Program-made: the position numbers and the translations under genes | Shown: one piece after another, positions 1 through 38,813 of the stretch | How positions within the stretch are numbered: the first letter of the stretch is position 1 | Layout of the letters: the number at the start of each line of letters is the position of its first letter | UHGV virus genome: UHGV-0123627 | Source of the DNA: a virus | Direction: 5' to 3' (one strand) | Length of the DNA stretch: 38,813 nucleotides | The notes under the pieces: generated by a model | Told to the model about the DNA's origin: nothing | What the model saw: only the letters and a program-made list of their open reading frames with translations | The model's database searches: none

Positions 1-49
1 TTATCAATTTGTTGCAACGAACAGGTCACTATCAGTCAAAATAAAATCA
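1..49. other. P' arm of lambda-type attachment site (prophage attL side) with Int arm-type sites
   Basis: Sequence directly downstream of the int stop contains CAGGTCACTAT, AGTCAAAAT and AATCATTAT-type motifs, matching the lambda attP P' arm as remembered. The core itself would lie just upstream of position 1. Confidence 0.6.
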
Positions 50-1120
50 TTATTTGATTTCAATTTTGTCCCACTCCCTGCCTCTGTCATCACGATACTG
101 TGATGCCATGGTGTCCGACTTATGCCCGAGAAGATGTTGAGCAAACTTATCGCTTATCTGCTTCTCATAGAGTCTTGCAGACAAACTGCGCAACTCGTGA
201 AAGGTAGGCGGATCCCCTTCGAAGGAAAGACCTGATGCTTTTCGTGCGCGCATAAAATACCTTGATACTGTGCCGGATGAAAGCGGTTCGCGACGAGTAG
301 ATGCAATTATGGTTTCTCCGCCAAGAATCTCTTTGCATTTATCAAGTGTTTCCTTCATTGATATTCCGAGAGCATCAACATGCAATGCTGTTGGGATGGC
401 AATTTTTACGCCTGTTTTGCTTTGCTCGACATAAAGATATCCATCTACGATATCAGACCACTTCATTTCGCATAAATCACCAACTCTCTGCCCGGTAACA
501 ACAGCCAGTTCCATTGCAAGTCTTAGCCAACATGGTGATGATTCTGCTGCTTGATAAATTTTCAGGTATTCGTCAGCCGTAAGCCTTGATCTCCTTACCT
601 CTGATTTTGCTGCGCGAGTGGCAGCGACCGGGTTTGTTGTTATATGGCCTTCAGCTATTGCCTCTCGGAATGCATCGCTCAGTGTTGATCTGATTAACTT
701 GGCTGATGCCGCCTTGCCCTCGTCTATGTATCCATTAAGCATTGCCGCAATTTCTTTTGTGGTGATGTCTTCAAGTGGAGCATCAGGCAGACCCCTCCTT
801 ATTGCTTTAATTTTGCTCATGTAATTTATGAGTGTCTTCTGCTTGATTCCTCTGCTGGCGAGTATTTTTTCGTAGCGATCAAGCCATGAATGTAGCGTAA
901 CAGAATTATCACTGTTGATTCTTGCTGTCAGAGGCTTGTGTTTGTGTCCTGAAAATAACTCAATGTTTGCCTGTATTGCTTCAGTAATTGCTATCCTCCT
1001 GTCTCTGCCTAATCCGAACTCTTTACCCGTCCTTGGGTCCCTGTAGCAGTAATATCCATTGTTTCTTATATAAAGGTTAGGGGGTAAATCCCGGCGCTCA
1101 TGACTTCGCCTTCTTCCCAT
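50..1120 (-). CDS. int: Tyrosine integrase, lambda Int
   Basis: 356-aa ORF; translation MGRRRSHERRDLPPNLYIRNNGYYCYRDPRTGKEF... matches lambda Int essentially end to end from memory. Confidence 0.97.
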   Translation of the reverse strand: MGRRRSHERRDLPPNLYIRNNGYYCYRDPRTGKEFGLGRDRRIAITEAIQANIELFSGHKHKPLTARINSDNSVTLHSWLDRYEKILASRGIKQKTLINYMSKIKAIRRGLPDAPLEDITTKEIAAMLNGYIDEGKAASAKLIRSTLSDAFREAIAEGHITTNPVAATRAAKSEVRRSRLTADEYLKIYQAAESSPCWLRLAMELAVVTGQRVGDLCEMKWSDIVDGYLYVEQSKTGVKIAIPTALHVDALGISMKETLDKCKEILGGETIIASTRREPLSSGTVSRYFMRARKASGLSFEGDPPTFHELRSLSARLYEKQISDKFAQHLLGHKSDTMASQYRDDRGREWDKIEIK

Positions 1121-1316
1121 TTCTGATCCTCTTCAAAAGGCTACCTGTTACTGGTCGATTTAAGTCAACCTTTACCGCTGATTCGTGGAACAGATACTCT
1201 CTTCCATCCTTAACCGGAGGAGGGAATATCTTGCACTCGCGTACCCATCGACGAACTGTTTCAAGGCTTCTTGGACGTCGCTGGCGTGCGTTCCACTCCT
1301 GAAGTGTCAAGTACAT
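1098..1316 (-). CDS. xis: Excisionase, lambda Xis
   Basis: 72-aa ORF MYLTLQEWNARQRRPRSLETVRRWVRECKIFPPPVKDGREYLFHESAVKVDLNRP...; overlaps the int start as in lambda. Confidence 0.95.
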   Translation of the reverse strand: MYLTLQEWNARQRRPRSLETVRRWVRECKIFPPPVKDGREYLFHESAVKVDLNRPVTGSLLKRIRNGKKAKS

Positions 1317-1340
1317 CGCAAAGTCTCCGCAATTACACGC

Positions 1341-1364
1341 AAGAAAAAACCGCCATCAGGCGGC
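1341..1364 (-). terminator. Candidate intrinsic terminator upstream of xis (tL3-like position)
   Basis: On the minus strand a GC hairpin GCCGCC-TGAT-GGCGG is followed by TTTTTTCTT. Confidence 0.45.
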
Positions 1365-1523
1365 TTGGTGTTCTTTCAGTTCTTCAATTCGAATATTGGT
1401 TACGTCTGCATGTGCTATCTGCGCCCATATCATCCAGTGGTCATAGCAGTCATTGATGTTCTCTGCTTCGATAACTCTGTTGAATGGTTCTCCATTCCAT
1501 TCACCTGTAACTCGGAAGTGCAT
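1356..1523 (-). CDS. Small hypothetical protein (55 aa)
   Basis: ATG preceded by GGAG at 7 nt; translation MHFRVTGEWNGEPFNRVIEAENINDCYDHWMIWAQIAHADVTNIRIEELKEHQAA; the stop lies in the loop of the terminator hairpin. Below the 60-aa cutoff of the ORF track. Confidence 0.35.
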   Translation of the reverse strand: MHFRVTGEWNGEPFNRVIEAENINDCYDHWMIWAQIAHADVTNIRIEELKEHQAA

Positions 1524-1595
1524 TTATCATCTCCATAAAACAAAACCCGCCGTAGCGAGTTCAGATAAAAGAAATCCCCGCGAATGCGAGGATTG

Positions 1596-1880
1596 TTATT
1601 CATTGCTGATATTCACCTTTATCGCGTATACCTTTACCGGTTTATCGCCGAAGTGGGGATGTGTGATTGTCTTGATTTCATATCCGTCATACGGGACATC
1701 AATTCTGCGACTGAAGTCGTCGCGCTTCGGATATCCCTTTGTGATAATCAGGCGGTCATACTCCCGGAACATAATTCGCTTATTCCAGTAGTCATTACAC
1801 AAGCGATACTCTTCCGTTTTCTCCCCGCGAATCATGGCGTCGAAGTATTCACCTTTAACGGCAAGTTGCAGGTTAGCCAC
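1596..1880 (-). CDS. Hypothetical protein, ASCH/DUF3850-like
   Basis: 94-aa ORF with GTG start and AGGAGG 6 nt upstream; motif pattern resembles small ASCH (PUA-like) phage proteins. Family assignment from memory only. Confidence 0.55.
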   Translation of the reverse strand: MANLQLAVKGEYFDAMIRGEKTEEYRLCNDYWNKRIMFREYDRLIITKGYPKRDDFSRRIDVPYDGYEIKTITHPHFGDKPVKVYAIKVNISNE

Positions 1881-2379
1881 GGTTTACCTCCTGCGGCGGT
1901 TCCGGTAGCGGTATCCAGTGGGTTACATTGCGGCTCTGCGTTTCGAAGAACTCCTCACCATTGCGGACAACATCAAAAAACTCACCGTCTCGATATTGCG
2001 CATAAAGAACGAATGCGCCATCACATAAAATAATTACGTGCTGACCGTCCTCTGGCATTCGCTCACTACAGCTTATCCAACCATCCGGAATTACCGGCGC
2101 TGACGGCGCTGCGTAAAGCGGTGTTATTTCTGCCCGAAAGTCACCTATTTCATGCAGTCGCACCCAGCGTTCGACTTCTGCTTTGTCAGAATACATAGTG
2201 GTGAACGTATTATATTCATTGTCAATTTGCGTGAAGGTTGCCGTCCACGCCACTGGCTCTGCTTCCAGTGATGCCAGTGCGATCTCATAAGCACGGCGTT
2301 CAATATTGTCTCGAACGTACAGGCTGCCGATGCGCTCTTTGATTTCTTTAATCAGTTCTTTGTCGGTGAACGTTGTCAT
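1873..2379 (-). CDS. DUF551-family phage protein
   Basis: 168-aa ORF; C-terminal region (...VTHWIPLPEPPQ) is typical of DUF551 prophage proteins; AAGGA before the ATG. Confidence 0.65.
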   Translation of the reverse strand: MTTFTDKELIKEIKERIGSLYVRDNIERRAYEIALASLEAEPVAWTATFTQIDNEYNTFTTMYSDKAEVERWVRLHEIGDFRAEITPLYAAPSAPVIPDGWISCSERMPEDGQHVIILCDGAFVLYAQYRDGEFFDVVRNGEEFFETQSRNVTHWIPLPEPPQEVNRG

Positions 2380-2389
2380 GTGTTAGTCC

Positions 2390-2653
2390 TTATCCTGCTG
2401 TGCTTTCAACTGATGAGGGGAACAAAATCTTTTCATCAAATCCGGCATTCATATCATGGACAGCAACACACCAATCCATCGACGAACGATTATCAAGAGC
2501 CTCCATGATTTCATCCATGCGGCGTAGGTCATACAGGTAAATGTTTTTATCACCAATGGTGTAAAAACCAATTTTTTTCGGTGATGGACAGCGATCAAGA
2601 ACGTCCTGTAATTCGTTCAACCATGCCTGTTCTTTTTTTGTCAACGTTGCCAT
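2390..2653 (-). CDS. Hypothetical protein (87 aa)
   Basis: Internal ATG of the 117-aa track ORF preceded by AAGGAAA; begins MATLTKKEQAWLNELQDVLDRC... Confidence 0.5.
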   Translation of the reverse strand: MATLTKKEQAWLNELQDVLDRCPSPKKIGFYTIGDKNIYLYDLRRMDEIMEALDNRSSMDWCVAVHDMNAGFDEKILFPSSVESTAG

Positions 2654-2654
2654 A

Positions 2655-2873
2655 TCAGTTTTCCTTATACGGATTAATTTTATTGTGCAGTGTGTTGAAC
2701 GACGCCCATACCACGTCGTTATACAATTCAATAACTGGCTCAATTATTTTCCCGATTGCCCAGACAAAAATTAGCGGGGATATCGGTATCATCAACACGA
2801 TAAACAGAATGAGAAACAGGAATTCTGTCGTTCTACTCTTTCGCGGATATTCTTTTCTGAATAATGTCGGCAC
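2655..2873 (-). CDS. Small predicted membrane protein (72 aa)
   Basis: GTG start with AGGAG 6-7 nt upstream, overlapping the ea22 stop; hydrophobic stretch FLFLILFIVLMIPISPLIFVWAIG. Confidence 0.45.
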   Translation of the reverse strand: MPTLFRKEYPRKSRTTEFLFLILFIVLMIPISPLIFVWAIGKIIEPVIELYNDVVWASFNTLHNKINPYKEN

Positions 2874-2874
2874 A

Positions 2875-3423
2875 TCACTCTCCTTTGATGCGAATGCCAG
2901 CGTCAGACATCATATGCAGATACTCACCTGCATCCTGAACCCATTGACCTCCAACCCCGTAATAGCGATGCGTAATGATGTCGATAGTTACTAACGGGTC
3001 TTGTTCGATTAACTGCCGCAGAAACTCTTCCTGGTCACCAGTGCAGTGCTTGATAACAGGAGTCTTCCCAGGATGGCGAACAACAAGAAACTGGTTTCCG
3101 TCTTCACGGACTTCGTTGCTTTCCAGTTTAGCAATACGCTTACTCCCATCCGAGATAACACCTTCGTAATACTCACGCTGCTCGTTGAGTTTTGATTTTG
3201 CTGTTTCAAGCTCAACACGCAGTTTCCCTACTGTTAGCGCAATATCCTCGTTCTCCTGGTCGCGGCGTTTGATGTATTGCTGGTTTCTTTCCCGTTCATC
3301 CAGCAGTTCCAGCACAATCGATGGTGTTACCAATTCATGGAAAAGGTCTGCGTCAAATCCCCAGTCGTCATGCATTGCCTGCTCTGCCGCTTCACGCAGT
3401 GCCTGAGAGTTAATTTCGCTCAC
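2875..3423 (-). CDS. ea22: Lambda Ea22-like protein
   Basis: 182-aa ORF, same length as lambda Ea22 and at the same position relative to exo. Confidence 0.8.
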   Translation of the reverse strand: MSEINSQALREAAEQAMHDDWGFDADLFHELVTPSIVLELLDERERNQQYIKRRDQENEDIALTVGKLRVELETAKSKLNEQREYYEGVISDGSKRIAKLESNEVREDGNQFLVVRHPGKTPVIKHCTGDQEEFLRQLIEQDPLVTIDIITHRYYGVGGQWVQDAGEYLHMMSDAGIRIKGE

Positions 3424-3641
3424 TTCGAACCTCTCTGTTTACTGATAAGTTCCAGATCCTCCTGGCAACTTGCACAAGTCCGACAACCCTGAACGGCCAA
3501 GCGTCTTCGTTCATCTATCGGATCGCCACACTCACAACAATGAGTGGCAGATATAGCCTGGTGGTTCAGGCGGCGCATTTTTATTGCTGTGTTGCGCTGT
3601 AATTCTTCAATTTCTGATGCTGAATCAATGATGTCTGCCAT
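3420..3641 (-). CDS. TraR/DksA-family C4 zinc-finger protein (lambda Orf73-like)
   Basis: 73-aa ORF with C-x2-C...C-x2-C (CCECGDPIDERRRLAVQGCRTCASC), typical of TraR-like phage proteins. Confidence 0.8.
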   Translation of the reverse strand: MADIIDSASEIEELQRNTAIKMRRLNHQAISATHCCECGDPIDERRRLAVQGCRTCASCQEDLELISKQRGSK

Positions 3642-3696
3642 CTTTCATTAATCCCTGAATTGTTGGTTAATACGCTTGAGGGTGAATGCGAATAAT

Positions 3697-3717
3697 AAAA
3701 AAGGAGCCTGTAGCTCC
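3697..3717 (-). terminator. Candidate intrinsic terminator (tL2-like position)
   Basis: Minus strand GGAGC-TACAG-GCTCC followed by TTTTTT. Confidence 0.4.
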
Positions 3718-3739
3718 CTGATGATTTTGCTTTTCATGT

Positions 3740-3955
3740 TTACCGTTCCTTAAAGACGCCGTTCAACATGCCGATCGCCAGGCTTAAATGAGTCGGTGTG
3801 AATCCCATCAGCGTTACCGTTTCGCGGTGCTTCTTCAGTACGCTACGGCAAGTGTCATCGACGTTTTTATCCGGAAACTGCTGTCTGGCTTTTTTGATTT
3901 CAGAATTAGCCTGACGGGCAATGCTGCGAAGGGCGTTTTCCTGCTGAGGTGTCAT
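3740..3955 (-). CDS. Hypothetical early-left operon protein (lambda orf63-like position)
   Basis: Track ORF 3740..4021; the internal ATG at 3955 gives the 71-aa MTPQQENALRSIARQANSEIKK... product. The start is uncertain; the 4021 alternative is not excluded. Confidence 0.5.
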   Translation of the reverse strand: MTPQQENALRSIARQANSEIKKARQQFPDKNVDDTCRSVLKKHRETVTLMGFTPTHLSLAIGMLNGVFKER

Positions 3956-4031
3956 TGAACAAGTCCCATGTCGGCAAGCATAAGCACACAGAATATGAAG
4001 CCCGCTGCCAGAAAAATGCATTCAGTGGTTG

Positions 4032-4223
4032 TCATACCTGGTCTCTCTCATCTGCTTCTGCTTTCGCCACCATCATTTCCAGCTTTTGTGAAAGGGATGT
4101 GGCTAACGTATGAAATTCTTCGTCTGTTTCTACTGGTATTGGCACAAACCTGACTCCAATTTGAGCAAGGCTATGTGCCATCTCAATACTCGTTCTTAAC
4201 TCAACAGGAGATGCTTTGTGCAT
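4032..4223 (-). CDS. Hypothetical early-left operon protein (lambda orf60a-like position)
   Basis: 63-aa ORF with GGGAGG 6 nt upstream of the ATG. Confidence 0.55.
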   Translation of the reverse strand: MHKASPVELRTSIEMAHSLAQIGVRFVPIPVETDEEFHTLATSLSQKLEMMVAKAEADERDQV

Positions 4224-4374
4224 ACCGCCTCCCGTTTATTATTTATCTTCTCAGCCAGCCGCTGTGCTTTCAGTGGATTTCTGATAACAGAAAGGCCGGG
4301 AAATACCCAGCCTCGCTTTGTAACGGAGTAGACGAAAGTGATCGCGCCTACCCGGATATTATCGTGAGGATGCG

Positions 4375-5055
4375 TCATCGCCATTGCTCCCCAAATACAA
4401 AACCAATTTCAGCCAGTGCCTCGTCCATTTTTTCGATGAACTCCGGCACCATCTCGTCAAAACTCGCCATGTACTTTTCATTCCGCTCAATCACGACATA
4501 ATGCAGGCCTTCACGCTTCATGCGCGGGTCATAGTTGGCAAAGTACCAGGCATCTTTTCGCGTCACCCACATGCTGTACTGCACCTGGGCCATGTAAGCC
4601 GACTTTATGGCCTCGAAACCACCGAGCCGGAATTTCATGAAATCCCGGGAGGTAAACGGGCATTTCAGCTCAAGGCCATTGCCGTCACTGCATAAACCAT
4701 CGGGAGAGCAGGCGGTGCGCATACTTTCGTCGCGATAGATGATCGGGGATTCAATAACATTTACGCCGGAAGTGAACTCAAACAGGGTTCTGGCGTCGTT
4801 CTCGTACTGTTTTCCCCAGGCCAGCGCTTTAGCGTTAACTTCCGGAGCCACACCGGTGCAAACCTCAGCTAGCAGGGTGTGGAAGTAGGACATTTTCATG
4901 TCAGGCCACTTCTTTCCTGATCGGGGCTTTGCTATCACGTTGTGAACTTCTGAAGCGGTGATGACGCCGAGCCGTAATTTGTGCCATGCATCATCCCCCT
5001 GTTCGACAGCTCTCACGTCGATCCCGGTACGCTGCAGGATAATGTCCGGTGTCAT
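4375..5055 (-). CDS. exo: Lambda exonuclease (Red-alpha)
   Basis: 226-aa [68 protein letters not shown]... matches lambda Exo. Confidence 0.97.
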
Positions 5056-5837
5056 GCTGCCACCTTCTGCTCAGTGGCTTTCTGTTTCAGGAATCCAAGA
5101 GCTTTCACTGCTTCGGCCTGTGTCAGTTCTGACGATGCGCGAATGTCGCGGCGAAATATCTGGGAACAGAGCGGCAATAAGTCGTCATCCCATGTTTTAT
5201 CCAGGGCGATCAGCAGAGTGTTAATCTCCTGCATGGTTTCATCGTTAACCGGAGTGATATCGCGTTCCGGCTGACGTTCTGCAGTGTATGCAGTATTTTC
5301 GACAATGCGCTCGGCTTCATCCTTGTCATAGATACCAGCAAATCCGAAGGCCAGACGGGCACACTGAATCATGGCTTTATGCCGTAACATCCGTTTGGGA
5401 TGCGACTGCCACGGTCCGGTGATTTCTCTGCCTTCGCGGGTTTTGAATGGTTCGCGGCGGCATTCATCCATCCACTCGGTAACGCAGATCGGATGATTAC
5501 GGTCCTTGCGGTAAATCCGGCATGTGCAGGATTCATTGTCCTGCTCAAAGTCCATGCCATCAAACTGCTGGTTTTCATTGATGATGCGGGACCAGCCATC
5601 AACGCCCACCACCGGAACGATGCCGTTCTGCTTATCAGGGAAGGCGTAAATTTCTTTCGTCCACGGATTAAGGCCGTACTGGTTGGCGACGATCAACAAT
5701 GCGATGAACTGCGCATCGCTGGCATCACCTTTAAATGCCGTCTGGCGAAGAGTGGTGATCAGTTCCTGTGGGTCGACAGAATCCATGCCGACTCGTTCAG
5801 CCAGCTTCCCAGCCAGCGTTGCGAGTGCTGTACTCAT
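5052..5837 (-). CDS. bet: Lambda Bet single-strand annealing protein (Red-beta)
   Basis: 261-aa [69 protein letters not shown]... matches lambda Bet. Confidence 0.97.
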
Positions 5838-5842
5838 CCGTT

Positions 5843-6259
5843 TTATACCTCTGAATCAATATCAACCTGGTGGTGAGCAATGGTTTCAACCATGTACTGG
5901 ATGTGTTCTGCCATGCGCTCCTGAAACTCAACATCGTCATCAAACGCACGGGTAATGGCTTTTTTGCTGGCCCCGTGGCGTTGCAAATGATCGATGCATA
6001 GCGATTCAAACAGGTGCTGGGGCAGGCCTTTTTCCATGTCGTCTGCCAGTTCTGCCTCTTTCTCTTCTCGGGCGATCTGCTGGTAGTGACGCGCCCAGCT
6101 CTGAGCCTCAAGACGATCCTGAATGTAATAAGCGTTCATGGCTGAACTCCTGAAATAGCTGTGAAAATATCGCCCGCGAAATGCCGGGCTGATTAGGAAA
6201 ACAGGAAAGGGGGTTAGTGAATGCTTTTGCTTGATCTCAGTTTCAGTATTAATATCCAT
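5843..6259 (-). CDS. gam: Lambda Gam (RecBCD inhibitor)
   Basis: 138-aa [64 protein letters not shown]... matches lambda Gam (long form). Confidence 0.95.
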
Positions 6260-6357
6260 TTTTTATAAGCGTCGACGGCCTCACGAAACATCTTTTCATC
6301 GCCAATAAAAGTGGCGATAGTGAATTTAGTCTGGATAGCCATAAGTGTTTGATCCAT
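6214..6357 (-). CDS. kil: Kil (host killing / FtsZ inhibitor)
   Basis: Internal ATG of the 89-aa track ORF gives the 47-aa [47 protein letters not shown], matching lambda Kil; overlaps gam and cIII as in lambda. Confidence 0.8.
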
Positions 6358-6490
6358 TTTTTGGGACTCCTGGCTGATTAAGTATGTCGATAAGGCGTTT
6401 CCATCCGTCACGTAATTTACGGGTGATTCGTTCAAGTAAAGATTCGGAAGGGCAGCCAGCAACAGGCCACCCTGCAATGGCATATTGCAT
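6326..6490 (-). CDS. cIII: cIII (FtsH inhibitor, stabilises CII)
   Basis: Manual translation gives the 54-aa [54 protein letters not shown], matching lambda CIII. Below the ORF-track size cutoff. Confidence 0.85.
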   Translation of the reverse strand: MQYAIAGWPVAGCPSESLLERITRKLRDGWKRLIDILNQPGVPKNGSNTYGYPD

Positions 6491-6562
6491 GGTGTGCTCC
6501 TTATTTATACATAACGAAAAACGCCTCGAGTGAAGCGTTATTGGTATGCGGTAACGCCGCGC

Positions 6563-6931
6563 TCAGGCGGCTTTGATAGTCATATCATCTGAATCAAATA
6601 TTCCTGATGTATCGATATCGGTAATTCTTATTCCTTCGCTACCATCCATTGGAGGCCATCCTTCCTGACCATTTCCATCATTCCAGTCGAACTCACACAC
6701 AACACCATATGCATTTAAGTCGCTTGAAATTGCTATAAGCAGAGCATGTTGCGCCAGCATGATTAATACAGCATTTAATACAGAGCCGTGTTTATTGAGT
6801 CGGTATTCAGAGTCTGACCAGAAATTATTAATCTGGTGAAGTTTTTCCTCTGTCATTACGTCATGGTCGATTTCAATTTCTATTGATGCTTTCCAGTCGT
6901 AATCAATGATGTATTTTTTGATGTTTGACAT
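6563..6931 (-). CDS. ea10: Lambda Ea10-like protein
   Basis: 122-aa ORF MSNIKKYIIDYDWKASIEIEIDHDVMTEEKLHQINNFW... at the lambda ea10 position and length. Confidence 0.85.
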   Translation of the reverse strand: MSNIKKYIIDYDWKASIEIEIDHDVMTEEKLHQINNFWSDSEYRLNKHGSVLNAVLIMLAQHALLIAISSDLNAYGVVCEFDWNDGNGQEGWPPMDGSEGIRITDIDTSGIFDSDDMTIKAA

Positions 6932-7134
6932 CTGTTCATATCCTCACAGATAAAAAATCGCCCTCACACTGGAGGGCAAAGAAGATTTCCAATAATCAGA
7001 ACAAGTCGACTCCTGTTTAGTTACGAGCGACATTGCTCCGTGTATTCACTCGTTGGAATGAATACACAGTGCAGTGTTTATTCTGTTATTTATGCCAAAA
7101 ATAAAGGCCACTATCAGGCAGCTTTGTTGTTCTG

Positions 7135-7314
7135 TTAACCAAGTTCTCTGGCAATCATTGCCGTCGTTCGTATTGCCCATTTATCGACATATTTCCCATC
7201 TTCCATTACAGGAAACATTTCTTCAGGCTTAACCATGCATTCCGATTGCAGCTTGCATCCATTGCATCGCTTGAATTGTCCACACCATTGATTTTTATCA
7301 ATAGTCGTAGTCAT
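7135..7314 (-). CDS. ral: Ral (restriction alleviation), C-terminally truncated by an ochre codon at position 60
   Basis: Translation MTTTIDKNQWCGQFKRCNGCKLQSECMVKPEEMFPVMEDGKYVDKWAIRTTAMIARELG then TAA. The in-frame continuation CAG AAC AAC AAA GCT GCC TGA encodes QNNKAA, the C-terminus of 66-aa lambda Ral as remembered. No ORF of 60 aa or more appears in the track here, consistent with truncation. Confidence 0.7.
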   Translation of the reverse strand: MTTTIDKNQWCGQFKRCNGCKLQSECMVKPEEMFPVMEDGKYVDKWAIRTTAMIARELG

Positions 7315-7384
7315 ACGGATAGTCCTGGTATTGTTCCATCACATCCTGAGGATGCTCTTCGAACTCTTCAAATTCTTCTTCCAT
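7298..7384 (-). CDS. Small ORF (28 aa), lambda orf28-like
   Basis: ATG with GAGGTGA upstream; acidic peptide MEEEFEEFEEHPQDVMEQYQDYPYDYDY; overlaps the ral start. Confidence 0.4.
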   Translation of the reverse strand: MEEEFEEFEEHPQDVMEQYQDYPYDYDY

Positions 7385-7438
7385 ATATCACCTCAAATAA
7401 GTTGTTTGCTGCGAAAGTAAATACGCTTAAGTTACCTG

Positions 7439-7576
7439 TTATTTATCCCACCAAGTTCCGTATCTATCTATCCAGTTACACCAATCATCGACACTCCATT
7501 TTGTTGTGTCGCATTTTGGCAACTGGCATGAATATCTACCTTCTTTGTAAAGTCGGCGTTTGACTTTCTTGAGCAT
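7439..7576 (-). CDS. Small Cys-containing ORF (45 aa), hypothetical
   Basis: ATG 8 nt after the N stop with GAGGTG upstream; MLKKVKRRLYKEGRYSCQLPKCDTTKWSVDDWCNWIDRYGTWWDK. Sits where lambda carries sieB. Confidence 0.3.
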   Translation of the reverse strand: MLKKVKRRLYKEGRYSCQLPKCDTTKWSVDDWCNWIDRYGTWWDK

Positions 7577-7584
7577 GGCTCACC

Positions 7585-7917
7585 TCAATCGTAATAAGCT
7601 GGAATTGATTTTCCGCGTTGCTTCTGGCGGCCTGAGCAAGTCACACCCATTTCACAGCGTGGCTTGCTGTACCATGTGCGCTGATTCTTGCGCTCAATAC
7701 GTTGCAGGTTGCTTTCAATCTGTTCGTGGTATTCAGCCAGCACCGTAAGGTCTATCGGATTCAGTGCGCTTTCTACTCGTGATTTCGGTTTGCGATTCAG
7801 CGAGAGAATAGGGCGGTTAACTGGTTTTGCGCTTACCCCAACCAACAGGGGATTTGCTGCTTTCCATTGAGCCTGTTTCTCTGCGCGACGTTCGCGGCGG
7901 CGTGCTTGTGCATCCAT
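7585..7917 (-). CDS. N: Antiterminator N (lambda-like variant)
   Basis: Internal ATG of the track ORF gives MDAQARRRERRAEKQAQWKAANPLLVGVSAKPVNRPILSLNRKPKSRVESALNPIDLTVLAEYH..., with the arginine-rich motif; C-terminus differs from lambda N. Confidence 0.9.
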   Translation of the reverse strand: MDAQARRRERRAEKQAQWKAANPLLVGVSAKPVNRPILSLNRKPKSRVESALNPIDLTVLAEYHEQIESNLQRIERKNQRTWYSKPRCEMGVTCSGRQKQRGKSIPAYYD

Positions 7918-8027
7918 CTGGATTCTCCTGTCAGTTAGCTTTGAGTAACGCGCCGTGATGCTTATCTCCACGGTTGCTGTCTTGCAGCTGCATTTCGCGC
8001 TACTCAAAGCCTTCTGCTTTGAATGCT

Positions 8028-8058
8028 GCCCTTCTTCAGGGCTAAATTTTTAAGAGCG
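8028..8058 (-). promoter_or_regulatory. nutL (boxA CGCTCTTA + boxB GCCCTGAAGAAGGGC)
   Basis: Minus-strand reading gives CGCTCTTAAAAATTTAGCCCTGAAGAAGGGC, the lambda nutL boxA and boxB hairpin. Confidence 0.8.
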
Positions 8059-8090
8059 TCACCTTCATGGTGGTCAGTGCGTCCTGCTGA

Positions 8091-8170
8091 TGGCTTAAAA
8101 TTACAAGAAAGATTGTATGTTGTAAACAAGAAATATTGTAAAAATGGGCGTGAAAAACAAACTCCATTGT
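8091..8170 (-). promoter_or_regulatory. pL promoter region with three 434-type OL operators
   Basis: Three 14-bp ACAA-N6-TTGT sites (about 8103-8116, 8126-8139, 8157-8170); the minus-strand leader ATCAGCAGGACGCACTGACCACCATGAAGGTGACGCTCTTA matches the lambda pL transcript start. Confidence 0.75.
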
Positions 8171-8220
8171 TTTTAAACGTAAAATAGTTTGTTTTTTGGT
8201 TGTCGAAATCGAGGTGAGGA

Positions 8221-9573
<1,353 letters not shown>

Positions 9574-9581
9574 GACATTCC

Positions 9582-9613
9582 CGCTCTTACACATCCCAGC
9601 CCTGAAAAAGGGC
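9582..9613 (+). promoter_or_regulatory. nutR (boxA CGCTCTTA + boxB GCCCTGAAAAAGGGC), followed by the lambda-like tR1 region
   Basis: Direct read of the boxA/boxB motifs; downstream ACCACACCTATGGTGTATGCATTTATTTGCATACATTCAATCAATTG matches the lambda tR1 region. Confidence 0.8.
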
Positions 9614-9692
9614 ATCAAATTAAACCACACCTATGGTGTATGCATTTATTTGCATACATTCAATCAATTGTTATCTAAGGAAATACTTACAT

Positions 9693-9986
9693 ATGGTTCG
9701 TGCAAACAAACGCAACGAGGCTCTACGAATCGAGAGTGCGTTGCTTAACAAAATCGCAATGCTTGGAACTGAGAAGACAGCGGAAGCTGTGGGAGTTGAT
9801 AAGTCGCAGATCAGCAGGTGGAAGAGGGATTGGATTCCAAAGTTCTCAATGCTGCTTGCTGTTCTTGAATGGGGTGTCGTTGACGACGACATGGCTCGAT
9901 TGGCACGACAAGTTGCTTCGATTCTCACCAATAAAAAACGCCCGGCGGCAACCGAGCGTTCTGAACAAATCCAGATGGAATTCTGA
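9693..9986 (+). CDS. cII: CII transcriptional activator
   Basis: 97-aa MVRANKRNEALRIESALLNKIAMLGTEKTAEAVGVDKSQISRWKRDWIPKFSMLLAVLEWGVVDDDMARLARQV... matches lambda CII. Confidence 0.95.
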   Translation: MVRANKRNEALRIESALLNKIAMLGTEKTAEAVGVDKSQISRWKRDWIPKFSMLLAVLEWGVVDDDMARLARQVASILTNKKRPAATERSEQIQMEF

Positions 9987-10018
9987 GGTCATTACTGGAT
10001 CAATCCACAGGAGTAATT

Positions 10019-10180
10019 ATGACAAAACGTCGTAAGAAATACCAGGAAAAAGAAGAGATTCGACACCCTGATTCACCTGAGGGATTAGTGGTAGCCGCAG
10101 CAAATAACAGGGCGTTCGCAGAGCGCCTTGTTGGTGTTTACAGACTAGCCAAAGCAGGAGTGAAACATGGGCGTCGTTAA
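10019..10180 (+). CDS. Small basic ORF (53 aa), hypothetical
   Basis: ATG with AGGAG 6 nt upstream; [53 protein letters not shown]; its 3' end overlaps the O-like start by 14 nt. Confidence 0.3.
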   Translation: MTKRRKKYQEKEEIRHPDSPEGLVVAAANNRAFAERLVGVYRLAKAGVKHGRR

Positions 10181-10988
10181 GTTAGTTGATTACAGGCCTC
10201 AACTGGAGGTCGTGGAGCATCGCGTGGCAGATACCGAAGATGGTTTCATGCGCGTTGCTAACGAGATTACCGACGGTCTGCTGATGGCTGATTTAACCGT
10301 CCGGCAGTTGAAGGTGATGCTCGCTATCATGCGCAAGACATACGGATTCAATAAGCCGATGGATCGACTCACAAACACGCAGATAGCAGCCATGACAGGT
10401 ATTCATCACACTCATGTTTGCGCTGCCAAGCGCCAGCTTATTGAGCGTAAATTCCTCATTGCTGATGGCGTGAAAATCGGAGTGAACAAGGTGGTTTCGC
10501 AGTGGATTAGCCAGGACAGCTTAACATTAGCTAAAACAGCTAATAAAACATTAGCCAAGTCGGCTAATGGGTATAAGCCAAGTCAGCTAAACACAAAAGA
10601 CAATATACAAAAGACAATAAATACAAATACCCCCTTACCCCCTAACGGGGGCGGTGATGGGCAGGTTAAACCTGAACGTCGCAAGGCAGAACGAATCGAC
10701 TACGAATCCTTCCTGAACGCCTACAACACCGAAGTCGGTGACAGACTGCCACACGCTGTTGCGGTCAACGAGAAACGCAAACGCCGCCTGAAGAAAATCA
10801 TCCCGCAACTGAAAACGCCAAACGTGGACGGTTTCAGAGCGTATGTCAGGGCGTTTGTGCATCAGGCCAAGCCGTTTTACTTCGGAGACAACGACACGGG
10901 CTGGACGGCCGATTTTGATTACCTGCTGAGGGAAGACTCGTTAACGGGGGTACGGGAAGGGAAGTTTGCAGACAGGGGGATTGCATGA
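10167..10988 (+). CDS. Replication initiator, O-like (P22 gp18 analogue)
   Basis: 273-aa ORF; N-terminal region (...[30 protein letters not shown]) parallels the lambda O N-domain; iterons lie inside the gene; followed by a DnaB-type helicase as in P22. Confidence 0.8.
10506..10630. repeat. Candidate origin: four about 17-bp iterons plus AT-rich tract inside the O-like gene
   Basis: TTAGCCAGGACAGCTTAA, TTAGCTAAAACAGCTAA, TTAGCCAAGTCGGCTAA, TAAGCCAAGTCAGCTAA at about 20-24 bp spacing, then AAACACAAAAGACAATATACAAAAGACAATAAATACAAATA. Confidence 0.55.
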
Positions 10989-12361
10989 AACAGGATATCG
11001 AAGCGAGCGTTATCGGTGGCCTGCTGATTGGTGGATTAACACCAACCGCCAGCGACGTTCTGGCAACGCTGGAGCCGGAAGCGTTTTCAATTCCGCTCTA
11101 CCGGAAAGCCTTCGAGGTTATCCGCAAGCAGGCGAGAAACAGAAACCTAATCGACGCGCTGATGGTTGCTGAGGCGTGCGGAGAGGAGCATTTCACGTCA
11201 ATCCTGATGACCAGTAAGAACTGCCCGAGTGCCGCAAACCTGAAGGGATACGCCGGAATGGTCGCGGATAACTATCACCGCCGTCTGGTGCTGGAAATCA
11301 TGGATGAAATGCGTGAACCAATTCAGAGCGGAACCATCGATACATCGAGTCAGGCGATGGACGAGCTTGTAAAGCGTCTCTCATCCATCAGAAAGCCCCG
11401 TGACGAGGTTAAACCTGTACGGTTAGGGGAAATCATCACTGACTACACTGACACGCTTGACAGGCGTCTGAGGAACGGAGAAGAGTCAGATACCATGAAG
11501 ACCGGAATCGAAGAACTTGACGCCATCACCGGAGGGATGAACGCAGAAGACCTGGTGATAATCGCTGCTCGTCCTGGTATGGGGAAAACCGAGCTGGCGC
11601 TGAAGATTGCCGAAGGCGTTGCAAGCCGCGTTATTCCTGGTTCTGACGTCCGGCGCGGAGTGTTGATTTTCTCGATGGAAATGAGCGCATTGCAGATTGC
11701 AGAGCGAAGCATTGCCAACGCCGGGAGGATGTCGGTTAGCGTGCTGCGAAATCCTGCATCGATGGATGACGAAGGCTGGGCGCGCGTTGCTAACGGCATG
11801 AGTCAGCTTGCAGATTTGGATGTATGGGTAGTCGATGCCTCGCGGTTATCGGTCGAAGAAATACGCTCAATCGCAGAACGGCACAAACAGGAAAATCCAA
11901 ACCTGTCACTCATCATGGTGGATTATCTTGGTCTGATTGAGAAGCCGAAAGCAGACCGCAACGACCTCGCAATTGCTCACATCTCCGGAAGCCTGAAGGC
12001 GATGGCGAAAGACCTGAAAACGCCCGTTATCTCCCTGAGTCAGCTTTCGCGCGATGTTGAGAAGCGACCAAACAAACGCCCGACAAACGCAGATTTGCGT
12101 GATTCAGGAAGCATTGAACAGGACGCAGACTCAATCATCATGCTCTATCGGGAAGCGGTATATGACGAGAACAGTAGCGCCGCGCCATTTGCTGAAATCA
12201 TTGTGACGAAAAACCGTTTTGGCTCGCTTGGTACGGTTTACCAGCGGTTCTGTAACGGACACTTTGTTGCATGTGACCAGGATGAAGCCAGACAGATTTG
12301 CACAGCATCAAATGCACCTGCTGCGCGTGGCAGACGATATGCACAAGGGGCTGACGTATGA
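10985..12361 (+). CDS. Replicative DNA helicase, DnaB family (P22 gp12-like)
   Basis: 458-aa ORF with Walker A ARPGMGKT and DnaB-like C-terminal domain motifs. Confidence 0.9.
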
Positions 12362-12386
12362 CCATCTACATTACTGAGCTAATAAC

Positions 12387-12419
12387 AGGCCTGCTGGTAA
12401 TCGCAGGCCTTTTTATTTG
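12387..12419 (+). terminator. Intrinsic terminator (tR2-like position, upstream of ninB)
   Basis: AGGCCTGC-TGGTAATC-GCAGGCCT followed by TTTTTATTT. Confidence 0.55.
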
Positions 12420-12434
12420 GGGGAGAGGGAAGTC

Positions 12435-12875
12435 ATGAAAAAACTAACCTTTGAAATTCGATCTCCAGCACATCAGCAAAACGCTATTCACGCAGTACAG
12501 CAAATCCTTCCAGACCCAACCAAACCAATCGTAGTAACCATTCAGGAACGCAACCGCAGCTTAGACCAAAACAGGAAGCTATGGGCCTGCTTAGGTGACG
12601 TCTCTCGTCAGGTTGAATGGCATGGTCGCTGGCTGGATGCAGAAAGCTGGAAGTGTGTGTTTACCGCAGCCTTAAAGCAGCAGGACGTTGTTCCTAACCT
12701 TGCCGGGAATGGCTTTGTGGTAATAGGCCAGTCAACCAGCAGGATGCGTGTAGGCGAATTTGCGGAGCTATTAGAGCTTATACAGGCATTCGGTACAGAG
12801 CGTGGCGTTAAGTGGTCAGACGAAGCTCGACTGGCTCTGGAGTGGAAAGCAAGATGGGGAGACAGGGCGGCATGA
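12435..12875 (+). CDS. ninB: NinB (Orf recombination mediator)
   Basis: [66 protein letters not shown]... matches lambda NinB. Confidence 0.9.
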
Positions 12876-13048
12876 GACGACAGCGACGAAGCATCACCGA
12901 CATAATCTGCGAAAACTGCAAATACCTTCCAACGAAACGCTCCAGAAATAAACGCAAGCCAATCCCAAAAGAATCTGACGTAAAAACCTTCAACTACACG
13001 GCTCACCTGTGGGATATCCGGTGGCTAAGACATCGTGCGAGGAAATGA
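12872..13048 (+). CDS. ninE: NinE-family small protein
   Basis: 58-aa [58 protein letters not shown]; start overlaps the ninB stop (ATGA). The ninD versus ninE naming is from memory. Confidence 0.65.
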
Positions 13049-13434
13049 CAATGGATTATTCACAGTTAAGTGATTTTGAAATTAACGTGGCGGTATTCGA
13101 AGCCATTCATAACGGATCACCGGATTACAAAGAAGGTGAGAATGGCGATATGGTGTTTGTCTCATTTGAGGGAGACATTGTAAACGGAGACGCAGTTGAA
13201 GTAGAAGTTGAGCGCGGATCCTTTAACCCATGCGTAAACCCAGCAGACGCATGGCCGATTATCACTGAAAACAACATCAGCATAATTTTAGACAATCCCT
13301 CAATGCCGTGCGCTACAGACAACGCAAGGGACTTGTTTGATGATGCCGGACCGAATGTTGGTGTTGCATATGACAATCCACTCCGTGCTGCCATGATTGT
13401 CTTTCTCATGATGCAGGACGCCAATAATGCTTAG
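13045..13434 (+). CDS. Hypothetical nin-region protein (about 128 aa)
   Basis: ATG overlapping the ninE stop (alternative ATG at 13051 with better SD spacing); acidic protein with no confident family assignment. Confidence 0.5.
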
Positions 13435-13603
13435 CCCATCCCAATCCCTCCAATACCAGAAAGAAAGCGTCGAGCGGGCTTTAACGTGCGCTAAATGCGG
13501 TCAGAAGCTGCATGTGCTGGAAGTTCACGTGTGTGAGCACTGCTGCGCAGAGCTGATGAGCGATCCGAATAGCTCAATGTACGAGGAAGAAGACGATGAG
13601 TGA
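13427..13603 (+). CDS. ninF: NinF-like small Cys-rich protein
   Basis: 58-aa [58 protein letters not shown] from manual translation; resembles lambda NinF. Confidence 0.7.
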   Translation: MLSPSQSLQYQKESVERALTCAKCGQKLHVLEVHVCEHCCAELMSDPNSSMYEEEDDE

Positions 13604-13865
13604 TTTCTCTGAGCTTATTTCCTTCAAAAAAGACAGAGAAGAAATGCGGACTGAATCTGTCTATTACGTTCAACACCGGAATAAACGCTCTGTACTTGAT
13701 CAGGAGCTGGTTATTACCGGAGACCTGGCATTCAGAACATATAAGGCCAGCATGGAAATGAAGGATTTCCCTAAATGTGGTTCTGAAAGAGAAGCCGCGT
13801 TAAAGCTGGCAGAGTGGATGCAGAGAATGGCTGCTGCAATTGAGAATTACTGGAGCGAACCATAA
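13596..13865 (+). CDS. Hypothetical nin-region protein (89 aa)
   Basis: ATG with GAGGAAG upstream, overlapping the ninF end; [36 protein letters not shown]... Confidence 0.5.
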
Positions 13866-14476
13866 TGGCTAAACCAGCGCGAAGACGATGTAAAAACGAT
13901 GAATGTCGGGAATGGTTTCACCCTGCATTCGCTAATCAGTGGTGGTGCTCTCCAGAGTGTGGAACAAAGATAGCACTCGAACGACGAAGCAAAGAACGCG
14001 AAAAAGCGGAAAAAGCAGCAGAGAAGAAACGACGACGAGAGGAGCAGAAACAGAAAGATAAACTGAAGATTCGAAAACTCGCCTTAAAGCCCCGCAGTTA
14101 CTGGATTAAACAAGCCCAGCAAGCCGTAAACGCCTTCATCAGAGAAAGAGACCGCGACTTACCATGTATCTCGTGCGGAACGCTCACGTCTGCTCAGTGG
14201 GATGCCGGACATTACCGGACAACTGCTGCGGCACCTCAACTCCGATTTGATGAACGCAATATTCACAAGCAATGCGTGGTGTGCAACCAGCATAAAAGCG
14301 GAAATCTCGTTCCGTATCGCGTCGAACTGATTAATCGCATAGGGCAGGAAGCAGTAGACGAAATCGAATCAAACCATAGCCGCCATCGCTGGACTATCGA
14401 AGAGTGCAAGGCGATCAAGGCAGAGTACCAACAGAAACTCAAAGACCTGCGAAATAGCAGAAGTGAGGCCGCATGA
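13865..14476 (+). CDS. ninG: NinG (Rap recombination-promoting endonuclease)
   Basis: 203-aa ORF with Cys-rich N-terminus and length and position matching lambda NinG. Confidence 0.9.
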
Positions 14477-14679
14477 CGTTCTCAGTAAAAACCATTCCAG
14501 ACATGCTCGTTGAAGCATACGGAAACCAGACAGAAGTAGCACGCAGACTGAAATGTAGTCGCGGTACGGTCAGAAAATACGTTGATGATAAAGACGGGAA
14601 AATGCACGCCATCGTCAACGACGTTCTCATGGTTCATCGCGGATGGAGTGAAAGAGATGCGCTATTACGAAAAAATTGA
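14473..14679 (+). CDS. ninH: NinH
   Basis: 68-aa [68 protein letters not shown] matches lambda NinH. Confidence 0.85.
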
Positions 14680-15328
14680 TGGCAGCAAATACCGAAATAT
14701 TTGGGTAGTTGGCGATCTGCACGGATGCTACACGAACCTGATGAAAAAACTGGAGACGATGGGATTCGACACCAAAAAAGACCTGCTTATCTCGGTTGGC
14801 GATTTGGTCGATCGCGGTACAGAGAACGTCGAATGTCTGGAATTAATCACATTCCCCTGGTTCCGAGCTGTACGTGGAAACCATGAGCAAATGATGATTG
14901 ATGGCTTATCAGAGCGTGGAAACGTCAATCACTGGCTGTTTAATGGCGGTGGCTGGTTCTTTAATCTCGATTACGACAAAGAAATTCTGGCTAAAGCTCT
15001 TGCCCATAAAGCAGATGAACTTCCGTTAATCATCGAACTGGTGAGCGAAGGTAAAAAATATGTCATCTGCCACGCCGATTATCCTTGTGACGAATACGAA
15101 TTTGGAAAGCCAGTTGATCATCAGCAGGTAATCTGGAACCGCGAACGAATCAGCAACTCACAAGACGGGATCGTGAAAGAAATCAAAGGAGCTGACACGT
15201 TCATCTTTGGTCATACGCCAGCAGTGAAACCACTCAAGTTTGCCAACCAGATGTATATCGATACCGGCGCAGTGTTCTGCGGAAACCTCACATTGATTCA
15301 GGTACAGGGAGAAGGCGCGTGGGCATAA
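14657..15328 (+). CDS. ninI: NinI Ser/Thr protein phosphatase
   Basis: [29 protein letters not shown]...GNHE... metallophosphatase motifs; matches the lambda phosphatase. Confidence 0.9.
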
Positions 15329-15837
15329 GAGAACTAAACCTCACCAAAGAGCAGCACGAGTGGCTGAATGGCTGGCTTGAACTGTGGGGCGCATGGGTTT
15401 ATTCAGGTCGTCTGGAAAAGCGCATGAGCAGCGTAATAGCGAAGTTCATGGAGAGCGTAGAGCCGGGAAGAGTTATGACAAGGCCAATGTGCAATGATGA
15501 TGATGGAATGTTGATTTCTCAGGTCGTCGATTCCGTCATGTACATTGACAAAAAAGCCTTTGGCATCCTCCTCAGCTACTACGCTCATGGTTCATCTAAG
15601 CGAGCAATTGCATCCTACTATCACGCGACTGCAAAGCCACGCAAGATGTGTGGACGTGGTGGCGAGGGATGGAGAAAACCTTCACTGGCAACCTGTAGAA
15701 ACGAAATTGACGACATCCTGAAAGCGTCATTATTTGTTTTGTACCAACCAATGCAAAATGCTTTCAAAATGCGTAAACGTGTTGAGAAAGTTAAGCATGT
15801 TGCTGTTAAAAACCTTGACATGCAATTAGCCATTTAG
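15319..15837 (+). CDS. Late-gene antiterminator Q (non-lambda, QuuD/phage 82-like family)
   Basis: 172-aa ORF directly after ninI; the ...[12 protein letters not shown]... and ...[14 protein letters not shown]...YYAHG... segments resemble the ERWGAW / CDDD motifs of QuuD-type Q proteins as remembered. Not lambda Q. Confidence 0.65.
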
Positions 15838-15844
15838 CTATAAT
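15815..15844 (+). promoter_or_regulatory. Candidate late promoter pR'
   Basis: TTGACA (about 15815-15820), 18-bp spacer, TATAAT (about 15839-15844); the -35 lies in the last codons of Q. Confidence 0.5.
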
Positions 15845-15854
15845 TAGAGGGTAA

Positions 15855-15897
15855 GCTGCCGTTAGTGACTCTTAAGTTGCAACGGTGGCTTTTTTTA
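15855..15897 (+). terminator. Candidate tR' terminator
   Basis: GCTGCCGTT ... AACGGTGGC hairpin (two G-U pairs, long loop) followed by TTTTTTTATTT. Confidence 0.4.
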
Positions 15898-15900
15898 TTT

Positions 15901-15975
15901 GGGTCAGTCGTATAAAGGTCATTACGGAAGGCTGTTAACCTTCTTATCGTGGTTCGAGTCCACGCTGTCCCGCCA
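15901..15975 (+). tRNA. tRNA-like gene, anticodon GTT (Asn) by manual fold
   Basis: Hand-folded cloverleaf: T-arm CGTGG-TTCGAGT-CCACG, anticodon arm GAAGG-CTGTTAA-CCTTC, 3' end GCCA; the acceptor stem has one T-T mismatch and the D stem is 3 bp. Confidence 0.5.
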
Positions 15976-15980
15976 AATAT

Positions 15981-16056
15981 GCTGGTTTAGCTCCAATGGT
16001 AGAGCAGTCGCCTTGTAAGCGAATGGGTAGCGGTTCAAGTCCGTTAACCAGCACCA
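15981..16056 (+). tRNA. tRNA gene, anticodon TGT (Thr) by manual fold
   Basis: Perfect 7-bp acceptor stem GCTGGTT/AACCAGC, D-arm GCTC/GAGC, T-loop TTCAAGT, encoded CCA end; anticodon loop CTTGTAA. Confidence 0.7.
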
Positions 16057-16300
16057 TAACTGAGCCGTAGCCACTGGCTATCCTGAATTCATCAGTGATA
16101 GTTACGCTGCGGCCTTCTACACATGACCTTCGTGAAAGCGGGTGGCATGAGGTTGCGCTAACAACCTCCTGCCGTTTTGCCCGTGCATATCGGTCACGAA
16201 CAAATCTGATTACTAAACACAGTAGCCTGGATTTGTTCTATCAGTAATCGACCTTATTCCTAATTAAATAGAGCAAATCCCCTCAATGAAGGGGTAGAGC

Positions 16301-16504
16301 ATGTACCGTATGGACAAAATCAGAGAATGGTTCAGTTACAGCTTCGGAGGACTGACTGCGATGGGTGGCATTCTCTCCCTGAATGACTGGGCTGTCATCA
16401 TTGGTATTCTTTGTACTGTCGGCACATTTGGCATCAACTGGTACTACAAGCGCAAAGAGCGCGAGGACAGATTGAATGGCAATGTCACCGGCACTACGAA
16501 ATAG
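16301..16504 (+). CDS. Holin (small two-TMD class, likely pinholin) with dual-start motif
   Basis: 67-aa [60 protein letters not shown]...; Met1 and Met4 separated by a basic residue; directly upstream of a SAR endolysin. Confidence 0.8.
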
Positions 16505-16979
16505 CGTAATAGCGGCGATAAGTGGCGGGGCTATTGCTATAGCATCTGTGTTAATCACTGGACCAAGTGGTAACGATGGCCTGGAAGGTGTCAGCTACAT
16601 ACCATACAAAGATATTGTTGGTGTATGGACTGTATGTCACGGGCATACAGGAAAAGACATCATGCTCGGTAAAACGTATACCAAAGCAGAATGCAAAGCC
16701 CTCCTGAATAAAGACCTTGCCACGGTCGCCAGACAAATTAACCCGTACATCAAAGTCGATATACCGGAAACAACGCGCGGCGCTCTTTATTCGTTCGTCT
16801 ATAACGTGGGCGCAGGCAATTTCAGAACATCGACGCTTCTTCGCAAAATCAACCAGGGCGATATCAAGGGCGCATGTGACCAGCTACGTCGCTGGACATA
16901 CGCTGGCGGTAAGCAATGGAAAGGGCTGATGACTCGCCGTGAGATTGAGCGTGAAGTCTGTTTGTGGGGGCAGCAATGA
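16476..16979 (+). CDS. SAR endolysin (lysozyme, phage 21 R / P1 Lyz type)
   Basis: N-terminal Gly/Ala-rich weakly hydrophobic signal-anchor-release segment ([19 protein letters not shown]) followed by a lysozyme-like domain; GAGGA 8 nt before the ATG. Confidence 0.9.
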
Positions 16980-17413
16980 GCAGAGTAACTGCGATTATCT
17001 CCGCTCTGGTTATCTGCATCATCGTCTGCCTGTCATGGGCTGTTAATCATTACCGTGATAACGCAATCGCCTACAAAGAGCAGCGCGATAAGGCCGCATC
17101 CACAATTGCTGACATGCAGAAGCGTCAACGTGATGTAGCAGAACTTGACGCCAGATACACAAAGGAGCTTGCTGATGCTAACGCGACTATCGAAAGTCTC
17201 CGTGCTGATGTTTCTGCTGGTCGTAAGCGCCTGCAAGTCGCCGCCACCTGTGCAAAGTCAACGACCAGAGCCAGCGGCATGGGCGATGGAGAAAGCCCAG
17301 GACTTACAGCAGATGCTGAACTCAATTATTACCGTCTCCGAAGTGGAATCGACAAGATAACCGCGCAGGTTAACTACCTGCAGGAATACATCAGGACGCA
17401 ATGCCTGAAATGA
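16976..17413 (+). CDS. Rz: Rz i-spanin
   Basis: [30 protein letters not shown]... matches the lambda Rz N-terminus; start overlaps the endolysin stop (ATGA). Confidence 0.9.
17175..17360 (+). CDS. Rz1: Rz1 o-spanin (lipoprotein), embedded in the +1 frame of Rz
   Basis: [20 protein letters not shown] then a Pro-rich segment; lipobox LVVSAC; wholly inside Rz. Confidence 0.75.
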
Positions 17414-17449
17414 TCGGGCGATGAAAACCAAAAAAAACAGGAGCAATAC

Positions 17450-17725
17450 ATGACTAAGCTTTATCACCGCATCTCAACTTTTCTCTCTGGTTGCTGGGCG
17501 TTTATCACGTCTATTTCGTTCGCCATCTTTAGTTTCGGTAGCACAGCGTGCTCGCTTAGTCGGGGTCTGTGGCGTGCTATTTCAGCACTAGCGCCGAAAT
17601 TTTTACCTGAAAAGGCTGTTTGGCGAATTGTAGAGCGAATGTGTAGTGAGAGCGTTCGCGAGAAGATTAACGTATTTGGACGTCATCCTCGAAATACAGG
17701 CGCATTGTGCAGTTCGTTACTGTAG
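17450..17725 (+). CDS. Hypothetical protein (91 aa)
   Basis: ATG preceded by CAGGAG; no recognisable family; could be non-coding. Confidence 0.3.
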   Translation: MTKLYHRISTFLSGCWAFITSISFAIFSFGSTACSLSRGLWRAISALAPKFLPEKAVWRIVERMCSESVREKINVFGRHPRNTGALCSSLL

Positions 17726-18019
17726 TCATTACAAAGCCCATCAATGGGTGGGCTTGATAATGAAACCGGAATTTATTCTGGGCAACCAGTTACGGCAGTA
17801 CCGCGAAACAACCCAAGCCAGTAAGTGGGGAAATAACACTGGCAGCCACTGAAAGATGAACCTCCAGCCTTATGGCAAAAAAGATTCTTTGTGGTGGCGG
17901 ACTGATGGAAAGACATCGGTTATTGCAGAGGCCATTCAATGAGTGGTCTCGACAATGGCTTATACCCTACACGGGATAACTTAACTGATATCCCTTTTAA
18001 CGGATAAACGGAGCCAACA

Positions 18020-18262
18020 ATGGCAGAGATTATTCCCATGACTGAAGAACAGAAATTCCAGTTAGAGATTTACAAACTGGTCATGAACCAGAACGCAGCC
18101 GCAGAAGAAGCATTTCAGTTCATTGGCACTGACGAGCTGAAGCTTGAGCTATTCAAAATTCACTTCCAGTCAGGCGGCGCTAATTCAGATATCACGATCC
18201 GCACATTCGAAGCGGTGCGTAAATCGAAGGAAGCGTTAGACCTGTTCACCACCGGAGCATGA
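18020..18262 (+). CDS. Hypothetical small acidic protein (80 aa)
   Basis: ORF with AACGGAG upstream; MAEIIPMTEEQKFQLEIYKLVMNQNAAAEE... Confidence 0.4.
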   Translation: MAEIIPMTEEQKFQLEIYKLVMNQNAAAEEAFQFIGTDELKLELFKIHFQSGGANSDITIRTFEAVRKSKEALDLFTTGA

Positions 18263-18263
18263 T

Positions 18264-18443
18264 GTGAGCTGCGTAATCAATTTGGGTAAGGAAAAGAAAT
18301 TCCCAATTACTCAAGAGCTATACGAGCGGTTGGAAAGCGCCATCCATGATTACGATGGTGAAATCAGTTTATGTGAGGCGATTGGCACACTCGAATTGCT
18401 GAAGCAGTCACTGATTGAAGGCGCGAAAGAGTCCTTAACCTGA
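18264..18443 (+). CDS. Hypothetical small protein (59 aa, GTG start)
   Basis: GTG 6 nt after GGAG, starting right after the upstream stop; ends just before a strong hairpin terminator. Confidence 0.2.
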   Translation: MSCVINLGKEKKFPITQELYERLESAIHDYDGEISLCEAIGTLELLKQSLIEGAKESLT

Positions 18444-18468
18444 AATAACGATTAAGTGAGATGAATAT

Positions 18469-18500
18469 GGCAGCACTCAACATGCTGCCTTTTATCGTTT
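18469..18500 (+). terminator. Intrinsic terminator
   Basis: GGCAGCA-CTCAACA-TGCTGCC followed by TTTTATCGTTTATT. Confidence 0.5.
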
Positions 18501-18506
18501 ATTAGT

Positions 18507-18746
18507 TTAACCGCGAGCTTCACGACCGTTTTCGTCTTCAGGCACACGGAAACGCCAGTACTTATCTGGCTTAACCCAAACAACACTTTCACCGCTATCA
18601 ACCCTGAATTTATTAATCACTTTTGTTGATAGCGCTTGGTTGCCATCCGCATTTTCTTTGAGGTGCTGCTCGTTATGTTGTTTAACGAGATAATCCACAA
18701 CATCCTGCTGATAAAGGCAACCCTCTGTTGATAAAACGGACATCAT
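18507..18746 (-). CDS. Hypothetical protein (79 aa)
   Basis: Minus-strand ORF opposed to the late operon; no clear SD; no family recognised. Confidence 0.4.
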   Translation of the reverse strand: MMSVLSTEGCLYQQDVVDYLVKQHNEQHLKENADGNQALSTKVINKFRVDSGESVVWVKPDKYWRFRVPEDENGREARG

Positions 18747-18790
18747 CCATGATGAAATATCATCAAGAGTTAAGGTTGGTGTGTTTGGGG

Positions 18791-18973
18791 CTATGGCTTT
18801 GGGGTAACGCGCTCAAGAGATTCCGGTTTGAAATATCCTTGCTCAAGCTTCTTGCCAGCAAACCATTGACAAAGAAAAGAGTTACCTTGGGTAGATGAAA
18901 ATAACCTGATAGTCATGTCAGGTCCGCCTGATTTCAGTTTAACAATGTCACCTGCTTTAAAGTCATTGTTCAT
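18791..18973 (-). CDS. Small protein, DUF2158 (YodC-like) family candidate
   Basis: ATG with AGGAG 7 nt upstream; MNNDFKAGDIVKLKSGGPDMTI... resembles YodC-type small proteins. Family from memory. Confidence 0.5.
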   Translation of the reverse strand: MNNDFKAGDIVKLKSGGPDMTIRLFSSTQGNSFLCQWFAGKKLEQGYFKPESLERVTPKP

Positions 18974-18999
18974 AACAATCTCCTTATGGGAAGTAAAAA

Positions 19000-19527
19000 A
19001 TGGCACTCACCGACAAACAAGAAATGTTCTGTCGCGAGTACCTCATCGATTTAAATGCCACGCAAGCGGCTATTCGGGCGGGGTACAGCGCAAAGACAGC
19101 TAACCGTACCGCATCCGAAAACCTGTCAAAACCTGACATCAAGTTAAGAATCTCCGAACTGAAAGCGCAACGCAATGATCTTGTTGGTATTAATGCAGAA
19201 TATGTACTTAATCGCCTTATTGAAATCGACCAGATGGATGTGCTCGACATTCTCCTGCAAAACGGCGAGTTAAAGCCAATTAAAGACTGGCCTAAGGTAT
19301 GGCGCACAACGTTATCAGGAATGGATGTTGTGGAGATGGTATCCGCAGATAGTGCAGCACTCCTGAAGAAAATCAAATGGCCTGATAAGGTTAAAAACCT
19401 CGAACTTCTTGGTAAGCATGTTTCTGTTCAGGCATTTAAAGAACAATCTTCTCACGAGCTAACCGGCAAAGACGGCGGCGCAATCCAGATTGAAACATCA
19501 CCGATGAGCACTCTATTCGGAAAATGA
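19000..19527 (+). CDS. Terminase small subunit
   Basis: 175-aa MALTDKQEMFCREYLIDLNATQAAIRAGYSAKTA... typical N-terminus of the phage terminase small subunit family. Confidence 0.85.
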   Translation: MALTDKQEMFCREYLIDLNATQAAIRAGYSAKTANRTASENLSKPDIKLRISELKAQRNDLVGINAEYVLNRLIEIDQMDVLDILLQNGELKPIKDWPKVWRTTLSGMDVVEMVSADSAALLKKIKWPDKVKNLELLGKHVSVQAFKEQSSHELTGKDGGAIQIETSPMSTLFGK

Positions 19528-20936
19528 CCTCGATTAATCCTATCTTTGAACCGTTCATTGAGGCGCATCGCTACAAAGTCGCCAAAGGCGGTCGAGGTAG
19601 CGGCAAGTCATGGGCAATTGCGAGGCTGCTTGTTGAAGCGGCGCGTCGGCAGCCAGTGCGTATTCTCTGCGCTCGTGAACTGCAAAACAGTATCAGCGAT
19701 TCGGTAATCCGGTTGCTTGAAGATACCATCGAGCGTGAAGGGTATTCGGCTGAGTTTGAAATTCAGCGTTCAATGATCCGTCATCTCGGAACGAATGCTG
19801 AATTCATGTTCTACGGCATAAAAAACAACCCGACGAAGATTAAATCGCTCGAAGGCATTGATATCTGCTGGGTGGAAGAAGCGGAAGCGGTAACGAAGGA
19901 ATCATGGGATATCCTGATACCAACCATCCGTAAGCCGTTCTCTGAAATATGGGTGAGATTTAACCCGAAGAACATACTCGACGATACCTATCAGCGATTC
20001 GTTGTAAATCCTCCCGATGATATTTGCCTGCTGACGGTGAACTACACCGACAACCCGCACTTTCCTGAAGTTCTCCGTCTGGAGATGGAAGAGTGTAAAC
20101 GCAGAAATCCGACACTATATCGTCACATCTGGCTTGGTGAGCCAGTGAGCGCAAGTGATATGGCAATCATCAAACGTGAATGGCTTGAAGCCGCAACCGA
20201 TGCGCACAAGAAACTCGGATGGAAAGCGAAAGGCGCTGTTGTCTCTGCGCATGACCCATCAGATACAGGGCCAGATGCTAAAGGTTATGCATCGCGTCAC
20301 GGTTCGGTAGTTAAGCGCATTGCCGAAGGTCTGCTGATGGACATCAACGAGGGTGCTGACTGGGCTACTTCGCTGGCGATTGAAGACGGCGCTGACCATT
20401 ACCTGTGGGATGGTGATGGCGTCGGTGCGGGGCTACGCAGACAGACAACGGAAGCGTTCTCCGGCAAGAAAATCACCGCCACGATGTTCAAGGGCAGTGA
20501 ATCGCCATTCGATGAAGATGCACCATATCAGGCCGGAGCATGGGCTGATGAAGTCGTACAGGGCGACAACGTTCGCACTATTGGCGATGTGTTCCGCAAT
20601 AAGCGAGCGCAATTCTATTACGCGCTGGCTGACAGGCTGTATCTGACATATCGGGCGGTTGTCCACGGTGAGTATGCAGACCCCGACGACATGCTGAGTT
20701 TCGACAAAGAAGCGATAGGCGAGAAGATGCTGGAGAAGCTGTTTGCAGAACTGACGCAGATTCAGCGCAAATTCAATAATAACGGGAAGCTGGAGCTTAT
20801 GACTAAGGTCGAAATGAAGCAGAAGCTCGGTATTCCATCTCCTAACCTGGCTGATGCGCTGATGATGTGTATGCATTGCCCGGCATTGGTCCGCGAAGAA
20901 ACAGAAATATACGTTCCCTCATCCTCCGGTTGGTAA
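19524..20936 (+). CDS. Terminase large subunit
   Basis: 470-aa ORF with Walker A KGGRGSGKS and a C-terminal nuclease-like region. Confidence 0.95.
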   Translation: MTSINPIFEPFIEAHRYKVAKGGRGSGKSWAIARLLVEAARRQPVRILCARELQNSISDSVIRLLEDTIEREGYSAEFEIQRSMIRHLGTNAEFMFYGIKNNPTKIKSLEGIDICWVEEAEAVTKESWDILIPTIRKPFSEIWVRFNPKNILDDTYQRFVVNPPDDICLLTVNYTDNPHFPEVLRLEMEECKRRNPTLYRHIWLGEPVSASDMAIIKREWLEAATDAHKKLGWKAKGAVVSAHDPSDTGPDAKGYASRHGSVVKRIAEGLLMDINEGADWATSLAIEDGADHYLWDGDGVGAGLRRQTTEAFSGKKITATMFKGSESPFDEDAPYQAGAWADEVVQGDNVRTIGDVFRNKRAQFYYALADRLYLTYRAVVHGEYADPDDMLSFDKEAIGEKMLEKLFAELTQIQRKFNNNGKLELMTKVEMKQKLGIPSPNLADALMMCMHCPALVREETEIYVPSSSGW

Positions 20937-20938
20937 AC

Positions 20939-23065
20939 ATGGCAGAGACATTAGAGAAAAAACATGAGCGGATCATGCTCAGGTTTGACCGCGCCTATTC
21001 TCCACAGAAGGAAGTGCGCGAAAAGTGCATTGAAGCTACGAGGTTTGCTCGTGTCCCCGGAGGTCAATGGGAAGGAGCAACGGCGGCTGGAACTAAGCTT
21101 GATGAGCAGTTAGAGAAGTATCCTAAGTTTGAAATCAATAAGGTAGCAACTGAACTTAACCGCATCATTGCAGAATACCGCAATAACAGAATCACTGTTA
21201 AGTTTCGTCCTGGTGACAGAGAGGCAAGCGAAGAGTTAGCCAATAAATTAAATGGTCTGTTCCGTGCTGACTACGAAGAAACTGATGGCGGTGAGGCTTG
21301 CGATAATGCATTTGACGACGCTGCTACTGGTGGTTTCGGTTGCTTCCGTTTGACGTCGATGCTGGTCAATGAATACGACCCCATGGACGATCGTCAGCGT
21401 ATTGCTATTGAACCAATATACGACCCGTCGCGCTCTGTGTGGTTTGACCCTGACGCTAAGAAGTACGACAAATCTGACGCGTTGTGGGCGTTCTGCATGT
21501 ATTCGTTGTCACCTGAAAAATATGAGGCTGAATACGGAAAGAAACCTCCTGCTTCTCTGGATGTAACGTCTATGACCAGTTGGGAATATGACTGGTTTGA
21601 TGAAGATGTTATTTACATAGCGAAGTATTACGAAGTTCGTAAAGAGTCTGTTGACGTCATCAGTTATCGACATCCAATCACTGGAGAGATTGCAACATAC
21701 GACAGTGATCAGGTTGAAGATATTGAAGATGAACTGGCAATAGCTGGATTTCATGAAGTGGCAAGGCGCTCAGTGAAGCGCCGTCGTGTGTATGTATCCG
21801 TAGTGGATGGTGATGGTTTCCTTGAGAAACCTCGACGTATTCCTGGTGAACATATCCCCCTCATCCCGGTTTATGGAAAACGCTGGTTCATTGATGACAT
21901 TGAGCGTGTCGAAGGGCACATTGCAAAAGCAATGGATCCACAACGTTTGTACAACCTTCAGGTTTCAATGCTGGCTGATACTGCAGCGCAAGACCCCGGT
22001 CAGATCCCTATAGTTGGCATGGAGCAAATTCGTGGACTTGAGAAGCACTGGGAGGCTCGCAACAAGAAACGCCCAGCGTTCTTGCCGTTGCGCGAAGTGA
22101 GAGATAAATCTGGCAACATTATCGCTGGAGCTACCCCTGCAGGATATACACAGCCTGCGGTTATGAATCAGGCATTGGCTGCATTACTACAGCAAACCAG
22201 TGCAGATATTCAGGAGGTTACAGGCGGCAGTCAGGCCATGCAGCAGATGCCAAGTAATATTGCTCAGGAAACGGTTAACAACTTGATGAACAGAGCAGAT
22301 ATGGCTTCGTTTATCTATCTGGACAATATGGCGAAAAGTCTTAAACGCGCTGGTGAAGTATGGCTGTCAATGGCGCGTGAAGTGTACGGTTCAGAACGTG
22401 AAGTGCGCATCGTTAACGAAGATGGAAGTGATGATATCGCTGTCCTGAGCGCACAGGTTGTTGACAGGCAAACAGGGGCTGTTGTTGCGTTAAATGACCT
22501 TTCTGTCGGTCGATACGATGTGACGGTTGATGTTGGACCAAGCTACACAGCACGACGTGATGCAACGGTTTCTGTACTGACAAATGTCCTTAGCTCTATG
22601 CTTCCAACAGACCCAATGCGCCCGGCAATTCAGGGTATTATTCTGGACAATATCGATGGCGAAGGCCTTGATGACTTCAAAGAGTACAACCGAAACCAAC
22701 TGCTGATATCTGGTATTGCAAAACCACGCAATGAGAAAGAGCAGCAGATTGTTCAACAGGCGCAAATGGCAGCACAAAGCCAGCCAAATCCTGAAATGGT
22801 TCTCGCTCAGGCGCAAATGGTAGCAGCGCAGGCAGAAGCGCAAAAAGCAACTAACGAAACTGCTCAAACTCAAATCAAAGCATTTACTGCCCAGCAGGAT
22901 GCGATGGAGAGTCAGGCAAACACTGTCTATAAACTGGCTCAAGCCAGAAACATCGATGACAAAGCAGTGATGGAGGCAATACGCCTTCTGAAAGATGTCG
23001 CCGAGTCACAACAACAGCAATTCCAGTCACCACCACAGTCACCGGCAGACTTAATGCCGAGTTAA
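20939..23065 (+). CDS. Portal protein (P22 gp1-like)
   Basis: About 708 aa from the ATG right after the terminase stop; N-terminus MAETLEKKHERIMLRFDRAY parallels the P22 portal N-terminus; Gln/Ala-rich C-terminal tail. Confidence 0.93.
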   Translation: MAETLEKKHERIMLRFDRAYSPQKEVREKCIEATRFARVPGGQWEGATAAGTKLDEQLEKYPKFEINKVATELNRIIAEYRNNRITVKFRPGDREASEELANKLNGLFRADYEETDGGEACDNAFDDAATGGFGCFRLTSMLVNEYDPMDDRQRIAIEPIYDPSRSVWFDPDAKKYDKSDALWAFCMYSLSPEKYEAEYGKKPPASLDVTSMTSWEYDWFDEDVIYIAKYYEVRKESVDVISYRHPITGEIATYDSDQVEDIEDELAIAGFHEVARRSVKRRRVYVSVVDGDGFLEKPRRIPGEHIPLIPVYGKRWFIDDIERVEGHIAKAMDPQRLYNLQVSMLADTAAQDPGQIPIVGMEQIRGLEKHWEARNKKRPAFLPLREVRDKSGNIIAGATPAGYTQPAVMNQALAALLQQTSADIQEVTGGSQAMQQMPSNIAQETVNNLMNRADMASFIYLDNMAKSLKRAGEVWLSMAREVYGSEREVRIVNEDGSDDIAVLSAQVVDRQTGAVVALNDLSVGRYDVTVDVGPSYTARRDATVSVLTNVLSSMLPTDPMRPAIQGIILDNIDGEGLDDFKEYNRNQLLISGIAKPRNEKEQQIVQQAQMAAQSQPNPEMVLAQAQMVAAQAEAQKATNETAQTQIKAFTAQQDAMESQANTVYKLAQARNIDDKAVMEAIRLLKDVAESQQQQFQSPPQSPADLMPS

Positions 23066-23078
23066 CCAGGAGTAATCA

Positions 23079-23963
23079 ATGGAAAACGAACTGATCATCG
23101 ACGGTCAGGTTATTGACCTGTCTGAAACACAGGAAAATGCAGAAGAAACCATCATCCAAACAGAGTCACAGCCTGAGAATGAAAGCCAGGATGACAACGG
23201 TAAAGAGGTGGCAACTGAGCCTGAAAAAACCGAAGAGACACCAGAAGATTACGCCTTGCGTATTGGTGATGAAGAAATTCAGCTTAACGCTGACGATGAT
23301 GATCACATTGACGGGCAACCTGCACCGCAATGGGTGAAAGATCTTCGCAAAGGCTTCAAAGAAACACAGAAAGAAAACCGTGAGTTGCGCCGCCAGCTTG
23401 AGGAAGCATTAGCCAAGCCAGCGGAACATCAGCAACCACAACCAGACGCTATTCCACCAAAACCGACTCTTGAGTCGTGTGATTATGACGAACAGGCGTT
23501 TGAACAGGCATTGACTGATTGGCATGAGAAAAAAGGCCGTGTCGAACAGCAGCAGCAACAAAAACTACGTCAGCAACAGGAATACCAGCAGCGTTTCCAG
23601 CAAAGGGTAGAAGCGCATAAACAACGGGCAGCCAAACTTCCTGTGAAAGATTATCAGGAAATGGAAGCCATTGTTCTTAGTGAGCTACCACCAATTCAGC
23701 AGGAAATCATCATTCACTGTGCAGACGAAGGCTCTGAACTACTCGCCTATGGCTTAGGTAAGAGCCAGCAATTACGCCAGCGTGTAGCCGCTGAGACAGA
23801 TCCAATTCGCGCAGCATTCCTCTTGGGGCAGATTAGCAAACAGGTAAGCCTTGCTCCAAAACCAAAGAAAGCCATCAAGCCAGAGCCGGAAGTACGTGGT
23901 GGCGGTGCTGATGCGAAACAAGACGAATTCAACAAATTATGCCCCGGCGCAAAAATCGAATAA
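23079..23963 (+). CDS. Scaffolding protein
   Basis: 294-aa acidic, Gln-rich protein between portal and coat, the P22 gp8 position. Confidence 0.8.
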   Translation: MENELIIDGQVIDLSETQENAEETIIQTESQPENESQDDNGKEVATEPEKTEETPEDYALRIGDEEIQLNADDDDHIDGQPAPQWVKDLRKGFKETQKENRELRRQLEEALAKPAEHQQPQPDAIPPKPTLESCDYDEQAFEQALTDWHEKKGRVEQQQQQKLRQQQEYQQRFQQRVEAHKQRAAKLPVKDYQEMEAIVLSELPPIQQEIIIHCADEGSELLAYGLGKSQQLRQRVAAETDPIRAAFLLGQISKQVSLAPKPKKAIKPEPEVRGGGADAKQDEFNKLCPGAKIE

Positions 23964-23974
23964 GGAAAAGATAA

Positions 23975-25246
23975 ATGCCTAACAATCTCGACAGTAACGT
24001 CAGTCAAATCGTTCTGAAAAAATTCCTTCCTGGTTTTATGTCAGATTTAGTTCTGGCGAAAACCGTAGACCGTCAGTTGCTGGCAGGTGAAATCAACCCC
24101 AGCACTGGCGATAGCGTTAGCTTTAAACGTCCGCATCAATTCTCATCCCTCCGTACTCCCACTGGTGATATTTCAGGGCAAAATAAAAACAACCTGATCT
24201 CAGGTAAAGCTACGGGGCGTGTAGGTAACTACATCACTGTTGCTGTTGAATATCAGCAACTGGAGGAAGCGATCAAGCTTAACCAACTGGAAGAAATTCT
24301 CGCGCCGGTTCGCCAGCGAATCGTTACCGACCTTGAAACAGAGCTTGCTCACTTCATGATGAATAACGGTGCGTTGTCACTTGGTAGCCCCAATACTCCA
24401 ATCACCAAATGGTCTGATGTTGCGCAGACGGCATCTTTCCTGAAAGACCTCGGCGTTAATGAAGGTGAAAACTATGCTGTAATGGATCCATGGTCTGCAC
24501 AGCGACTTGCTGATGCGCAGACTGGTTTGCATGCTTCAGAACAATTGGTTCGTACTGCATGGGAGAATGCGCAGATTCCAACCAATTTTGGCGGCATTCG
24601 CGCACTGATGTCTAATGGGCTTGCCTCTCGTACGCAGGGGGCATTTGGCGGAACACTGACAGTCAAAACACAGCCAACTGTTACCTATAACGCAGTTAAA
24701 GACTCATACCAGTTCACTGTAACATTGACCGGAGCGACAGCCAGCGTTACAGGTTTTCTGAAAGCTGGTGATCAGGTTAAATTCACCAATACCTACTGGC
24801 TGCAACAGCAGACCAAACAGGCGTTGTATAACGGAGCCACACCAATTAGCTTCACTGCAACGGTTACTGCTGATGCTAATTCAGACAGCAGTGGCGATGT
24901 GACGGTTACGCTTTCTGGTGTTCCGATTTATGACACTACAAACCCGCAGTACAACTCTGTAAGTCGTCAGGTAGCGGCAGGCGATGCCGTATCTGTAGTA
25001 GGCACTGCTAGCCAGACAATGAAGCCAAACCTGTTCTATAACAAGTTCTTCTGTGGACTTGGCTCTATCCCACTGCCGAAACTGCACAGTATTGATTCTG
25101 CTGTTGCAACATATGAAGGTTTCTCCATCCGCGTACATAAATACGCAGATGGCGATGCCAACGTGCAAAAAATGCGCTTTGACTTACTGCCTGCATATGT
25201 GTGCTTTAACCCTCACATGGGCGGTCAGTTCTTCGGTAATCCGTAA
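23975..25246 (+). CDS. Major coat protein (Sf6/P22-like family)
   Basis: 423-aa MPNNLDSNVSQIVLKKFLPGFMSDLVLAKTVDRQ...; matches the Sf6-type coat protein as remembered. Confidence 0.9.
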   Translation: MPNNLDSNVSQIVLKKFLPGFMSDLVLAKTVDRQLLAGEINPSTGDSVSFKRPHQFSSLRTPTGDISGQNKNNLISGKATGRVGNYITVAVEYQQLEEAIKLNQLEEILAPVRQRIVTDLETELAHFMMNNGALSLGSPNTPITKWSDVAQTASFLKDLGVNEGENYAVMDPWSAQRLADAQTGLHASEQLVRTAWENAQIPTNFGGIRALMSNGLASRTQGAFGGTLTVKTQPTVTYNAVKDSYQFTVTLTGATASVTGFLKAGDQVKFTNTYWLQQQTKQALYNGATPISFTATVTADANSDSSGDVTVTLSGVPIYDTTNPQYNSVSRQVAAGDAVSVVGTASQTMKPNLFYNKFFCGLGSIPLPKLHSIDSAVATYEGFSIRVHKYADGDANVQKMRFDLLPAYVCFNPHMGGQFFGNP

Positions 25247-25252
25247 TAACAA

Positions 25253-25277
25253 GGGGCTTCCGCCCCTTTTATGTTTT
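25253..25277 (+). terminator. Candidate intrinsic terminator after the coat gene
   Basis: GGGGC-TTCC-GCCCC followed by TTTTATGTTTT. Confidence 0.5.
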
Positions 25278-25288
25278 AAGGAAACAAT

Positions 25289-25474
25289 ATGGATCGCATG
25301 AGTGTATTCCTTGCCGCAGATAACGAATCCGGACATGTACAGGCCGTTATCGCAGAAAAAGACTTCCAGTTTTTCGAAAAGTTGGGCTTTGTTGCCTCAG
25401 TTGATGAATTGAAACCGACCAGTAAGCGAGGTCGTAAGGCGGCAGACAATGGCAACAGTACTGACAAAGGGTGA
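25289..25474 (+). CDS. Small hypothetical protein (61 aa)
   Basis: ATG with AAGGAAA upstream, between coat and the gp4 homologue. Confidence 0.4.
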   Translation: MDRMSVFLAADNESGHVQAVIAEKDFQFFEKLGFVASVDELKPTSKRGRKAADNGNSTDKG

Positions 25475-25931
25475 GATCGTCCTTTTTGCGCTTCGTAAGT
25501 TTGCTATTGCTTCTAATGCATCGCTGACTGATGTTGAGCCGCAATCAATTGAAGATGGTGTAAATGATCTGGAAGATATGATGTCCGAGTGGATGATTAA
25601 CCCCGGCGACATTGGTTACGCTTTCGCAACTGGAGATGAGCAGCCATTACCAGATGATGAGTCAGGTCTTCCAAGAAAATACAAACACGCAGTAGGCTAT
25701 CAGTTATTGCTGAGAATGCTATCTGATTACAGCCTTGAACCAACTCCGCAAGTTCTCAGTAACGCCCAACGCTCATATGATGCCTTGATGACCGACACTC
25801 TGGTTGTTCCTTCAATGCGACGACGTGGAGATTTTCCTGTAGGACAGGGTAATAAATATGACGTGTTTACATCTGACCGATATTATCCAGGCGATCTCCC
25901 TCTGATTGATGGCGATATCCCAAACGCATAG
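25449..25931 (+). CDS. Head-to-tail adaptor (P22 gp4-like)
   Basis: 160-aa; ...[28 protein letters not shown]... aligns with the P22 gp4 motif [28 protein letters not shown] as remembered. Confidence 0.85.
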   Translation: [160 protein letters not shown]

Positions 25932-25939
25932 GTGAATAA

Positions 25940-27358
25940 ATGCCGATTCAGCAACTTCCGCTTATGAAAGGTGTCGGCAAAGACTTTCGAAACGCCGACT
26001 ATATCGACTATCTGCCAGTGAATATGCTGGCTACACCCAAAGAAATCCTCAACAGCAGCGGATATCTTCGCTCATTCCCGGGCATTGCCAAACGTTCTGA
26101 TGTGAACGGTGTATCTCGAGGCGTCGAGTACAACATGGCGCAGAATGCTGTCTATCGTGTGTGTGGCGGCAAGCTCTACAAAGGCGAAAGCGAGGTCGGT
26201 GATGTTGCCGGAAGTGGTCGCGTATCAATGGCGCATGGTCGAACATCTCAGGCGGTAGGCGTTAATGGTCAACTGATCGAGTATCGCTATGATGGCACGG
26301 TTAAAACAGTCTCAAACTGGCCTACAGACAGCGGATTCACTCAGTATGAGTTAGGTTCGGTTCGCGACATTACGCGTTTACGTGGGCGTTATGCGTGGTC
26401 AAAAGACGGCACTGATTCATGGTTTATCACTGACCTTGAAGACGAATCGCATCCTGACCGTTACAGCGCACAATATCGTGCCGAGTCTCAGCCGGACGGC
26501 ATCATCGGTATCGGGACATGGCGAGACTTCATCGTCTGCTTTGGTTCATCGACGATTGAATATTTCTCCCTGACTGGCGCAACCACCGTTGGTGCTGCTT
26601 TGTATGTCGCACAGCCATCACTGATGGTGCAAAAAGGCATTGCCGGAACTTACTGCAAAACGCCGTTTGCTGATTCCTATGCGTTCATCAGCAATCCGGC
26701 AACGGGTGCGCCGTCTGTGTATATCATCGGCTCCGGTCAGGTGTCACCAATTGCCAGCGAGAGCATTGAGAAAATCCTCCGCTCCTACACTGCTGATGAA
26801 CTGGCTGATGGTGTGATGGAATCGCTGCGGTTTGATGCTCATGAGTTGCTGATTATCCACCTTCCTCGCCATGTTCTCGTGTACGACGCATCTTCAAGCG
26901 CCAATGGTCCGCAATGGTGTGTACTGAAAACAGGCTTGTATGACGATGTGTACCGCGCTATCGACTTCATTTACGAAGGAAATCAGATAACGTGCGGCGA
27001 TAAGCTGGAATCGGTGACCGGGAAATTGCAGTTCGATATCAGCAGTCAGTATGGGCTTCAACAGGAACACCTGCTGTTTACTCCACTGTTCAAAGCGGAT
27101 AACGCCAGATGCTTCGATCTGGAGGTGGAATCATCCACTGGCGTAGCTCAGTACGCCGACCGCCTGTTCCTCTCTGCAACCACTGACGGCATAAATTATG
27201 GGCGTGAGCAGATGATTGAGCAGAATGAACCGTTCGTTTACGACAAACGCGTTTTGTGGAAACGAGTAGGGCGCATCAGGAAAAACATTGGTTTCAAATT
27301 GCGCGTTATCACGAAGTCACCTGTCACTCTGTCTGGCTGCCAGATAAGGATTGAGTAA
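25940..27358 (+). CDS. Tail hub protein (P22 gp10-like)
   Basis: 472-aa ORF, same length and position as P22 gp10. Confidence 0.8.
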
Positions 27359-28206
27359 TGGCGGATTCGAATCTCAATGTGCCGGTAATCATTCAGGCTA
27401 CACGGCTAGACACATCAGTCCTTCCACGCAATATCTTCTCGCAGTCGTATCTGCTTTACGTTATCGCACAGGGCACTGATGTTGGTAACGTGGCTAACAA
27501 AGCCAACGAGGCCGGACAGGGCGCTTATGATGCACAGGTCAGGAACGATGAGCAGGATGTGATTCTCGCTGACCATGAGCAGCGAATTTCTGCTGCGGAA
27601 GCAACGCTTGTTAATCATGAGGAGCGAATCAGCCAGGCAGAATCAACTCTTCAGGACCATGAAACACGAATAGCTCAGAATGAAAGCGATATTTCGTCGC
27701 TTGACACAAGAGTTCAGTCGCTGGAGTCGCAGGTTTCAGACCATGAAACGCGCATCGATGCTCTGGAGTATGCCACTACTCGCAAGAAGTCGGAGGTTGT
27801 TTACTCTGGCGTATCTGTAACCATCCCGACAGCGCCGACCAACCTTGTTAGCCTACTGAAAACGCTCACGCCGTCATCCGGCACGTTGGCACCATTCTTC
27901 GACACCGTTAACAACAAGATGGTTGTGTTCAACGAGAACAAAACCTTGTTCTTCAAGCTGTCGATCGTCGGGACGTGGCCCAGCGGAACCGCAAACAGGT
28001 CAATGCAGCTAACCTTTTCCGGCTCTGTTCCTGACACACTGGTCAGCAGTCGTAATGCGGCGACAACAACCGACAACATCCTGTTAGCTACGTTCTTCAG
28101 CGTGGATAAAGACGGCTTTCTTGCCACAAATGGCAGTACGTTAACCATTCAGTCAAATGGTGCGGCGTTTACTGCCACAACCATCAAGATAATCGCGGAG
28201 CAGTAA
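27358..28206 (+). CDS. Tail needle (P22 gp26 / Sf6-type with C-terminal knob)
   Basis: 282-aa; heptad-repeat coiled-coil region ([40 protein letters not shown]...) followed by a globular C-terminal domain. Confidence 0.8.
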
Positions 28207-28661
28207 TGATTCAGTTCAAACCAACGCGAAACATCGACCTGATCGAAGCAGTCGGAAATCACCCTGACATTATTGCCGGGAGCAACAACGGTGATGGATA
28301 CGACTATAAACATGATTGCCGTTACTTTGAGGTGAACGTGCACGGGCAGTTCGGCGGCATTGTTTACTATCAGGAGATTCAGCCGCTGACATTCGATTGC
28401 CACGCCATGTACCTGCCAGAGGTTCGTGGATTCAGCAAGGAAATCGGGCTGGCGTTCTGGCGATACATTCTGACTAACACCACCGTTCAGTGCGTAACAT
28501 CGTTCGCTGCACGCAAATTCCGCCACGGTCAGATGTACTGCGCAATGATTGGCCTTAAGCGTGTAGGAACCATCAAGAAATACTTCAAAGGCGTGGATGA
28601 CGTGACTTTTTACAGCGCCACACGCGAAGAACTAATCGACTTCCTGAATCACGGGAGATAG
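28206..28661 (+). CDS. Virion assembly protein (P22 gp14 position)
   Basis: 151-aa ORF; assigned by gene order only. Confidence 0.5.
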   Translation: MIQFKPTRNIDLIEAVGNHPDIIAGSNNGDGYDYKHDCRYFEVNVHGQFGGIVYYQEIQPLTFDCHAMYLPEVRGFSKEIGLAFWRYILTNTTVQCVTSFAARKFRHGQMYCAMIGLKRVGTIKKYFKGVDDVTFYSATREELIDFLNHGR

Positions 28662-28663
28662 CC

Positions 28664-29356
28664 ATGTTATATGCATTTAAGCTGGGCAGAAAACTGCGCG
28701 GCGAGGAACCTTATTGCCCTGAAAAGGGGGGGAAAGGTGGCAGTTCTGATAAAAGCGCAAAGTATGCCGCAGAAGCTCAGAAGTATGCAGCAGACCTGCA
28801 AAATCAGCAGTGGCAGACGATCATGAAAAACCTTGCTCCGTTCACGCCGCTTGCGGAGCAGTATGTTAACCAGCTTCAGAATCTTTCCAGTTTAGAAGGT
28901 CAGGGGCAGGCACTTAATCAGTATTACAATTCTCAGCAGTATAAAGACCTTGCAGGTCAGGCTCGTTACCAGAGTCTTGCTGCTGCGGAAGCGACTGGAG
29001 GACTTGGTTCGACAGCCACAAGCAATCAACTGGCTACGATCGCGCCGACACTCGGTCAGTCTTGGTTATCAAACCAGATGAGCAATTACAACAATCTGGC
29101 AAACGTTGGGCTTGGTGCGCTGCAAGGTCAGGCAAACGCCGGGCAGACGTACGCCAACAACATGAGCAGCATTGCACAGCAAAGCGCAGCACTTGCCGCT
29201 GCTAATGCCAATAAACCATCAAGTCTTCAGACTGCAATTAGCGGTGGCACGTCTGGTGCGATTGCCGGTGCAGGTCTTGCCAGCCTTTTGGGAACATCAA
29301 CGCCTTGGGGCGCTGGCATTGGTGCTGGTATCGGATTGCTTGGCTCGTTGTTTTAA
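28664..29356 (+). CDS. Ejection/internal protein (P22 gp7 position)
   Basis: 230-aa Gln/Ala/Gly-rich low-complexity protein. Confidence 0.7.
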   Translation: MLYAFKLGRKLRGEEPYCPEKGGKGGSSDKSAKYAAEAQKYAADLQNQQWQTIMKNLAPFTPLAEQYVNQLQNLSSLEGQGQALNQYYNSQQYKDLAGQARYQSLAAAEATGGLGSTATSNQLATIAPTLGQSWLSNQMSNYNNLANVGLGALQGQANAGQTYANNMSSIAQQSAALAAANANKPSSLQTAISGGTSGAIAGAGLASLLGTSTPWGAGIGAGIGLLGSLF

Positions 29357-29365
29357 GGGGTAATC

Positions 29366-30697
29366 ATGGCTACTTGGCAAGGAACAAACGGCGGATTGTT
29401 GGCTGGTATCGGCGGCGTCAACTCAAACGCTCCGAGCGTAAATGACATCGGCAATACGCTTCAGCTTATCAGGCAGAACAATGATATTGAGCGTTCAGGC
29501 GCTAACAATGTTGGGCTGACTGCTTTGCAAGGTCTTTCAGGTATTGCGGGTGTTTTTCAGCAGGAAAAGCAGGCTCAGCGGCAGAAAGAATTTCAGCAGG
29601 CGTACGCTAATGCTTATGCGTCTGGTGATCGCGGTGCTTTGCGTCAGTTGGCTACTCAATATCCAGACCAGATTGAATCCGTTCGTAAAGGCATGGGATT
29701 CATTGATGAAGAGCAGCGTAATTCTATCGGCACCTTAGCGGCTGGCGCACGCCTTGCGTCATCGTCTCCAGAAGCAATGCAATCATGGCTGCAAAACAAC
29801 GCCGGTGAGTTAGCTCGTGTTGGCGTTAATCCTCATGACGTCGCTCAGATGTACCAACAGAACCCGCGGCAGTTCGGCGAATTTGTCGATCACCTGGGGA
29901 TGAACAGTCTCGGGCCCGAAAAATACTTTGACCTACAGGATAAAATGCAGGGTCGCCAGGTTACCATGCGCGGTCAGGATCTGGATTCGCAAACCGCCGC
30001 TCGGAATCAGGCAATCACAATGCGCGGACAAGATATCCAGGCGAATTTAGGTCAGCAGCGCATTAATCTGGACGCAGAAACAAACCGCATTAACAACGAA
30101 AATAAGCGCCTTGACCGGATGCTATCAGCAGAAACTAACGACCTGAAGCGCCAGGAAATACAGAGCCGCATAGCAGCCAACAACCAGCAGTTGCAGCAGA
30201 AGCAGCAAGCGCTAAATGATGGCTACAAAGACGGCATCAACACCCTCACAACCAGCATGTTCACTCTGAACGATATCGTTAGTTCTCCTTCACTTAAGAG
30301 CATTACAGGCTTACGTGGAGTAATCCCCAACGTTCCAGGCTCACAGGCTGCAGACACTCAGGCACGACTTGATACCTTTAAATCCCAAGCATACCTGACA
30401 GCGGTTCAGGCCATGCGAGGCATGGGCGCACTTTCTGATGCCGAGGGCAAAAAGCTCGACCAGGCTGTTGGTTCGCTGCAGAACTCACAGAGCGAGGAGT
30501 CCTTTCGTCGCAACGCTGGCGTCATCCTGAACACGCTCAACCAGAAGCGTAATGAGGCGGTTGGTAAGTACGTTCAGCAAAACGGTATCAAGCGAGTGGA
30601 AGCGCCTCAGGCTTCTATAGATTACCTGAAGCAGCACCCCGAGCTGTCAATCGACTTCATTAATCGCTACGGATATCTTCCATCTTTGGGGCAGTAA
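29366..30697 (+). CDS. Ejection/internal protein (P22 gp20 position)
   Basis: 443-aa Gln-rich protein; assigned by gene order. Confidence 0.7.
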   Translation: MATWQGTNGGLLAGIGGVNSNAPSVNDIGNTLQLIRQNNDIERSGANNVGLTALQGLSGIAGVFQQEKQAQRQKEFQQAYANAYASGDRGALRQLATQYPDQIESVRKGMGFIDEEQRNSIGTLAAGARLASSSPEAMQSWLQNNAGELARVGVNPHDVAQMYQQNPRQFGEFVDHLGMNSLGPEKYFDLQDKMQGRQVTMRGQDLDSQTAARNQAITMRGQDIQANLGQQRINLDAETNRINNENKRLDRMLSAETNDLKRQEIQSRIAANNQQLQQKQQALNDGYKDGINTLTTSMFTLNDIVSSPSLKSITGLRGVIPNVPGSQAADTQARLDTFKSQAYLTAVQAMRGMGALSDAEGKKLDQAVGSLQNSQSEESFRRNAGVILNTLNQKRNEAVGKYVQQNGIKRVEAPQASIDYLKQHPELSIDFINRYGYLPSLGQ

Positions 30698-33091
30698 ATG
30701 GCTAATTACCGTGATTTGTTAGAGCAGGCTGGCGCACGTTACGGTGTGCCAGAAGGGTTGATGACTGCACTGGGTGCCAAGGAGTCTTCTTACAACCCTG
30801 CCGCAGTAAGCTCCGCCGGGGCTGTAGGATTGACTCAGGTCATGCCTGGGACATGGCGTGATATGGGTTATACCGATGAGCAAATGCAAAACCCCGAATA
30901 TCAGGCTGACGCTGGCGCGCGCTATCTGGCAAAGATGTACCAGCAGTTTGGTAACTGGCGTGACGCTCTTCAGGCTTATCACGACGGTCCCGGCAACGTT
31001 ATGAAGGCAAAGCGTGGTGAATATACGCCAGGACCTGAAGGCCGCGGTTACGTTGATGATCGCTTTGCTCAATGGGCTGGTGACCCGGTGACAGACTCAA
31101 CAGTCGAACAGCGCGCCACCTCTGCAAAGGTACATCCTCAGCAAGACCCTAACAACCCGTTTGCACAACTGGAAGTACAGTCATCCGAACAAGTATCGGC
31201 ATCAGGTGTGCAGTCAGACCCAAATAATCCATTTGCTCAGATTGAGCAGCAGGCAGCCAGTCAGCAGCCACCTCAACCCGTAAGTTCTGTCGCACCGAAA
31301 CCTGTTCAGCAGCAAGGCGGAATAATGTCTGACCTTGGTAATGGACTTGCTGAAACCGGGCGCGGCTTACTACAGGCAGGAATCAACGTAGCGAACATAC
31401 CTGCTGAACTCACTGATGCTGTAACAAGCGCGGCGGCTTGGGCTGGCGGTAAACTCGGCATTGGCGATGGTACATATCAACCAGCGCCACGAGTAACAAC
31501 GCAGGGATTAGAGCAGGACTTTGGCCTTCAGCAAGGCGCGCTGACTCCACAAACGACAGAGGGAAGGGTATTTGCTGAAGCATTGCCTTACCTCACTCCT
31601 GCTGGCATTGAGAGAGCGGCAACACAGGCACCAACACTCGCTGGTAGAATCGCTCAGGGTGCAACTCGCCTTCTCGCTGAAAACGCAGTCGGGTCACTTG
31701 CTGCAAATAGTGCGAAAGATGATGCGGAAGCACTCGCTACCGATTTAGGTGTTGGCGTTCTGGCTGGCGGCGCTATTAACGCTGCCGGACGTGGATTAGG
31801 TGCTGCTTATCGTGGTGTTCGTGGTTCGATAGCACCAGAAGCGCAGCAGGCTATCAGATTTGCAGAGCGTGAAGGAGTTCCTCTGCACACCACAGACCTG
31901 TTACAACCAACCTCCCGCATCGGAAAAATGGCGCAGACTACAGCAGAAAATATCCCTCTGGCTGGCACAAGCGGAATGAGAGCAACGCAACAGGAAGCGA
32001 GAAGCCAGTTGGTGCAGAGATTTGCCGATAAATTCGGTGAGTATGATCCAGCGGTTGTTATTGACAGCCTTAAAGCGAAAACATCAGGAATTCGTCGTGC
32101 CGCCGGTAATCGACTGGAGCAGGTTCAGAATGCTATGGCTGGAGTAAACATTCAGCCTGCGCGAGCAATTCAGCAGATTGATACAGAAATATCTAACCTG
32201 CAGAAGCTTGGTAAGGTTGCTGATAACGAGACAATTTCAAAACTTCAGTCATATCGTGATGAGCTTGTTCGCAATGCTGGCCCTGATGGCCCGGTAAATC
32301 TGGATTTGAAGCAATTAAGCGATCTGCGCAGCCAGTTCAGAATGGACGTGAAGGGTGAGCGACCAGTGTTACCAAACCGTTCCGATGCCGCCATACAGCG
32401 CGTTTACAAGGCGATGACCGACGATATCAATGGTGCCATTGGTCAGAATCTTGGCAATGATACTCTTCGTAAATATCAGCAGGCCAATTCCGTCTACGCT
32501 GACGAAGCGGCGAAACTAAAGAATACCAGGCTGAAGAATGTTCTCATGAAAGGCGACCTGACGCCGGAAGTTGTCAACAACATGCTATTCAGCAAGAACA
32601 AATCTGAAATTAAGACGCTGTATAACTCAGTTGGTCGTGTTGGCAGGGCGCAAATGCGCAATGGCATCATTGGAAAGGCGATGGAGAAATCTGGCGGATC
32701 CCCTGACCAGTTCCTTCGGCAGCTTAACATCCTGCAAAACCAGACTGGCATCACATTTAAGGGGCAGGATGCTGATTATCTGAAAGGATTGAAAAATTAC
32801 CTTCAGTCCACTCAGCAGGCAGCAAAAGCGGCAGTAACAACACCAACAGGGCAGCAAACCATCCCGTTCATTATCGGGTATGGGACGGCAATGAACCCGG
32901 CGACAACTGGCGCAGCGGTAAGCTACGGACTTCTTACTCGCGCCTATGAGAGCGAACCATTCAGAAATGCAATGCTCCGAATGGCAAACACCCCACGCGG
33001 ATCGACAGCGTTTGAGAAAGCCATGCAGCAAGCGCAAAAAGCGATTAATGCACTGACGCAGGGTGCGAAGTCTGATTCGTTATCAGAATAG
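30698..33091 (+). CDS. Ejection/internal protein (P22 gp16 position) with N-terminal lytic transglycosylase domain
   Basis: 797-aa; N-terminal about 130 aa carry an SLT-like motif (AKESSYNPAAVSSAGAVGLTQVMPGTW ... AYHDGPGN); the remainder is Ala/Gly/Gln-rich. Confidence 0.75.
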   Translation: MANYRDLLEQAGARYGVPEGLMTALGAKESSYNPAAVSSAGAVGLTQVMPGTWRDMGYTDEQMQNPEYQADAGARYLAKMYQQFGNWRDALQAYHDGPGNVMKAKRGEYTPGPEGRGYVDDRFAQWAGDPVTDSTVEQRATSAKVHPQQDPNNPFAQLEVQSSEQVSASGVQSDPNNPFAQIEQQAASQQPPQPVSSVAPKPVQQQGGIMSDLGNGLAETGRGLLQAGINVANIPAELTDAVTSAAAWAGGKLGIGDGTYQPAPRVTTQGLEQDFGLQQGALTPQTTEGRVFAEALPYLTPAGIERAATQAPTLAGRIAQGATRLLAENAVGSLAANSAKDDAEALATDLGVGVLAGGAINAAGRGLGAAYRGVRGSIAPEAQQAIRFAEREGVPLHTTDLLQPTSRIGKMAQTTAENIPLAGTSGMRATQQEARSQLVQRFADKFGEYDPAVVIDSLKAKTSGIRRAAGNRLEQVQNAMAGVNIQPARAIQQIDTEISNLQKLGKVADNETISKLQSYRDELVRNAGPDGPVNLDLKQLSDLRSQFRMDVKGERPVLPNRSDAAIQRVYKAMTDDINGAIGQNLGNDTLRKYQQANSVYADEAAKLKNTRLKNVLMKGDLTPEVVNNMLFSKNKSEIKTLYNSVGRVGRAQMRNGIIGKAMEKSGGSPDQFLRQLNILQNQTGITFKGQDADYLKGLKNYLQSTQQAAKAAVTTPTGQQTIPFIIGYGTAMNPATTGAAVSYGLLTRAYESEPFRNAMLRMANTPRGSTAFEKAMQQAQKAINALTQGAKSDSLSE

Positions 33092-33181
33092 CCTTTCAAA
33101 CACCAGGAACGTGCAAAAACCAAATATGTAGAACGCGAGGTTTATCGTATCCCTCTGCATAGGCGATACCTTTGCTGATTG

Positions 33182-33667
33182 TTATCTGATGCTACTGCTA
33201 CTGTTGCATGTTACCGTGTTTCCAAATCCTGAATTGCAGTTTGTATATGTGTCAACGCGTGTTGGGTAAGGTTGAGTTATAACAGGCTGGCGCGCTTTTT
33301 GCTCGATCGCTTGCATTGTGTTTACAGCCTGATAATTCAATAAAGCCTGCTGGAATGCTTGGCTTTGTGCTATTTGTTGGGCTTGTTCTTGGCTTTGTAA
33401 TTGAACATAAAGATTCTGAAGCTCAAGTCTTGCCTGTGCGTCACTTATCTTGCCTTCATCGACGCCTTGCCCGAGCATCTTTGCAGCAAGGACATACAGC
33501 TTAGGTGTTGGTGCTGATGCCATGCGTGAGTCGTTCTTCACACTGGCATCAAGGCAATTAGCCATATCGCTAAGCTTTTGATAGCGTTGTTCGCAACTTG
33601 CTTGATAGTCACTTACTTTTGCGCATCCAACCAGCAGAAGCGGGATAATTAACAGTGATTTTTTCAT
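33182..33667 (-). CDS. Predicted lipoprotein (161 aa), hypothetical
   Basis: MKKSLLIIPLLLVGCAK with lipobox LLVGC; Gln-rich C-terminal part; AAGGAG upstream. Confidence 0.7.
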   Translation of the reverse strand: MKKSLLIIPLLLVGCAKVSDYQASCEQRYQKLSDMANCLDASVKNDSRMASAPTPKLYVLAAKMLGQGVDEGKISDAQARLELQNLYVQLQSQEQAQQIAQSQAFQQALLNYQAVNTMQAIEQKARQPVITQPYPTRVDTYTNCNSGFGNTVTCNSSSSIR

Positions 33668-33737
33668 ATGGTTAACTCTCCTTAGTTTTTCACAGGATAT
33701 CATGAAGGCAATGCCATTTTAGCCGGAAACTAGATTT

Positions 33738-34004
33738 CTATGTTTCCTTTTTATTATTGCTATACATGGTCTTAAGCGTTTCAAAAACCATTTTCTTAAC
33801 CATATCAGATTGTTGCTCTGCCATACGCTCTGCATCGTCAATGTAAACGGATGCAGAGCTTTGTTTAGCCAATGATTCTTCAATCGCTGCAATTATCTCT
33901 GAGTTCAGCGATCTGTTATTCATCTTCGCACGCTGTTTAATTTTCGCGTGGAGTTCATGCGGAAGTCTCAAGTGAAACTGCGCCTCGTCGTATTTGCTGT
34001 ACAT
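33738..34004 (-). CDS. mnt: Mnt-like ribbon-helix-helix repressor
   Basis: ...SLNSEIIAAIEESLAKQSSASVYIDDAERMAEQQSDMVKKMVFETLKTMY... parallels P22 Mnt (RSMNSELLQIVQDAL...NDAERLADEQSELVKKMVFDTLKDLYKK) as remembered. Confidence 0.8.
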   Translation of the reverse strand: MYSKYDEAQFHLRLPHELHAKIKQRAKMNNRSLNSEIIAAIEESLAKQSSASVYIDDAERMAEQQSDMVKKMVFETLKTMYSNNKKET

Positions 34005-34125
34005 CCTTGATGCCTCACCAGTTGGGTGGAATGGCATCGTAACCTACTGGATAAATACTCAATAGTACCATTTCGGTATGCAATCAAATCATGGTTGCAT
34101 CATATCATTCGTCTGGAGCAATGAA

Positions 34126-35931
34126 ATGTCAGATATCACCGCAAATGTTGTGGTAAGCATGCCTTCTCAACTCTTCACTATGGCTCGTTCTTTTAAAGCT
34201 GTAGCCAATGGCAAAATTTATATCGGTAAAATTGACACTGACCCGGTAAATCCTGAAAACCAGATTCAGGTTTATATAGAGAACGAAGACGGTTCTCACG
34301 TTCCTGTTTCGCAACCAATCATCATTAATGCTGCTGGTTACCCCGTATATAACGGACAGATTACCAAGTTCGTAACTGTACAGAATCACTCCATGGCTGT
34401 ATATGATGCGTATGGCGCACAACAATTCTATTATCCTGATCTACTGAAATATTCTCCAGATCAGTTAAGGGCTGAGCTTTCTGGCCCTGATGGCGCATCT
34501 CTGGTTGGTTATGGAGATGAAACTGTCAAAGATGCTCTTGACAATAATGCCCATAAAATAGATACGTTGAGAAGTGACTTGGCTGCTGATGATGGCTTTC
34601 GCCACATAGGCAACTTTCTCAATTTAGATGCGCTGAGGGATTCAATACCATTAGTTGCTGGAGAAATTGTCTATGTAGCTTCAGCAGCAAGTGCTACAGC
34701 AACTGAAAAACATTATGGCGGTGGTTACTTCCAGTCTTTCGACAATAGCACATCACAGATTGCCGATGATGGAGGGATTGTTATTGTTCCAAGTTCAGGT
34801 AAATTTGCTTGGAGGAGGGTTGTTGATGGTGAGATATGGGTAGAGTATTTTGGAGCAAAACCGATAAATGATTTTGACAACGCCTCTGCAATATCAAAGG
34901 CTTTATCATATGGATATGATAATAATACCCCTATTCATTTTATGTCAGGTGAATATCTAACCTCCGAAAGTCCTGTTGTAAAGTCATGGTCTGGAATCAT
35001 AGGTCAAGGTCAAAATAAGACGATTATCTCTAAAACAACAAATAACGCGAACACCATAATTTCTGGAGTCTCAGTGGATGCACTGCTGATTATTCTTCCA
35101 AAAAAATTCGTTGTAGATGGTGTTGAGAGTGATAACTATGCTACAGGCGTAGAGATACAAGGTGTTACTTTAAGACGTCATGAAATTATAGATAGAAATA
35201 ATCAACCAACATATGGAATATACTCTCCTTACATGGCTTCAAGTTTGTTAAGAGACTTGCGTGTAGAATGTGGGTATTATGGTTTTTGGGGTGAAGATTG
35301 CTTCTCAAATATATTTGAACGGTGCGGTTTTTTAGGTTTGGCTATTGGGCAGTTTACTGGTTTTTATTTAGGTAAAGTGAGGGATGGTATATATAACCTT
35401 TCTGGAACAAGTAATCTTCTAGACCAGGTGGGAGTTGTTAATTATCAAATTGGTTTTGAAATTGACGCTCAACAGTACACAACACTAAATTGTTGTACTG
35501 CTGATTCTATATTTCCTATGTCTGGTACTACTGAGACAATATCAAGAGCTTATCTTTTCAATAACCCTCATGGAATAACAATGAATAGTTGTGGAAGTGA
35601 GAATGTAAAGGGGGAAAGAATAGCAGTAGTCCAAGCTTCGCCATCTATTTATGACGGTACAATGGTGATAAATGGATGTCAATTTCAGGTTGTCCCAGCA
35701 AATCCACCAATTTCTTTGCCAATATTTAGGTTTGAGAACAATGGCACAAATTCATTTAATTTGTACATAACAGTAAATTCATCTAACTTTCGTCGAGATT
35801 CTTCTACAACACCAAACCTAATTCAAGGATATGTTTATGGTGGTACTGGCGCTGTCACAGTCGTAAGATTCATAGCATCTGTTCTTGAAGATCCGATAAC
35901 GGCAGGAAATGTAGATGTTAAACTAATTTAG
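34126..35931 (+). CDS. Tailspike protein (P22 gp9-like head-binding domain, divergent receptor-binding domain)
   Basis: [79 protein letters not shown]... matches the P22 tailspike N-terminal domain; the rest is dissimilar; GGAG 7 nt upstream. Confidence 0.9.
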
Positions 35932-35938
35932 CTATAAG

Positions 35939-36012
35939 AAAGCCGTTAATTTTTATATTCAACGGCTTTAATTGTTTCTGCAAAAGACCATATCTTTAGG
36001 AGATGGTCTTTT
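35939..36012. terminator. Two hairpins between convergent tailspike and gtr genes (bidirectional terminators)
   Basis: AAAGCCGTT-loop-AACGGCTTT and AAAAGACCAT-loop-ATGGTCTTTT, both perfect stems flanked by A/T runs. Confidence 0.55.
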
Positions 36013-36027
36013 GCTTAATTGTGGTGT

Positions 36028-37488
36028 TTATTTACATAAAGAATCATCAAAACTCACCATTACATTCTCATTATCACGATAAATTTTAATATCATTAGAT
36101 GAATAAATTAGTGTTGATTTACAATAGTCCTTCATGAACATAGATACTTCTTTACTGGAAAAATCAGGATAATTTTGATTTACTCCTCTAATCTTGAGGT
36201 ATACATGAGAGCCATACCAGTTATAGAAGTAGTCGAGTACTATTGTTTTGAATAGTGGATAATTTAATTCTGAATTAAGTAGTATAGGGGATTTTGGTGA
36301 ACTACCATTAAACATAACATTAACACTATTTTCGGGTATGTTTTTTAACGCTAGCCCAATAATTTCAGCAATGTATTTATTTTTATCATCTTGTGCTCGC
36401 AAAGCATTTCCATATGAATAAAAAAGAGTAATTATATAAAAAAGGAATATTAAAAATATACCGTTGACAATTCTTGTGTTATTTATTCCCAAATATAAAA
36501 GGGTGAAGATGAATAAAAAAAGACCATTAAACCCAATATAAACCCTTGCAAAAGTTGTTAGAGTGTTTTCAAGGAGAAGTAATGAAATCATTGATGATAT
36601 AAAAGTCAAAGGTAATGATAACACTGCCATCAAAGATAAAAAAACAGCAGCATTACACTTGTGTTTTTTAATGTAAACAAAAACCAATTTAATGGCAAAT
36701 GCAAATGATACAATAAAACTACCAATTAATAATTCACTCCCATGCTCAGGGATTATATTTCTAGTGTAGAAATCATAATACGCAATAAAGTTCTTATGAA
36801 TTACATCTATAATATTTGTGGCAACTCCTGGGTGATTTTGACTATTGTCATTAACATGAGTTAACGGCAGTACAACCCTCATATAGATAACAGCGCCAAC
36901 CAATACTTCGATAATTCGAAATGCAATTGACTTTATTATGTGTGTTGGCTCTTTATTATTCTTTATGTTAACAAACATTTCTATAGAGATTAATATAAAA
37001 ACTATATTAATAGATGCTTGGTAAAATGAAAATAAGATAACTATAAAGCTAGAATGTAAAATAAATGAAATTACCGTGTTTTTATAGTTTAGACAAATAA
37101 ATGCAAATGCAAAAAATATCGAAGCTGAGATGGTTAAGCTATCAAACCTGTATGATAGAGGTTCGATTATAAATGGACTTAATAAAAATGACAACGGTAA
37201 AAAAAGATAATGATTATCTGAATTAAATAATTTAATGTGAAATAGATAAAATGAAATAGACAATAGCAAACATGCTATTATTAGAGGCAATGGAGCCAAG
37301 TCAGTTAGATGATTGTTAAAATTAAGAATAATCATTAATCTATCTGATAATGGTCTACCATCAATTCCCCAATAAGTTACGCCGCTCATTGCTCTGCTCA
37401 TATCATCGCTGTAGTAAACATTTGCAATTATAATTGGGAGCGCAAGTAAGAATGTGATAAATAAGTAAATCTTAATGTTATTTTTCAT
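36028..37488 (-). CDS. Serotype-specific O-antigen glucosyltransferase (GtrC-type polytopic membrane protein)
   Basis: 486-aa very hydrophobic multi-TM protein in AT-rich DNA, directly downstream of gtrB in the same operon. Confidence 0.75.
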
Positions 37489-38404
37489 TTTTAGAACTCT
37501 TTAAAAGATATTTCGGCCTTTGCTTTGTTTCAATATAAATTCGTCCAATGTACTCACCAAGAACACCAATACCAATGAGTTGGATACCACCAAGGAAAAG
37601 TATAGATACTAGCAGGGATGGATAACCTCTAACCGGGTTTCCAAACGCCAGAGTGTCCAGAATCATCCATGCGCCATATGTAAATGCTAAGCCAGCGACG
37701 AGAAGGCCGATGTAAGTCCACATACGTAGCGGAAAAGTCGAGAAGCTCGTAATTCCCTCAAGAGCAAGATTCCACAACTTCCATCCGTTGAACTTGGTAC
37801 TGCCAGCAACACGTTCTGCGCGGGCATAATCAACGATATCAGTGCGACCACCAACCCAACTCAAAACACCCTTCATGAAAAGGTTGCGTTCTGGCATGAG
37901 CTTAATGTTCTCTACGACTTCACGAGACATCAGACGGAAATCACCAACATTTTCCTCGATCTGCGGATTGCTGATTTTATTGTGAAGCTTATAGAACCAC
38001 TCGGCGGTTTTCCTCTTCAGTCTGCCATCCGTTGAGCGGTCAGATCGTTTAGCAAGCACCATATCAGCACCTGCCTGCCACTTTTCAATAAGATGAGGAA
38101 TAACCTCAATCGGGTCTTGCAGGTCAACATCAATTGGAATCACGGCATCGCCAGTTGCATGGTCTAACCCTGCAAACAATGCTGGTTCTTTACCAAAGTT
38201 GCGTGTAAATGACAGCGGAACAACTAGCGGATCATAAACAGCCAGAGCGTTAATGATTGACTCCGTAGAGTCTTTGCTACCATCATTTATAAAAACAATT
38301 TCTACTTCATATGGCTTCAACTCTTCGAATTCACGTACCGTTTTATAAAAAATTGGTATCGCTTCTTCTTCATTGAAGACAGGAACTACAAGAGATATCT
38401 TCAT
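37478..38404 (-). CDS. gtrB: Bactoprenol glucosyltransferase GtrB (GT2 family)
   Basis: 308-aa [47 protein letters not shown]... with two C-terminal TM segments. Confidence 0.95.
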
Positions 38405-38763
38405 TTCGCATCCCTAAAGACAATGAACTTTGAATAGACGAAACCGCACACCAGGCTGATGGCGGAGAAAGTGATAAGGGTGACCATCGGGGGAAGGGCG
38501 CATCTATCAGCAGCCCACCCGACGACAACACTCAATGTTCCCATGAATCCCACGTATAACAAGTAACGCATCGTTGTAGTCGATGCCTTGAATGTGAATT
38601 TTGCATTCGCGAAGAAGCTAAAACTCACAGCCACAACGAAACCTGCGAAGTTTGCAAGAGCTTGGTTTGTATGCGCGGCATAGATACAAACACCAAAAAC
38701 CACCCAGTGTATAAGGGTGTTCAGCACACCAATCGAGGTGTACTTTGCAAATAGCTTTAACAT
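38401..38763 (-). CDS. gtrA: GtrA flippase-like small membrane protein
   Basis: 120-aa four-TM protein [31 protein letters not shown]... ending in ...FIVFRDAK; first gene of the gtr operon. Confidence 0.9.
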
Positions 38764-38813
38764 TTATTTAATCAATGAGTTCTGAAAGGCATGAAGTCTA
38801 TCATCCAAGTCTC

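Follow-up and report, generated by a model that had tools for sequence, protein, structure and literature searches.

An orphan mnt gene and a companion lipoprotein gene in the ant moron of a P22-like prophage

Introduction

What does an mnt repressor gene do when the arc and ant genes that lie beside it in phage P22 are missing, and what is the role of the lipoprotein gene that accompanies it? These questions are raised by a segment (33182-34125) of the viral genome UHGV-0123627, a complete 38.8-kb P22-like prophage, the entire 38,813-nucleotide sequence of which is referred to here as the window. The equivalent interval of P22, between genes 16 and 9, contains sieA, orf59a, mnt, arc, sar and ant, and variable segments of this type have been termed 'ant morons', of which ten types were recognized among sixteen genomes, with mnt-only versions in ST64T and ST104 (Villafane et al. 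2008, PMC2629481). We have examined the gene content, putative regulatory sites and relatives of the locus so as to ask what the orphan Mnt is likely to control, how the adjacent tailspike gene may be expressed, and what the lipoprotein might contribute to a lysogen.

Gene content of the locus

The segment contains two leftward genes, coding for a 161-aa lipoprotein and an 88-aa Mnt homologue, with the lipoprotein gene positioned 70 bp downstream of mnt and both antisense to the late operon (Table 1). They are divergent from the tailspike gene, which begins at 34126, and the mnt-tailspike intergenic region is 121 bp long (34005-34125), as the first-pass annotation of this DNA had stated. The left border is formed by a gp16-type DNA-ejection protein (Pfam SLT, 3e-25; phrog_770 'DNA transfer protein', 8.5e-240) that is 33% identical to P22 gp16 across 587 aa, and the right border by a tailspike with a Pfam Head_binding domain (7.3e-66) whose residues 1-117 share 72% identity with P22 gp9. 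With both borders identified, the interval has the anatomy of an ant moron, namely a variable set of non-structural genes between gene 16 and gene 9 homologues.

Searching the complete prophage by tblastn with the P22 proteins gives no match to Arc (best E 2.2), Ant (best E 1.1), SieA (best E 1.0) or the orf59a product, and within the window we find neither an arc gene divergent from mnt nor an ant antirepressor gene. A scan of 30 further ORFs against PHROGs likewise reveals no antirepressor, with a few ORFs staying without a named function, and no Rfam RNA family is matched within the mnt/lipoprotein locus. The initial description of an Mnt homologue at the sieA/immI position, beside a lipoprotein gene and lacking arc and ant, is thus upheld by the Pfam, PDB and tblastn comparisons and by the P22 map, and no overlooked arc or ant homologue has come to light.

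Table 1. Coordinates of genes and of predicted sites at the mnt/lipoprotein locus and its borders.
Feature	Position	Strand	Remarks
gp16-type DNA-ejection protein gene, 797 aa	30698..33091	+	Left border of moron; N-terminal SLT lytic transglycosylase domain
Lipoprotein gene, 161-aa precursor	33182..33667	-	Full-length match to phrog_6067 (unknown function), 6.5e-110
Signal peptide and lipobox Cys codon, residues 1-15, MKKSLLIIPLLLVGC	33623..33667	-	Read from sequence
Candidate extended -10 of lipoprotein gene, TGaTATCCT	33694..33702	-	Conserved motif
mnt homologue, 88 aa, start at second in-frame ATG	33738..34004	-	Ribbon-helix-helix N-domain and C-terminal tetramerisation helix
Pmnt-equivalent promoter, predicted	34036..34062	-	-35 TTGAGT (rc 34057-34062), -10 TACGAT (rc 34036-34041), 15-bp spacer
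Putative Mnt operator, AGTACCATTTCGGTATG, 17 bp	34064..34080		Arms TACC/GGTA symmetric, centre 34072, P22 O-mnt position
Inverted repeat/hairpin, ATGCAATCA-N5-TGGTTGCAT, 9-bp arms	34078..34100	+	Tailspike leader
Second leftward promoter-like site, CTGACA-17-AATGAT	34104..34132	-	Consensus 9/12; PWM 7.7 bits
Tailspike gene, 601 aa	34126..35931	+	Right border of moron; P22-type head-binding domain

The Mnt homologue and its putative operator

The Mnt homologue is 47% identical to P22 Mnt and has both of its domains. The N-terminal domain matches Pfam Arc (PF03869) with an E-value of 1.1e-14 (54 bits against a cutoff of 20.4 bits), the C-terminal coiled-coil tetramerization domain matches Repressor_Mnt (PF11423; 3.9e-12), and among PDB entries there is similarity to 1mnt (5.7e-19 over residues 6-78) and 1qey (1.2e-6). 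A Shine-Dalgarno sequence, GGTGAGG, is present at 34013-34019. We rejected a 99-aa reading from the first in-frame ATG (34037) because this codon lies inside the predicted -10 hexamer, a stop codon interrupts the extension in a related locus (L013), and the relatives begin with MYSKYDE.

The gene is under strong purifying selection. Intact reading frames are present in 111 of 113 related mnt genes, with 31-aa truncations in two contigs, and over codons 1-45, which encode the DNA-binding domain, pN/pS is 0.088 at a synonymous divergence of 0.42. Decay has nonetheless occurred in a Citrobacter locus, which has an in-frame stop codon together with a mutated operator, and in Morganella, where mnt is reduced to its final ~30 nt.

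It had been proposed that an inverted repeat, ATGGTA...TACCAT, in the mnt-tailspike intergenic region could serve as an operator. The literal repeat is absent, as TACCAT is present at 34066-34071 but the + strand of this region has no ATGGTA, which is simply the complement of that same TACCAT; the closest partner of TACCAT is ATGGTT at 34091-34096. The sequence surrounding TACCAT does, however, constitute an operator-like element, a symmetric site of about 17 bp located beside the gene's own promoter. Comparison with P22 O-mnt shows that it has the same offset from a CAAT(A/C)G motif although its sequence is different. The pattern GTACCN5GGTAY occurs once in the window, with 0.00 occurrences expected in shuffled sequences, and no second copy that might represent a remote target was found elsewhere in the prophage.

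Across 17 loci, the operator sequence co-varies with the residues of the Mnt N-terminal strand, and three main specificity classes can be recognized. Mnt proteins with the strand HFNFRM, as in P22, have the operator GTCCAC-G-GTGGAC, those with QFNLRL or QFNFRM have operators resembling GACCAC-N-GTGGTC, and the strand QFHLRL, which is that of the window, is associated with GTACC-N5-GGTAT. This last operator is kept in at least 120 viral contigs, and its arms are unchanged across five genera. We infer that Mnt binds to the putative operator at 34064-34080.

The hairpin in the tailspike leader is confined to the lineage that includes the window and Sf101, and the P22 'boundary sequence' hairpin is found there in other lineages. 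Of the cells in an alignment of ten variants, 96.7% are paired; both partners are changed in one pair, and variation at four others is confined to G-U wobble on the + strand, which hints weakly that the pairing may be maintained.

Promoters and expression of the tailspike gene

We have used promoter weight matrices to compare 11 orphan-mnt loci (10 distinct sequences, the window included) with loci in which immI is complete. A rightward Pant promoter scoring 15-16 bits is present only in the loci that have arc and ant (15.9 bits in P22), and none of the 11 orphan-mnt loci has a rightward promoter above about 6-7 bits at the Pant position, the best match in the window scoring 5.6 bits. No rightward promoter is positionally conserved among the orphan-mnt loci scanned, and a simple consensus scan of the window also yields none. 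In contrast, all 11 still have the leftward Pmnt-like promoter, which lies at a set distance from the operator. Its position, about -38 from the operator centre, is conserved with P22 and with every orphan-mnt locus compared; in the lineage of the window, Sf101 and L013 the offset is -36 and the spacer is 2 bp shorter. The resulting 15-bp spacer, together with a weak -10 hexamer (7.9 bits), makes the activity of Pmnt in this lineage uncertain. The second leftward promoter-like site is not conserved beyond the window lineage; that it acts as a promoter is speculative, and its transcript would cross the operator.

The tailspike gene is situated at the end of a late operon that has a Q-like antiterminator. 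Because the orphan-mnt loci scanned lack a strong Pant-like promoter and keep the leftward Pmnt, read-through of the late operon is the simplest way in which the tailspike could be expressed.

The lipoprotein

The first-pass annotation had recognized a 161-aa lipoprotein with a lipobox, and this is confirmed: a 14-residue signal peptide (within MKKSLLIIPLLLVGC) is followed at the end of L-V-G-C by Cys15, with Ala at +2. These four residues fit the lipobox consensus [LVI][ASTVI][GAS]C. The protein is predicted to be lipid-modified at Cys15 and located in a membrane, and because of the Ala at +2 it would probably be sorted to the outer membrane. There are further cysteines at positions 25, 38, 144 and 154, and all of 34 aligned homologues retain Cys15, Cys25, Cys38 and Cys154; the lipobox cysteine is likewise invariant in 25 remote relatives. 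An AF2 model has a helical N-domain, which is a generic four-helix bundle, followed by a Gln-rich helix and a C-terminal cysteine hairpin.

Database searches offer few clues to function. Nothing was found for the lipoprotein in Pfam, NCBIfam, PADLOC or the PDB sequences (the sole NCBIfam hit, GspK, is below threshold and involves the Gln-rich helix), Foldseek reports no match in PDB or BFVD with E <= 0.001, and among PHROGs phrog_6067 alone is significant, with a tail-protein family at 0.0098. No known structural protein was matched, so this potential objection to a role in exclusion does not apply. We also considered whether the lipoprotein could be a spanin, and rejected this because an Rz-like spanin is already present in the lysis cassette.

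SieA of P22 blocks DNA injection, with the gp16/gp20 conduit as its target; it is a polytopic inner-membrane protein with three to four predicted transmembrane helices, depending on type, and its family has the conserved motif FxRYPxEAxxFNK (PMC10883804). The window lipoprotein gene shares with sieA its slot, its orientation antisense to the late operon and, presumably, expression from the prophage, but its product is hydrophobic only at the signal peptide, lacks this motif, and has no sequence similarity to SieA. T5 Llp, phi80/N15 Cor and Ltp of the Streptococcus phage TP-J34 are likewise small phage-encoded envelope lipoproteins and offer a functional analogy, although none has sequence, profile or fold similarity to the lipoprotein described here. 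These three come from siphoviruses with protein receptors. From its position and by such analogies, it is plausible that the lipoprotein is a superinfection-exclusion factor.

The lipoprotein gene has a Shine-Dalgarno sequence, AAGGAG, at 33678-33683, and the upstream sequence CATG(A/G/C)TATCCTG, which is conserved in at least four distinct upstream contexts, may be its promoter. An intrinsic terminator is not evident 3' of the gene in the window (z = 0.11); one follows the lipoprotein gene in both the Proteus phage Brookers and Morganella. The GC content of the window lipoprotein gene is 0.44 compared with 0.51-0.52 for the ejection genes, and copies at least 96% identical are found beside a full immI region, beside an orphan mnt, or with no mnt, such that at least five alternative moron contents surround the same lipoprotein. 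In Yersinia and Morganella the lipoprotein gene is present without mnt. Judged from these sequence contexts, the lipoprotein gene is an independent cassette, yet one that recurs downstream of mnt even where the lipoprotein (locus L225) is merely 39% identical; because it also occurs without mnt, control by Mnt cannot be obligatory.

There are 94 clusters of homologues, and every named source among them belongs to the Enterobacterales; a profile search extends the relatives to 246. At least one remote relative is chromosomal and lies among uvrC, udg, earP and bio genes, which argues against the fold being anti-phage by its nature; a single-protein scan of the remote relatives gave no phage context.

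A proposed reduced ant moron and alternative explanations

We propose that the locus is a reduced form of the ant moron (the sieA/immI region) from which arc, ant and the strong rightward Pant have been removed by deletion. What is left over would be a leftward unit antisense to the late operon, consisting of a Pmnt-like promoter, mnt, the 70-bp gap and the lipoprotein gene, the last of these possibly with a weak extended -10 promoter of its own. Mnt would be intact and functional, its QFHLRL strand recognizing GTACC-N5-GGTAT centred ~43 bp upstream of the predicted Pmnt start, and since in a prophage without Pant or ant its sole target would be its own control region, it is most likely an autoregulator. 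It would thereby set the prophage-state level of mnt and of the downstream lipoprotein, although both the sign of this regulation and the co-transcription of the two genes are things that we infer. The tailspike would be expressed from a Q-antiterminated late transcript that reads through the moron, and the lipoprotein would be lysogenic-conversion cargo, exported, lipidated and probably placed in the outer membrane, where its position and analogy point to an envelope-level block on superinfecting phages as its most likely function. As a whole we regard this account as moderately probable. A more specific version is doubtful, namely that the phrog_6067 lipoprotein is a new outer-membrane/periplasmic exclusion factor that blocks the gp7/gp20/gp16 conduit from the outer side and functionally replaces SieA, with an Mnt of hitherto undescribed specificity (GTACC-N5-GGTAT) autoregulating the operon from which both are expressed.

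Several other explanations deserve consideration. The orphan Mnt might have been rewired onto a promoter that directly drives the tailspike gene, which would place the tailspike under the control of Mnt in the lysogen or early after infection, an extension of the rewiring that the first-pass annotation had suggested; the operator ends 46 bp before the tailspike ATG (34080 versus 34126) and is in the path of rightward transcription, and the P22 moron has been suggested to affect tailspike levels, perhaps with the involvement of Mnt and Arc (PMC2629481). The promoter comparisons do not bear this out, as the 11 orphan-mnt loci scanned uniformly lack a strong Pant-like promoter and the tailspike gene ends a late operon equipped with an antiterminator, and we consider rewiring highly improbable. 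Mnt of a P22 prophage acts in trans on superinfecting genomes, and a related role in immunity can be envisaged here, in which the prophage Mnt silences ant of a superinfecting P22-like phage with matching immI specificity and so spares the C2-type repressor from inactivation and the lysogen from induction. The strong selection on the DNA-binding domain of an Mnt with no ant in cis would fit, as would the existence of several specificity classes, which an immunity-type arms race is expected to produce. However, of the 120 or more contigs with the GTACC-N5-GGTAT operator, none among the matches listed has an intact ant downstream, and we therefore see no target phage of this class; at least 115 have a tailspike there, the single exception being an ant remnant. 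Trans immunity thus seems unlikely.

That mnt is a functionless relic not yet decayed, with the lipoprotein expressed independently, could account for the loss of arc, ant and Pant, the sub-optimal Pmnt spacer, the occasional decayed copies, and the candidate promoter in front of the lipoprotein gene, but is hard to reconcile with the preponderance of intact genes, the low pN/pS and the invariant operator arms, or with the persistence of the arrangement in the functional phages Sf101 and Brookers; we think this very unlikely. Another reading is that the lipoprotein does not exclude phages at all and serves the envelope or host fitness more generally, for example as a conversion factor for serum resistance, stress or adhesion. 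The broad set of relatives with at least one chromosomal member, the generic N-domain, and the lack of likeness to PADLOC models or to exclusion proteins already known all lean this way. On the other hand, the Enterobacterales family is tied to the P22 sieA slot, in P22-like prophages from eight genera or more, so that a function directed at P22-like infection fits, if circumstantially. We give a host-fitness role a modest probability.

With the reduced ant moron as the preferred reading, the locus is one more variant of a known hyper-variable cassette and changes little in our understanding of it. Of broader interest, the covariation of Mnt strand and operator constitutes a natural specificity series for DNA recognition by ribbon-helix-helix proteins, and would explain why orphan mnt genes persist under selection. 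The lipoprotein is a conserved and unstudied prophage cargo, carried by about 2% of complete E. coli genomes and by several other Enterobacterales. Should it indeed exclude P22-like phages, this group would have its first exclusion factor of the outer envelope, and the protein would be relevant to the prediction of phage host range.

Distribution and relationship to known loci

The first-pass annotation implied that the arrangement is rare, and this view does not hold. Apart from the published mnt-only ant morons, the module is present in 106 of 5426 complete genomes of E. coli; isolated phages have it as well, with mnt only in Sf101 and IME10 and with both mnt and the lipoprotein gene in Brookers. 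The architecture of the locus is thus ordinary, and variable cassettes of this kind are common in P22-like prophages and have been described before.

Relative to P22 immI, the window shares the slot between genes 16 and 9, the two-domain Mnt, the leftward Pmnt-like promoter and the operator offset, but differs in lacking arc, ant, sar and Pant, in having the recognition strand QFHLRL and operator GTACC-N5-GGTAT in place of HFNFRM and GTCCAC-G-GTGGAC, and in having the lipoprotein gene and not orf59a downstream of mnt. [quoted passage not shown] Sf101 and IME10 are 96.7% identical to the window in nucleotide sequence over mnt and the intergenic region, but in Sf101 no gene is annotated between the gp16 homologue and mnt, and a lipoprotein is thus missing; ST64T differs in having a class II Mnt with the operator GACCAC-C-GTGGTC and another companion gene.

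The gene order of the window is shared by a Providencia locus and by Brookers (vB_PmiP_Brookers, OL539469), whose gp13-gp16 are an ejection protein, a lipoprotein (-), an Arc/Mnt protein (-) and a tailspike (+). The Brookers lipoprotein and Mnt are respectively 55% and 49% identical to those of the window, and Brookers differs in its class II operator, its mnt-lipoprotein gap of 17 bp, and the clear intrinsic terminator noted above. Traces in keeping with an origin by deletion are visible at other loci: L178 keeps a 3' remnant of ant together with Tant, and in VSe13, JEP4 and ST64T the operator is fused to the P22 gene 9 leader.

An essentially complete P22-like prophage

The 38.8-kb window is an essentially complete P22-like (Lederbergvirus-type) prophage. 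PHROG scans recover integrase, excisionase, exo/bet/gam/kil, an N-like antiterminator, cII, replication genes (O and DnaB), nin genes and lysis genes; the morphogenesis block closes with homologues of P22 genes 7, 20 and 16, and gtrCBA lies beyond the tailspike gene on the opposite strand. The interval studied extends from the stop codon of the gene-16 homologue (33091) to the tailspike gene.

Several other features were recorded. The gene-16 product has 797 residues, against 609 in P22, with an SLT lytic transglycosylase domain fused N-terminally to the ejection protein. Two tRNA genes lie where the late operon begins, directly 3′ of the gene for the Q-like antiterminator, and a match to the lambda cIII thermoregulator RNA adjoins the kil homologue. 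The very low GC content of the gtrC-like gene (0.28, against 0.47 prophage-wide) suggests a recent gain from a distant source.

Features of the prophage, with emphasis on the gene 16-tailspike interval
Feature	Coordinates	Strand	Evidence
Lambda cIII thermoregulator RNA	6445-6503	-	Rfam, 88.5 bits
cI/C2-type repressor	8622-9254		PHROG scan
Q-like antiterminator	15319-15837		PHROG scan
tRNA Asn-GTT and Thr-TGT genes	15901-16056	+	
Gene-16 homologue	30698-33091		
Lipoprotein (161 aa)	33182-33667	-	phrog_6067, end to end
mnt homologue	33738-34004	-	Pfam Arc 1.1e-14, Repressor_Mnt 3.9e-12
Pmnt-like promoter	34036-34062	leftward	
Putative operator	34064-34080		
Hairpin-forming repeat	34078-34100	+	
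Second promoter-like site	34132-34104	leftward	CTGACA-17-AATGAT
Tailspike gene	34126-35931		Head_binding 7.3e-66
gtrC-like gene	36028-37488	-	

An orphan mnt in a known cassette

The first-pass annotation had placed only an mnt homologue and a lipoprotein gene in this interval; both reading frames are real. That annotation is mostly right in observation and partly right in interpretation. The Mnt homologue is 47% identical to P22 Mnt and matches PDB entries 1mnt (5.7e-19) and 1qey (1.2e-6). Its start is the second ATG (34004), preceded by GGTGAGG and giving an 88-aa product; the upstream extension has a stop codon in Escherichia sp. L013, and relatives begin MYSKYDE, in line with this start, given which the reported 121-bp mnt-tailspike intergenic region holds. 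The P22 map agrees that the equivalent interval there carries sieA, orf59a, mnt, arc, sar and ant. The claimed absence of arc and ant is borne out: P22 Arc, Ant, SieA and orf59a give no tblastn match in the window, and PHROG scans reveal no antirepressor family among 30 other ORFs. We note that RefSeq and PHROG annotation of the P22, ST64T and Sf101 records (our loci L001, L005 and L010) labels Mnt a 'partition protein ATPase' (phrog_795), evidently a propagated mis-annotation of a ribbon-helix-helix repressor.

Villafane et al. (PMC2629481) named this interval the 'ant moron' and described ten versions in sixteen P22-like genomes. ST64T has the order tailspike, mnt, gp16; the mnt allele and intergenic region of the window (96.7% nucleotide identity) recur in Shigella phage Sf101 and coliphage IME10, directly adjoining the tailspike gene, and the order of ejection gene, lipoprotein, mnt and tailspike is reproduced exactly in Proteus phage Brookers. 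At 95-99% identity the full 1039-bp module occurs in 106 of 5426 complete E. coli genomes; 438 contain part of it. As a variant of a documented, hyper-variable phage cassette, the locus is ordinary and frequent.

Putative operators and Mnt specificity

An alignment of the sequences upstream of mnt at 17 loci (P22, ST64T, Gally, VSe13, JEP4, Sf101, Brookers, eight loci from genomes or metagenomes, IMG/VR contig L178 and the window) shows in every case a symmetric element at a constant distance after a CAAT(A/C)G motif. The operator suggested earlier was thus in the right place for the wrong reason: of the proposed inverted repeat ATGGTA...TACCAT, TACCAT is present (34066-34071) but ATGGTA is merely its complement. 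The 17-mer identified here occurs once in the prophage, its pattern is not expected by chance, and among the 120 viral contigs listed with the window's operator class its arms are invariant and its flanks variable.

Putative operators by Mnt N-terminal strand
Strand	Operator	Loci
HFNFRM	GTCCAC-G-GTGGAC	P22, Pluralibacter, Pectobacterium
QFNLRL or QFNFRM	GACCAC-N-GTGGTC-like	Gally, ST64T, Brookers, Providencia, L225
QFHLRL	GTACC-N5-GGTAT	window, Sf101, L013, VSe13, JEP4, Serratia, Citrobacter
QFNFRM (exception)	ATATCAC-G-GTGATAT, a different palindrome	Candidatus Phlomobacter (L017)

Across the 17 loci the operator sequence tracks the N-terminal strand of Mnt. Mutagenesis by Knight and Sauer reportedly placed base contacts at P22 Mnt residues 2, 6, 8 and 10, and positions 6 and 8 are those that differ between the classes. 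These apparent specificity classes are a modestly new point.

Promoters and the tailspike leader

Sigma-70 promoters were scored on both strands of 14 of the aligned regions with one weight matrix. Where arc and ant are present, there is a strong rightward Pant (TTGACA-17-TATATT, 15-16 bits) together with a leftward Pmnt of 12.2 bits, its -10 ending 38.5 bp from the centre of the operator. All orphan-mnt loci scored retain a leftward promoter at the Pmnt offset (7.5-11.5 bits); at the Pant position, no rightward promoter exceeds about 6-7 bits in any of them. This absence of a Pant-like promoter from every orphan locus compared, a modestly new point, leaves the idea that Mnt has been rewired onto a tailspike promoter without support.

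A 2-bp deletion (CGTAACC, compared with CGTAAAACC in L002, the VSe13 locus, and L012) has shortened the spacer of Pmnt to 15 bp in the lineage of the window, Sf101 and L013, and only here does the second promoter-like site occur, beyond the operator. Just past the operator, the tailspike leader has a repeat able to form a hairpin on the + strand, with 96.7% of pairing kept over ten natural variants; a double change converts one pair (G:C to U:A, in L013), and four others vary solely via G-U wobble. The GC-rich hairpin of the P22 'boundary sequence' occupies the same position in other lineages, and a hairpin here may be conserved among gene-9 leaders.

Origin and maintenance of the orphan mnt

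In VSe13, JEP4, ST64T and Gally the operator is fused directly to the conserved P22 gene-9 leader, the 'boundary sequence' annotated in CUS-3. Contig L178 (380-760) has a window-class operator and boundary sequence followed by the last 86 ant codons, a P22-type ant terminator and the tailspike gene, and is a putative deletion intermediate. Because the operator abuts the leader, L178 keeps an ant remnant, and orphan loci have no strong promoter at the Pant position, arc, ant and Pant were in all probability lost jointly by deletion.

The orphan mnt is clearly maintained. It is intact in 111 of the 113 assessable genes adjoining the window's operator class, and over the 45 codons of its DNA-binding domain mean pS is 0.42 and pN 0.037 (ratio 0.088). 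The C-terminal tetramerisation segment is a mosaic: in the 113 loci 44 nearly invariant N-terminal residues are joined to several unrelated C-terminal versions, one of them P22-like, which implies that the two domains have recombined. Decay is sporadic. The Citrobacter sp. gene (L015, 3501-3734, of the window's class) is interrupted by an in-frame stop at codon 5, and the left operator arm reads TACT for TACC; repressor and site seem to be decaying in parallel. The Morganella prophage (L007, 5960-6000; see also L011) lacks mnt and has, just upstream of the lipoprotein gene, about 35 nt identical to the Brookers mnt 3′ end and spacer, a deletion scar that attests a former mnt.

Since mnt is maintained and the putative operator is the only such site in the prophage, located some 43 bp upstream of the start inferred for Pmnt, the simplest role for Mnt would be autoregulation of the leftward unit. 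Immunity in trans against ant-bearing relatives is an attractive alternative, but an intact ant follows a window-class operator in none of the 120 viral contigs listed, and we consider it unlikely. The order mnt-lipoprotein recurs even where the lipoprotein is only 39% identical (L225), so the presumed co-transcription is likely old.

The lipoprotein

The N-terminus, MKKSLLIIPLLLVGC, is a canonical signal peptide and lipobox, and the Ala at +2 suggests the outer membrane as the predicted destination. The phrog_6067 family is of unknown function; Pfam, PADLOC and PDB sequences give no significant match, and NCBIfam only a sub-threshold one. Of the 94 homologue clusters, all with a named source are from Enterobacterales. 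In the family alignment the lipobox Cys is invariant, as are two Cys of a helical N-domain; a Gln-rich helix and a C-terminal T-x-C...G...C hairpin are further features. The pattern is consistent with a disulfide-bonded protein of the periplasm or outer membrane. The AF2 model, moderate in confidence (pLDDT ~80 over residues 18-94, low elsewhere), has structural matches only to generic four-helix bundles. A profile search adds 246 remoter relatives, about 125-140 aa long, that share the cysteine pattern and belong to no Pfam family; one is chromosomal amid housekeeping genes and another is in a different phage-like contig. Defining this unstudied, widespread family is a modestly new point. Our best guess is that the lipoprotein may exclude P22-like phages, as had been proposed: it occupies the sieA position, and Llp, Cor and Ltp offer an analogy, but no homology backs the idea. 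Exclusion would be easy to test.

In Yersinia, Morganella, Proteus and Providencia the gene always lies between the gene-16 homologue and the tailspike gene. Of 80 viral contigs whose copy is at least 96% identical, about 51 share the window's architecture; ant, alone or with arc, is additionally present in about 17, another small gene separates lipoprotein and mnt in about 9, and 2 have no mnt. The lipoprotein gene is therefore an independent cassette, set apart by a lower GC content too (0.44, against 0.51-0.52 in the ejection genes); a TG-n-TATCCT element upstream of it is conserved in several contexts. In VSe13 (L002, 4643-4933; 96 aa, annotated 'antirepressor protein') and Gally (L003, 4709-5128; 139 aa, hypothetical) a small additional gene, rightward, lies between lipoprotein and mnt; the window lacks it.

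Follow-up and report, generated by a model that had tools for sequence, protein, structure and literature searches.

A P22-type tailspike with a non-P22 receptor domain beside a gtr cassette with a low-GC gtrC in an E. coli prophage: a candidate O103/O4 O-antigen module

The analyzed window is a stretch of 38,813 nucleotides, and the region described here is most likely one end of a P22-like (Lederbergvirus-type) E. coli prophage at att-lambda, the end that holds the genes for host recognition and lysogenic conversion (Table 1). The tailspike gene comes after the ejection-protein genes and the immI repressor gene, which lies directly 5’ of it in divergent orientation as in P22, a position kept in related loci. 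The integrase gene is located at the opposite prophage end, next to the first bases of the window, which we take to be the lambda attP arm; in the circular form of the phage, the integrase gene would adjoin gtrA across attP. In E. coli prophages with 97% identity, portal, gp10, terminase and coat are annotated, that is, a virion gene set of the P22 type. The stop codons of the tailspike gene and gtrC are convergent and 96 bp apart, and the gap between them folds into two stem-loops with energies of -33.6 kcal/mol on the + strand and -31.0 kcal/mol on the - strand (z = -5.1 and -7.1 against shuffled sequences). A simple terminator scan missed both stem-loops, which do not satisfy its G+C rule; nevertheless, they probably serve as bidirectional terminators for the two genes. 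The first-pass annotation delimited the module as 34126-37488, which covers the tailspike gene and gtrC but omits gtrB and gtrA. Its serotype-conversion reading held, but the arrangement is the standard P22/Lederbergvirus layout, and the module is therefore less unusual than its wording implied. The architecture, with its canonical P22 gene order, is already known, whereas the alleles themselves are uncharacterised.

Table 1. Coordinates of the features in the window
Feature	Position	Strand	Description
Lambda-type integrase	50-1120	-	Translation MGRRRSHERRDLPPNLYIRNNGYYCYRDPRTGKEF...
gp16-type protein	30698-33091		797 aa
Mnt/Arc-type immI repressor	33738-34037	-	PF03869 Arc (E=1e-14), PF11423 Repressor_Mnt (E=4e-12)
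Tailspike	34126-35931	+	601 aa
Head-binding (particle-anchor) domain of tailspike	34126-34470	+	aa 1-115; PF09008
Neck and receptor-binding/depolymerase beta-helix (RBD) of tailspike	34471-35931	+	aa 116-601; predicted O-antigen (O103-type) glycosidase
Stem-loop 1	35939-35969		Inter-gene gap; RNA folding
Stem-loop 2	35980-36014		Inter-gene gap; RNA folding
gtrC	36028-37488	-	486 aa; PF14264 GtrII
gtrB	37478-38404	-	308 aa; GT2, PF00535
gtrA	38401-38763	-	120 aa; PF04138

The AT-richness that had been ascribed to the gtr DNA was borne out by the GC profile, in which gtrC stands far beyond the rest of the window. The GC content of gtrC is 0.283, against 0.466 for the whole window and 0.481 for bases 1-33000; its three 500-bp bins (0.276-0.300) are the window minimum, and the lowest 500-bp bin outside the tailspike gene and gtrC has a GC content of 0.392. 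The receptor part of the tailspike gene is also GC-poor (0.379).

The ORF scan placed the tailspike in a + strand ORF from 34078 to 35931, and the protein beginning at 34126 (MSDITANVV...) lines up with P22 gp9 position by position from M1; therefore, we assigned the gene to 34126-35931. As the first-pass annotation had proposed, the N-terminal ~110 residues match the gp9 head-binding domain: PF09008 (Head_binding) spans residues 1-113 (E=7.3e-66), and BLASTP against gp9 gave 84 identities over residues 1-117 (72%). Residues 1-119 of Sf6 gp14 match the same N-terminus (E=3e-61), and the PDB sequence matches, to the P22 and Sf6 tailspikes, end at residue ~118. Across the E. coli and C. sakazakii relatives the anchor is 94.8-96.5% identical, even where the remainder of the protein is divergent. 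Beyond residue 117, BLASTP against gp9 found no match better than E=1.4, so that the claimed dissimilarity of the C-terminal ~480 residues to gp9 survived a proper alignment. A diverged gp9 endorhamnosidase was rejected for this part on the same ground. The AlphaFold2 (AF2) model of the tailspike is all-beta, with pLDDT mostly above 88 from residue ~170, and Foldseek matched the RBD to tailspike depolymerases with a probability of 1.00 and TM scores of 0.56-0.59. The RBD thus models as a right-handed parallel beta-helix different from that of P22, and the nearest solved structures are capsule depolymerases of Acinetobacter phages. Conserved acidic residues are found in the RBD at E381, D460, E470 and E492, and we consider that the RBD probably cleaves the host O-antigen.

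The first-pass annotation described gtrA-gtrB and a type-specific gtr converging on the tailspike gene; all three were found as intact ORFs with Pfam assignments. The gtrB product is a predicted bactoprenol (undecaprenyl-phosphate) glucosyltransferase (PF00535, E=2.3e-31; 87.7% aa identity to P22 GtrB), and the gtrA product is a small membrane protein and putative Und-P-glucose flippase (PF04138 GtrA/DPMS, E=8.8e-14; 78% aa identity to P22 GtrA). The gtrB-gtrA DNA is 85-88% identical to that of HF4s, SfI, SfII, SfIV and SfV. Overlaps of gtrB with gtrC by 11 bp and with gtrA by 4 bp are consistent with an operon. On its upstream side, the gtrA start lies 50 bp from the window end, and in lysogens ~450 bp of further phage DNA extends beyond it to the lambda att core.

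In Gtr systems, a conserved A/B pair is accompanied by a low-GC, type-specific third gene (PMC7685785), and GtrC has the properties of such a third-gene product: it is polytopic, encoded by low-GC DNA, assigned to PF14264 (GtrII, E=2.6e-23), and modelled as a GT-C protein whose first periplasmic loop carries an acidic motif. The ORF, the hydropathy scan, which gave at least nine hydrophobic segments, and the AF2 model, a helical membrane bundle with a C-terminal alpha/beta domain, agree with the earlier description of a 486-aa polytopic protein. The model is confidently a GT-C fold, and its DD motif is invariant. PHROG likewise assigned the protein to the GtrC family, and the Pfam and PHROG assignments, the GT-C fold and the P22-identical gene order together support a serotype-converting module. 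An acetyltransferase-type GtrC was rejected given PF14264 and the GT-C fold. GtrC is a predicted type-specific O-antigen glucosyltransferase, and its acceptor would be a residue on the O-unit. The homology search also sustained the suggestion that the type-specific gtr is not an already characterised allele, since at best GtrC is 25% identical to P22 GtrC in pairwise comparison. Among 50,697 phage records the best matches were P22-type GtrC proteins (top row 24.5%, phage ST160), and none of the Shigella-phage records matched at E<=1e-5; a comparison with the GtrC of HF4s detected no similarity. None of 5,426 complete E. coli genomes, the O103 genomes among them included, carried GtrC, and a scan of the GTDB species-representative genomes yielded no confirmed relative. 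Close homologues bear generic names only.

We judged it very unlikely that the cassette is silent or decayed here, a fossil with no effect on the cell surface. Such a reading could draw on the many carriers that are prophage remnants with a truncated or uncalled tailspike, and on the region upstream of gtrA, where the four-GATC arrangement of P22 is unrecognisable (one GATC against four). However, none of the three ORFs is interrupted, and the stop codon of one overlaps the start codon of the next. An index lists the identical GtrC protein in 184 blocks, and the gtr operon stays whole even in remnants stripped of virion genes, a sign that the cassette is under selection in the host.

In E. coli, the tailspike gene and gtrC are found together at att-lambda, argW and dacD-sbcB, three different sites of integration, with 99-100% aa identity, and in E. 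coli drafts identical modules adjoin the bio operon (att-lambda). Assemblies with the exact GtrC or tailspike include GCA_018807985.1, GCA_021913535.1, GCA_020733815.1, GCA_042157085.1, GCA_024384885.1, GCA_014776295.1, GCA_029342685.1 and GCA_018024315.1, and the Cronobacter assemblies tied to the module are GCA_033897105.1, GCA_025345525.1 (CP080591.1), GCA_049084595.1 and GCA_045233995.1. The copy with the sbcB-yeeE flank has its best complete-genome match for that flank at 99.4%, in many lineages including O111. In C. sakazakii, the module is present at 99.95% nt identity over 3.8 kb beside proA/proB (64% GC), and a second, diverged copy lies at folD (RBD 76%, GtrC 86%); a further copy is on a Proteus-labelled contig (RBD 73%, GtrC 67%). 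Mislabelled E. coli sequences were rejected as the source of the C. sakazakii copies because the host flanks have 58-64% GC, and we regard these copies as genuine. A module with the 51%-related RBD was absent from the complete E. coli genomes.

The adjacency of the tailspike gene and gtrC could be mere linkage of two variable slots near att, with GtrC modifying a sugar irrelevant to the tailspike. P22 shows the same layout, gtrB-gtrA are near-universal cassettes with 85-88% identity to those of the Shigella phages, RBDs at 48-51% identity adjoin GtrC alleles at 27-28%, and another E. coli prophage carries the same RBD beside an acyltransferase, without gtrC as an obligatory partner. We nevertheless consider mere linkage unlikely. 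The RBD and GtrC identities fall together over three steps, 99.6/99.2, 76.5/85.8 and 73.2/66.7%, while the flanking integrases and insertion sites vary freely between the copies, which argues for selection on the pair. Moreover, the replacement of gtr by another O-antigen modifier beside the same RBD is what receptor masking predicts. We regard it as likely that the locus combines a P22-type tailspike with a functional Gtr conversion cassette, both acting on one and the same O-antigen.

As for the identity of this O-antigen, four indirect lines point toward O103/O4, and we lean, by a slight margin over even, to an O103-type O-antigen (E. coli O103, C. sakazakii O4) as the tailspike receptor. 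Among complete E. coli genomes, one alone was found to have the RBD, as an IS-truncated copy at 97% aa identity, and this genome has an O103 gene cluster. The best E. coli phage matches to the RBD are TL-2011b (35%), PAS7 (31%) and Ro103C3lw (28%), in alignments that span ~87% of the domain (E values from 1e-71 to 6e-35), and these three phages belong to the O103 RBP subtype (PMC11522302, PMC10408124; Pas et al. 2023, 2024). By the subtype rule of at least 30% aa identity over the RBD (PMC10408124), TL-2011b and PAS7 are above and Ro103C3lw is below, all with values that sit at the threshold. Three of the seven proposed pocket acids of PAS7 are conserved (E268, E347 and E377 correspond to E381, D460 and E492), and the other four (D166, E177, E348 and D407) are replaced. 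The O-antigen of C. sakazakii O4 is reportedly close to that of E. coli O103 (PMC4599207), and a single record of C. sakazakii 696 holds both an O4-type wzy and an RBD with 48% identity. The tie to O103 is drawn from one IS-disrupted remnant and distant homology.

Alternatively, the tailspike may target another polysaccharide (another O-antigen, a capsule or a colanic-acid-type polymer), with the ties to O103 being coincidental; we consider this less likely. The lone O103 carrier, being an IS-truncated remnant, could predate an O-antigen switch, and the identity to PAS7, an experimentally supported O103 tailspike, is 31% with four of the seven pocket acids different. The Acinetobacter capsule depolymerases as closest solved folds, and the spread of RBD relatives over many genera, are also compatible with another target. 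A PHROG match named for colanic-acid degradation has been found as well, but it is limited to residues 1-220, the anchor and neck. Against this alternative, the four lines converge on O103/O4, and every locus seen pairs the RBD with an O-antigen modifier (gtrABC or acyltransferase), as in O-antigen-specific P22-like phages. With an O103-type receptor, GtrC would yield a glucosylated O103 or O4 variant; a literature search for O103 together with gtr found nothing specific. More tentatively, we suggest that the tailspike and GtrC together define a glucosylated O103/O4 subtype not described so far, and that the two genera exchange this pair on nearly identical P22-like phage DNA (99.95% nt).

In the mechanism we propose for an O-antigen shared by tailspike and cassette, the N-terminal domain would plug the trimeric spike onto a P22-type tail hub, and the swapped C-terminal parallel beta-helix would bind, and probably cleave, the host O-antigen so that the virion reaches the outer membrane. 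After lysogeny, the gtrA-gtrB-gtrC operon would modify the tailspike’s own target: on the cytoplasmic side, GtrB would transfer glucose from UDP-Glc to undecaprenyl phosphate; GtrA would flip Und-P-Glc to the periplasm; and GtrC, as a type-specific GT-C enzyme, would attach this glucose to a single defined sugar in the O-unit, in line with the described Gtr mechanism (PMC7685785). The glucosylation would change the serotype and reduce adsorption by the same and related phages, and the gtr cassette may in this way confer superinfection exclusion.

Among non-O157 STEC, O103 is one of the main serogroups, and some C. sakazakii O4 strains belong to neonatal-infection lineages. If the assignment is true, O103/O4 variants could evade O103-specific phages and tailocins, diagnostics based on tailspikes and perhaps also typing sera, and the tailspike would be a ready-made O103-binding protein with an anchor of the P22 type. 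The presence of the module, almost unchanged, in two genera would then be a clean natural case of temperate-phage genes moving across genera along lines set by the receptor. Should the glucosylated subtype exist, the host range of the phage, or at least of its receptor module, would be set by the shared O-antigen and not by the genus, and a major STEC serogroup would contain hidden antigenic heterogeneity. The general picture of P22-like phages is unchanged; the value lies in a specific, testable assignment of alleles to an antigen.

Compared with known systems, the locus resembles P22 in a tailspike gene (gene 9 in P22) that converges on gtrC-gtrB-gtrA next to att/int, in the head-binding domain (72%), GtrB (88%) and GtrA (78%), and in a GtrC of the same Pfam and PHROG family (486 aa, 485 aa in P22). 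In contrast to P22, where gtrABC gives O:1 conversion, the receptor domain has a sequence of its own with no relation to gp9, GtrC is only 25% identical, a lambda-type integrase at att-lambda takes the place of P22 Int at thrW, and one GATC lies upstream of gtrA in the lysogens instead of four in the P22 regulatory region. With PAS7, TL-2011b and Ro103C3lw, the tailspike shares a homologous beta-helix RBD, and the RBP gene of TL-2011b is likewise followed by an O-antigen modifier (O-acetyltransferase); however, the identity is only 28-35% and four of the seven PAS7 pocket acids are replaced. Furthermore, the anchors of the O103 subtype are those of Uetakevirus, Kayfunavirus and Slopekvirinae, whereas the anchor here is P22-type (PMC11522302). 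HF4s (Lederbergvirus, host E. coli 4s) has the nearest gtrB-gtrA in the phage collection (87.8% nt) and the same tailspike-gtrC-gtrB-gtrA-int layout, but its own GtrC has 410 aa and no detectable similarity to GtrC here, and the 791-aa tailspike it carries is a fusion protein of another kind. The serotype-converting phages SfI, SfII, SfIV, SfV and SfX are not known to have P22-like virions. No type-specific Gtr of a Shigella phage matched GtrC at E<=1e-5 among the phage records, while gtrB-gtrA of SfI, SfII, SfIV and SfV is 85-86% identical in DNA, and the Shigella flexneri phages SfI, SfII, SfIV, SfV and SfX follow the same three-gene logic of gtrA-gtrB-gtr[type] with a low-GC third gene (PMC7685785).

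The tailspike joins a conserved head-binding domain to a receptor-binding part (RBD) of its own. Residues 1-113 were assigned to the Head_binding domain (Pfam, E=7.3e-66) and residues 1-117 were 72% identical to P22 gp9 (BLASTP), beyond which BLASTP found no further gp9 similarity (best remaining E-value 1.4); in a PDB sequence search, similarity to the tailspikes of P22 and Sf6 likewise stopped at residue ~118. This bears out the first-pass annotation, which had described a gp9-type N-terminus followed by a non-P22 remainder; it had also asked whether the C-terminus would match P22 once aligned, and BLASTP gave no such match. The AF2 model is a parallel beta-helix (pLDDT 85, mostly >88 from residue ~170), and its closest structural neighbours were the Acinetobacter phage depolymerases 24qi and 6eu4 (TM 0.56-0.59). 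Strain APEC20/16 (NZ_CP127297.1, 3596337-3596969, against window 34126-34791) shares the anchor and neck to residue ~222 at 92-97% nucleotide identity and diverges thereafter, and the family alignment contains a near-invariant block at residues ~118-231; together these suggest that, besides the classical head-binding/RBD junction, a second recombination joint lies further downstream. The top tblastn match to the RBD (OR844942.1, 45017-46321, 44% over 92%) lies in a 111-kb record titled Enterococcus phage Efm 3-10; a Gram-positive host is unexpected here, and the record may be mislabelled or contaminated.

Features of the tailspike-gtr region and its prophage surroundings
Feature	Coordinates	Strand	Description
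Lambda-type integrase	within 1-1120		opposite window end
gp16-type ejection protein	30698-33091		797 aa; N-terminal SLT domain; upstream of tailspike
Lipoprotein-like ORF	33182-33667	-	161 aa; between gp16 and mnt; phrog_6067, unknown function
Mnt/Arc repressor			upstream of tailspike
Tailspike	34126-35931	+	601 aa; start MSDITANVV... set by alignment with P22 gp9
Two stem-loops	35939-35969; 35980-36014		96-bp gap between convergent stop codons; z = -5.1, -7.1
gtrC	36028-37488	-	486 aa; Glucos_trans_II / GtrII PF14264, E=2.6e-23 (Pfam)
gtrB	37478-38404	-	308 aa; GT2, E=2.3e-31 (Pfam)
gtrA	38401-38763	-	120 aa; GtrA/DPMS, E=8.8e-14 (Pfam)

The three gtr ORFs overlap one another in the ORF scan, and the 486-aa protein is GtrC-like in PHROGs (E=1.8e-76). 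Its gene has a GC content of 0.283 against 0.466 for the whole window (tailspike receptor part, 0.379; gtrB and gtrA, 0.43-0.47), and the three 500-bp bins covering it are the lowest in the window. The AT-rich, type-specific gtr noticed earlier beside the tailspike is thus confirmed, whereas the end given to that span has to be moved, as the cassette runs further, to 38763. We read the two strong stem-loops between the tailspike and gtrC as putative bidirectional terminators. Upstream of gtrA, the lysogen draft L034 (8590-8725) has a short stretch in common with P22 (L032, 1960-2140). This region contains one GATC in L034, compared with four in two pairs in P22; therefore, a P22-type Dam/OxyR phase-variation switch is not evident.

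Whether this gtr is an already characterised allele had been raised as well, and the comparisons speak against it. The closest GtrC matches among 50,697 phage records were of the P22 type (top match 24.5%, phage ST160), no Shigella-phage record reached E<=1e-5, and close homologues in a large protein collection bear generic names only. Pairwise, P22 GtrC was 25% identical over 460 aa and HF4s GtrC showed no similarity, and none of the 5,426 complete E. coli genomes searched matched gtrC DNA, low stringency included. Twenty-eight GtrC homologues (down to 18% identity) share invariant D28, D29, G44, R45, P46, D63 and Y113-R114. GT-C enzymes carry their catalytic acidic motif right after the first transmembrane helix; D28-D29, which directly follow that helix, would by analogy occupy this site. 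Since the GT2-type GtrB and GtrA are intact, the established Gtr route of loading, flipping and periplasmic transfer would apply and is the best-supported mechanism for this cassette (PMC7685785): GtrB would convert UDP-Glc to Und-P-Glc, GtrA would flip Und-P-Glc to the periplasm, and GtrC would transfer the sugar, probably glucose, to a putative acceptor residue of the O-unit.

Positions 9000-33000 of the window match P22-like prophages in many E. coli genomes at ~97% identity; portal, gp10, terminase and DNA-transfer proteins are among the annotations at these matches. The SLT lytic-transglycosylase domain of the gp16-type protein (residues ~1-120) is absent from the P22 gp16-length homologues (660-684 aa) of related loci. 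The 161-aa ORF has the lipoprotein-type signal MKKSLLIIPLLLVGC and may encode a moron or exclusion lipoprotein; E. coli and Cronobacter copies alike conserve it. The window starts with what we take to be a lambda attP arm, and some E. coli drafts have identical modules beside the bio operon. P22-type virion genes combined with lambda-type integration make the element a mosaic. In other strains, the tailspike-gtr module accompanies argW-type and sbcB-site integrases; here the enzyme is lambda Int-like.

In several settings, the tailspike and GtrC travel as a pair. The exact GtrC sequence occurred in 184 index blocks, and E. coli drafts carry the pair at att-lambda (L034, L035, L039), argW (L036-L038) and the dacD/sbcB interval (L001-L004), with both proteins 99-100% identical across the three sites; among the carriers are several remnants in which virion genes have been lost and gtrABC kept. 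In C. sakazakii (L030, GCA_033897105.1), window 33167-36971 (3.8 kb, mnt-tailspike-gtrC) recurs on one contig at 99.95% nucleotide identity beside proA/proB, a flank whose 64% GC marks the host as genuinely Cronobacter, which implies very recent transfer between genera. Diverged copies occur at folD in C. sakazakii (RBD 76.5%, GtrC 85.8%, GtrB 92%) and on a contig labelled Proteus mirabilis (RBD 73%, GtrC 67%). The two genes thus diverge together across a changing set of integrases and insertion sites, which speaks for selection acting on them as a pair. They are not strictly bound to each other, however: GtrC alleles of only 27-28% identity adjoin RBD relatives of 48-51%; one RBD with two different neighbouring O-antigen modifiers is the pattern that receptor masking would predict.

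Among E. coli phages, the RBD was closest to those of TL-2011b (35%), PAS7 (31%) and Ro103C3lw (28%). These phages form the O103 RBP subtype, defined by at least 30% RBD identity, and the PAS7 tailspike was identified as its O103 determinant (PMC11522302, PMC10408124). Two observations weaken this link: the identities observed here sit at the threshold, and only three of the seven proposed pocket acids of PAS7 are conserved (E381, D460, E492). According to PMC4599207, which cites Shashkov et al. 2015, C. sakazakii O4 is close to E. coli O103, and the recurrence of the module in C. sakazakii therefore points indirectly to O103. The record of C. sakazakii 696 contains an O4-type wzy, whose product is 52% identical to O103 Wzy, and a P22-like tailspike with a 48% identical RBD and its own gtrABC. 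Against O103, gtrC was absent from the complete O103 genomes among the 5,426. Weighing these indirect lines, we lean slightly towards an O103/O4 specificity for the tailspike.

The novelty lies in the uncharacterised RBD and GtrC alleles, which probably go with O103/O4 and occur nearly unchanged in two genera; this is useful for phage-receptor and serotype prediction but no surprise to a specialist. The architecture itself is very ordinary: in P22, too, gene 9 runs convergently towards gtrC-gtrB-gtrA, with int beyond them, an arrangement that HF4s shares, and over gtrB-gtrA the DNA identity to HF4s, SfI, SfII, SfIV and SfV is 85-88%. A low-GC, type-specific third gene is a textbook trait of gtr cassettes (PMC7685785). 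In every testable aspect of sequence, fold and context, the region agrees with two known families, to which it belongs and like which it works: the P22-like tailspikes and the GtrABC conversion systems.
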